Source of the DNA: Yuukianura sp. NJ FZ-2021
Lineage: Eukaryota
Direction of reading: 5' to 3'
DNA: 64,000 bases
NCBI GenBank assembly: GCA_046563655.1
Contig: CM102283.1
Span: 2,418,001 to 2,482,000 of the forward strand
Numbering within the stretch: the first letter of the stretch is position 1; the number at the start of each line of letters is the position of its first letter. Made by a program: the position numbers and the translations under genes. The notes below the pieces were generated by a model. It had not been told where the DNA came from. It worked only from the letters and a program-made list of their open reading frames with translations, and made no database searches. Positions 1-64,000 of the stretch are shown piece after piece.

Positions 1-543
1 ATGGAATTGTTAGGTGAGCCCTTGGGTTGACCTGCTGCGTACTTGGAATTGCTGAGGACGGTTGGGTTTGGACTGGACCCTTGATGATGCTGGTGGGAGT
101 AGCTATGTGGATGCTGGTGCTGATGCTGGAAGTACTGCTGCTGGGAGTTGTTGAGCTGCTGCAACTGTTGCTGGTGGTAGGCATGTAGATGCTGGAGAGG
201 AATGCCACAGTATTGGTTTCCATTTGGGGCTAACGGAAGACGACTAGAAGTGAGTAGTGACGAAGGGTCGGTTGAAGGAGGGCCCTTTGAGCTTTGGATC
301 TGTGACTGTGCGGAATGACTTGAGTGATGATGGAGTTGTGGACTCCACTGGGGATGATGCCCGTTAGGGTAGTGCTTCAAATGCTCTGGACATTCAAGGG
401 CGTCTGAGTTGTCTCCGAGGTCAGGACAGGGTGACCTTGACAGTTCTCCTGAATGGATTGAGTCTTCTTCCTCATCTCCAACCAAAATCTCTTCTTCGTG
501 AGCATCTTCACCGCCATTCTCCAAGTCAACACATATCGTGTAG
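1..543 (-). CDS. IQSEC1: IQSEC exon, His/Gln/Ser-rich low-complexity region ([13 protein letters not shown]...)
   Basis: Frame open to the window edge; AG acceptor at 545-544 preceded by a T-rich tract; phase 2 matches the donor at 3970. Confidence 0.8.
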
Positions 544-3500
544 CTGAAAAAAATCAAAAATGACAAAAATGAAAAAACAAAAATCACAATTTTTGAAAAA
601 ACCAAAGTGAATTAACTTAAGCATCCTTCCGCTAAAAATCTCTGCCAAAAACTAAAAACTTGTCCTTTGGGACTAAAAACTAAAAACATGTCACATGACA
701 TTTGATAGGTACTGTACAACAAATTTTTAACATAAGTAGTTGGCTCTAACTATGTTTCCTTAACAGACAGCGCCAAGGTTTAAAAATGCAATATGTTTGG
801 ACACCGTAAGGTATTATTGACGTCACAAAAATAAACCCCGGGGATTGGGATACGCTTCACTCCGAAACCTCGGTTCTCAACTTTTTCCCATTCATTTTTC
901 AAGGACGATGGACAGGAAAAAGCACTTTGGAGTCCTTTCACCGGGAGTTACTACTCCAACTCTTTTAAGAACGTGCCTGAGAAAGCGCACTTTTTATTAA
1001 ACGTACGCTTACTGATCACCATCTCCAGTCACGAACTGACCAAAATAGTTTGGCCCTCACACAATTCCATTTCCTACGTTAACCTAACCTAAAAAAGTCT
1101 CACATCCTAGTTGGCTGGACAAACAAAACGGTTCTCATTCCGCCCCAACAGCCATCACGTTCAAGGAAAAACTATGAAAATTGAAAAGAAAACTCCTTGA
1201 AAACCAAAAACGTTCGTTTTTTAAAAATTCGTGCCGGAAAAGTCTGCTGTGGGTTCGAATCCTGGCTTCCTCGACTGTCTTATATAAAAATAAAGTGGAT
1301 CGACCACTTTCTCCAATTAATTTCAGTTTGCACTACCAAAAGACTGCGCCTGCGCTGGTCAGCCTGCAACCTGCAGGCTACCACACGGTGTCTAATGGGG
1401 GGCTTTACTGCAAAAGTGTATCAAAACATTTTATAGACAATAAGAATAGTATGCTTCATTTCCTTATTGCACTAATGAGTGCAAATGTTGAGTTTTGCAA
1501 CACTTTTTGTGTAAAAGCCCCGAGCGCTTGCCCCCATCTTTTTGTGTAAGAGGTAATGGGCGAGAACATTATGACCTTGGTGGACAAGTAACGTTAGCAG
1601 TACCAGTGTGAACTTAGGAATTGGACTTCATGGAACTTGGTGGTTTTGACTTTTGAGTCATCAGTTTATACAATGCAAGGAATCAAGTGTGTCGTGGTAG
1701 GTGATGGGTAAGTAATATTAGAAAAACACAAGTTAAAAAAATCAAGTTAACCGTGTGTAAGATTGTTTCCATTTTTCAATAGGAATGTTGGTAAAACATG
1801 TCTCGTCATTACGTACAAATGCAATTACTTTCCAACAGAATGTGTACCGACAGTTTTCGACAATTGCTCGACCAATGTCACGGTGAATGGAAAAGAAATT
1901 GATCTTGAACTTTGCGATGCGGCTGGTCAAGAAGAATTTGGCAGATTTCGACCTCTGTTCTATCCACAGACAGACGTTTTTCTCATTTGCTTTAGTTTAG
2001 TTTGTCCAGATAGCTTCGAAAACGTTCGAGCGAAGGTAAGCTTATTCTGAAGGCATGAAGTGATCAGTTCATAATTGATTAAGACTTGATTTTCTTGTAG
2101 TGGTATCCTGAACTTCGTCATCATTGCCCAAACACACCTACGATTTTGGTAGGAACCAAGCTAGATTTACGTGATGACGAACGTACGTTGTTGATATTAA
2201 AGAAGAAGAAATTAAATCCCATTTCCTATCAACAGGTACGATGGAGGAGATTCAAAGTTTGATAATTCTTACAACGAATTTTTGTAATTATTAAAATTCG
2301 GTTTCCAAAATTTTAATTTCATTTAGGGTTTATCGATGGCCAAGGAAATCGGAGCCGTTAAGTATTTAGAATGCTCAGCATTGACTCAGAAAGGCTTCAA
2401 GAAAGTTTTTGATGAAGCGATCAAGGCCGTTCTCTATCCGAAGATTCGAAAGAGCAAGAAATCGGGTTGCACAATTCATTGATATGAAATTCAAACAATG
2501 GATTTAAAATGACGCTTTTCCTAATATTTCGAATTACTTATTACGAATTACTCTAAATTCGTATCGAAATATCCGCAAAACCCTCTTAAAAATTGAAAAT
2601 AAAACTTCTTAAGAAAAGAAGAAAAAGAATCCCATTTTTTGAAAATTCGTGCTGGAAAAGTTTCCACTGGCTCGAATCCTAGCTTCCGCGTGTCTACTAT
2701 ATAAAAATAAAGTGGATCGACCACTTTCTCCAATTACTTTCAGTTTGCAGTACGAAAAGACTTCTTCCTGTTCCTGATTGGTTGAAACGAGGTCGGAAAA
2801 AGCATCTGTAGGAGTTCACATCCATTGTCTTCCTGTTCGACCACCAAAAACCTAACATTTCTTCATTCTTCTAACTTTTGCTTTTTTGGAAAGTTAAGTT
2901 CTTCCCGGAAGAATCAGAGCCCAGTGTTATCAAATTCCTGTCTGTCCAGGAAAGTTGACCTCTTCACAAAAGTTGACCTCACGAGGTGTCAAATGCTTTC
3001 CCCTGAGTCATCTTCTCCAAGTTAAGTTAGTTTAGGTCCCTTTGTTACCTTATCGTGTCTCTCCAGGCACTTCCCATTTATCATCTTACGCTGATTCACT
3101 ACTACAACCACCGAACAAGGAACAGGGAAAATTCAAACTTAATCTCTTTCTTGTTTTTTTCGCGGGAGTTCCCATGAGTTTTAGGAGTGAGTTACGCGGG
3201 TATTTTGCTAGCTAAGTCTTGGCTCAAGTTAGTGTAGGCTCAAGTTTACGTCAACCTAACCGACTATGACTAAAAATGGAAATCGGAAATCCACATCTAT
3301 TACCTGGAGCGCTGCTTTCACTTTCAAATTCTCACCACAAACTCTGAATGAATTTGAAAAAAAAATGCATACTTTCCAAAAGCCTTGATTGTAATAATAC
3401 ATGTAATTTTTATCGATAACCTAATAACTCGTCTCTTTTTTCAAAAATCGTGCAATGTTCTAAAAAAAATAAGTAGCTAAAAAAAATCATCAAATATGGC

Positions 3501-6500
3501 AACCTCAGCTTGTATACATTTTCCGGAAAAGCTGAATCCAAACTCAGTCTTTTGCCAAAAAACTGCTGCCCTAAATTCCCAAAATTGATCCCACGATCCG
3601 AATTACTCCGTGAATAGAAATGTGCCTTATCTGCGCGTTCGAATCGCAGTAGCAGCAAAAGTAAAAGCAAAAAAGAGCAACAAAATAAAAATGGTTCCAA
3701 AGGAAATTGCTACTGTCCCTGATGTCCTTTCAGTCCCTGAACTGGGTATCTTGTGTCCAAACCATTACAAAAGGAAAGAAAAAAAAATACTAAAAACGAA
3801 TCCTTGGCACTGGAAAAACTTTTCTTTTGTCCTGTCACTACCCAAGCTCGAAGTTTTCTTACATCGAGATCTTTTCGACTCTATTTTGAACTTTCTGTTA
3901 TACAAAACATTTGAAAACGTAGACAGTAGACATAAAAACATAGTAGATTCATAAAAAAGACTATTCTTACCCATTGGGTGCTCCACCTCCACCGGGAGTC
4001 GTTGGTCCTCCAGTGCTATTGATTCTTCGAGAGAGACGTCGCTCTGTCTTGATCCGCTGGAACTCCTTTACCATACTGTACCTACAAGAATACAAAAATT
4101 CACACCATTATTCCATCGGATCCACTTAATCCACTGCATTCCATTTCCAATCCACTTAATCCACAACATCCACTTTCCATTATCTTCTAAAAAACCGAAA
4201 AAAAAAGTCCTACAAAAGAACTGCACTAGAAAATCCGAAAAGATGCGGTTCAACAGAATCCAAGATGAGTTCCAACAAGAGACTGCCTAAAAAAATCCGA
4301 AAAAAAAAGTTGTTCGGCCGGAGGCTGTTCACAAAAACCCGAAAAAGTTGTAAGCAAAGGCTGTTCACCCGATCTTTCTAGTTTTTGCCAACCAAAATGA
4401 CAGTTTGGCAATCGTAAGTTTAGCCTAATCACAGAACTTGTCACTTGGATGTTTTCTAAAACTGTCTTCTTTTCTCAAGAATCGAGATTAGCTGCTCCAC
4501 TTCCAAAGACACTTGACACTCCAACAAATTACTTTTAGTACTTTTTAGAATTACAAAATGTTTATGAGCATCATCAAAATTTATTTTCTTAACCCCATCT
4601 TAAGAACTAAAGACATTTGAAATGTAAACGTAATCTATGTGTATGTAACCACTTCCTGCGTCTAGAACACTAACCCTAACAACGGACAAGTTAACCCTGT
4701 GACCCCGTACCACCAAAACCCCATTTTCCAGTGAAGTCTTCATGACGCATCTAGTATCTCCGCATCTATCATCACTTTAGTCAACGACAGAAGCATTTCA
4801 GAAAAAACGTAGGACATTTCCAGTGTTTATCACAAAGTCGTAGTTTCTCACGAGGAGATCGCTGACGTTCTTGTTTCGCCTGGTAACCAACTTAACCGTC
4901 AAACTGAGATTGCCTTTCTAACGTCAAAATCTCCATAAAATATTTTTCTCAACATAAAATTTCAACATCATTTTTTAAAGATACGTATTTAAAATAATTA
5001 TTGTGATTGTTTGTTCCTAAACCACGCACACGTTAGATGATGGTGACGCAGATTCAATTTCTCAGAAAAACAGAATCAAGTCAAATTCAAAATTTCGTCA
5101 AAATAAATTAACTTCAACTTAATTTTTTTCTCCAGTTTAACTTCCCTAACAAACTAAAGTTTTTCACAATGCATTCGCGCCACCCTAACAATTTTCACAA
5201 AACCTAGTGGATTTACCCTAACTTTTTCGCCTAACCACTTCGATTCACCCTAACTTCTTCCTAGCATTTGACTCACCCTAACATTTTTTGGCCTTAGGCA
5301 TAGCCTTTACTCTTTTAATTAGAATTGTAATTGATTGCACACCTTGGAGCTGTGAGTGAAGTCATCTGTTGATCTAGATCTTCTGCTACAATGAGCAAAA
5401 CAATGAGCTCATTGTTTAGTATAGGAAGACTCAAGAGAAAAAATACTGAAAAAGAAGTTCTTGCTCAACGAGATCATCAACAAAACACATCAATTCTTGT
5501 GCTGTCTTCCTCCTCAGTGCTCTAACAACCCAGTAATCAAAAGATCATCTCTTCAACCTTAGCCCATTGGAATTCCAAATCACAAAAACAAAGGAAAAGA
5601 TGAGGCTACCATCTCAAAGTCAACCTCTCATGCATGCGGAAATGATTTTTTTTTTGAAATAGGTAGAATTCCTGGAGTTTGTTCAGAATCTTTAACGATT
5701 CTTTGGAATCACATAAATTTCAAATGAGATTTTTGGCACTCTTGAGTGTAGTAAAGTTGTTGCATCGCATGTGCCTCTCTTTATTGCGAAGAGACAACCT
5801 TGAATGTGAACATTAGCACACTCTGATGTGCACATTTGCACATTCTGAGCACATCACAGGACGATTATTGGTTTGGCCCTCATCTGCGTAGCAAAAAAGA
5901 TGGATCAGTTGCCTGACAATGATCCTCCATAGAGCACATACTTCTATTTTACATATAATATATTATATAGTATATATATTTATACACTTTAAGAAAATGG
6001 GTGCGGAGCAACGTACAAACACCTTAAGGAAAACGGAGTAGTATAATGCATAATAGAAGTGACTGGTAAAAAAAAAGAGCATTTGATGATCGTCTGCTCT
6101 TTACAAATGGATTTTGTTACACAGTTTCAATTTTTAGAAAAACAAAAAAAAATCTGCGAATTTTACCCTAAAACTGTTTTCGAACACAGGAATTAGCAAA
6201 GTACTTGTTGTATAAACACGTTTTTGTAAAAAAAAAAATTGCAGTTGTACTATAACTCAAAAAAAAGATGGAAGAAGCACTTTTTTGAAAAAAAAAAAAA
6301 CAAGAAGATTTTTTGAAAACCTTTGTCGAAGGTGAGATTCTGTAACTGTACTTTTTTTTAAGAGACTCATCAAGGTACGGGTTAATTACACTGAACTTTT
6401 GAGAAATCTTGATTCACGTCCTCAATCAAAAACCCCATTCTAATGACCATTAAGTTCCAATTGAAAGCAATTAAATCTTCTAAATTTTGAAAAAGTTTAA

Positions 6501-9500
6501 TCAACCTTCAAAAAGTTAAAACACAAATTAAAACTCAATTACAGGTAAGAGACCTAAAAATCTGTAAATTTTTTAGGCTCTCACAACCTTCCGCAGGAGT
6601 TCTAGTGAAAGTAATTACAAAACTTTTTCCTCATACTTTTTCTTCAACTTTTTTCATTTTTCCTAAAACTGAAAATGAGTAACTCAGAAACTAAAGTTAA
6701 AACAAACTTAAAAATGGAAATATTGTTAACTTGCCCAATCCTTGGAAAGATCATATCCTTCTAAAAAATTTCCAAAATTTTGAATAAAAAAACTAATTGA
6801 AAAACTTTCACTTTTCCATTCGTCACTTTTCCTCCAAAGTTTAAAGTTTCTCCAATCACTTTCACTTAAAATCCTCTTTTTAGTTCACTATTTCACGTAT
6901 AACTATTATGTTAAAATTTCAAAAACTAATGTTTAAAAACACTTTCAAAACTTGTTACAAATGTAAATTCTGTTTTCACGTGCACTAAAAACAGAAAATT
7001 TTCAATTTCAAATTCAGTAGTACTTCTGCAATCCAATTTGCAAACTTTTGCTCCAATTGTGCCTAGTTCTAGTTACTGTCGCTAACCTTCGTGACTGCTG
7101 CCCTTGATCCTATAATGCTTCTGAGCACAACTTTCACACGACGAATTGAAATTAGCACTTGTGCAAAAACCTTTTTGCAAAAACAACTCTTGTGCAAAAC
7201 CGTACGTGCGAAAACTTATTAAAACAGAGAGGAGTTGGAGAATGGAGAGCTCTACTGGAACCTTCCGCGTTCCAAATACGAGTGACACGCCGTTTGAGCA
7301 GCGCTTAACACCAAACTCGGACAAAATTTTTACAAACTTTGCAACTGTGCATAATTTTTCCGTACTTTCGCGAAAACAAAACAGAAAACTTTTGCAAAAA
7401 ATGACGCATGGAATTTAATACTCTCGAGACCTTAAAAACTTAACACGTTTCCGCCACTCCACAAGCACGCCTTCACCTTTTCAAAAAAAAAATTCTTTGT
7501 ATTTTGGCAAATATTTTATGCAAACAGTTTTTTTTACAAAAATTTTTGCCAACTATGGAAAACCCGCAAATTTTGTAACACAACAACTGCTGGCCTCAAA
7601 AACATTTAAAAAAAACATACCTGACACAATTTCCACTTTTGAGAACAAAATCTGTCACAAAAAAACTAAAAATTTCAAACTTGTCACCATTTCAAAATAA
7701 AAAGTTTTGCGTCAAACTATTTAAATCTCAATCACTTTGGTATTGAAATCCTCTTTCGCAAGAAACGTGATCTCAAAATTTATGGTCTTTTCTTATGTGT
7801 GCTCATTTAGCACATTACTGATTTTAACGACAATTTTGATCTGGTTTTCATTGCTAATACTAACTGCTTGACGATCAATCGATCAAATCCTTCCACTTCA
7901 ATTATTGCCTAACCTTAATACCGGCAACTTCAAAAGCAGGAAACAACAAAGCAACGACATTTCTAATTTCATCAATAAAACAATACAATTCCACTTTATG
8001 ACTCATCTAGCCAGACCAATTTCTAAAAAACACAAATTTTAAAAATAGATTTTCCCGTTCAACCACAAACTTTTTGAAAACAACTTTGTTTGAAAACAAC
8101 CAATTTTGTTTTGCTTATAGATTTACAAGAAATCGAAATGTTTGAAGGAACCCTTTCCATTTTATGTAAATTTTTTGTTGAAGAGGTCAGTGATACTTGA
8201 GAGTTCATTTGCTTAAACATAAGAGGTCAACAACACGGAATTAGAAAATTGAGAGTCATTGAATAGAAGTTACCTTCTATAGGCTCTCTGGATGACAAGC
8301 GCAGCGTCACGAGCTGGTGGTCCTCCATACCGTCGTTCCAGAACTCCAGTCTCTCCAGTCTCCTAGTAAATTTCAAAATGACATTTTCAATTAAGTTTGC
8401 ACCGGAAATGTCACTTGACGTGACCTCCCAGACACTATTGTTTCCCTCCAACGGCGCCAACTCCAAACGCAATCAAAATTTGAAACTCCCGCTCTCAACT
8501 AACTCTACAAATAAGCTACTTGATGAAGACCTTCTAGTAAATTACTTCCGCTCAAGCACCAATCAAAAACAGTTTCAAAATGTCAATAAAACGAACACTT
8601 TTACCCGCCAGCCCGTCCGTTTCAACTTCATCCTAACAATAGAAATCAAAAGCTTGATGACAATTTTATAAATAAAGTTAATATTATTAATATTATAGTT
8701 TGTCTATTTTTAGAAGGCGGTTTTCAAATTTGAAAAAATTTCAGTCGCCTTATGGACCGTTAACATAGAAATTATCAATTTTGTGAAATTTTGTATACAA
8801 ACCTAATGGAGAAAGTGTTTTTCAAAAACTGAGTTTTGCCATAAGCGTCGCAATGGAAGCGAAAAAATCAACGAAACAAACCCGCCTTCTTAAAATAGAC
8901 AAACTATAATCTAAAAATCATACACCAAAGATTTTTGTTGATTTACGTTCTAAACAATTTTCAAAACAAAAGTTTTAAAAGCTACAAGAAAACAACTTAA
9001 TGAAAGCGGCGAAACGAAATGTTTTACTAACGAGACAGAAAACAATCGTTACCAAAAATAAAAACTCATTGCAAGTTGATTGTTATTCTAAAATTTAGAA
9101 AATTGTTTTCGAAAATTTAAATCCCAGATTAGCCGTTAACAAGGAAGTTGTAATTTTGAACAACCTTTGACCTTGTTTTGGTAAATTTAAATTACCGGTT
9201 TAAATATTCATGACGCAATTAAAGTACGGTCTCAACTCTTTACAACGTAAATTTAAAACTGGAGCAATCAGCATATAACAGGCTCGTAGCAGCTCAATTT
9301 CGCAATTTTTTTTTCACAATGTCCAGACTTCGAGAACGGAAATCCTTTGCGTCAGTAAACTCCCACAGCATCCAGCACTTTCCATACGAAGGAGGTTATG
9401 AAACAAACAAAGGCTCACGTAAGCACAGTGCCAGATTCAATTAAAAATTTGCAAACTTCACCAAATTCACTTACGATTTTGTTTAGTTCTCAAATCATTA

Positions 9501-12500
9501 CGCTCAACTCGTTTTACGTTGAACAGAAAATTTTGCACACGATTGAATTACTCCCAAGCTCATTTTACAACTAAAATGTATCCTGAATCATATAATTTGA
9601 AACCCTTCTCAATTCAAACCGACGACGTCAGAAAGTGCCTTTGCTAGAAACACATTTTCAAAAAACTCATATTTCATAATTTTCATTTCAAACCAAGAAC
9701 TGAAAATGAAATTCAAAACTTCGTTTTGACACATAATAAGACTATAAGTTAAATTGAAACTTAATACCGAGACACACAACTGGATGTTTTACCAAATTTG
9801 CATACAAAAACTCATTTTTGCCAACTCAATTTTCAATTGTGCTTTTGAATTAAATTGTAAAACTAACCAAAACTTAACTCCGAGCGTCAATAAATTTGCG
9901 TCATCAAAAGCTTTTCAAAATTTCCACTCCCACTGTCTTGCTAGCTGATTTCTAAACGAATCGAACTTTGTTGAACTTCGAAACACGTGAAAACTTCAAA
10001 CTTTAAATGAAATTCGCAATTTTATCTGCATTTGCAAATACTGCTTACAGCTCAATTTAACTCCCCCTAAACAGAACCTCAAATTATAAAATTTTAAACT
10101 TACTAAAATTTTGAGAATTGCAATGTGCAAATTTTGAAATTGCAAGTATTGCTTGAACAGCGTTTCCCAGAGATCCTGGAGCAGTTGCACCAAGTAAGCC
10201 AGCCTATTTTTTATTTTAAATTGTTGCGACATCGTTTCCACCCAATTTACAACTGACCTTTAACTGTGCAAAAATTTTGCAACTTTTTTGAGCACAATCC
10301 CACATCTCCAAGCCCCACCTAATTACAGAATCAGGTACCTTGCAAACTGGATTTCCATAACCTTCATCTCCCCTGCGGACAAGGAACATCTCCAATTAAA
10401 AAGTTTCCCAACTGACAAAAACTCACTGGAGAACAATAGAATAACCAAAACCAACATCCAGCTACGCAAAATTTCAAGTTGCAAAAAACCTCGACAAAAC
10501 TCGTTTTGAAAGTCATATCCTACATAGCATCAGCCAAAAAGTTTTTTCGCCAATCCAGTTTGGAAATTTGCAAACAGTTCCGTTTACGGCACACGTGAAA
10601 ACCTACGTCCATTTTTGACTCATCGCATGTCCAAAGTCAAAAAATACAAAATTTTCCACAAAAATCTGGAATCTCGTTTGCTAAATTTTGGACAACTTTT
10701 TTTTTCACTTAGCGTGAAAAATAGTTTAAAAAATTTCTTCCAAAAGCCTCCAGGGCTTGTCGCACGACACAGATTTTCTAATTAATTTTTGAGAATAGTG
10801 CAAAATTGATTTCCAATTAATTTTTGCGAACAGCAAAATTTGCGAATTACATTTTGCAATCATGCGTCTCAAAAAGCATCGATTGGAAATTGCAATTTCT
10901 TACGGCCTACAAATGCAACAAAACACTTAAAAGTCTTTTCAATTTTACTTTTGTTCTGCTCGTCCCCTTTCAAATCACACTTCAAAAATGTGGGCCACCT
11001 TCAAACAATTGTTTTCAAGAAATAAAAAGTTTAGCTTTTAAACGCCTTAGCTTTTCAATTGTTATAAAAACGCATGTAAAAATCTTTTAACTCAATTTTT
11101 TGCTTTATCAAAAACAATACCTTGAAACTTAATAGGATTTCTCCACTCACTAGTAACTTGCATGATTCAAAGTTCTCCAAAACCCTCAAAAGTCATCCAA
11201 TCATTTTTTTATTTCCTGAAATTTAAAACCTGCTATTTTTCCTTCGATCAAAACAATTATTTCAGAAGCACAACTTACCAAACTGCCAATTAAACTTAAA
11301 TTGCTGTTTATTTGCCAAAGTCCATACAAGGAGAACAAGATTTTTTTTCCAAATCTGAAAAATCAACTTTTTGGAAATACCGAAATCTATTCCCGAAATT
11401 TCCATATCCAAAATTTACCAGTTTTCGTTATCACTCCTATTCGGTTATTAACCATAATTCGAAACAAAATAAAACACAAAAAAAAAATCGAAACACAAAA
11501 CAAAAACTTTGTTTTCAAACTTTCAAAAAGTACAAAACTTTCATAATCACAAACCCTTCAACATTCGTTTTACCTTGGCCTTTCTTTTAACCTGTCACTG
11601 ACCTTGACCTGCCAAAACAGTCCACAAACAACAACTTCTTATCAGTACAACAAAACTGTCAACAGCAAAACCGTCATCAAATAAAATATACACATAACTT
11701 GCACGGCAACTTTAACTTTATGGCTTCATTTTGATTCTTTTTCAGTTTAGACAACTGCACCAAAGCTAAACGTTAACAGAAACCAAATCAGAAACATTTT
11801 GTTATGCACCTTTATAAATTATTGCACCTTGTTTTTAATTAACATAAAAATCATAAAAAGGCGCAACTTTTAGCATTGGGCAAAAGGAGTGGCAAAAAAA
11901 GAGAAACTAAAGCCAAAAGCTAAAAAGTTGTGACATGCGCCTTTCCTGTGCCAAAATCCCAAACACTGTCAACAAACCGCGAGGTGTCCAACCTATCCTA
12001 ACCTAACTTTAGGCTAATCCAAAGTCTATTTAAAGCCTAATGAACCTTCATGCTTCATTTGCACGTACTTCCTCTAGGTGTTAATCAGCCACGATAGGGC
12101 CAATTACCACTTATAGGGCTCCACTGCACCACTTTTGGGCGGCAGAGCAGGGCAAGGGCATCGAGGTGCAAACTTTTTAAAATTGCGCAAACGCGGCCTA
12201 AATTTCTAAAAAGTTGTTTGTTTACCTTGTTGACATAAAAGAGACACTGACGACGGTGGTGCGGGTGATGCTGATGGCTTGTGGTATGTGCTGGAAGTGT
12301 GGCGTAGGCAGCAGAAGAACTACTGTGCATCCACGCCACTGCACTTGTGGTAGGTCCTTTCACGTACAGCACCATAACAGCCTAGCCTAACTAACCTAAC
12401 TGACAATAACCTAACTTGAATCGTAACTCAGGGCCTCAGGTTGTTCGGCCTTCACACCCTTTTCACAATTAATCACTGTTCCCTAGCAACCTTTGACCTC

Positions 12501-15500
12501 TTTCCAACATATTCTGCAGCTCCTGTCACCAACAGACAAAAACACTTTCCACAAATTCCCACAAACACTGAACAAAAACTTCCCAAAAACAGTTTACACA
12601 AACATAAATTTTCGGAAAAACTTCCGCATCAAATGTTTTACGCAACAGCCAAAATCAGAATCATTTCACTTTGAACTAGTTTCCAGAAAGTCTAACTCTT
12701 CTGTTTCACTGTTTTCAAAATTTCGAAATTAAAACTTTAAATTTCAAATTTGACAAAAAACAAACTTCAAGTTAGATTGTTCACTTTTGGATGAAAAGAG
12801 GAACATTTCGGTTGTAGGTGAAGATGGTACTTTTTAGTTTGTAACTTTCAGGTGAAAACAATAACCTTTCACTTTTAAACTTTTACATAAAATGGCTTTT
12901 CAGTTTGAAACTTTTTATTGAAACGCGAGATTTTCAGTTTTCAACTTTTCAATGAAAACACTGCTTTCCACCTTTGCGATGAAAGCAAGTAACTTTTCAG
13001 TTTTCAGCCTAAAACTTCGACTTTTCGGTTTTCAACTTTGCGTCGAATATGTTATATGCTTTCAGTTTTCAACTTTTTGATGAAAATAGTTGGATTTTGC
13101 ACTTTTGGCTGAAAGGAATAAAAAATGTTTTGAACTTTTGAATTGAAAACAGTAACTTTTTGGACGATGGACGTTTTAGTGAGGCCAAGAGCCACAAAGT
13201 TACTGAACGGCCTGACTGACGGACCAAGCAGGAGAAACTCCCCTTCAACTACAAGCATTTTGGGCTTTCGATGGTAGAGTTCATCCCCTTTAAAACGCTT
13301 GCATGCCAAAAACCTTGGTAAGTGCAGTTGGTAACAGAAAAAAAAACAGAGCTTTTGATATAATTGCAACGAAAAGAACAATGGCAGGAGCCAAGAGATC
13401 AACAGAGATCAGTGCCACTCAACATCTCTATCCACATCTTCAATTACTATAATTAGACCTAATTGCATTTAGGCCATTTTGCATATTGACCCTGGTGACC
13501 TCCACACTTCTTCCAAAAGTAGCAGTGACATGTGTTAAAACATAAGGAACACCCACCCCACAAATGGATGACAGAATCCTTACATGGGAAGTCTCTTTTA
13601 AGATGTCCATCTCAAAGTTCAACTAATTTGCACTTCCGCAACTAATTTACGAGGTTTCTCCTCTACTAGCCAATTCCGTTTTTGCAAATTGGAAAAGAAT
13701 TGGCGGAAGAAGCTCTCTTCACTTCATTAGTCCTCACTCTCCGACGTATTAACCTCTCCCTCACAGATCCTGTTTTCTCCTCAATTTTTAAATCAACCGA
13801 TAGCCAAAGTGGCTTAAACCAATTCTCGGTACTTCATGGACGGATATTTATGGACGAGCAGCTATGGACAGGTACACGTATCGACGGGCACTTATAAATA
13901 GAAACTTAAGAACGGGATGTTCTAGACCTACACTGATGCGAGAATACTTAGACGGACTTCCGACAGCTTTGGACGGAAACTTATGGACGAGCCCATGGAC
14001 GGGCACTTATAAATAGAAAACTAAGAACAGAAATAGGTGGACCTACAATTAAGGACGAGTACTGACAGACGGATCGGGACAGCTATGGACGGGTACTTAA
14101 GAACGAGCACTTAAGGACGAAAGTCTATGGACGGGATACGGACGGACATCAACTCAACAGTCATAGAATCCTACTAACAGACAGCTTCTAAGATTGTTAT
14201 GGACGATGGACGAAATCACATATGCGAAGGCGTATGGACGGAATCTCAAGGACGTAATTTCATGGACGGACTTCCTCGCCAAGATAACCTGGATTTGTGT
14301 AGTTGCGTTCTTTTCTTTTACTAAGGTTTATTAAAGTTAGTTCCCGTCCATTAGTCTACCTGTCCATAAATGTCCGTCCAAGAGCGTCCATCATCCAGTT
14401 TGAAGGTCCTGTTTGCGCAGCCTCAAACTAATCACCAATCCTTAAAATTTAAGTAGCATTGATCTCTGCCCTCGGCAAATTCATTCCACCAAATTACCAA
14501 TTAATTCGCTAAAACCCAAGACATGCAAAAGGAAGACTCAAAAATCAGAAATCCTTCCTAAAAAATATAATTTTCACTTTGGCATTGTTCAATTCACAAA
14601 AAATACTTTGTTCATGAAAAAATTAATGGAAAGGAAAATTTTCCTTTTGTGTCAGTGTCAAATCCTTTTAGGTCTCTCTCCGTTTGTTCCTTGCACAGAA
14701 AAATGAAAAATTGAGAGTTATATTCGCACAGGCGCGAATCTTCTTTAGCCCCAAGTTGTAGAACAAGTTCTTCATCATTTCAAAAATGTGTCTTTGCGCC
14801 ACTTTTCCAAAAACAATGGCCAATGACTTCTCCTTGGTACTTTGTAACTTTAATTTCTTTATACTTAAAAAAAGTTACATCTTACCAAACATTAAGTTTA
14901 GCTTCGAGGCTGTCACGAAATGACAACAGGACGAACCACAAACAAGGGTGGCGCGAAAATTCAAAAATCCCTAATAGATTTTCCAAATTGTCTCTCTTAT
15001 TTTGTGATTCGCTAACCAAACATAGCATGTCAACACGCAAACGCCAAAAATTCAAAACTTCCTTCAAGAAATTGGACGTTATTTTCTGAATTACTGTGAT
15101 TGTGTCTTTCAACGTCGTCCGCATTTCTCTTATTACAAAATTGCAAAATCCAAAAGATAAAAAATCTTTTTTTTTGACGGAAATTTTTGAAAATGATATC
15201 AAAGTAAAGTGTCAGTGGCATCACAAAAGCTTACAACTTTCCGTACATTACGAAAAATTGAGAAAACAATGAGAAGATGGATCAACATGTTAAAAAGAAG
15301 GGAAAAAAAAGTTGAAATTTCCTGCCAATTATAAATAAAAAACCAAAAAACAAAACGAGATTGACAACAATTTTATCCCACACATTAACTAACTTTTTAA
15401 CTTTTAACTTAAGTAAATATGTTATCTCACTTTTAACATCATTATTCATGTTTATAGTGATGTAGATTAGATTAGGTTAGGTTAGAAAGATGTATAGGGG

Positions 15501-18500
15501 TCATCCTGTCATCTGTCCTGAGGTCAATGACCTCCATTTGTAAACACAATTAATCCTTTTACGACTTGGGCGGCACAGACCATTAACCTACTCTAAATCT
15601 TTTTTTAGAACAAAATTCTAGAACAAAAATACACTTTTTCCGAAAAAAAAGAGAGAAGTTTTCCAAAATTAATTAAAGCATTCCCTTGCGCTAAGCTCCA
15701 CTTTTCTAATTTCTTCATTTTGAACTTTGCCGCTCCCTTCTTTCACACATGGCCAAACACATTTTCAAAACACATTCAACCAGAACGCGCCTCTTTTTCT
15801 AAATTTGTCCAGAACTGTTTTGAAACGGCAAACCACGAGTTTAAGAACAAGAAAAAAAAGTTTACCAAAAGATCTTCTCTGGAAAATGTAACTTCAAATT
15901 TTCCCGCTCTGCCTGACTCTACCAGACAATCTCATTTACACTAAATCCGTGTTAGGCATTCTCCTTAACCTGCAGCACTTGCCTCTACAACCAGAAATGG
16001 GCAACGAGGGAACACCGCACTCCGAGCGCAAAGTAATCAAAACCAACAGGAGCGCTTTCGTTCCGCTCAAAATATCTCAGAGTCAGCATAAATTTTGGAA
16101 AGCGCGTGGCCCTGAAGCGTCACTTCCAGTTTAAGAAAACAATTTTTTGAAGAAAAAAAGGCGCCATTCTCAGTTCAAAAAATGATTTGAAAATTGCCGC
16201 TCAAAGTTGACACGTTAAATATCCATGAAAAGTCAAAACTGTTTGCTCGACTTATCAAAAATGCCGAAAACGTTATTATATTTTGGCTTTTATCATTTCA
16301 TAACGTTGTTGAAAGTCTGGTGACACTTTACAATTACTGTCATGCGTTCTTAGCCAAAGGTCAAAGGTCAATGCCCTTCAAGGTCAAACGTTAAATAGCT
16401 TCAGAATGAATCCATTTGGAGCTCAGTTTATCTTCATCATTCTTCACAGTTCATTCAGTTTTTAAAAAGTTCTTTTCAAGAGAGGCATAGGAACGAGTTT
16501 TTTCAAATCTCGAGCCAGATAAAACGCCCGCGAACTTTTGAACTCCTTACTCGTGACACTGATTTTGGAGGCCATCACTTTTTCAAAAAAACAGAAAAAC
16601 TGTTGTTTGAACTTGAAAAAGACGTTACAAGGCCAAGGATATTTCTTCACTCTCTTACATTAGTGCATCTAGTGTCTTGCCAAAGACATTCAAAATTTTA
16701 CTACTTTGACTTGCAAATGGAAAATAATGGCTCACATTTCCAAAACCCATTTCGAAAAAGAAAACAAAAATTTCAAAGTCAAAAACTACGCTTCATTTCC
16801 GTTTCGGAAACATTTCAAAAATCTTATTTTTAGATTTCCAACTAGAAGACCAAACCCCCAACGGCAAAAAAACTTAACTTAAGATTAGAAATTTTTCCTC
16901 TGTTCTAATTGGTAGTTGATGTAAAAGAGGCACGTTAACCTCTGTTCCCGCGCATGTTTCATGAATCTCAATTGAAACGACCATTTTAAAACTGTTTTTG
17001 ATGAGCAAGTCTTTTTTTGAAAGTTTTCTAATTCAAGTTCAAACTTCAGTTTGAACTTAGGGGGAACTTTCCCATTGGTTTTTTTATGATGAAGTTTACC
17101 ATTGGTGTTTTTATGAAGTAGTTTACCATTGGTGTTTTCATGAAGACAATTAATCTCAATTAACTTTAGTTCCTTGCGTGAATTAATCTCAATTAAGCTT
17201 ACCTCGGAAGAGTCATGGTGAAACTGAGCTGCTGGAGAGGAAGTGGACGTGATCTTGAACAAGACGGGGGACGAGGACGTTGACGACGAAGAAGAGGACG
17301 ACGAGTGCCGAGTCATCTCCGAACTCGAGTAAATACTGAAAGTAAAAAAAAAAAGTTTAAAATATTTAAAAAAAAAGTTTCCAACTTTTCCCTCCATTCG
17401 ACTCTAGTCAAATAGTTTTAGTTTTTTAGTTTCTCTTAAATAGTTTTTTTTTAGTTTTAGTTTATTTGAAATAGTTGTTTGGAGTTTTAGTTTAGTTTTT
17501 AGTTTAAAACTTCCATTTTGGGTGTATGGATTGCCAACTCCTCCCTTCAAAACCAGAAGCCATCGATATGATTTACGACACTGATTATTATTGTTTCGCT
17601 CCAACATAAATTTCACTTGAAACAGCCAAATTCAAAATTTCTGAAAAATAATCTGAACATTAGTTCTGGAGAAGAACAAGTGAAGACTTTTTCCGGAAGA
17701 TGACGAATGCTCACAATGCATCTTAAGGTACTTCCGTAAAAGTTAATCAAAGGAAAAGACACTTCCCGTGTAACATCTTTCGTACACTCGTGCAGCTAGC
17801 ACAAGACTTGGCACCAAACTCAAAAAATAGAATCAAAAACACAAATTTTGTGAACTTTTTTTATCATCCGTAGAATTTTTTAATGTCGTTAACTTTGTCT
17901 TTTGCTAAGCATGTGTTGCACTTTGGATTACTCAGCATTCTAAGCGTCTCTTAATTTTTTTGTTAGCTTAATACTATCCGCTCTACTGAGAAAACCACGA
18001 ACCATTTTTATTTTTATATCTTCCCTGATCCATGCTCAGTGCATCTGGATTTTAAAGTTGTGAATTTCGACACTAAAATTCACGATCCGTATCTTTTTTA
18101 TACTTTATAATTTGCCGGATTTGGAAGTTTCAAATTGCGGTGCTAAAATTTGCTCTCCGTATCCATCAAGAAAAAGACGCTAATGTAATCATCTTAACCT
18201 ATCCACACGATTCCACTTTCACAACATACTAAGAAAACCTAACCTTATTCAAATTTTATGTTTTCCCGCAAAAACAGGATCCATAAACTTCCTGGAAGGC
18301 ATATTCGAGAAGCTCCTGACTCATAATTTCCATTTCGCTACGCTAAAGAATCTTTAGTATGATTTGTAAAACTGCTCTTGTTGAAACCCTACACGTTGTA
18401 ACTCATAAAGCGTCAATATTTTACCACAAAACACAATTTTTTTTCTACTTTCATGAACAAATTTCATACGCAACGCTCCTAGAAAAATTTAACTCACTAA

Positions 18501-21500
18501 AAAAAACGTTAAATATTTTTTTTAATTTCCTAAAAAAAAATTATGAAAAAAATTCCTGAGAAATCCCGTCTCGCCATGAATCCCTGACAAAAAAAAACCA
18601 ACAGTTCTCAAAATTAAAAAAAAATCATTTTTTTCTTCTGTTTTTGAAGCCTGGCGCCTAACAGCTTTTAGCGTACTGTTGCTATTCGTAGCAAATTCGA
18701 TGACGGTTGTTCGAAAAAATGCAAATTGAAAAATTGGAAGCGTCTTGACATTTCGAAAAAAAACTCAACTCTGGTTCTCCATTTGTCACTCCATTGCAAT
18801 ATTTCAAATTCAAAATAAACTATTTAATTCAAAATATTCGCCACTTTCAAAGCATACATATTTAACCTCGGCACTCATCCAAAATCCATTACACTTCACT
18901 TTCAAAAAAAAGTTTCAAGAAAGCAACACGTTTTTTCATAATGCTCTTCGTTCACCTGGTGTCGTGCAGACCCAACTTCGCCGGACGATCAACACACATT
19001 TCATTTCCCGGGTTCATTTTCAAAAATTAAATTTTCAAAAACTTTGAAAAACTTTGAAGGAAAGTGCAGGTCAAAAGGTCACGCACAACTTTCACGCCCT
19101 TATCTCACGACAGAGCAAGTCACGTGTCAGAGTTCACCATTTTCTGTTTTCACTCCACTTGTGTTTTCAAATCTCGCAATTTAAGTTATGAATGTAACCT
19201 AACCCGTTAGACGCTTGGTACCCTTAAGTACCCCAAGCTGTGAGCCTTTCATCTCCTTCTGTTCACTTTTGAAACAAGTTTCAATCTTTCAATAATGAAA
19301 AAACTTCGAAAAAACGAAAAAATAGGCCTTAAGGGTCCTAATTGCTCCCAGTCCAGAAATGCCACACAAGACGCAGGGGCCCTTAACTTTTTTCTAAAGT
19401 TATTTTAACAATTGGAAACAAAAAGATCACTTTCGAAGATTAGTTTCACTTTTTCAAAAAAAAAAAGCCACTGGTCACTGCACTCCCTGCAGGCACTCAA
19501 TTCCAGAATTTCAGAATTTAAGTTTTCAAAAGTTCGGAAATTTTCTGTTTCCAGAAATTCAGAATTTCGAAGTTTTCAGAGAACACAAAACTGAAAACGA
19601 AGTTGATGAGTACTTGAGCAAAAGCCGTCTGGAAATTCAAGTTTTTTGGTGAGACTCGGGTACTGGAAGATGCGAGATCTTAAAAATCTTGGTCTATTTT
19701 TAGACTTGATCTCCCCAAACAACTTTTTTGCATCAACTTCACACGCACTTCTTTACTTTCTTAAAAGCTCCAAATTTTCAAAAATGGAAGCGCAGACGTC
19801 TGCTAGTCTTGTTCAAAAACTCAAAAGAGGAAAAACCCCAAGTAATTTTTATTCTCTCCAACTCACGTTCAGAACTTACACTTTTCCTTCTCCCCTTTAC
19901 CGTCTTGAAAAATTGTCTTTTTACCCTAAAAACTTCGGGGTCGTGAAAAATCGTTTTTTTTTCTAAACGAAGTACTTTTTCAAAACACCGAACACTTTTT
20001 TTTCTTTTTCGGTAACGATGCCTCCCCCTCTCTCAATCTCCCGGTGGACAGAGGGAGATCACGGAAACTGTGAAGCAGGAGCTGATCAGCGTATTCAGCC
20101 TTCCTGTAACTTCCGACACCAGAAGGGAACTGAAACGGGTTTTGGTTAGGCTACGTTAACCTAAGCTTCTGGAATAGAAGGGGGAGTAACTACGTTGCTT
20201 TCACCATTCCTATCTCTGTAATTCGGAAGAGAAAGTGAAGAAAAAAAAACTACGGCAGCAGGGCTCGTTCCCCCTGCCAATCGATCACAATCCCCCTACC
20301 ACTCCCACGGCGCATCTCCCGAAAAACTCTCAATTTCATCCCAGCCATAATACGAACAACTGAGGCAAGTAGTAGGAGAAACCATGAAATCTTTGGATCA
20401 AACGTACACATTTATATGCACCAGGATCAGAATCCTACTCAATTCAAAGCAGATTTCTTCCTTCTCACAGTAAAAACTTAACGTGAAACTAACCTTAACC
20501 TAACGCAAACTTAATTTTAATCAAAAACCCAACAAAAAATAAAAAAAATGCAACCATCTCCATCAGAAAAAATATTCAAGTCTCCCGATATCGTTAAAAA
20601 ACTGTTCACAATTCTACGCAAATTCAAAAATTTGAAAATTCCAATAACAATTTTTACGACCAAGAAGTTTTGGCGGGAAACAGCTGCTGTGGTGACACAT
20701 CTGATTTGAAAATTTGAAATTTGGAGGGGAGGACTGTGGGAATCGAACCCACGGCGCACTTGTCCAGAAGCGGACCTTTAATCATCAACCTGGAATCATT
20801 TCCATTTCCTGCCGACCAACCACCAGAGTACATTTAAAAAAAGTGTTGAACATGCAATGCAACCAACAAAAACAGTTTCAAACAACAATCGACCTTTAAA
20901 TTCAATTTCCCGCGTAAACCACTACCCATTTTTTGTATACGAGATTTAAAAGTCTCTGACTTTCCCACACTTTTTCGTTTTTCCCGCTTCCTCAATTCCG
21001 TCTGAGTCACGATAGTCAATAGACGACTTAAGCTAATCCACAAGTCAACTGCAGAGGCTCAGGTGTGGGAGCTTTCAAATTCAAAATTTAGAATTTGAAT
21101 CAATTCAAAACAGGCGCTGTTCAGAACAGCCACCCTCAAAAAACTTTAATCATCAGCAGCAGAGACATAACCCTAATGTAAACCTAACGTAAAGCCTAAC
21201 GTAGGCATGACAAGAGAGCTATGGGTTTAGGTAATTGAAGGGGACTCACTGCAAGTCTAAAGCCTAACGACTAAAACTCCCCGAAATTCATGTTTGCCCC
21301 TCTTTTGTTCTCATGCATAAAATAAGAACCTAATCTCCATTTCCAAAATTTTGAAATTTTAAGTTACTCAGTCTAAGCCTATACTCTTGCTCAATTAAAC
21401 TTAATTTTAAATCTGCAAAACTTGGAATTCTAAGATACAAAATAAGTCCACTTCTTCTTAATCCACTTAAGGAATTACAAGCTCCAAAACGTCCATAGCT

Positions 21501-24500
21501 CTGCTAATGTTGCAAAAAGTTCAACAGCAAAAAGTTCAACAACATTTCAGACCATAGAAATCAACTTCACCGCTCACAATTCTGAAATAAAATTTCTGTA
21601 CCTTTTTTCTTTTACTTTTTCGTTTTTTGCCAATTTTGCTTGTCGACCAAGTTGCAGCCTGTCAACTAACCAGTAAAGCCTTTTCTCCATAATTCCAGAA
21701 ACATAAACCTCCACCCAGGCAGATACTAATTACTTTCTCGTGCGTCCATAATTAGTCAAGGAGTGGAGGTATGAAACAAAATGTAGTAAAATATATTAAA
21801 TTAGTATAATATAATAATACCAGACAATGGTAATAAAAAACCTAAACTTTTCCTCCTTTCATTCTCCATTTTCCTAGTGAAAAAGACAAGTTTCGAGTGA
21901 AAGCCTTCCTGCACTTTCCCAAATGAATCTCCCAAATCATTTCATGGAATTTCATTTTCACTTTTCCCCCCGCAGCTTAATTTTCAAAATTTCAAAATCA
22001 GGAATCTCGGAAGAAGACAGAGAACATTCCACAACACAAAAAAATTCTTCTATTGTGTAAACTTTCCAGTCTGAAATATCAAAATTCCGAGTCTCCCTGA
22101 ACTTTGACCTTCTGCTTGCTTTTTCTTTGCAAGTACAGTAGAGAAAGTTAAATAAAATCAACAAACTCTGTTTTGTTAACATTTCTGTAGAGAAACGAGT
22201 GCAAAATAGTTGTTCAAAATACAAAAGTTACAAAAGATACTTTTCCATTTCTCCTACAGAGGAACTGTAAGTACCGAGTTACAAAAGTTATTTCAATAAA
22301 AATTCAACAAAAGAAAAAGCCGTTCTTTCTCTGTCATCTTGCAAGGACATCTCTAGACTCAAAAAACGAAAAGTTCCACAAGACTAAAAACTTTTTTTTT
22401 AAATAAAAATAAGATGAAATGTAATAAAAAATCATGAAAAATGTTCAACCCATTTCCTTCTTCCGAAAACTTCACAAACAGAACTCTTTTTCTGTACAGC
22501 TTAACATAAAATAAAACTTAGTGTATTATAACGATACAGTGGCGTAAACAAAAACTCAAAAATGTGCAGTTTCATTCAAAAAAGTAATGCGAATTTCAAT
22601 TTTCAAAACAAAAAGCTTTCCAAATTTGACTTTTTAATTTTCATCGGATTTTCCTTCATTTTTCCCCCTTTTTTCCCATTTGATGTGATTCGTTTGACTT
22701 TAAAAAAATGAAATTGGTTTTCTTTCTCCAAAGTGAAACCAAATTGTGTCTACTTCTGAGAGAAAATTTTCTGTCTACAAATCTACAAAAAATATTTTTT
22801 TTTATGAAAAAAAAGTCCTCAGACATAATTTTTTCCATTAAAAAAATTGTTGTTGAAGAACTTGAAAACCTACATAAGAATTCAAAGTGTCGCGTGGTTT
22901 TAAAATAAATTGAAGTGCGCCAAAACTTAAAAAAAAACGAAGAAGCCAAACTGAGAAACTGAAAAAACCCATTCTGTTTTGTGACTCACATTCTCTTTTA
23001 ATTTAAAAAAAATATCAAAATTTCCGCGAATTCGAAATTTGGAGCACGTTCTGTTAATAAAATTCAATTAACCGCTCTTTTTTTCCACCCACTAACCATT
23101 CCCCTCCCTTAATTTTCCCTATTACCTAACCGAATTTAGAACTAAACTAACGTCTTTTTCCAGAAACCCGAAAACAGGAAATTAGAAACCAACGTCATTT
23201 TTTATAGAAACCAGAAAATTAGAAAATTCATACAAAAAATGAAAAAAATGCATTCAAAAAAGAAAGAATTCCTCCCACGTATAAGTACCCTTGACACGCG
23301 TCTGAAACCGTAGGAGGGGGCGTACGGCTTCACTTTTTGTTCTTGTCCAAACGAACAATGGAAAGAACGCTGCTCCTAGCGTTGCAAATTTTTTGTGCAA
23401 AATTCTTCCTCCTGACGTCACTTGTGCCAAAATCTCATAAACTCTACACAGGACAAATACTATCAATTTCGCCCACTTTCACCAGCATCCCAGTTTTTGC
23501 AACATCCTAAGATGCCCCACAGCGGCAATGAATGAACCCGCGACAGGAAAGACTATACGCCTCCATATTTCCGATATAAAAATACCGTAAATCTCCGAAA
23601 TTCAAAACTTCCCACCCAGAAATACCGTAAATTCTTTTTAGAAATATAAAAAAATTCGAAAGTTAGCTGCTAAACCTATAGTCAGCCTCTACGGAAATCT
23701 AAAACTAATCAGATTTCCGTTCTGTAATACGATCTCAAAGAAGAATTTCTAAACATAACTTCGTTTTTCCTGAAAATTTCTAAAAATAAAAACCTAATTG
23801 GAAAGTTACGGTATTGGATTATTTTGGAAATGCTAAAGTTAAACAATGGATAAATCAATCATGCCAAAAATAAAAAATAATTTGAAGAACAACCTCAAGC
23901 TCATCCATCTTCGCTTGTGATGTCGACGGAATCCAAGGCACCAAGAGGACATAGTACAAGGACTCAAATTTACTAATGGTTTATGCGCCTGCGCAGAATA
24001 CTTGACATGTGCACAGTTCCTGTTATTCACCTGTGCAGCATTCGTCAACGTCACAAAACTTTTTCAATTGATTCGCTACACAAATAAAAATTTACTTCCG
24101 CACTAATTAATTTCACGACGCAACTTTTTTCTTCTCTCAAAAACTTTTCCGGTTGTCAGAAATTTGAAATTCGCTTTTCACGTATGTTTTTTGTTCTTTT
24201 TAATAAAACAAGAACAAAAAAGTATAAAATTCTAAACACCAAAATTTTCACTGATGTAACTCAGTCTGCTCCTGTTTTAAAAATTTTCAGGATTACGAAC
24301 TTTTGTTTTAAACTTTTGAAAATTCAAACTTTTAAACTCGTTTGAACATTCGAAATTTTGAATTTTTAATTGAACCACCACTTCGAAAGTGCAAAAAGCA
24401 ACTAAACCACACGGCGACAACTGAAATGGCGACACTTCACTTATTCCCGGCTGAGTAAATACTAAAACCCTCTCAGTGACTCAGAAAAAAACGGCATTTG

Positions 24501-27500
24501 AAAAATATTATTTTTAACTTTTTTAGAAAAGGGTAAGCGTTTAGAACAAAAGTCGAGTGCCAAACATTTGCATCGCATCGTACAATGTCCAAAACCACCC
24601 ACTTCCCCATTCCTTCTTCAAAGTTTAGTTTCGAGCAATCCTATTTTTAGTGCCAAATTCCAAAAACTTACTCCCTTCTTAGAAGAAAAAGTTAACACTC
24701 CAGGCGGTTATTTTATTCCATTAAAAAGTACTAATGGGAATCTCTACCATCTTCAAAACCAATTCTGCTCATCAACACCTTCTTAGCTTTATAGCCCTTC
24801 CTGCTCAGGCGCACTAAATCAATCATCTTGTGTTCTAAATTTCTATTCACGAGCAAGTTTAACTTGACTTTCCCACAAATTAATAACCTCCTTAACCAAT
24901 CATGTCACGTTTTCAATCTCACAAAACTGTTTCAACACTTCTCAATACAACAAAGTAACAACTTTTCTTAAAGGTGCGGCGCACACGTCCAGTTTCTCTA
25001 CACTTTCAGAGATCTGTAACAAGTTTCTGAACTTCAGCACATGCGCGAATCATTCAGCAGCCGATTTCTGCTGGTCATGGGATTACATTAACATTGCAAT
25101 TGCAACTTAAGTTGCAATGCTTGTGCTGAAATTTCTGCACAAGCATTTGCATTCCTTTCCTGTACGATTTCTGCCCATGAAAGTATTTTAAAAAAATGAA
25201 TATTTTTTCGTTTTTCTCTTAAAGTAGTTGTCTTCGCATGTGAATTCTTGCAGTATTTTTCTGTACATGTGCGAGAACTACAACTTTCTGCTCATGTGCA
25301 CAAACATATTTTGGGTAAAGCGGAATTGAATACTTATAAATAACCCATTTGCTTACTCATCCAAGTCCAGTAAGAAGCTACATGACGAAATACGTTGAGG
25401 ATGAGGAGACGCCGCCATCTTTGCACTTCCCTCCATCACGTCAGCCAGAAGTGAAACGTCAAGACGCACGTAAAGGTCATGCCACTCTCCCATGTTTTTG
25501 ATTTTGAAGCTTTCCCAAACCTTCTGGGCATGCTCGTAAACTGTATCTTGAATTGGCGTTTCGGTCATGTCATTGAAAAAGGCTTCTTTTGGAGGTAAAC
25601 TTGTCATTTCAAAGTCTTCACAGGATTTCATAAGTGAGTATGGATAAGCGCCTTTCTGGAAGAGAAGATCGATGTTGGCGCCACTGTCGACTTCCTGTTG
25701 GAATTCTTGTCGGGTGACTGGAAAGGTGGCATTTGGGTCTTGACGCATTACCTTAACCAGACCGTCTAGGGATTTGAGTGTGAAGCCGAGACTGTCAGTA
25801 AATCGTAGTTTGTACTTTTCACGTCTTCTCGCATTCCCGACAATGTCTTCATCGTCTTCTTCTTCTTCTTCTGCTTCTCCGGAATACTCTGGAGTAACGG
25901 TCATACACAAGAATTTCTCACTGCTTTTTGGAATAACTTCAACATTTTTGATGATTTTGTCCTCTGTGAGCTTCCCCATTGATTGTACCAGGAAGTGGAC
26001 GTCGTAGGAGGATAAGTTGTGCAGGAATACTGGAAATTCCTTTTTGATTTGAGCTTCAAGATTGCAAAATTGATGTGCCATACCAATATAATTAAAAGGT
26101 GGAAGGTGTGTATGGTGACGCACTCTTGTTTCACCGAAACAAAAGGTTTTTTCACAAAAACAGCATTTTGTTTCGCGTTCTGAAGCTTCACGCTGTTCTC
26201 GGGTCATGTTTTGATCCAGCATTCTCGGAGCAATCTTCTCATATTCGTCAACTTCTTTTTGAAGAGTTTTGGAATATCTGAGAATACTCTCAACAAAGTG
26301 AGCAGCTACGTCTTCATCATCGTCTGTCATGTGGTAGCACTCTCCATAGCGACGGTTACCGTTAAAGTCAACGCAGACCCATGCATATCCACAAGGCTTG
26401 TGGATATTAACACGACGGGTGTTTTCCTTGACTTCTTTTTCTTTTGTGTCTGTCATTTTTGCTTTGTGCCGTTGGCGGCAGACTTCGTGTTCACATGTAG
26501 AGTCAAACTTGTTGAGAAACGCTTCAAAATCCGCGTAGAAGCGGAATGGAATTGGCTGAGTGCGTGCCCACTTGTTAAATTTTAATTCACGGTCATGTTT
26601 TTCTGGATACCGAACTTTTTGGAGTCCGAGCGCTGTACAATAGGGAATGTGTTCTTTTAGTGTCCTTGGAAGAGTAAAGTTTGAAAGACAATTGCGACAA
26701 ATGTGCAACGTATGATGAACATTCGGGGGCTTCATCAGCGCTTCAAGATTTCGGATTAGAAGAAAGTGAGCATTGTTGCCTCGCATCAGACACATCAAGT
26801 CCACGTGAATTTCTTTGGATTCTTTCGAGTTGTAGAGGATTGAAATATTCTCCTGCATACATTTGAACAAGTCGAGGTCTTCCTTTTGGGTGGCCTTTGA
26901 CCTCCGACCCGTAGTCTCGTTTTTTCGCGGTGGAGGACTTGGAGTATCCATGTCATAACCGAGAACTGTTAGTGAGATGTCGGGATTGAGTTGCTCGAAA
27001 CGTGGCAGCTGCTGTAGGGACATTGGCCAGTGTAAACCTTGAGTGTTTACCTTTGATGCGTGTGGGGCGTAAGTTTTGACCTTCTTGTCCACTTTGTAAC
27101 GATTTCTTCCAAGAGTTGCTCCGACTATTTTATCATGAGCGAGAACAGCCCAAAGGAAGCACTTGTTTTGAGAGTTTGAGGGTGTCATTTCCCTATTGTC
27201 AATGTTTAACAATGTTTTGTTGTGTTCGGAAAGCGGAAATGGTGTTTCAATAAAAGTTCCAATTTTGGTAAATTGGTATTTGGCGGTAACAAATTTAAAT
27301 TCGGAAATATAGGCCAAGTCCCACCCACTTCCCTCATTCGTGAAATTTTCAATTTGGTTTGACATCTGATGACCCATAATATTCCACACCGTTGGAATAC
27401 TTTCATCAGTGTAAACAAGATGGCGAAATGAGGTGAAACAGCCGCGGTTTGTCTCAACTGTGCCGTTGATATAAGACTTTGTGAAATTACATACCATCGA

Positions 27501-30500
27501 GAAGAATACTTTGACGTTTTTCCATTTCTTTCTGTCTTGCTTGATACATGCTGCAGATGAATCGTAGACACACTTTAGAAAATCGCGTTCATCTACACCA
27601 TTTTCACATTTAAAGTCTTCAAATACCGCCCTGTATTGCGTCACCGTGTTTAGCGATGTGAAAAGTGGTTCTACGGTTATTGGCTCCAAATTTGTTGGAA
27701 GTTGACCTCCATCTTGCGCCAGATCAGAGAAAAAATCCGGATGAACTTCGTAAAAATGTTTTTGCATTTCATCGCGACACGGAAATGTGAGATTGCATGG
27801 TGGACATTTCATTTCACGGTACATGGAGAGAACGCTTGGGCCATCTGTGGGCATCTGTGGTAGTTGTTTTGTTGCTTCGGTCACAATCTCGTCCTCTTCA
27901 TGCTGAATGTGAATGTGTATGAGCAGCTGATTAGCGCATGGGAACTTCTCGTTGCAGATTTCACATGTGTGGCACCCGCGCTTAGATGATGGACCCGGAG
28001 CGGGAGATGCGGATCTTTTCGCCATGTTCTGAAAGCTGTGAATTTATGTAAAATGCATTTGTGAATTTCCAAAATAATGTTATTTAGTTAATGTTAGTTA
28101 TTTAGCTATAAATAATCAAATAATTGGAATAAACAAGCTCCAAAATGTGAAATCGAGTTTTATTAAAAATTTCCTCTGAAAAAGCACTGAAAAAGCACTA
28201 AAAAATGGGATAATAGTTAATAGGTTAGCCTTAATAAATAAGCAAAAAATCGGAATAAACAAGTTCCAAAATGTGAAATCGAGTTTTATTAAAAATTTCC
28301 TTTAAAAAAAGTTCTTCTGAAAAAGCACTGAAAAATCACTGAAAAATCACTAAAAAATGAAATCATTGTTAATAATAGTTAAAAAGTGTCAATGAAATGT
28401 TAAGAAGCCGTTTTATAGGTCAGTTGTTCTTATAATTTATTTATGTTTCCAACATCCATTTTGAAAAGTCACTGAAAAATCGGTTTTTCTGTTGTAACTT
28501 TTTTCAGAGAAGCTTTAAATGAAAACTAAAACCAGTGCTCGATTCCCCATCAAATTCTGAGTCGGTGAGCAACCTTTATGAGTCTTTAAATTTTGAAAAG
28601 CATAAGCCACATGGAAAAAACGTCCAAAATAGTGTTAAAAATAAGCGCGACTTTAAGTGGCTGTAACTTTTAAGGCATTAAGTTTATGTGAAAACTAATT
28701 GCACCAGCGGATTCGCCAGGCAAATGTGTGTTGAAATCAGTACTTTAAGCACTGATTAGTGACAAAATGGAAAAAAACTGAAAATTTTTCCCCCCACCAC
28801 CCCCACCCACCCACCCTACGTCCAACAAATAAGGGAGTTATTGAAAATTTACCGAAATTGGTTGATTTATTGATCTCAATAAGGTTGGTTGTTGTTGAAA
28901 TTTGAATTTGTCTGATATGGCGTTGAGATGTTAACGTGTTGGCTGTTTAAAATAAACTGACCAGTGGAATATTAAAACTTATTATTAAATTTAAAATTTG
29001 CAATGCATGTTGTTGGTCTGTGTGTTAAAAAAGTTGTTTCAAAAGTGTCACGTTCAAACACGTTCGTACAGACTGTTATAGCCCGGGGTGTTGGAAAATT
29101 CTAGGTATCCTTTTCTATTTGAAAATTTCAAAATTCCAATCCCGAAATAGCAAAGTGGAGGGGGAGGCTTGTTCTGCATGTTCAAATTCACATTCAGTTC
29201 ACAGCCAAAAGCCATACAACAACCAAAACTTTTTTAAGTAAAGCAAAGTCCGCTTCAAACTTTTAAAACTTTTCAATTAACTGAAACTTTTCAATTAAAT
29301 TTAACTTAAAGTTAAAGTCCAAAACAATGTCATCTTCATCATCGTTAGTTCCACCGCCAGCGCCGCTTATTCGGCTGAATCCAGCATCTGTACCAGTGCA
29401 GAATCAGCACCTTCAAGAACTTTTGCGCAAAGCCAGTGAAAATCAAAAGTATGTCGACGCTATTGCTGCGGAGCAGCCTCTTCCACAGTACTTTTACGAC
29501 CACTGGGAAGAAATCTTGGAAGTGCTGCTCCTCGACATGAGAGGTAAACCTCTCGGAGTTCCTCGGGAGATTCGCGTCGATTACTCGGCAGTCGTCGATA
29601 GATTTAGAGCAATCAGGTAAGTTTGCTTTTCATTAAAAACTTTATTACACAAATTAAAAACAGTTAATTTAAATTTTAAAAACAGTTAATTTAAATTTCA
29701 AAAACAGTTTAAACACGACAATTTGTTAACTTTATTTCAAAATTTCAGAAACACAACCACTGATCGCGACGAGCTCATCAATATGGTCAACGGAATTGTT
29801 CGTACACAGCGAGGACTCCAGGAAGTACATTCGTACTTCATGCTCAAGAATATCCTTCCGGAACATCGCGCAGACTGGACGGATTCAGTCAACTACACAC
29901 CACTTCCGGACACTGCACAAATTAAAACGGAAATCCCCGCTGCAGATTTGTACTGGGCAAGGGAATTCCCACTCAAGTGCAAAGAGAAGTACTACGATCA
30001 CGGCGTCGTTAAGGTGGCGAAATCTCACGTAGACGAACTTCGGAAAAACCCAGCAAGCGGAACCTTCCCTACTGTTTTCATCGCGTTCATGACGGTTAGT
30101 TGCGTTATATTTTACACATTTACTATTCATTAAATTTACTAATTCAGGAAATTTACTAATCATAAATTTGTTCTGTTTTTGTGTAGAAACTCATGGAAGA
30201 TGTCAGAACTTCAGGGAAAAAATTCACTACATCCCGACGGAGCAAGCATGGCGTTGTGTGAAGTGGAACGTGTCGGAAGATATCCAGCCGGCTTTGGGCT
30301 GTCCCTACTACGACCTAAGAGCGACATCGTTTATGAGCCCGACAATGGACGTGTTGGGCATTATTGATGTGCCGTTTTTGGCCATGCCATCGGACACTGA
30401 GATCCTGCTGGTTAGCGTGAAAATTCCAGGACATATCCTACTAGTAGCTGTTGACATCAAAAATTGGTAAGTTTTAATTTATTATGTTACTTCATTGTGG

Positions 30501-33500
30501 GTTAGCATGTGCTTAATACTGTTGTTTTATTTTTTAGGTGTGGATACTTTTATGACTCATTTGCACCAGCAAGACTCTTCAATGTGAGAATTCAACTGGA
30601 CAGAGTTCTCCGCCACAAATTCAACATGCCTTATTCCATTCGATGGGACTATGCCAACTTTAATCGTAACATATTCTACTCATCATTGGGACCGGCCAAC
30701 AACTGCGGCAGAATTGCTTGTCATGCTGCCCGAATGGTTGTTGACCATGGAAATGCTGATGTCCACAACAACATCGACCTTGCTGGAATGCGGCGGACAT
30801 ATAATCTTATTATAAAGTATGCTAGGAACGCCCGCATTTGTAAGGGCGACAAGTAAACTGTCAGGAAAAAAAAAAAAACGTTAATCAGTCTTAAAATTAT
30901 TTTGTTTGATTTGATTTTTCTTTTATTCAACTTTTTTTAACTTAATAACTTATAAATATTGTTTTTTAAATAATACAATTTACTTTATATTTTTAATTTT
31001 TAACTTTTTTTACGATTTTATTAAACTTTTTAACTTTATAACTTCTTAACTTATTATAAAGAATACAATTTACTTTATATGTAAAACTTTTTTTAAATTT
31101 TGTACTTTTAACATTTATTACAACATTATAAATAATTTAATTATTTCAAGAATTTATTGTCGTTTTATTTAGTTACGTTTGCTCAAACGCTGAAGAGCTA
31201 AGCGACGGCGAAATATGTTTAGCTTAAAAAAAGCAGCAGATTGTTTCAATTCCTTCCGACGACGAATCCATCGTTGGAACTTTTCTTTGCGCAAACGTTG
31301 CAATTTTTCTTCACGCATTTTTAATTGGTATTTTCGATGAGCTTCTTCCAACTCTTTGTCAAATTCAATGGATGACTCCAGAAGTAGCCGCCGGAGTTCC
31401 TGATTTCTCTCCCCACGATGTCGTGCGTCTTCAATACTTCCAAGAGCTTGATACGTCTCGTATCTGCAGCCGTACGTTTCGTATCTGCAGCTGTAGCGAT
31501 GAGGTGTGATGTTAATTACAGTGTCGTCCCGAAAAATCCCGCGCTCAAAGTCAAATTTTTCGGTGAGGGCTAGTAACTCTTCGATGGAACAATTTTTGAA
31601 TAGCGAGATTTCGACTGACGTCCTGAGTGGCGCAATCGCTGTCACAAAGTTTTTCGCCGTAAGGACGCGTCCAATCGGAAAACTTTTTAGACCTGCCAGC
31701 ACAGCTCTAAACATTTGTTTCTTATTGAAATCAAGATGGACGATGTGCGTCTCACCAACACTTATCATAAATGGGGTGTACTCTGCAACTTTGGCGGCCA
31801 TCTTGTCAAGTATTGGCTTGAGTATGGCTAAGGAATCTGGAAATACTTTAGCCAGTTGCAAAGCGCTACGCCTGTCCAAATTTGAAAATATTTCTAATTG
31901 GCACAGGTATGGGAGCTGCTCGAAATCGAATTTATATGTCATTTCGACAATAAAAAATAACTTGGAAATTACTGTTTTTAAAAAGTTTTTTTCAGTTGTT
32001 GACGCGGCAAGAGAGAAGCTGAAAATGAACAACTTTTTAAATTTGTAATACACAAAAAGTATTTGTTTTTTGCTCCGGGCGTTGGAGAATTCAAGGAATT
32101 GACAAGTTCAAACAAGAACTTTCGTTTAAAAGTTCTTGGAATTTGTCGGGCTTCGGGTGTTGGAAAATTCTAGGAATTGTCAAGTTCAACCAAGGACTTT
32201 TGAGTTTTTTCCCTCCCCAATATTGCGGCCGACTAACCCCCGTGGCTGTTCTAAAAATAGGAGGGTGCTGAAGTCCCAACTTGCTATCTACTCACTCTCC
32301 ACGCACAGAGTGTCCATCATTCTCAAATTTCTGTTATTACGCAACTCCAAAAGTCCTTACAATTTCCCAAAATTCAAAATTTTCCAAAAATGGTTCCAAA
32401 ATTCAAAACTTCAAGGGCTCGAAAACTCCAAAATTTTGAAACTTCACACTACCATATCATGAAACTGAACCGTTTGAAAGTCCTGGATGAACTACATGGC
32501 TGCTAAAGATTCCAAATCCAGCAGTGACGTATCTGATCCCCTTAGGATTAGGAAAGATGCAGCCTTATTTCCAAAGAAAAAGATATCAAGGGCCCCCTGA
32601 TTCTCAAAATGTGTCCCTTGGCCCGTCTTTCTAAGCAGTTAGCTCCTCACCCGGGGATTTTTGAATTGAATTCAATTTAAAATTTATCAAAAGAATTCTT
32701 GGTGAGACCTTAGCCAACAATAGAACCAAAAGCTAAGGGACCCCAAGGAGCCCTTCCAGCTTCCTCTTCTTACTCGCATCACACACTGAACATTCTGTTC
32801 AAAACCTCACAAAAATTTCATAACCTCAACTCAAAAGAAATTCTGAACATTTTGAACAACTTGTAATTTGATATCTAGAAACTCCGGAATTTGAAATAAA
32901 AAAAACTCGAAAATTCGAAAACCACAAAAAAATTAAGGTTCCAAACAATCGTTTTCCAATTTCGAAAAGTTTCCGCCTCAAAACACGTAAATGGACTGCG
33001 ACTCCTTTATTTTCACTTTTTTCATGAAAAGTGGAGCAAAATTCGAAATTTAACACAAAAGAGTCACATTTCAGCTGAAATGTTCTTTTTCAATTATTTT
33101 CGTGTTGTCCCAGTTCTTTGTAGTTTTGAAGTTAAAAAAATTGTATGCGTTGCATATTAAATTTATGTCGTCTGTTTTCCATCAAAGTCACCACAAAACT
33201 GACTTTGTGACCTTTAAAAAGCTCATATGGCGCCCAAAAAAATTCAAACCCACCCGCCCTTTGAAGTTTTGAATTTCAAAACCGCTTTTTTTTCAAAATC
33301 AAATTACCGTGCAACTCAATCTGAAAGTCACACCGCGTTAAAACAAAAACCAAACAAAGCACAAGCACAGGAAGAAAAAACTTTTAAAAAAAAAAACAAA
33401 AAGGGGAGTATTGTTGCACTTCAATTTTGTTTGTTTAGGGGCTCACTTTTGAAAATAAAGTTTTCAAAAAAGAAAACAAAGTTAAAAAAAAAACAAAGTT

Positions 33501-36500
33501 TTTAAAATCTCGACACCATGTCACAGTCACTGCACAAACTCAAAAAACTGGATGAGCAGATGAGCTTAGGTGACGTCGAAGTTGAACTTTGAGCGTCAAT
33601 CCTGTTCATAAATTATACCAAGATTGGACTCCATCCAGGACGTCAGGAAATGGACACAATGGAAAGGATTATCCGGCCAAACAACAATGAAAATTTGAAT
33701 CATCGCGCTCTTGGCTTTAGTCGGTGCTCAAGGTCTCAATTTGACTTTTGATGAACAACAACCGCAACAGAGCATCCCATTTTCCAAAATGGAAAATGAC
33801 ATGACATCCTCCACTTATCATCCAGCAACCATGACATTCAACCTAACAACATAACCCATCTCATGAAACTACACAAAAACTATGTTAACTTTACTTTCTA
33901 GGATCAACACCACCAAAACTGTTTAAAAAAAGTTAACTTATGCACATTCCGCCTTCCATAGGACTCCAAATCATCTTCATTTCACTGATGGCACAAAATT
34001 ATACTTTGCGATCCTAAGGTCACGTGACAAAAAATAACACGAAAAACACAAAAACTTCACTTCAACCACACCCAAAATTAGTTACTTCCTCCATTTCCCC
34101 AAATTTTAAGCACTTTTCTGCCATTGCCAAATTCACATTTTAAATTTCTCGCTATTTCCAACTTAAAACTTAAATTTCATGCCAGTTTGAAACTCAAATT
34201 CTACTTTCCCGCCATTTCATAATTTATAGAATGTTCAGGATGTTGAATTTTACAATTTCTTCACCATTTCCCACTTCAAATTTTATCAATGTGTGGCACC
34301 GTTTTGAAAAAAAAAATTCTATTTTGACTTTGAACTTTACCACCATTTTCGGATTTAATTATTTTGAACTTTGCCACCATTTTTGGTAAATCCGTCACTT
34401 TAACTTGGACATTGCACTTCAAATTAACCAAAGCTTCTTAAGCAACTTTTGGCGCCTTTTTTGTACACCGTGATTCACAGGTTCCTTATTTTTTGTACAC
34501 CACGGTCCACCTAACCTAACCTTTTGAATGGCTTAAAATCTAAATAAAAATTTAGGAATCAAACTGCACAAAATTTGAGTGGCACTAAACTTTTCAAAGT
34601 CTCGTTACGAATTGAAGCAATCTTGCGACTATGGCAAATAAAGAAATCATAAATTTCCAAGCGTAGAAATTCATATGTGGCTCATTTGGAAAAGAGTAAT
34701 GGGCAGAAGGATACGGTTCCTTGGTGCTCAAATTAAAAAAAAAAGCATATTTCCCCATTGGCAGTACTCGAGGGAAGGACATTTACTCTAATTCATCGTC
34801 CGTGAACAATTCAAAAACCAACTCTGTACTTAAACATTCAAAATTTCATTTCATTTCACAACTTTTCAAAAAACTCCTTTTCATATAATTTGAAAATGAG
34901 ACAGCAGTACACAGGCTATCAATGAAAGTACGGAGTTGTTACACAAAAATTCAAAATTACCGATATAAAAATTTCAAAAACAAGTTCATCGTCAACGTAA
35001 ACATTCTTCACGCTTTCCCAAGTCAGAGTCAGTTAGGTTACTTAATTCAGAGGAGATTTAGAGAAAGTCAAGTATGAACCTCAATGTCAAGGCACCATGA
35101 CCATGACGAAAGAAGTGAATGTTTAAAGTGACAAAAAGTGTTGCTCCACTTTTCAAATTCAGTATCCCGCCGCCTTTTTAGGCCAAGAGATAAATTATTG
35201 CAAGATTTGGCACTTTGTCTCGCGTTGAGCATGAGACATGGAGATACTCTTCAGAATGTCAATGTCATATGTGCGAAAAGAGTCTCTGTCACTGTCAAGG
35301 ACTCACGAACATGAAATGGTCCATTTGACATGGGACAATGCCAATTACTTGCTAAGCCACAAATAGAAACGCCATTCATAAAACCATTTCGCAATTTAGA
35401 AATTTTACAACGAAAAATTAACATTTCACAAAAAAATATTTAAAAGTTACAAAAATTTTAAAGAAGGAAAGTTAAATATCCAGAAGGTAAAAAATGTGTA
35501 AAGGAACACAGGCAACAAATTCTGAGAGTTCTTTAATAAAAAGTTTGAAATTTTATAAAAAGTTAAAACCCACACTTCTTTTTGAGAAAAAAGTTCAGGA
35601 AGTGAAATAAAGTGGAGAATTATTAACCATAAAAATTACTTTCTCCAGGAGAGAAAGCAAATTCCAACTTTTATCGCCACTCACATTCATCTTTCGATTT
35701 TTTCCGTCATTTTTTTTTCTAAAAATCTTTCCCCCTCATTTTTTTTCTCCAAAAATCGAAATTGAGATAGAATCTAGGTCACACTTCAAAATCACTAAAA
35801 AGCCAATTCCACTTTTAAGTATTAAGTGGTTCACTTGACGTGATACGAATTGATTCACAGAAACTCAATCCTCAATCCCATGGGAATTTCTCAGAACTCT
35901 TTCAAAACCCGGAATCAAAAATCCGTGCAGATAATTTTAGATCTTCAAAGGCAGAAAATTCAATTCAAAATGTAAAAAAAAAATTCAATAAGAAAATAAA
36001 TCTCGTCTTTTTTGGAAAAAGGATTTGAGTTTATCGCGTGCTCCACACATTACCTTTTATGTTTTAAATACTTTTAAATGTTTTACAAATGTCCGCGCCA
36101 GATTCCTTTGAACTTCAAAACATTGTTGGCACCCAATGTGCAATTCCCCGGAATTGGACGTTCCTCCCGGCGCGAAAGAATTTTAATTCAAAATCCCAAA
36201 TGAATGACTTTACAATCCCATTCTCAAAGCTTCTGAGAACCAAAACAGCACAGAAATACTTGCATACTTGCGCATGCTTGCCAGCATCCGCAAGTTGCAT
36301 CTGTCAAACCATAAATGTACAAAGATTTATGACCCGCTCTCTCCACGTGGCGACCCTGGGAGCCTTAAAAGTGCAACTTACTGCAACTGCATTGTTCTCA
36401 AGGCTCCTTTTACCGTAAAACTTCTCATAACCCTCCAGGCGCTTATTTAAACTTTCAGCTTTTCCCACAGACCTGCCAACTCTAACAATAAGTACCGATT

Positions 36501-39500
36501 CTTCGAAATGTCAAATAGAAGTTCTCTGGACTTGTATCTCCCGGCGCTTATTAGAAGTTTTACGGTAATTGCTCCGTGCACTGTGCATAAAAAGTGTAAA
36601 AAATGCACAAAAATGCACAATGACATTCCAGAAAAACGCTTAAGGTGCTATCAGGCTTCCACTTGTTATATGACCAGGCACTTATGCAAATGTCACACCA
36701 TTGTTCCTTCACACAATCAACCGGGCGTGGTTCTCCTAATGTTGGAATTCCACTTTTCATTGTTTTCCCGCCAATTTTGGAATCCCCCAGAAAATGTTAA
36801 ACTTTTCAAACAAAAGAAGCAGTTTAGTCAACTGTTTTAAGCTGATCAGTAAACTGGTGATGACTGATCAGTAGGTGGGCGGATGTTAATGTTTGACACG
36901 AGGAGCTTACAAAACAAAGACCATTTTACGCCTAAATGCCTCCTAACAAGGAAATTCAAAGTCTCTAAACGAGATCGCATTCTGCCTGCCAAAATTTCAA
37001 ATTTCAAACTGGTTTTCAAATCATCCCACGCTTTTCCTTTTGGATCGTCAACTTCAAAATTTCAGCATTCCACAACTCACAACTCCTTAAACAGAACATG
37101 AACCTGCTCCCAGGACACATTTTTAGAAAATTGACATTGACGTTTAATGTGAACATTTTATGAAAACAAAAAAAAAGCGTTGAGTTTTTAATTTTTTTAA
37201 TTTCGGAATTTAAAAATAAAATCGCCTGCCAAGCAAAAACTTCTCAATCCAAACTATAAATCAATGTCATCCTGGCGACATTGGCTTTCTAAAAATGAAA
37301 TCAGACTCCAATTTTTTGAAATTGGCGCCAAATATATTTCTGTTTTTTCAAAATTCGGGTTTTGGCTTTTTTCCATTTACTACTGGGATTCCCTTGAACT
37401 TTGCTTGTAAATAATTTTGTCACAAAGTTGTCCGTAGTCACTTTAGATTCACACGAGCAAAAAAGCTCTTAAATCAAAAAACGGCTCCAACTTCATTCAA
37501 AAAAATTGCAAAATTGCCATTTCCTGCACTCAACAACTACGATTACAAGGCTACACCAACAACTTTTTCAAAAATGCACTGCGCATGCATATTCCGGTTT
37601 CATCGTATTGATTTCAGTGAGTCACAATCACAACGTCCATGTTCCAAATCGACTAGTCCATTAACACTTCCCATAAGTTAAGATTAGAATAACTCTAGAA
37701 GAACGGCAGAGACAACCGGATTTCCAAGTGTAATGAAAGTCTTTACACTTTCAAAAATTGTACCTTGGAAACTTTTTTAAAGATTTGGAGGAAAAAAACT
37801 TTAAAAAAATCAGATTTTCGAAATACCCCTAAAATCCAGTGTTCCAAAAAAGGAAGATTTTGGTTACTTAAAAAAACGATTTTTAGGAATAATGAAACCG
37901 TGATTTTCTTGTGGCTGTGACTCAATGTGTATATTTTTGATGCAAAGAAGAGATAGCGTGTGGAGATGAATCGTGATGCTTAGAAGGGGGGTGACTATAG
38001 CCGATGACCTTTTGACCTGGATCCCCTACGGATCGTTCATAAAACAGATTTGAATTTCGAAATGAGTCAATAATCCCCGCGTATTTGACAAACGTTGGAT
38101 TGACAGAAGGGGGTTTCAAGGCTCGGCAGCACAAAAGCTTTTCAGGAGTCACTCCTCAACAATCGCAGTCACAAAATTTCAAAAAAAAAAAATTGAAAAC
38201 ATTTCGACTTTCGTAAAATCCTCCACGCAAACAATGCTAAACTCAAAACTCAAAACTCTAAACTGTAACTCAAATTGTTTCAAAGCGAACAGCGAACTTC
38301 AAAATAGCAAAAAAAAAAAAAAAAAAAAAAAAAACCAAAGAAAAAATTGTGAAAAACAAGAAGAGTTACCTCGTGGGCGAAATGGAAACAACCGGAACTG
38401 ATTGATTCGTCGTGGGATCCGAATCCGGAGCCATCACAACTACTGGATACTCCCCACCCACATAGTCCAGTGGATCCACAAAACTCGCAATGTAAATCAA
38501 CATTTTCAAAATTTCGAAGAAAAACACAAACTAGAGTCCAACTTTCCAAATTTCAAAAATTAAAATTCGTTCCGGTTTACAAAATTCCTGCTTTCAGTTT
38601 CCCAAAACCTCAAAAACTTTTTCCAACTTTACATTAAACTCAAGCAAAATCAAAAATATCACTCAAATTCTCCAATAAAATCAACGCCCGTCGAAAATCC
38701 AAATCCCACAACTAAAATCTTCACACTTTGCACAAAAATGTTCCTGTTGCGTATTTTGCAACTTTTCAAACAACTTTTAAAACTTTCGAACAATACTTGT
38801 GAAAAGTTTAGTATTGTTGCTAAACCTTTGGACACCTCCTGCTCTTCCCAGCAACAATTGCCAAGTACTCAGTGAAGTTTAGGTGGTTGGACCAAAAGCT
38901 CCTTCCAGAATTGGAGAAGATGATCTTCAGTTGTTCATCTTCTGAACAACCTCAGCAGCATCTTCATCTTCCCAAGTAAAGTCCTCGATAAGGCATAAAG
39001 GAACCACTTGGAAGCAGAAAAGCATTTAGAATGGGGAAATACGTACAATTATACTCAGCATCCGACAGATTGGAAATACGAGATGCTTCCAACATCTGAC
39101 CCAAAACCACCTCCAACAGCATCCAAAACACACAGCAGCTGTTCCTAAGGGCCCCCTTCCAAGGGCTCCCTTAAGAAACTCTCATATTTTCAATTCTTGT
39201 TTTTCAAAATCCCTTCTAAAATTTCTAAGATTTAATGAGTCCCTTACTTCTTTGATTGAAGGGTCCCCCTCCTCCTGACAATCCAAAACTCTAAAAACAA
39301 TTTGTGCTCGAATAAGTACCCCCTCACTCTGATCATAAATTCAACGCACTAAAAGTGTCTTTGTCTGCAGAGGTCAAGGGTCACTCTCCTTTCATTTGTA
39401 TAAACATCTCACGACTTCCCACACCCAACTGTTAGAATTCAAAAACAATTAATCTTTCTTCTGCTACTGTCCTACCCTTAAGTACCCATCAGATAAACAG

Positions 39501-42500
39501 ATAAACTGACTTTTCCAATACATAAAATTCGGAGCTTTGAAACAAAAACAAAGGGCCCCGTAAATCATCTTTGGAAAAAATCGAAGCACAGAAAGTTGAA
39601 AGGGGGCCCTTAGTTCAGGGCCTCAGCCGCAAACAAGTTTCAATTTTTTGAACTTTGAACACATGAAAAACTTGAGATCTGTTTCTTCTAATGTAAGGCC
39701 AACTGTAAGGGACAGGTGGTAGGCTGGGGGCCCTTATGTTAGTTTCTAAGGTGAAGCCACAATTAGGAGACTTTACAGAGAGGGCCCTTCCAATACGTCT
39801 TAAGATTGAAATCTGTCTAGCAGATGTTTTTCCAAGTAAGCACGCTTAAGGGCCCCTCAGAGCCCTTCAAATTCAAAATTTATCCACCCGTGCTGTTCCT
39901 TTGCTTGGCTTCTGCCATTTAGCATCTGCTCCAAATTCAAACTGTTTCTTTGTGCAGAACGGCTACTGCGTACATCTACAGAAGATTGAGCCTTGAATTC
40001 TCCAAAGACCCTTAACACCTTTGGAGCAACGTTGAACAAAGGGGCCATGGGCCCTTGGTCAATTATCACCTTGTGGAGAGCACGCGGACTAAACGACTAG
40101 GCACGAGCCTTTCGGACATCAAACATACTCATGCTAATCAAAAACACACCGCTTCGTTGGTTTTACAAAGTATCATAAACTAGTTTATATTATTTTTATA
40201 AAATATATATTATATTAGTTTACAAATTAATTTATACTATCTCATTTTTATTGTTTTAGCATTGTAGTGAAAACAATCTTCCCACACATTCCAACACAAG
40301 AATCCAGCAGCATTCCAGAGCAAAAGATTTTCACAAAGATCAAACAAGCACAACAAATATTTCCCAAGTTCAAACGAAAAATGCCGCTCCACTACTTTTC
40401 AACTCCACACGAGTTCGAAGTTCACAAAATTTCAAAAAATTGAAACCAATTTTGAAAATTCGCTCGGAACTGAAAAACGATGCCGCTTTCGCCAAAAATG
40501 AAAAACCAACATAGTAAATTACAAAATCCTAACCTAGCTTTCACCTCAAAAATTTTACTCAATGTTTGCAAAAACACATCGCTTTATCTCGAGTACCGAA
40601 AGTATACTACAAGAAACGCAATTTAATGTAAACATGCACGAACCTGAAAGCTTTGACAATAATCTACACTAAACACGCCACCGTTGACATCAACATCTGT
40701 CCAAAAATTCAAATTTGCACGTCAATTGTCAACCACTTCTAAAATAAAACAAAAACTCGCAAAAACAAAAACATAACCGTGAAAAGACAAAAAAAAACCG
40801 AATTCCAAAAACTACATTTTTTTGTATTCCAATTTTTTTTTTCAAAAACCGAAAAAAACAAAAAACGAATCCCACAAAATCGGGAAATTTCAAAACATAA
40901 AAAGGAAAACGTCAGTCATAAGAATAGTGAAAGTCCAACATGAATCAAAACCTAACAATTGAACTTTAAATTGCACAGACTTATGGTATCTGTAATTTTG
41001 CAATTCCACTCCAATTGAACTCAATTTTACTTTTGAAATCAGACTTTTGAAAGGCGTGAAAATTCCCACCATTGACAAGACAAAAGCAATACACTGAAAC
41101 GTTGCGGCTTCAATTGGCCTAAAAACTGTCCATCCGTCATACAAATCCCATTCAACAAAAAACTAATATTCTTTTACAACTTTCTCCTCCACAGGAGTCA
41201 CAAACAGATTGAAAACTCAAGATTTAATCTCCTTACAATCAAGTTAACAATATTAATACATTATTAACAAATTAATAACACATTAATATACATAACAATA
41301 TTATTAGCATATTCAATTACTCCAATCAGAACTAAAGTCAGTTTCGTTCATTTGACACACTTTCAAAAGTGGCCAATAAACGACGTTTCAAAATCGAAAC
41401 ATTCCGAACAATCACATTTTGCAACCTCGTCAATTTCACATTTCACAAAAGATTTCAAAAATAAATTGCTTCCATTTCAAATCCGTTGCCCATTTGTGTT
41501 TCTTTTTTACCCATGCGTGTCTCAGTCTCAGCATTGCACATGCGTTGTGAAAATAACTCTCACGCATTCTTGCCCAATCTCTAGAATCTGCCAATTAAAT
41601 TACTCATCTAAAAACTTAAAATTATACATCATTATAATAAAACAATTTCGAATTCTGAAGATTTTCTGAGGATTAGTCAACCATCTCATGTTTTCCAGTT
41701 TTTTACATAACTTTTTTGATACAGTTCTTCTAATACTAAGGAACGGAAAGGCAACAAACTGAAAAATCCCAATTTCACACACACACGCAAACGCATCACT
41801 CGAAACAATCTTCCCAACTAAAAACTTCATAATTTTGAATCTAACTTTCAGATCAAAATTTTACTCTAACATGGAATAATCCTAACTAATCCAACTAATA
41901 ATCTGAATCATCAGGAAAAAAAAACAGGAGAAAGTCAACCGCTAAAATTTCAAAATCTTTCTCGAAAAATTCCGGTTTATGCCTCAACCGTGACAATTTC
42001 AAAATGTTTGCGAAAAATTCCGATTTTGGTTTAAATCTCATGTTTAGAGAGTCTACACGAAAACCCGAATATGAAAATGTTGAGAGAATCGAAATTTGAA
42101 AAAAATGAAACTCAAAATTTGAAATTTGCATTTACCCTCTTCGTCTCCATGCGTCCTTGTTCCTGAGCTTGGGTTCCGTTTGAAGTTTCTTGTCACTCTG
42201 ACCTGACCTGCGACATGAGCATGGACACTGTCTTGTAGGCGTTTGAACTAATTCTGCCTGTTTTGGCTTCAACAGTCCCAAAAAGTACTGTCGAGTCCAT
42301 GTCCAGGCAAACCAAAAAATTATGGCTGGAAGCACCAACTGACGAAGCGGAATTCCAAGCAAATCGGCCACGAATCCCATTCCCATCGGATCCACTTTTC
42401 TCACAAAATTTTTGCTTTTCACAACTCGAAATTTCGAAAAATCCAAATCACTGAAGCACACTTTCGAAACACCAAAAGACGAAAGAAAAAAGCCGGTACA

Positions 42501-45500
42501 GAAAAAAGTCCAATTTTATCAGGAAAACTAACAAAAAATTCTGACAGAAACTTTTTTCCTTCGTGCAATTTTTCTTTTGCAAAACCACCTAAACACCAAA
42601 ATTCGTCACTTTGCCGGATATGCGTTGCCAAGTTAACGTGCTACTCACCGTCTTGAACTTGTCACCACACTGTGGTCACCGTGTCTACTGACCAGAAAAC
42701 CTGTAACACGCCCCTCCACCTTCGAAATGGACAAAGTTGACCATGGTAGCGGTCACCACATACTAAAACTTGTCAACAGAAGGTCATGTGCATGGACACT
42801 ACAACTTCCTACCTGCATGTTAGCCACTTCTGATCTAATGATTCCAACAGTAATCTTATCACTCCGATTTACTCTATTACAACCGCAATCTTGTCACTAA
42901 TTGCAAACCACAAGGCGTCACTTAACCTAAAATTAAAAAATAACAACAAATTTACCATTTAGTATTCAATTATAATATTAATTATTATAAACATAATCGT
43001 ACATAAAACTATAAACTAATAAAAGCCAGTCAGAGGTCAGAGGTCAACGACCTGCCGGCTCAATGTCTTATAGGGTTGACGCAATCCATCACTTGGCACA
43101 AAATCGTTTTACAAAATGTAACAACGTAAACAATAAGCAAAATGGTAGATTTTTGCAAATCGTGAGAATTATTTCAGGTTTTTTTTTTTGTTTTGCGAAT
43201 TTCGAGAATTATGTAGATTTTGCAAATTCTGTGAATTGAGATTTGAAATTTAGATTATTAAAGTTTTTCCGGGAAGAATGAAAAAATGTGGGTGGGTGGC
43301 ACTAATCCGCAGAAACGGGTTGATTAATTTGATTAATTGAATCCTGCTTTTGTGCAGATTCAGCGTTGAAACGGGAGGAAGTGTGGCAGTGGGTAAATAA
43401 AGTGGCGGGAGAATAAAACGTTTTGTTTTCACACGAAATTTATTATACAGTTGACTTCATTCCCACCATTATGAATTCAACTGTTCCTGTCACGGTATGA
43501 CTGGCCCAATAACAGTATCATCCTCTCGCGCACTAAACCATAACAATAACAAACAATCAAATTGTAATTTCAAAAATGACACACAGTCGTACAATCGTAC
43601 AAAATGATTTGTACTTTTAGCCAATCAAAATTGAAAATCAAAGTGAAAGTTTAAAATTGGATTGTGTGAGTGAAGCGGCGACTTTCTCTAACTTCACTGC
43701 CATCTACATTTCTCACACGCAATCTCAAAATTCACAATAAGATTGACAGGGTTCTCAAAACTTTAAATGATTTCGAAATTTTGTAAATGAACGTTCAAAA
43801 TTTCGAAAATGTTCAGATAACATCACGAAAACATGCTCACTTTGCTAAACACTTTGACTGTTGGTTCAACACAATTCGAGATTTGGGAACAAAAGAAAGC
43901 TTTTAAAACTTGAATCACGACAAAAGAAGAATTACGAAAAAAAATTGTTGTTTTTTTTTTTCGTACTAACGCCGTTGTTGACTCAAAAATTCTTCATTAA
44001 ATGAATAAGAATTAAATTCCTGTTCAAAAAATAAATAAGATTTTGAAATCCTTATGAAAATAAACAAGAATTAAAATTCTTAAGAGATCTGAGCAATGAA
44101 TTAAAAAATTCTTCAAAGATCAACTTTGTAATGCAACAGAATTAATTTTCAACCGCGTTTACAATGCTCTATTACACTCCATTCAAAAAACACAAAAAAT
44201 TACAAAAAAAAATGAAACGATTAAAAAACTTCTCATAACCTTTTTGTACCTGAGGTCAAAACAAGCAAAAGTTTTACAAAAAAAAATTGCCAGAATTCTC
44301 GCAACCTTTTGTTTTTCCTTATTCGTCTTGCTTTTCTGCTTCTTTTCTAGTTTCAAATGAAAAATTAAAAAATTTTCAATGAAACTTTGTCCTTCTCCTT
44401 TTACAGTTTTTCTAAACCACATCAAAAATTGCAAATCACAATTGCAGTAAATGACAGGCCAAATTAATTGGTTACTGTAAAAATTTATTGCCCAAAAGTT
44501 GCTTCATCCTTGCTCCCAACAATGGCATAATTCCCAACAATGAAAATGAGGCATAGGAAAATATAATTATCCCAAAATAAACTTTACACGCCCTTCGCTC
44601 AATTTACTACACGTCTTCATCTACTAATTATCAATGCACAATCATACATCATGTACAACACAGACTTATGCAACTTTCACGCATGTGACAAAAAAAAACA
44701 CTTAAAGTGTCACACAGTGTCACCAATGTGAGACTTATGGCGTATACTTTCGTTTTTTAGCAATTTACAAATTTGTATGTACTATGTTTGTACACTTTGT
44801 TAGTTTGTACTTTGTTTGCATGTTATAGTTGCACAACAAATTTCAAAATTTTGATTTCAAAATTTTGAAATCAAGTACTGCACAAGTATGCTGTAAACCA
44901 TTATGCACAAGTGAAACATTATGCTTAAATTTTACTTTAGTATATGATTTCCAGAAAAAAAAAACGTTACAGACCAAAAGAAATCGTCTTTTTGAATGAA
45001 AATTTTTGAAAAGCAAAGCGGTAATATAAAAAATTTCGAAATTTTTTAACAAAAAATAATTTAGCCTCTCTGAATTTAATCAATAACCTTGGTTGAGCTG
45101 AGCTTTAAGAAAACTTAAGAAAAAAAAACATTTTCTCAAAGCGGTTTACAACAATTACAAAGCTTAGCCAATAACACTGGTGAGAATTTCAGAAAGAGTC
45201 TCAGGGGCAGCTTAAAATTGTTGCATTTTTTAAAACCTAATTCCCCATTGTTAAAAACACCAAGGATTATCCATTGTTCAAAATTTAAATCAAAAAGAGA
45301 CTAACTAAAGAAAAGTAAAAAGATTAAGTTTCACTCTACTTCCGCTGTTGAAAAAAACTTTAGAAGAAAAAAAAAACAAAGCAAAACTTTTTAGACAAAG
45401 ATGAAGCGGATGCACAGACAGGCGAGGAGCACATAACAATGACTTCCTATTTCTTAAAATTTCTGCACTAATTCCCACTAACTCAAATTCACTCTAGTTA

Positions 45501-48500
45501 AAAACTTTATTCATTCCTAGTCTAAATATTCGCAAATAAAAAAAAAGTGTGCTAATACAGTTTCCCTTTTGCAAATTTTTGCAAACTGCCCCTCTACCCG
45601 TGTCAAATTTTTTGCAAAGTTGCCTTCTGGTTCTCCAAATTTTGCAAATTGCCATTTTAGCCTTCAAAAACATTTTGATTTGAAAATTACACCAAATCAA
45701 ACGAATTTCTTGAACTCGAAAATACTTGTTTTTGTCAAAACCAACAAAAAATTATAAATTCTTTCCTTAAAAATCCAATCAAGACATCAATCACTGTTCG
45801 ACTTGTCAGTGAACACCTTAAAATTTTATACTCTCAATTTTCTGCACACCCAAAAACAAAGCATTTTTTTGAATCGTGACTTTAAATCGTGAATTCAAAA
45901 AAAAAGCTTAGTAAAACTACAGAATTTAAACAAGTTCAAACTTCCGTTGACTTTTGCCGCTTGTTCCTGTCAGTGCACAACGGTGCATATTTTTACAAAA
46001 ACATAATTGCATATTATTGAGATGTAACAACTTTTGAAATTACCGCCTTTTATCCAACGTCTAAAGAGCACAATTTAAAGCTTATGAAAATGATGATGAT
46101 GAAAGTAATAAATTACCACTTTCGCAGAACGTAGGCTCGCGACCGACAAAAGTAGTGAGCATAGGGGTCACTCAGTTGACCCTCATTGTTGTAAACCTCC
46201 CTACGGTGATTTAGAGCCAACACGGCTTCACGGTACTCCAACGTCGACTCCTCCCGTGTTTCAAATATCGACCGAGTAGTCACACGTCGCCCCATCTTTG
46301 ACCTTTGACCTTGATTCCAAAGGTCACGATACTAAACTCTCTACGTTCACAACTCCTGAAGCGATCACAACTTTTTCCAAGGTCACGAAACAGGTCACAA
46401 CTTTCAGAAATGTTTTTACCGCCGTTCACAACTATTCTTCACAACGGTCACGCACGGTCACAATCTCCCAAAAACTGGATTGAGCACTGAACGTTGTCTG
46501 GATCCCATTATGTATTTAAAGTTATCGCTTCCGAACAGTAATTGTTGACCCGTAATGACTTTTTAACGGTAGTTCCAGAAGATACAGATCCAATCGTTAC
46601 CGTTACCAACATCACTTTCTACCTCAGCGGGTTAAGTTGTTTCTTCAAACACCAAAACACGAAAACTACTAAAGCTAAAACTTGCACTTCACTTTGCACC
46701 AAAAATTAATTGTTTTCAGCCCAAATTGCCAAGAGCAAAGAAAAGATAGTGATGCGGATGGGGCAGGGCATCATAGGCTTAACATTGCAATTCCATTAAC
46801 AACCTAACTGATCCCCTAATCACCTTGACCTTCCGCATCTTCCCACATTTTTTGCACAAATTTTTGTAAAAACGAACATTTAACAACATGTAAAAAAAAA
46901 ACAATTTGCAATCACTCACCACCTTGGAAAAAACACAATTTACGAACGTAATAGCCCAAGTGATGGCCAATTTTCAAAATTTCTAAAAACCTAATTTGCA
47001 CAACACAAAACACCTTGAAAAGTTACACACCGGAAAACCAATTTTTGACACAAAATTTCGAATCTTATGCGTCCATGTTCAGGAAATTCCAAAATTGTTA
47101 TCGTTTTCTTAGGAAAATTAGTTGAAGTCACACTTTAAGCAAACTTGACACAACAATGATGCACTTCTCTTCTAATGAAAATTCAAAATGAATCATCAAG
47201 GTGTCCTTGCCGCTTTTTTGCCAAATGTATTCACCACTTCACGTGACCTTCAAAAGCAGTCAGAGTGACAAAGTTGGTTGCCTAGTTTCGCAAATTTAAA
47301 ATTTACATTTGAATTTGACACGTCACGAATTTCCACTTGCCAAAATGTCAAATCCACACTCAATCAATTGATAAGTGGATGATGCTTGACATACAAAATT
47401 TGAATTGGACGAGAAGAGGTGAAGACACCTTGGGTGCCATGTAGTGCCAAGCCGTTTTTCAAAATTGAAAAAAAATCGTTTTTTATTGGTTGTAAAATTG
47501 AAAAGTTTTAGCACACGGAAGAAATTGATGACGTTGAGCTAAATTCCAAAAGCCCACAAACCTACGTCTGCGTGGAAACTTTAACTTTGGCGCAACTGAC
47601 ACACTTCCGCCTCCGACCACTTGCCGCAGAACACTACAAACTTTTTAACTTCTTTCAACTCAGCAACAATCACTTCTTAAACCACAACCACAACAATGGA
47701 CGTCGGAATCGTCATGACTTAAAGATTCCGACAAATTCAAAGTTTAAATATCGAACTCCCCGCGGAGATTTTGCAAATGGAGCCGCTAAGCGATTCAGGA
47801 GATTACAGTTAGACTTTTCCCACTTCTTGAACGTTAAAACCTCAATCAAAACAAATTTTAGCAACTCAAAAATCATTTCTGCAACTCAGCAACGATTTCC
47901 GCAACTCCGCTGATTTCTGAAGGTAAACGAGTGGTGCAACTAAAAATGATTTCTGCACTTTAACCGAATTCAGGAAATAAAAACGAACTTGCGCAACTGA
48001 AACTTTCTGCAACTCAAAAATGATTTCCACACTTCAACAAATTTCTGGAACAGAAAACGGATTTTAGCATCTCCGAAAGAATTTGTGTACCTCAAAACCG
48101 TATTAAATCGTTTTGTTTACACTCAACAACAGTAAGTCACCACAAACGATTTCGATTTATTCACAAAGCTGTAGGTTGCACCTTGCATTTTTGTGGCTCA
48201 AAGTCAGCAACCGTGCAACTGCAACTCCATGTCTCTCTCCCCTAACAATCTTGACCAAACTGTGAGAACCAACTCAAAATACTAAAGTACAAGTATGAAC
48301 TACAAAAATAATTGTTACTCAAGAATTCTCAGAGTAACGCATCTACTTAACATGCACTTCCACTTTAGTACTTGGATCCAAGCCAATTCCCCTTCTTTCA
48401 CGGTGCGTAGCTTATGTTGACCAAACGTCAACCCTCTTTTAAAATTGAAGATGTTCAAAGATTAATTAAGAAACGAAGGTAAGATGTTAGCATAAAGCTA

Positions 48501-51500
48501 ACTTCATCTCTCCCAAAGATCTTTCCTTCCATCATGCATTAACACTATGGGATTGTAGGAACTACCATTGTGCAAAGTCAACTTACACAACGAAACACCC
48601 TAATCACAATAGAATCCAAGAAATCAACAATTTCACCCTAAGCTATTCCTGTACTAACCTCAAGTATTTTCAGGACACCAATACTTTACGATCATGTCCA
48701 TTAAAAAGTGCCGAAAGAGAAAAAAAACTTCAAAAGAAAAAAGGAATTCGTTCATAAAGACTTCTTCAATTTTTTTTTCAATCCTGTAACGATTTTTTTG
48801 GTAGGAAATAAAAAGCTCCTCTTGAGCTTCTAGCCAAAACCTAAACTCTAAACTCAAGAAACCACGAACAATTCCCACATTAAATTTCAACTCATCAAAT
48901 TCTTCCCGGTTGGCATCATTTTGAAAAAGTAAAAAAAAAATTATTATACTAATGAGAACGTATCATTCCGGGATTTCATCCCTACCAATAGTTTGTTGAT
49001 TTCAAATTCCGTGACCGTATAGTTACGATCTAAGTTGTTTACACTAAAAATCTTTGACACAGAAACACAAACCCAAAAAAAGTTTAAACACCTGCTGAGC
49101 GTTATAGGTAGATTTCGTCAAGTAGAAATTTTTAGGTATTCCTGACAATTCGTCACCAAGTCAAAAGAGAATTAGGAGTTCGTCACCAAGTCAAAATTTT
49201 AGACATTCATGAGAATTAGGAGTTCGTCCCCAAGTCAAAATTTTAGACATTCATGAGAATTAGGAGTTCGTCACCAAGTCAAAATTTTAGACATTCAAGA
49301 GAATTAGGAGTTCGTCACCAAGTCAAAATTTTAGACATTCATGAGAATTAGGAGTTCGTCGCCAAGTCAAAATTTTAGACATTCATGAGAATTAGGAGTT
49401 CGTCGCCAAGTCAAAATTTTAGACATTCATGAGAATTAGGAGTTCGTCGCCAAGTCAAAATTTTAGACATTCATGAGAATTAGGAGTTCGTCGCCAAGTC
49501 AAAATTTTAGACATTCACGAGAATTAGGAGTTCGTCACCAAGTAAAAATTTTAGACATTGACGAGAATTAGGAGTTCGTCACCAAGTCAAAATTTTAGAC
49601 ATTGACGAGAATTAGGAGTTCGTCACCAAGTAAAAATTTTAGACATCGTCTTGAAATGTTGGTCTCGTGAAAAATTGGCTTGTTCCCTAACTTTTTGACG
49701 TGACCAAATTTTTAAAAATTCACTTGTACACTTACTTTTTGAGGATTTGGAATTTTGAAAAATTCACCTGAAATTCAACTTTTGGATATATTGGCCTTGC
49801 CGAGGATTCATGCGTACTCTACCGTCTTGAAATGTTGGTCTCGGGAAAAATTGACATGTTCTCTAACTTTTTGACGTGACCAAATTTTTAAAAAATTCAC
49901 TTGTACACTTACTTTTTGAGAATTTGGAATTTTGAAAAATTAAGCTGAAATTCAACTTTTGGATATATTTGCCTTGCCGAGGATTCACGCGTACTCTACC
50001 GTCTTGAAATGTTGGACTCGTGAAAAATTGACCTGTTCTCTAACTTTTTGACGTGACCAAATTTTTAAAAATTCACTTGTACACTTACTTTTTGAGGATT
50101 TGGAATTTTGAAAAATTCAGCTGAAATTCAACTTTTGGATATATTGGCCTTGCCGAGGATTCATGCGTACTCTACCGTCTTGAAATGTTGGTCTCGGGAA
50201 AAATTGACATGTTCTCTAACTTTTTGACGTGACCAAATTTTAAAAAATTCACTTGTACACTTACTTTTTGAGAATTTGGAATTTTGAAAAATTAAGCTGA
50301 AATTCAACTTTTGGATATATTTGCCTTGCCGAGGATTCACGCGTACTCTACCGTCTTGAAATGTTGGACTCGTGAAAAATTGACCTGTTCTCTAACTTTT
50401 TGACGTGACCAAATTTTTAAAAATTCACTTGTACACTTACTTTTTGAGGATTTGGAATTTTGAAAAATTCACCTGAAATTCAACTTTTGGATATATTTGC
50501 CTTGCCGAGGATTCACGCGTACTCTACCGTCTTGAAATGTTGGACTCGTGAAAAATTGACCTGTTCTCTAACTTTTTGACGTGACCAAATTTTTAAAAAT
50601 TCACTTGTACACTTACTTTTTGAGGATTTGGAATTTTGAAAAATTCAGCTGAAATTCAACTTTTGGATATATTTGCCTTGCCGAGGATTCACGCGTATTC
50701 TACCGTGTTGAAATGTTGGACTCGTGAAAAATTGACCTGTTCTCTAACTTTTTGACGTGACCAAATTTTTAAAAATTCACTTGTACACTTACTTTTTGAG
50801 GATTTGGAATTTTGAAAAATTCACCTGAAATTCAACTTTTGGATATATTTGCCTTGCCGAGGATTCACGCGTACTCTACCGTCTTGAAATGTTGGTCTCG
50901 TGAAAAATTGACCTGTTCTCTAACTTTTTGACGTGACCAAATTTTTAAAAATTCACTTGTACACTTACTTTTTGAGGATTTGGAATTTTGAAAAATTCAG
51001 CTGAAATTCAACTTTTGGATATATTTGCCTTGCCGAGGATTCACGCGTACTCTACCGTCTTGAAATGTTGGTCTCGTGAAAAATTGACCTGTTCTCTAAC
51101 TTTTTGACGCGACCAAATTTTTAAAAATTCACTTGTACATTTCCTTTCACTTTTTGTCCCAAACCAACTTAAAACTTGTTCTTACACTGTGATACGCGAA
51201 ATTAGCCACAAACAAAAATTAGTTTTGAATATTTCAAATTGAACCCAGCGTTGCAATCTTAAAAACTTCGTTGTTTTCCACTTCAGATGTCTTAACACGA
51301 ATAAAACCAACCAAATTGCGTTCTCTGCATAGTACGTGGGAACACAGGTGGAATGGGTGTGGGGCGAAGCCCCAGCAAGCACGTGTAGCATGATTCTAAA
51401 GATTAAAACAGGCCTCAAAGTTACTTTTCGTCTGCGTTTTTTCATTTTCTTTTTTATAGAACAATTTTCTTTCTGGAGACGTTCAAATTTCGTGCTCCAG

Positions 51501-54500
51501 AGAACCACAACCAACGTCATAAAAACTTCAAATTCAAAATTTAGTTGTTTTCGTGCTCTTCTGGGAAACCATGTGCCTGACAGCATGATCACAGCACAGC
51601 ACCTAACCTAATAAAATTTCAAAACTTCCCGCGTTAACCAAGCTGCGTCTCAACACGGAATACAAATTAGGCTAAATGGATTTTGGGTGGAGATACTTTG
51701 TCTAATTTTTAAAAAAGGTGCATTTTGTTTTCGTTTTCGTAAAAAGCATATTTTCAAACGTGTGTACAAAGATTTCAGTAATCAATCCTGTTTTTTTTTT
51801 TAAATTTCGTTCTGCAAGAACAACCCTCGTGCATAAATTTTAAAAATTGCATCTCACTTCAACATTGCAGTCAAAACGGAAACGGAGCTTAAGTAAACGT
51901 TCCATAACCAAAAAATGTTAAATTCTGAATTCAGTGGGAAATGAACCGCAGCGTGGGGGCGCATGCTCGGCACACTTCCCACCCAGAACCATAAATTAAG
52001 TGTCAAGAAACCAAAAACCATACTTTTGTTCTCCAATATTTCAAATGGATCGATCGAAAAGCTTGAAACAATTTCCCAAAGAAAGCCAGGGTAGGCACCG
52101 AAATTCCTAAAAAAAGGAAACTCCGCAAACAGAAATGTCGAAACACAAAATCAATTTTGTGTTTTTCAAAAGAACGAAATGAAAAGTCGGGAAGGCAGGC
52201 GGAGCGGGGAGCGCCATTTCTAATTCAAGACTATTGACAGTTAATAATAATTTGGATGATGTGGACTACACTGTATTTATGGTCCGTCGACCAATCAAAT
52301 CACTCCGCTCAAATTCCGCTCAGAGTCTCACCTTACCCCAGAAGCTTCCGGGCAGTAAACTTTGGAAAGCCGTCAGGACTGGGTCATGGTCGTGACTAGT
52401 CGAAAACGAAATAAATCAACTTCCCGCTCCGTTTCCTCCAATACAAAAGCCAACCAGGGGACAAATGGAGGAGAACAAAGTCAAAATAGCGCCAAATTCA
52501 AACACAAAAGTACAACAAGTGGCGGTTGGTGGCGCTTTGTGACTTGGAGCCACTTGAAAACTACATGGAACGATATGCCGAGTCACCTTCAATTCAATCC
52601 CCACATTCAAAATGGCTACCGCAAAGTCACTGACTGGAAAGGCTGTCTTTTTAGCCTACTTTTTCTACACAACGAAACCGCAAATATTTTGACTCACGGT
52701 GAGAAACTGGGGCAAACTGCAACAACAATCGTCAAATTTTCATTGAAATTTTCTTCAAAATTCTTAAGTTTTTACATAAAATCAGTGTTCCGTATAAAGC
52801 GCTTTTTTAAAGTCAATTCTTTGCTTTTTGCTGAAAATAGCTGTTTTGCTGTAAATGGAAAACTCCCTGCTTTAAAAGGAATGCTTAGTGGGCATTCCTT
52901 TAAAGTAGGTTACTAAATCCATGTAAACTAAAGAAACTACATAATACCAAAAAGTAAAATTTATCGCAAAAACTTAACTGATTTTTAACTTCTAATACAA
53001 CAAAAAGTAAAAAAAAAACCCACAAGCACTTGCTTCTTTTGCTTTTAAAAGGCAAAAAAAATTATTTGCCTTGAGGCACCGCGGAACAATGTAAAATTTA
53101 TTTTAAAAAAATTCTGAAAGAATTGCTAAGACTTTTTCTGGTTTTCTGAAAGATTTGAAAAAGTCTGTCCTGAACAAAAGTAATTCGATTTCCAATTTCA
53201 AAATTTTGCAACTTTTTTCCACAGGACCAATTGCCTACTACACTTTGAAAAATTGGCGAGAATTTTGGCCATGGTATTCCCTGTATGGCCAACCGTATTT
53301 ATTTGGACTCGGAATTTGCCACACAATTGCCACCGTCGTGCCATGGGTGCCGAGCTGCCTCTATCATCTGTTCATGTGTCACCGCCGCGGGCCACGAGTT
53401 TACAATGCTCTACTAAAATTCGATACCTTCGCAATCTGGATCACCGAATTTTTCGGTAAAACCGTTTGGAAATACTAAATTCAAAATTTTGAAAATGCTT
53501 TCAAAAATTTCCAGGGTCGCTGACTAACTTGGCCGCCACAATGTGGTACTTCCCGGAAGGACTTCAAGGGCTCCTAATGGGAATTTTCAACGTGACGTCA
53601 GTCTATGGACTTGCAAAGTCTGTCAAAGCGAAAAATCCGAAACAACGCGTAATGTGCTTTGCTCCGCTCCTAACTGCCCGAATTCTGTCAATTCTGCTAA
53701 GACTGACCCCATGGGGTGGTGGGGAGCCTGATGTGCTCTATCATGTGATTCTGCAGGTATATTCTCAATTTTTACTCAAAAGTGAAAATTTTCACCAGTG
53801 AAAAGTAAGAACTTTCATAGAAGAGTGCAACGTTTCACTCAAATCTGCCGAAATGCGAAAAAAAAAAATCTCATTTCATAAATGAAAAGCCGCCATTGAC
53901 AAAGAATTGGCTTGATTGAAAAGTGAAAAAATTTTCCCTGAAAACGAAAAGTGAAAACTTTTCTCTGAAAACAAAAAGTGAAAACTTTTCAGTGAAAACT
54001 CTTCCCTCAAAACAGGAAAGTCATAATTTTCGTCACCAGCAAATTTCAAAAATAGTTAAAATTCAGAAATATTTTCACAAAAACCAAAAAGTGAAAACTT
54101 TTGAGTGAAAATTTTTGTCTCAAAAATGAAAAGTCAATGGGAAGTTAAAAATTTTCCTAACCAGCAAATTCCAAAATACTCAAAAATCAAAATTCTTAAA
54201 TGTTTTTTTCCAGGACTTGACGTCAATCGCTGGCGGTTTTATCGGGATTGCTCGAGTGCCTGAAAAGTGGTTTCAAGGCCACTTCGACTACGTTCTCAAC
54301 TCACACAACATTATGCATGTGCTGGTCATTTTTGCAGTTTGGCACATGAATGCTGCTGCAAACGGTGACGTTAAGTGGATCATATTACATTCACAACTAG
54401 CTAAGAGCTCAACCAATTGCACCTACACTTTCCAAAAAATAATTCGAGCTGTGTAAATCTTAACATAAACGTATCGTTAACATAAACAAACACTTCAACG

Positions 54501-55196
54501 TCAGCAAAAACCTATTTATATGTTTTTAAACTCAACTCGAACTGACAATTAGTCATACCAAATCCACTCAAATCTCACGTTCTCTGAGAAAACTTAGCTC
54601 AAAACCATTTCAAAAAACCAAAAGCAAGCAAAGATCAGGAAAAAATGTTGAGCTTACCTTGAAAGTTGATGATGATTTCGTGACATCGTTTCCACCGGAA
54701 CACGCGTGTCAAATTCAACGTCGTCCACAACACCACCCATGTTGACATGACTAGGCCCCATGGAATCGTCGTGCTCGTCCAAACTGAAATTCAAGCTCTG
54801 TCCCATGGAATCTTCTCCCAGACGTCCAAGCTCCGCCGCAAGAATTCCCATCTTGAGATGATGAACTTCACACAGCAGAGCGTCTCGCTCATTTGTCACT
54901 TCCAGAAGTTGACGGCGGAGGCGCCTGATTTCCTCGGCTTGTCTGATGACCACGACATGATGATCTTGGACCAAGGTAGAAACGGAATGGGAATCTTCGG
55001 AGTAAGACCTTGGAGAGGTCGTCGTCATGGTAGCAATGCTGCCAGTGGCCAGATGACGGTGAAACTGAGAATAGTTGACACTGTATCCATTTGAAGAAGT
55101 GGGAGTGATGTATTGTCGCCTCCAATCTGGTTGTTGCTGTTGTTGTCGCACTCTGTCCATATTTGGTCTTCTCAGATTTTGTAATTGACTATTCAT
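1..55196 (-). CDS. IQSEC1: IQ motif and Sec7 domain Arf-GEF (IQSEC/BRAG, schizo/loner-like), 5' part; continues beyond window start. Exons 54658-55196, 17203-17335, 8274-8362, 3971-4081, <1-543
   Basis: Splicing 8274-8362 to 3971-4081 gives [44 protein letters not shown], matching the IQSEC IQ region as I recall it (LERKYGG...AAxxIQxAFRxYxMxKxF...RxSRRI). All junctions are GT-AG and phase-consistent (2,0,2,2). The Sec7/PH domains would lie outside the window. Confidence 0.85.
1177..1345 (+). repeat. ~170-bp direct repeat, copy 1 (flanks the Rac-like gene)
   Basis: Aligns with 2589-2762; identical 39-nt core TATATAAAAATAAAGTGGATCGACCACTTTCTCCAATTA at 1281-1319 and 2698-2736. Confidence 0.9.
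1673..2482 (+). CDS. Rac: Divergent Rac-like Rho-family GTPase; exons 1673-1707, 1783-2035, 2101-2235, 2327-2482
   Basis: Spliced product [19 protein letters not shown]...VPTVFDN...DAAGQEE...[12 protein letters not shown]...[22 protein letters not shown]...[18 protein letters not shown]...[10 protein letters not shown]; canonical GT-AG introns, intact frame. Confidence 0.95.
2589..2762 (+). repeat. ~170-bp direct repeat, copy 2
   Basis: Aligns with 1177-1345. Confidence 0.9.
3971..4081 (-). CDS. IQSEC1: IQSEC exon (second half of IQ region: [25 protein letters not shown]...)
   Basis: TAG acceptor, GTAAG donor, phase 2/2, conserved peptide. Confidence 0.9.
8274..8362 (-). CDS. IQSEC1: IQSEC exon ([29 protein letters not shown])
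   Basis: TAG acceptor, GTAAC donor, IQ motif. Confidence 0.88.
8692..8910. mobile_element. ~220-bp MITE with 29-bp terminal inverted repeats and TA-containing ends (Tc1/mariner-type)
   Basis: ATTATAGTTTGTCTATTTTTAGAAGGCGG (8692-8720) is the reverse complement of 8882-8910 with one mismatch; no coding capacity. Confidence 0.8.
12226..12375 (-). CDS. Candidate alternative first coding exon of IQSEC ([10 protein letters not shown]...FYVNK)
   Basis: ATG-initiated 50 codons ending at AAG|GTAAAC, phase 0, compatible with exon 8274-8362; GC-richer than its flanks. Confidence 0.55.
12790..13150. repeat. Degenerate low-complexity tandem repeat (AACTTTT...TGAAA units)
   Basis: Recurring aacttttcag/tttcaacttt/tgaaaa motifs; a similar tract occurs at ~53780-54130. 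Confidence 0.45.
13834..14383. mobile_element. MITE/foldback-like element built from ATGGACG subrepeats
   Basis: Left end TCATGGACGGATATTTATGGAC is inverted at 14362-14383 (2 mismatches); many internal TGGACG copies and an internal duplication of GACGGGCACTTATAAATAGAAA. Confidence 0.6.
17203..17335 (-). CDS. IQSEC1: Shared IQSEC internal exon ([44 protein letters not shown])
   Basis: TTTCAG acceptor, GAG|GTAAG donor; enters in phase 2 and exits in phase 0, matching its neighbours. Confidence 0.75.
20723..20800 (-). pseudogene. Degenerate tRNA-like sequence (tRNA pseudogene or SINE head)
   Basis: Perfect T-arm GTGGG-TTCGATT-CCCAC (B box); D-arm and acceptor stem are not convincingly paired. 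Confidence 0.35.
25353..28025 (-). CDS. Truncated protein-primed family B DNA polymerase of Polinton/adintovirus type: 2x C2H2 zinc finger, EGSGW terminal-protein-like region, OTU-like region, 3'-5' exonuclease with EndoVII-like insert; polymerase domain absent
   Basis: 890-aa ORF with CxxC...HxxxxH twice, [15 protein letters not shown]...HFLLI, ExoI FYADFEA, CxxC...RHHTH...AHQFCN, Exo[24 protein letters not shown], Exo[16 protein letters not shown]. No DxxSLYP, KxxxNxxYG or YxDTD motifs. Confidence 0.88.
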   Translation of the reverse strand: MAKRSASPAPGPSSKRGCHTCEICNEKFPCANQLLIHIHIQHEEDEIVTEATKQLPQMPTDGPSVLSMYREMKCPPCNLTFPCRDEMQKHFYEVHPDFFSDLAQDGGQLPTNLEPITVEPLFTSLNTVTQYRAVFEDFKCENGVDERDFLKCVYDSSAACIKQDRKKWKNVKVFFSMVCNFTKSYINGTVETNRGCFTSFRHLVYTDESIPTVWNIMGHQMSNQIENFTNEGSGWDLAYISEFKFVTAKYQFTKIGTFIETPFPLSEHNKTLLNIDNREMTPSNSQNKCFLWAVLAHDKIVGATLGRNRYKVDKKVKTYAPHASKVNTQGLHWPMSLQQLPRFEQLNPDISLTVLGYDMDTPSPPPRKNETTGRRSKATQKEDLDLFKCMQENISILYNSKESKEIHVDLMCLMRGNNAHFLLIRNLEALMKPPNVHHTLHICRNCLSNFTLPRTLKEHIPYCTALGLQKVRYPEKHDRELKFNKWARTQPIPFRFYADFEAFLNKFDSTCEHEVCRQRHKAKMTDTKEKEVKENTRRVNIHKPCGYAWVCVDFNGNRRYGECYHMTDDDEDVAAHFVESILRYSKTLQKEVDEYEKIAPRMLDQNMTREQREASERETKCCFCEKTFCFGETRVRHHTHLPPFNYIGMAHQFCNLEAQIKKEFPVFLHNLSSYDVHFLVQSMGKLTEDKIIKNVEVIPKSSEKFLCMTVTPEYSGEAEEEEEDDEDIVGNARRREKYKLRFTDSLGFTLKSLDGLVKVMRQDPNATFPVTRQEFQQEVDSGANIDLLFQKGAYPYSLMKSCEDFEMTSLPPKEAFFNDMTETPIQDTVYEHAQKVWESFKIKNMGEWHDLYVRLDVSLLADVMEGSAKMAASPHPQRISSCSFLLDLDE
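28126..28355 (+). repeat. Direct repeat (126-bp spacing) with CTGAAAAAGCA subrepeats upstream of PolB
   Basis: GGAATAAACAAG(C/T)TCCAAAATGTGAAATCGAGTTTTATTAAAAATTTCCT at 28126 and 28252. Confidence 0.85.
29327..30856 (+). CDS. Ulp1/SENP-like (clan CE, C48-like) cysteine protease; exons 29327-29616, 29749-30094, 30187-30466, 30538-30856; apparent 1-nt frameshift at 30217-30222
   Basis: Spliced C-terminus ...[23 protein letters not shown]...[16 protein letters not shown]...MRR has the His-Asp-Cys order and local context of Ulp1 proteases; GT-AG introns. Confidence 0.75.
31169..31942 (-). CDS. Intronless F-box protein with basic coiled-coil C-terminus (257 aa)
   Basis: First ATG at 31942 gives [33 protein letters not shown], an F-box consensus (LP..l...IF..L....l..l..V). 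Confidence 0.75.
   Translation of the reverse strand: MTYKFDFEQLPYLCQLEIFSNLDRRSALQLAKVFPDSLAILKPILDKMAAKVAEYTPFMISVGETHIVHLDFNKKQMFRAVLAGLKSFPIGRVLTAKNFVTAIAPLRTSVEISLFKNCSIEELLALTEKFDFERGIFRDDTVINITPHRYSCRYETYGCRYETYQALGSIEDARHRGERNQELRRLLLESSIEFDKELEEAHRKYQLKMREEKLQRLRKEKFQRWIRRRKELKQSAAFFKLNIFRRRLALQRLSKRN
38370..38503 (-). CDS. Candidate alternative first coding exon of IQSEC ([26 protein letters not shown]...)
   Basis: AAAATG start, open to AG|GTAAC, phase 2, compatible with the acceptor at 17335. Confidence 0.55.
42136..42386 (-). CDS. Candidate alternative first coding exon of IQSEC with a hydrophobic segment ([30 protein letters not shown]...)
   Basis: ATG-initiated frame ending at GG|GTAAAT, phase 2. 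Confidence 0.5.
46117..46295 (-). CDS. Candidate alternative first coding exon of IQSEC ([17 protein letters not shown]...)
   Basis: AAGATGG start, open to TG|GTAAT, phase 2. Confidence 0.5.
49149..49646 (+). repeat. 44-bp tandem repeat, ~11 copies
   Basis: Unit GAGAATTAGGAGTTCGTCACCAAGTCAAAATTTTAGACATTCAT starting at 49167, 49211, 49255 ... 49607. Confidence 0.97.
49647..51139 (+). repeat. 176-bp satellite-like tandem repeat, ~8.5 copies
   Basis: Units begin CGTCTTGAAATGTTGG at 49647, 49823, 50000, 50176, 50352, 50528, 50704, 50880, 51056. Confidence 0.97.
52386..54456 (+). CDS. PAQR4: Progestin and adipoQ receptor family member 4; exons 52386-52698, 53225-53455, 53515-53756, 54214-54456
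   Basis: [15 protein letters not shown]...[29 protein letters not shown]...[30 protein letters not shown]; consistent GT-AG phases. Confidence 0.93.
54658..55196 (-). CDS. IQSEC1: IQSEC distal first coding exon with coiled coil ([30 protein letters not shown])
   Basis: ORF ends at AG|GTAAG in phase 2, compatible with 17335; long IQSEC isoforms are known to carry an N-terminal coiled coil; a 5' UTR intron is likely at 55365-55435. Confidence 0.7.
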
Positions 55197-58100
55197 GTTT
55201 TCTTCCTTTGTTCAATTCCTACTGGTTTTCACTTTTAATCTAAACTTGGTCAATTGTTTCTCCACATTATGTCGTCACCAGGAAAGGAAACTGCAGTGCG
55301 TGGGTCCGAAATATCCAAACGTTGAAATTTTACTGTCCAAAGAAGTTTTCTTGAGTGAGCTCTCCTAGAAAAAAAACACAGTTCAAGTTCACAAACACGT
55401 ACCAAAACTTAAAAAAGGAGTTTTAGAAAACTTACCCCGATCCGCTTTCGACTAGTTGTTGAAATTCGTGATGAGTCAGAAGTTCCAGAGCTTTTGAGTT
55501 CTTTACGAACGATAATTAAGACTTAACCCCCGACTTCTTCTGTGTTCCTTCCTTCTGTGGGGTAAAAACGTTCGGTTTTGTAAGCAGCGGCAATTTCGGT
55601 TTTTGCTACAGCAGCAGCAGCGGCAACTTCGATTTTTGTAACAACAGCAACGCCGAACAGGCCTCAAACTACCCTGTCACCGTGTTTCTGGTGTGCGTGC
55701 GAAGCATTTCTTGAAACCCCGTCTGTTATGCATCATTCATTTGAGGCCTATTAAAAACTTATTTCTCCCTCTTCTTGGTTATGTCCACTTTGAAAGTTGA
55801 AAGTTTCAACCAGACACAGAGTTGAAGTTGAGTCAGTTCATCTGCAAACAGCAAAGGAAAAGGGAAAGTTTAACAACAAAAGCTTTTATCTGTTTCCGGT
55901 ATTCGGCTTTAAGTGACCAAGGAGCAGTGACATGGAACGTGTGACAAGCGAGTGCTGGACACTTGAGCTCCGTCTGTGTCCGTGCCCTGCTCCGTATGTC
56001 AAACTTGAAAACTTGAAATCTTACCTCATGGGCTGTTGTTGGATGGTTATGTTATGTTGTTGGGCGGAATGGAACGCATGAAAGCCAGAAGATGAACAAT
56101 AACGCTCCTTGTTTATATGTTGATCTTCCAAGAAGAACAATAGGAGTCCTCTACACACCGTCATCAACTAAAAGAGTCACTTCTCAGGTAGATAAAACGA
56201 TGATCTCAGTCTGCACGGACGAACGATGTAACCTGATGGCCCAGGGAGATCTCATTTCTAAGAACAAAAGAAAGTGTTGATTACTTTTTGGTGTTGCACA
56301 ACAATGTACCTTGGACACAAGTCCAACATCAGTCAGTAGGGCACAGACTGAGCAACTTCAGCTTCCAAAGTCATGGCAGTAAATATTGACCTTTGAATCT
56401 AGATACCTACTGAATTCCAGGGTAATCGCAAATTCTAAAAGCGAACAATATGGACTAAACTTACACCGTGCTGTTAGTGATGGATGATTCAGTATTCAGT
56501 TATAGCCGGCTACCCCACCACACTGACTTGACTTGAGAGAATCTATTTGCGAAACCTTGCACCGAGTCAAGAGTCTTTCCTTGCAGCAGCACTGCTCACT
56601 TGGGCTGAAAATGGAAATGAGACTGTTGAACTCCTGTTCACACATTTGGAGTCAAAAACTGTACAAAAAAAAAGTCTAAAAACGAATTTGGCATAAACAC
56701 TTACTTGGAGTAAGTTTATAAGTGTCGAGTAGAGTGACTGATGGCGGAGGTTATCATCATCCACTTTTGCACATCAACCAAACAGCACTTGACGCTTTGA
56801 AGGAGTTTTCGCAAAATGTTGACGTTAACACACGGCAGACAGAGTAGCTCAGATATATGGACTGGGACAGCTCGTACCATCGTTGAGAGGCCAAAGAAAT
56901 GCCCAAACCGGAGGTCGTTGATAAAATAGTAGATGAATTAGTAACCCCTGACCGTCGTCCACGTCTGCCTCGTCATCTTCCGTCCTATGTCCGGTGCTCC
57001 TCCTGAAACAATGAATGCATTTCGACCAACGAAGTCACGAATCTTGTTAAAATGGTAACTAACCAACCATGTCCGTCTAGTGGATGGACATTAGACTTAT
57101 TACGTTACGTACTGAATAACTTATAAGGTAACTACTCTCCTTAAATGAAAATGAGACGAAGTAATCCTTCGTTACTCCCAAACCAAACGTAACGTAATGT
57201 TATTTAGATTTACCAACTGAACAATCAACCTTGATATGTTCTTTTTCGCGAGTGATGTGAAGTATTTAGCAGTGAATTTAATTGGAAAAAGGAGAATACA
57301 CGAAGTAGTTGCTAAAAAGATGATAAGTAGAAGGACAGAATAGGCAAAATATTTGGAAGGAGTGGTCACTTTTACCTTGTTGACTAATCCCATAAACGAT
57401 GATTCAACAATGGGAAAGTATCTTCTATTGTTATCCACTTTTTCAGTAACACTTTTATGAATAACAAACGATTAGGAATGAAGATTACCGAGAGAATGCC
57501 GCAGAGATGAATTCTCATGTGCCTCTTCCCTCCCTCCTTCATCTCCGAAAAAAAAGTTTGAAATACAGTGAGAACCGGTCGCACACAACATCGAGTGAGC
57601 CAAGTATGGTGGCTTAGGCAAGCCATGAAAATCGGGACCAAAATTTATCTCTCGCCTACCAACAAAAAAAAATTCAGAGAGAAAGCTTTTTTTTCACACT
57701 TACTGAATTTAAGTTTCCAATTATTTCAGATTTTTCACATTTTTCGATACCTAAAATTCAACTCTCGATTTTTTTTTCCATAAGAGCTGCTGGCGCCTCG
57801 GGCGTACAACAAAATGTTGCCATGAATGGCGGGATCACGTTTTGGTGGGTTTCATTGGAGCGTTCATGTTAAATTATAAAATATAAGCACTAAAAGTTGA
57901 GATGCACGAATTTTTCACTTTCTCTGACATTTCATATCCACCCTCGAATAATGCATCTACCTATGGTTTGATAGCCGAAAGTTCTCAAAGTGTGTTGGTT
58001 ACAGAATTTCTTACCTTTCTCAACCTGGCAGCAAGAAAAATTTCAATTTCATATTCATTCAAGAAAAAAAAATTCATCAAAGAAATTATTCCCTCTAGAG

Positions 58101-59947
58101 TGCGTGAAGAAATTCTATGTTGGTTTTCATGGCCAAGTTAAACCACCATAGCCCAGGATTCACCAGTTTTTCTAGCCTTGCTTTTCGGACTTTGTAGTTA
58201 TCAATAGTACTGACAATCACTGTTTTACCTACTAATTAAACTTGTAGTAGTCTTGTTATTGTTATTGGTGTAAGTGTATTAGACATAAAATTGTTAACAA
58301 TGATATATTCACAGCAATAAATAAAACACAAATGCTAATTACGTAGAGATATCTTCCTTCTTTTTGCACTTCGTAAGAGTGCAACCGACTCACACTGTCT
58401 CATGTAAGGAATGTTGCTCACCTCCTTTGTCTCCTTGAGACGAGTTTGAATTACGCGCCGTGTCACGGCGTTGGGGACGCTCTGTAGTAAAGTGAATGAC
58501 TTACGACACAACTTCTGGTACACCCTAATCTTACGTAATTTACAATTATCCGGAACGGAACTTTCTAAACGCTTAAAACTGAAACGAATTTATCCTTCTC
58601 CCATGAGAATATCAGACTGCAGCATGCGATTAGCGTTTCAAAAACCTAAAAATAAATTGTGTAGGCGGTTGATTTCAAAATAAAAGATGTTCAAAACAAG
58701 CGAACGCACTTAAAAATAGCAACTTCAATCGTGTTGCCTCCCGCCGAAAACACACTAAACACTTTGATAAAAAATGCACACACCTAAGAACACTTTGTAA
58801 AGATTGTACGGAAATGTCTAATAAATCTTCATTGTGACACCGCGCGTTAAAGGTTAATGACCTTCCCTTCAAGCGTTGGTTTCGCCCAATCGTCGTGTCC
58901 TTTCAATTGACTCCGCCAATTTTTTGCAAAAGAAGTTGCAAAAAAAAATGCAATCTCATCCCTCATTGACTCTCACTCTCATAAGAGCTTCTCACCTTGC
59001 AGTTTTGTTGCTTCACAGTTCAGAGTTTTCAAGACTTTGCCAAATTGGCAGACTTTTGCATTTCCAATCCACAAAATGCAAAGAATGCAATCATTGCAAG
59101 ATGTTTGAACTTCTAAAAATATGTTCACAAAATTTTGTTCCAAATTTTTTTCGTTCAAAACGCCGGAAGGAATCACCAGACAGACTGACGGTTTCACACA
59201 AACTGAATAACTTGCACTTTTTTTGAACTACTAAACATTTTGTGCCAAGATCAGCGCAAATGGCAGTAGCTAGAGTCAACAATTTTGAAATTCTTGAAAG
59301 ATGAAGCTTTCTGTGAGATTTTCTGGATCACTTGAAGTTTTTTGTGGTTTTCCTCGTAAGCCAACCACAAGAGCCTTTGAAGTAGCAAGTGCCGGTAGGA
59401 AAGTGCGGTGACAAACAAAAGATTTGCAAAAAACAGAATTGGCAAACAAGGCTTTTCTGGTTTTCGCATGTTAGAGGATAGCCGCTCCGTGGGAGGGGGG
59501 AAGCGTTTTATGTTTGGATTTTGATGGGTTTCCGTGACTGAACGGAGTAAGTTAGGCAAAAAGAGGAAGGGCGAGCAGCGGGAGTAACTAAGGGAAGGGA
59601 GAGAGTAAATGGAAAATCGATTAATTCCATTACTCACAAAACCGTCCCGGGTTTTTGGGTTGAACATGGCCGCGGAAGAGCGGGGTTTTAAAATTTCCCA
59701 CCTTCGTATTTCAAACTAAGGTTTTCCGTTTTTCGCAAAGAGGATAATACATCATGTCTCGTGATTGTAGCCGATTAGACGGATCCGGGTGACCTCAAAC
59801 CTTGGCGAACTTGAGTGTGATTAATTAGTGTAGTAAAACTTCCTTCCTGTGCAAACCTTCTGGACAAATGAAAGTTAAGGTTTTTATTAGGAATGAGTGA
59901 AAACTTAAAATGTTTGTAAGTGAAAATGGAACCTGACGGTGACTAAT

Positions 59948-61201
59948 TCAGAGGAATAAGTCTTCTAGGTACTCATTAAATTCTTCGTCGCGGGATTTGA
60001 GTTCGGGCACAACAACAGGAGCTTTCCAAATATTCTCCGCTGCGGTGGCTACGTCACCTTCGGAATCTTTCGTGTCACCGGCTAAATCCGAGCCTGATGA
60101 TCCTTCGACAGGGTCGTCGTCATGTGACCTACGTTTGGAGTCGGATTTGGAACGAGAGTGCTTATGTTTCCGCTTCTTAGGTTTCTTCGTTACTTCTTTC
60201 CGTTTGTAACTGAAGTTTAGCTTAAGAGAACAAGCGGGACATAAACCTGCATGTAAAAAAATGAGATTTTGACATCTTATAATTCTTGACAGATTTTGAA
60301 AATTTGCTGAGACTTACGTAACTTTACCAAAGCGTTTTTCTTGACACGATCCTCCAAGTAAGCGAAGTTAACTTCCCATGTCCTCAGGTCTTGAGCTTCC
60401 GTACACTTCTTTTCACCACAAGTGAATTGACCTTTACCGTCAACCACTTCCTGCTGGACTCTCCATCGGATGGCAATCTCAATCAAGAAGTTCAGATTCT
60501 TAAATCTCTGTGGAATAGGAAGCTGTTTGTTACGGAAACAGCACAAACCTTGTTTTCCTTAAATCGAGACAGGTCACAAACTCCGTACTCCTTGAAAAGC
60601 TTGTCGTAGTATTTCTTGGCCAAATCCTTCTCCCAACTATGCTCTCCGCCGTCGTCTTCCTCTCGCCAGACGAAACGATGGTGCTCTCGGACAATGTCCA
60701 TGTCGTTACGATCCTTGGAGCTGAAAACATAAAGGTCCAATGCCATGCTGACTTTACTAAGTCTTAAGTATTAAGTTCATCAACTCTTACGCATCTCTTC
60801 TTAAAACGTCAGCAGCTGATCCAGGATAGTAGAGCAGGTAATCGTTGACCAACTTCCGATGACGTTCAAACGCATTCAAAGCAAAGTATCGGTTTCTGTA
60901 CCCTTCTGCTCGACGTTGCTCTTCTAAAAAATGGTCTCTGCTCGGCAAAGTTCGGCCTAAAACAAAGACATTGTTTACCTCCTCATCAGTCCATTTCTTT
61001 AAAATCGCTATACGTAACACTAATTAATCAAGAATTTATCAATTACTTACTCGTCGAAGGCTTTTGCGTAGCCGGCTTATCGTTTGGAATAGAATGTTTG
61101 CGTTTACGTTTTCTTTGTTCCTCCACCTCATCGTCATCTTCGAAACTTGACCCATATCCTTCTCCATCTTCTCTCTGGAAGTTGACTGGTGACCTTGACA
61201 T
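59948..61201 (-). CDS. FRA10AC1: FRA10AC1 (spliceosome-associated); exons 61051-61201, 60791-60956, 60549-60720, 60318-60477, 59948-60246
   Basis: RHRKLVNDYLLYY, WEKDLAKKYYDKLFKEY, RWRVQQEVVDGKGQFTCG, WEVNFAYLE...KNALVKLRLCPACSLKLN, EYLEDLFL*. Confidence 0.95.
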
Positions 61202-61469
61202 TCTAAATCAACTATATTAATCACATAAATCACAAATTCTGTCCTCGAACAATCGATTTTGAAACGATTTTTATCGAAAATCGGCCTTATTATTAATCTA
61301 CACGTGAAAAAAAAAGAGTAACAACAAACAAACAAAACAAATTCAATTTTTTCCAATTTGGATTTTCTCTTTTCCCGCTGCGCCAAAAAGCAAAGCGTCG
61401 TCACTTTTTTATTTGCATGAATTTTTTTTGAAAATCTTTGGATAAAAAATTCTGGAATCAAAATCTTTC

Positions 61470-62600
61470 AAATTTTATGAGGGGAGATCGACTGCTTTTC
61501 AACGCGATTTGCTGCAAGCTTTTTTTTTTAAAAAACACAATTAAATTTCCTTGCAGAAAATCAAAACGAACATTTTCTGCAAGTTTTCTTCTTGCAGAAA
61601 TCGAGACGTTGTTATAAGAAGCTTGCGGAGAATCGAGCCGAGGTTATAAAACGCTTGCGAAGAATCGAGCCGCTGTTATAGGAAACTTGCGGAGAATCGA
61701 GAGGTTGTTATAAATTTTATAATTCACTTTTAAGATTTTACGACAGCTGAATTTTCCCAAGTTAGAATTCCTCGAAAAGTAAACGCAAAAGTTATATTTT
61801 GTCAAAAAATTTTGTCACGTCAAAAAGTTAGAGAACAGGTCAATTTTTCACGAGACCAACATTTCAAGACGGTAGAGTACGCGTGAATCCTCGGCAAGGC
61901 AAATATATCTAAAAGTTGAATGTCAGCTGAATTTTTCAAAATTCCAATTTCTCAAAAAGTAAGTTGTACAAGCGAATTTTTAAAAATTTGGTCACGTCAA
62001 AAAGTTAGAGAACAGGTCAATTTTTCACGAGACCAACATTTCAAGACGGTAGAGTACGCGTGAATCCTCGGCAAGGCAAATATATCCAAAAGTTGAATTT
62101 CAACTGAATTTTTCAAAATTCCAATTTCTCAAAAAGTAAGTGTACAAGTGAATTTTTAAAAATTTGGTCACGTCAAAAAGTTAGAGAACAGGTCAATTTT
62201 TCACGAGACCAACATTTCAAGACGGTAGAGTACGCGTGAATCCTCGGCAAGGCAGATATATCCAAAAGTTGAATTTCAGCTGATTTTTTTAAAATTCCAA
62301 TTCCTTAAATTTTCCGCATGTTTCTTATAACAACGTCTCGATTTTCCGCAACTTTTTTATAACAACGCATCGATTTTCCGCAAGCTTTTTATAACAACAT
62401 CTGGATTTTCCGCATGTTTCTTATAACAACGGCTCGATTTTGCGCAAACTTCTCATAACAACGCCTCCGTTCTCTGCAAGAAAAAAGCTTGCAGAAAATG
62501 TTCGTCCCTATTTTCTGCAAGGAATTTTTGGTTGTGTTTTTTAAAAAAAATCTTGCAGCAAATCGTATTGAAAAGCAGTCGATCTCCCCTCATAAAATTT
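61470..62600. mobile_element. Foldback-like non-autonomous element: long inverted arms with ~32-bp subrepeats around ~2.8 inverted copies of the 176-bp satellite
   Basis: AAATTTTATGAGGGGAGATCGACTGCTTTTCAA (from 61470) is the reverse complement of 62568-62600; inverted similarity continues ~240 bp inward; core 61812-62303 is the reverse complement of the 49647-51139 unit. Confidence 0.85.
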
Positions 62601-62863
62601 TGTTAAATAGTAGTGTGTTAAAAATTCGTCGAAAAAAAAATGTTTGCCCATTTCCAAAGTTCCAATTTCACCGTAATAATAAATTTGAAAACTATGCTTT
62701 TCAGATAACACAAGGCCGGATCCGTTAGTCGCCAATAGAAATTTTCGAAAAATTGTTGTTTGTTATTATGATATATGTTTTTCAGTTTTCTAAATTTCGC
62801 CCTTTGTGCTGTTTTGGATTTCATGTTTTGCTGTAAAGCGCTTTTTAATTGTACATTTTCAAA

Positions 62864-64000
62864 ATGTCCGCTGCAAACCCATTTCCATTGACGTCTACTG
62901 AAGCTGACTTGGTCCCATTAGTAGAAGAAATTGCTCTCGTGGTATGAATGAGTTCTTGCTTTGCTTTTAAACTAAAAATTTTTACCAGTGTTACCCACAA
63001 CGTTGTTATGATTCAGGTGCAGTTTGGTATTAATTTCAGGTTCTTCAGAATAAGCCGCGTGATATCGATGCTTTTTTGGCTGACTACTTGGAAGACCGTG
63101 ACCGTGGCGTGATTCCACCTCCGCAGTTGACTCCTGACCCACAGATTGCTGTCATTTTGTCCAGTCTTCATGGTGAAGTGAAAGAGTCCAAAAGGAAGGA
63201 CACGCCTGCGCCGACGCGGAGAAACGAAAAAAGTGATCCAGTATTTCTGCCAGTTCAGTCACTTACTAAAAAAGACAACAAAGGAACAGACGTAGAGAAG
63301 CAGAAGGCTGAAAATGTTGTAGTTCAAAATGACGTCATTTTGAAAAAAGAATCCCAAAAGTTTTTCGAAATTGAGGAAACTTTTGAAGAAAAGTCTTCGC
63401 AGAAGCCAGACTCACATGCACATGGTGTCATGTCTGCTCAAACGCAAAACGTGCATGGAGCCAACTCTGTACTGAAACAAGATTCACATGCTTGGAATGC
63501 TGCAAACCATCCTCACGCACATCAATCAAAAGCTGCACAGAAGTCCAGTGTACACCAATCGAAGTCTGCGCAGAAGCAAGACATACATGGAATATTGTCA
63601 GTACATAAGCAAGATTTACATGAAGTGAAGTCTGCGCAGAAGCAAAGTAAACAGCATGAGCATAGACCTCCTGTGCATCATTCAAACGCTTCTCGAAACA
63701 CTCTACACGGATCCAAGTCTGTGCAGAAACAAAACGTACATGGATCCACGCCTGAGCAGTCGAGTGACGTTCATGGATCAACTTCGACCTCTGCGCAGAA
63801 GCAGAGCATTCCTTCTGGTCGTGCCATTGGACAGCCCATGGAGAAGTCCAAGGCTGTGGCCACCGTCAGCCCAGAAAAAGCTGCCAACTCGCATGAGGTC
63901 AAGGATTGTCGAAAAATTGTGCTGGATCTCGTCGAGGGAATGAACACAGTCGATGACTACGTGAGTCGTGTTCAGCAGGCACTCAAGGCAGCTCTCCGGC
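62864..64000 (+). CDS. RIIa dimerization/docking-domain protein (Sp17/CABYR-like N-terminus) with 11-aa His-containing repeats; exons 62864-62941 and 63040->64000, partial
   Basis: Spliced LVPLVEEIALVVLQNKPRDIDAFLADYLE fits the RIIa D/D pattern; exon 2 is open for 320 codons to the window end. Confidence 0.7.

Follow-up and report, generated by a model that had tools for sequence, protein, structure and literature searches.

A Polinton remnant in the Yuukianura genome with an optional two-gene cassette of putative host-modulating cargo

In a 64,000-nt window of the Yuukianura sp. NJ FZ-2021 genome (GenBank GCA_046563655.1, contig CM102283.1, positions 2,418,001 to 2,482,000), a pPolB gene, a divergently transcribed four-exon gene and an F-box-like ORF lie within 6.9 kb, raising the question of whether they form one mobile element and what the two smaller genes might do for it. 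The original prediction had correctly recognized this packing (given as ~7 kb), and took the block for a fragment of an undescribed pPolB lineage, with OTU-like, Ulp1-like and F-box cargo and no structural genes, that manipulates host ubiquitin/SUMO pathways. We find that the block is a truncated copy of a Polinton with an optional, selected cassette that is likely to be host-modulating cargo.

From copy comparison, it is clear that the three genes do belong to one mobile element, as had been proposed from their adjacency and a shared motif. The block is a dispersed repeat, and the suggested search for full-length copies with the same linkage and terminal inverted repeats (TIRs) returned four, 16.7–17.1 kb long, with TIRs of 94–100 bp, an identical gene order and 89–95% nucleotide identity. 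The window copy corresponds to the right-hand ~40% of such a ~17-kb element (Table 1), and is without the left ~10 kb, which contains the pPolB palm, the ATPase, the integrase, the capsid module and the left TIR. Its breakpoint at 25,429 is an end peculiar to this copy, as the four close full-length copies all continue past it. Of 92 candidates, 40 were scored, and none of these matched a displaced left part near C1:2.44 Mb. The shared motif was confirmed as a 23-bp repeat; its inner position was seen in the window copy only, and three cassette-less sister loci have one copy between pPolB and the TIR. Only the F-box-like ORF is uninterrupted in the window copy, which, judged from its sequence, is truncated and non-autonomous and cannot replicate itself. 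The original placing of the block inside a host intron is a possibility: the GC skew of the flanks (−0.19 and −0.20, versus +0.03 in the element) fits a long transcription unit around the element, but no exons of one gene on both flanks could be tied together around it.

Table 1. Positions in the window of the Polinton remnant, its genes and its ends
Feature	Positions	Strand	Remarks
Left-flank CACTT, one mismatch to right-flank CACTC	25,424–25,428		Possible remains of a 5-bp target duplication; could be chance
Polinton/Maverick right-hand remnant, 6,864 bp	25,429–32,292		Copy comparison; original ~17 kb
pPolB residues 1–865, truncated before palm	25,431–28,025	−	Frame continues into flank, stop at 25,353
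23-bp motif	29,086–29,108	+	Further copies at 32,077 and 32,155
Four-exon accessory gene, ~410 aa	29,327–30,856	+	Splicing predicted from sequence and copy comparison
Exons of this gene	29,327–29,616; 29,749–30,094; 30,187–30,466; 30,538–30,856	+	GT-AG introns of 132, 92 and 71 nt
Intronless accessory gene, 257 aa	31,169–31,942	−	ORF 31,942→31,169
Right TIR, ~95 bp, terminal ...CTACT	32,198–32,292		Copy comparison
Right-flank CACTC, expected 5-bp target duplication	32,293–32,297		Position beside TIR

The full-length copies read, from the left, TIR, ORF302, ORF138, putative minor capsid (named by its position), a pX-like small basic protein, major capsid, candidate adenain-type protease, ORF218, integrase, ATPase, pPolB, the spliced protease-like gene, the F-box-like gene and TIR. 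Elements of this kind integrate through an RVE integrase, and their replication is protein-primed. The integrase of a full-length copy matches rve (PF00665) above the cut-off (E 2.6e-10) and is absent from the window remnant. The packaging ATPase shows visible Walker motifs and a Pox_A32 match that is under the cut-off in the family (E 0.005) and over it in a 60% identical relative (E 9.5e-6). The major capsid protein, a 433-aa ORF, gave an Atlas score of 0.98 with 228 of 256 features, in a cluster with a DJR-like domain on 14–30% of its members and a recognition value just below the tool's mark. After the capsid gene lies a 174-aa ORF with H-W and Q..S..C-G motifs of the kind found in adenain-type proteases; this candidate had neither a Pfam nor a PDB sequence match. 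The family is Polinton/Maverick, an adintovirus-type endogenous virus of canonical ~17-kb size. Target duplications were 5 bp, rather than the 6 bp originally expected, in all seven paired-end elements with flanks read; an eighth pair had no TIR match.

The four copies decide against a distinct pPolB lineage that has three ubiquitin/Ubl modules and no capsid or integrase genes. That the window by itself holds no structural gene, as originally noted, is correct and would suit such a lineage, as would the reduced non-autonomous Polinton derivatives in the same genome; however, past the window's breakpoint all four copies go on into palm, ATPase, integrase and capsid genes. The absence of structural genes therefore does not hold for the lineage, whose full-length members are canonical Polintons rather than something undescribed, and we give a capsid-less lineage practically no probability and consider it ruled out.

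The polymerase bears on the same point. The window's pPolB-like ORF (28,025→25,353 on the minus strand) ends in ~25 codons of flanking DNA, and residues 1–865 comprise two C2H2-type zinc fingers, a terminal-protein region (assigned by position), a vOTU domain, exonuclease motifs and an HNH/endonuclease-VII-like insert at residues ~621–656; the full-length copies contain all protein-primed PolB parts (exonuclease and polymerase motifs). These domain names come from comparison with PMC11161782 and bioRxiv 2023.08.22.554363, as far as available to us. Sequence comparison places the vOTU Cys289 and His420 between terminal protein and exonuclease, the fold being predicted from motifs, and both are conserved in all six aligned pPolBs that cover the region. 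OTU domains are described as belonging to Polinton pPolBs in general, where their predicted role is terminal-protein release (PMC11161782; PMC8502044, section 3.1; parts available to us), and the vOTU here may likewise cut the terminal protein off pPolB. The OTU is therefore ruled out as cargo, and two of the three originally proposed ubiquitin/Ubl modules remain as candidates. At E ≤ 1e-20 the pPolB has 36 relatives, of which several carry PF03175, and many of its database relatives have PF02945 (endonuclease VII); two to three spliceosomal introns are predicted in the family's pPolB. At ten metagenome pPolB loci (21–37% identity), on mostly short contigs, neither accessory gene was found beside the polymerase.

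The two-gene cassette sits inside the TIRs, in the stretch that separates the start of pPolB from the right TIR. Neither gene is present at 13 other related pPolB loci, and at seven of these the sequence a short way upstream of pPolB has a TIR-like match. In comparisons at dS 0.08–0.18, dN/dS was 0.01–0.28 for exons 2–4 of the protease-like gene (15 pairs) and 0.15–0.33 for the F-box-like gene (6 pairs). The cassette is thus optional: sister families are without it, and several sub-lineages retain it under purifying selection. The protease-like gene has pPolB sequence in the ~10 kb examined at 9 of its 11 loci, the other two being degraded relics, and all 18 F-box-like matches counted (a lower bound) lie in element-derived loci.

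Could the two genes instead be neutral, recent host passengers, or host genes adjoining a Polinton fragment? Host-type introns in one gene and a large host F-box family (at least 101 F-box matches, besides four Skp1 matches) would suit this, but both genes lie inside the TIRs, evolve under purifying selection between copies and have diverged to ~40% identity within element lineages, in which the spliced gene has kept its intron positions. No host paralogue of either was detected, for the spliced gene also with more divergent exon queries (the counts being lower bounds). Both cassette genes are almost without relatives in large databases: the protease-like profile had one among 1.84 billion representatives, the metagenome protein P0003 (E 7.4e-8), which matches exon 3 and ends close to the same exon border, again at odds with recent host passengers, and none in viral contigs; exon-3 patterns were not found in metagenome contigs, and the F-box-like protein had no relatives among 1,699 candidates of 141–450 aa. 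No host source or orthologue of either gene was found, and because of this their original assignment to the element, against which host orthologues would have spoken, stands. We regard both host passengers and adjoining host genes as very improbable.

The reading of the four-exon gene as an Ulp1-like protease turned out to be only partly justified. Its introns are of the GT-AG type, which points to transcription in the nucleus and splicing by the host; the window copy has an early exon-3 frameshift (~30,215–30,225, near an A-run) that five close copies lack. The C-terminal half has a His (codon 30,432), an Asp (30,554) and a Cys (30,704) in the clan-CE/Ulp1 order, retained where copies share as little as ~40% identity (one degraded relic lacks full coverage of the three sites), in register with host SENP-type proteases and with similar surrounding motif shapes. 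In Ulp1/SENP proteases, a Gln forms part of the oxyanion site and two Trp residues belong to the di-Gly tunnel. The host SENP-type sequences do show the oxyanion Gln, the Trp after the catalytic His and the Trp of the W-L-N-D motif, whereas the element protein has Leu/Met at the Gln position, Ile/Leu after the His and no W-L-N-D motif. No match to PF02902 (C48) was obtained at any Pfam threshold, a PDB sequence search gave no useful match, and the structure model had a pLDDT of 36.5. Profile comparison (hhalign) with four Ulp1-type sequences of the same genome scored 18.98 (E 0.056, probability 0.97%) and the maximum of 40 column shuffles was 18.63, so that the similarity is barely over noise. 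These sequence features weakly support the Ulp1-like assignment; a clan-CE cysteine-protease fold is somewhat favoured, and a true SUMO/ubiquitin deconjugase, although possible, is a doubtful prediction.

For the 257-aa protein, sequence moderately supports the F-box assignment. An F-box-like motif at residues 8–33 is followed by a middle domain and a long basic C-terminal helix. The N-terminal motif that had suggested an F-box gene is thus present, but the PF00646 match of the window protein (E 0.003, 17.8 bits) stays under the Pfam cut-off of 20.5 bits. Five of seven aligned members match PF00646 (E 0.0015–0.024), the exceptions being the most divergent pair of paralogues, and the core L-P..E-I-F..L-D residues are invariant in paralogues of 36% identity. 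The ten best Atlas matches with an assigned family all belong to F-box clusters, with scores up to 0.92, the best sharing 140 of 256 features versus 170 typical of true family members. The structure model (pLDDT 64 overall, below 50 in the F-box part) predicts three N-terminal helices with low confidence; with it, a fold search gave no PDB or BFVD match at E ≤ 0.001, and a wide search, in which the middle domain was barely sampled, gave generic coiled coils only, results that favour neither view. Pairing the N-terminus with the host Skp1 C-terminal exon scored 0.17 against a mark of 0.34 (without alignments), which says nothing about binding in either direction. On balance, the protein is probably a true F-box protein.

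It is also conceivable, with a lesser yet substantial probability, that the genes are real accessory cargo whose targets are something other than ubiquitin/Ubl tags. In that case, the spliced protein would have a CE fold with another activity, such as a YopJ-like acetyltransferase or a protease processing element proteins, or a non-CE fold, and the F-box would be a helical motif that arose by chance in an Oncoid-like regulator. The YopJ family consists of acetyltransferases with a CE fold. The missing Ulp1 Trp/Gln residues, the marginal Ulp1 similarity and the sub-threshold F-box score suit this explanation, as do the ‘Oncoid’ regulators that adintoviruses carry upstream of PolB (PMC8502044, section 3.2, from the part available to us). 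It accounts less well for the His/Asp/Cys residues and motif shapes that match host SENPs in order and register, and for an F-box motif that is N-terminal, has invariant core residues and has F-box clusters as Atlas neighbours.

Taken together, action of the cassette on the host SCF/Ubl system is the most likely prediction; that the element manipulates host ubiquitin/SUMO pathways, as first proposed, is something we can only infer. Under this model, the cassette would have been acquired from a host and would serve as host-modulating cargo, the F-box-like protein binding host Skp1, whether as a decoy or to have a restriction factor degraded via SCF, and the spliced protein acting on a host protein. 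A more far-reaching version seems rather unlikely to us: a dedicated anti-ubiquitin module, moving as a cassette between sibling element families, in which an F-box adaptor redirecting SCF and a divergent spliced clan-CE deconjugase work against germline silencing or restriction that depends on SUMO/ubiquitin. Large DNA viruses use a ligase-plus-deconjugase strategy, and such a module, if true, would be its Polinton counterpart and would help to find out how animals restrict Polintons.

To our knowledge, almost nothing is known about animal Polinton-host interactions; accessory genes are the best clue to them, and cassette-bearing and cassette-less versions in one genome offer a natural comparison. 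Should both assignments, F-box and protease, prove right, the targets would point to the host factors that restrict these elements, and the protease would represent a clan-CE family that is new and very divergent; should they prove wrong, the locus is a truncated Polinton of the ordinary sort whose two accessory genes are orphans.

Among known systems, animal Polintons/Mavericks (adintoviruses/eupolintoviruses; PMC8502044, PMC8097293), in the parts of these sources available to us, share with the present family its size (~17 kb, vertebrate mean 16.9 kb), AGT-starting TIRs, a target duplication, an accessory region between core and TIR, pPolB with OTU, rve integrase, ATPase, major capsid, a pX-like protein and, as candidates in the present family, an adenain-type protease and a minor capsid. 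The duplication is 5 bp here and 6 bp there, within the 5–8 bp published for Polintons (bioRxiv 2023.08.22.554363), and intact vertebrate Mavericks are intronless, unlike the pPolB here. These parts mention neither a spliced second protease-like gene nor an F-box-like gene; the literature listings and abstracts accessible to us yielded no account of an F-box gene, or of a second Ulp1-like gene, in a Polinton, and the supplementary genome maps of both papers could show such genes. The Cys/His-rich insert in the exonuclease region resembles that of pPolB2-type Polinton polymerases, membership in that class being by motif likeness only, and the HNH insert is held specific to nematode and oomycete elements (bioRxiv 2023.08.22.554363, part available to us). 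Nematode Mavericks (Widen et al., bioRxiv 10.1101/2022.07.12.499685), as far as that source was available to us, likewise have a 2–5 kb variable cargo region beside the TIR, intron-containing host-like enzyme genes, modular exchange between elements and a link to the ubiquitin system, there via Ubl domains. Their core genes are intronless, and their cargo is a wasp HtrA-like serine protease or a krma kinase with a ubiquitin-like domain, in contrast to the cysteine-protease-like and F-box-like genes described here. Other transposons have repeatedly picked up such modules as well, for example Ulp1/SENP (C48) in Ginger elements (PMC2836005) and an F-box isoform in Zisupton (PMC12062965); in the parts of these sources available to us, they are mostly domains of transposase genes, whereas those of the present family are too divergent for Pfam thresholds and are free-standing genes in a virus-like element.

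From the search of the host's own genome with window positions 24,500-33,000 as query (at least 59 matches; the best 40 of 80 candidates scored), it is clear that the repeat in the window spans 25,429-32,292, and its final ~95 bp are found as inverted pairs ~17 kb apart. Four full-length copies, 89-95% identical to the window copy, were recovered. Their gene order is ORF302, ORF138, minor capsid, small basic protein, major capsid, adenain-type protease, ORF218, integrase, ATPase, pPolB, the spliced gene and the F-box-like gene; the labels minor capsid, pX-like and adenain are our assumption from position and motifs. The integrase is of the rve type (E 2.6e-10), and a 433-aa ORF lies nearest to DJR-like capsid clusters (0.98 in Atlas, a protein-cluster resource). 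The TIRs measure 94-100 bp with termini AGTAG...CTACT, and 5-bp duplications flank all seven paired-end elements with flanks read (four full-length, three derivatives; one duplication is ambiguous, resembling the terminus); an eighth paired-end element gave no TIR match. The original prediction of a lineage lacking structural genes is thus overturned by close copies carrying capsid genes, integrase and ATPase, while its view that the three genes form one element is borne out by the same linkage inside the TIRs of all four copies; the expected TIRs were found, and the duplication is 5 bp, not 6 bp.

Coordinates of the window genes and of the full-length copies in the host genome
Feature	Position	Strand	Basis
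pPolB-motif ORF	28,025->25,353	minus	ORF + motifs
Spliced gene, four exons	29,327-30,856	plus	predicted exons
F-box-like ORF, 257 aa	31,942->31,169	minus	ORF
Full-length copy	C7:3,332,327-3,349,418
Full-length copy	C3:7,456,823-7,473,760
Full-length copy	C3:6,045,655-6,062,602
Full-length copy	C6:~1,099,480-1,116,208

Because of these full-length copies, TIRs and duplications, the window copy is identified as a canonical Polinton reduced to its right 40%. Its missing left part had no match nearby among the best 40 of 92 candidates. The flanks, CACTT on the left and CACTC on the right, differ by one base; this would be consistent with a left arm that was lost while the host DNA stayed intact, or may be due to chance. 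The window pPolB, whose sole Pfam match is a Zn finger (E 0.005), ends at residue 865 before reaching the palm, and the spliced gene is frameshifted early in exon 3 relative to five close copies, within an A-run where an assembly error may be responsible. The window copy is unable to replicate alone, its sole uninterrupted ORF being the F-box-like one. Directly upstream of the pPolB start, 28,108-28,374 holds short direct repeats (76 bp twice, plus 11-bp units), also present in other copies. Around the element, window 3,000-49,000 has few exons and keeps a uniform skew between strands (more C than G and more A than T on the plus strand), broken by the element only, and a multi-exon gene at 52,359-54,453 (+) presumably encodes a PAQR/adiponectin-receptor-type membrane protein.

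The family also has several derivatives that are non-autonomous and have long arms in inverted orientation (loci L025/L026, L031, L032, L054, L039/L040 and L041/L042). They include ATPase-bearing left-end duplications, converging pPolB gene pairs, one with a large retrotransposon-like insert and one with an F-box-like gene retained at each end; protein-primed replication may have generated them by snap-back. ORF138 (L021:2757-3170), which we take to resemble a PC4-type single-stranded-DNA-binding module, has a relative adjoining pPolB on a metagenome contig (L064:4801-5397; 40% over 43 aa, pairwise E 2e-9).

An exon-3 query located the spliced gene at no fewer than 11 loci of the genome, nine with pPolB sequence inside the ~10 kb taken and two being degraded relics; no host paralogue appeared among matches to more divergent exon queries. 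F-box-like matches (at least 18) all fall within element-derived loci. Neither cassette gene is present at thirteen further pPolB loci, whose identity is about 50-80% depending on the segment, and seven of these loci have a TIR-like match a short way upstream of pPolB; the cassette is therefore optional. In three cassette-less loci a 23-bp motif is found between pPolB and the TIR; in the window copy it flanks the cassette on both sides, a placement that hints at entry at a subterminal site. Pairwise dN/dS (Nei-Gojobori type) was 0.01-0.28 for exons 2-4 of the spliced gene (15 pairs, six close copies, without exon 1 and the stretch preceding the window frameshift) and 0.15-0.33 for the F-box-like gene (six pairs, four copies), compared with 0.02-0.05 for capsid and 0.05-0.12 for pPolB. 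Such low values argue that the copies diverged under selection as replicating elements, and not via post-insertion drift. One sister element (L034/L035, G000:C4:6,655,000-6,673,600) is a mosaic, its capsid being 97-98% identical to that of the window family and its protease-like gene 56-57%. Its pPolB N-part stands at 79-80% and its F-box-like gene at 73-76%, and a second F-box-like gene (36% identical) replaces ORF302 at the left end.

The 257-aa product is quite probably an F-box protein. PF00646 matches the N terminus in five of seven aligned members (best E 0.0015), core F-box residues are unchanged across paralogues 36% identical, all ten best family-assigned Atlas matches are F-box clusters, and the host genome has F-box matches (at least 101) and Skp1 matches (at least four). 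Against this, the window ORF itself falls under the cut-off (E 0.003; 17.8 against 20.5 bits), two paralogues have no match, the Atlas hit has 140 of 256 features in common, and the structure model is of low confidence over the F-box part. A search of proteins of similar length (1,699 candidates, 141-450 aa) yielded no relative.

For the spliced protein, predicted to be Ulp1-like, His, Asp and Cys have the motif shapes of host SENPs, align in register and are conserved down to ~40% identity. Against this, PF02902 finds no match in the gene (eight elsewhere in the genome), and other residues occupy the positions that we assign to the oxyanion Gln and the two Trp of the tunnel. The four window exons have no Pfam match. 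With hhalign, the profile of the spliced protein scored 18.98 against host Ulp1-type proteins (E 0.056; 40 shuffles peaked at 18.63), and the element's own adenain 14.3 against the same profile. The fold model is of low confidence (pLDDT 36.5). Among 1.84 billion representatives, the sole relative is P0003, a metagenome fragment of 104 aa that aligns to exon 3, includes the His and terminates near the same exon border. On balance we favour a clan-CE fold; a putative Ubl-deconjugase activity is rather doubtful. Elsewhere, the 525-aa ORF of L059 (G000:C4:11,492,109) lacks introns and combines a clear Ulp1 domain (PF02902) with a C-terminal Cys-rich finger; it probably derives from another transposon.

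The OTU-like domain, originally counted as cargo, is rejected as such: a vOTU is described as a standard feature of pPolBs in Polintons, probably cutting off the terminal protein (PMC11161782), and both PolB classes possess it (PMC8502044). Cys289 and His420 are conserved in all six aligned pPolBs covering the region (a seventh begins later). Two to three introns are predicted per pPolB copy. Short GT-AG introns in the C-terminal half (L022, L023, L027, L029, L035) lie after I-R-G, within motif A (after N-N-L-Y; missing from one of five copies) and within motif C (in Y-T-D-T/D). The database proteins P0004 and P0005 (47-48% identical to pPolB) break off at the sites of the motif-A and motif-C introns, as would be expected had they introns there as well. 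Introner-type introns are reported in dinoflagellate polinton-like elements (PMC12166617).

Taken together, the element belongs to an already known class, Polinton. As in known Polinton biology, it would integrate through its integrase and replicate by protein priming, and the introns in pPolB and the spliced gene imply that both would be transcribed and spliced in the host nucleus. The simplest reading of the cassette is host modulation, with an SCF adaptor or decoy and a cysteine enzyme that would target a host protein. No report of an F-box-like and protease-like pair in Polintons was found among the published titles and abstracts searched. The cassette sits where Mavericks hold variable cargo: vertebrate Mavericks have accessory regions (PMC8097293), nematode ones carry wasp/krma cargo genes with introns (bioRxiv 2022.07.12.499685), and 'Oncoid' genes lie upstream of PolB (PMC8502044). 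Modules of both kinds have also been described in other transposons, F-box (PMC12062965) and Ulp1 (PMC2836005).
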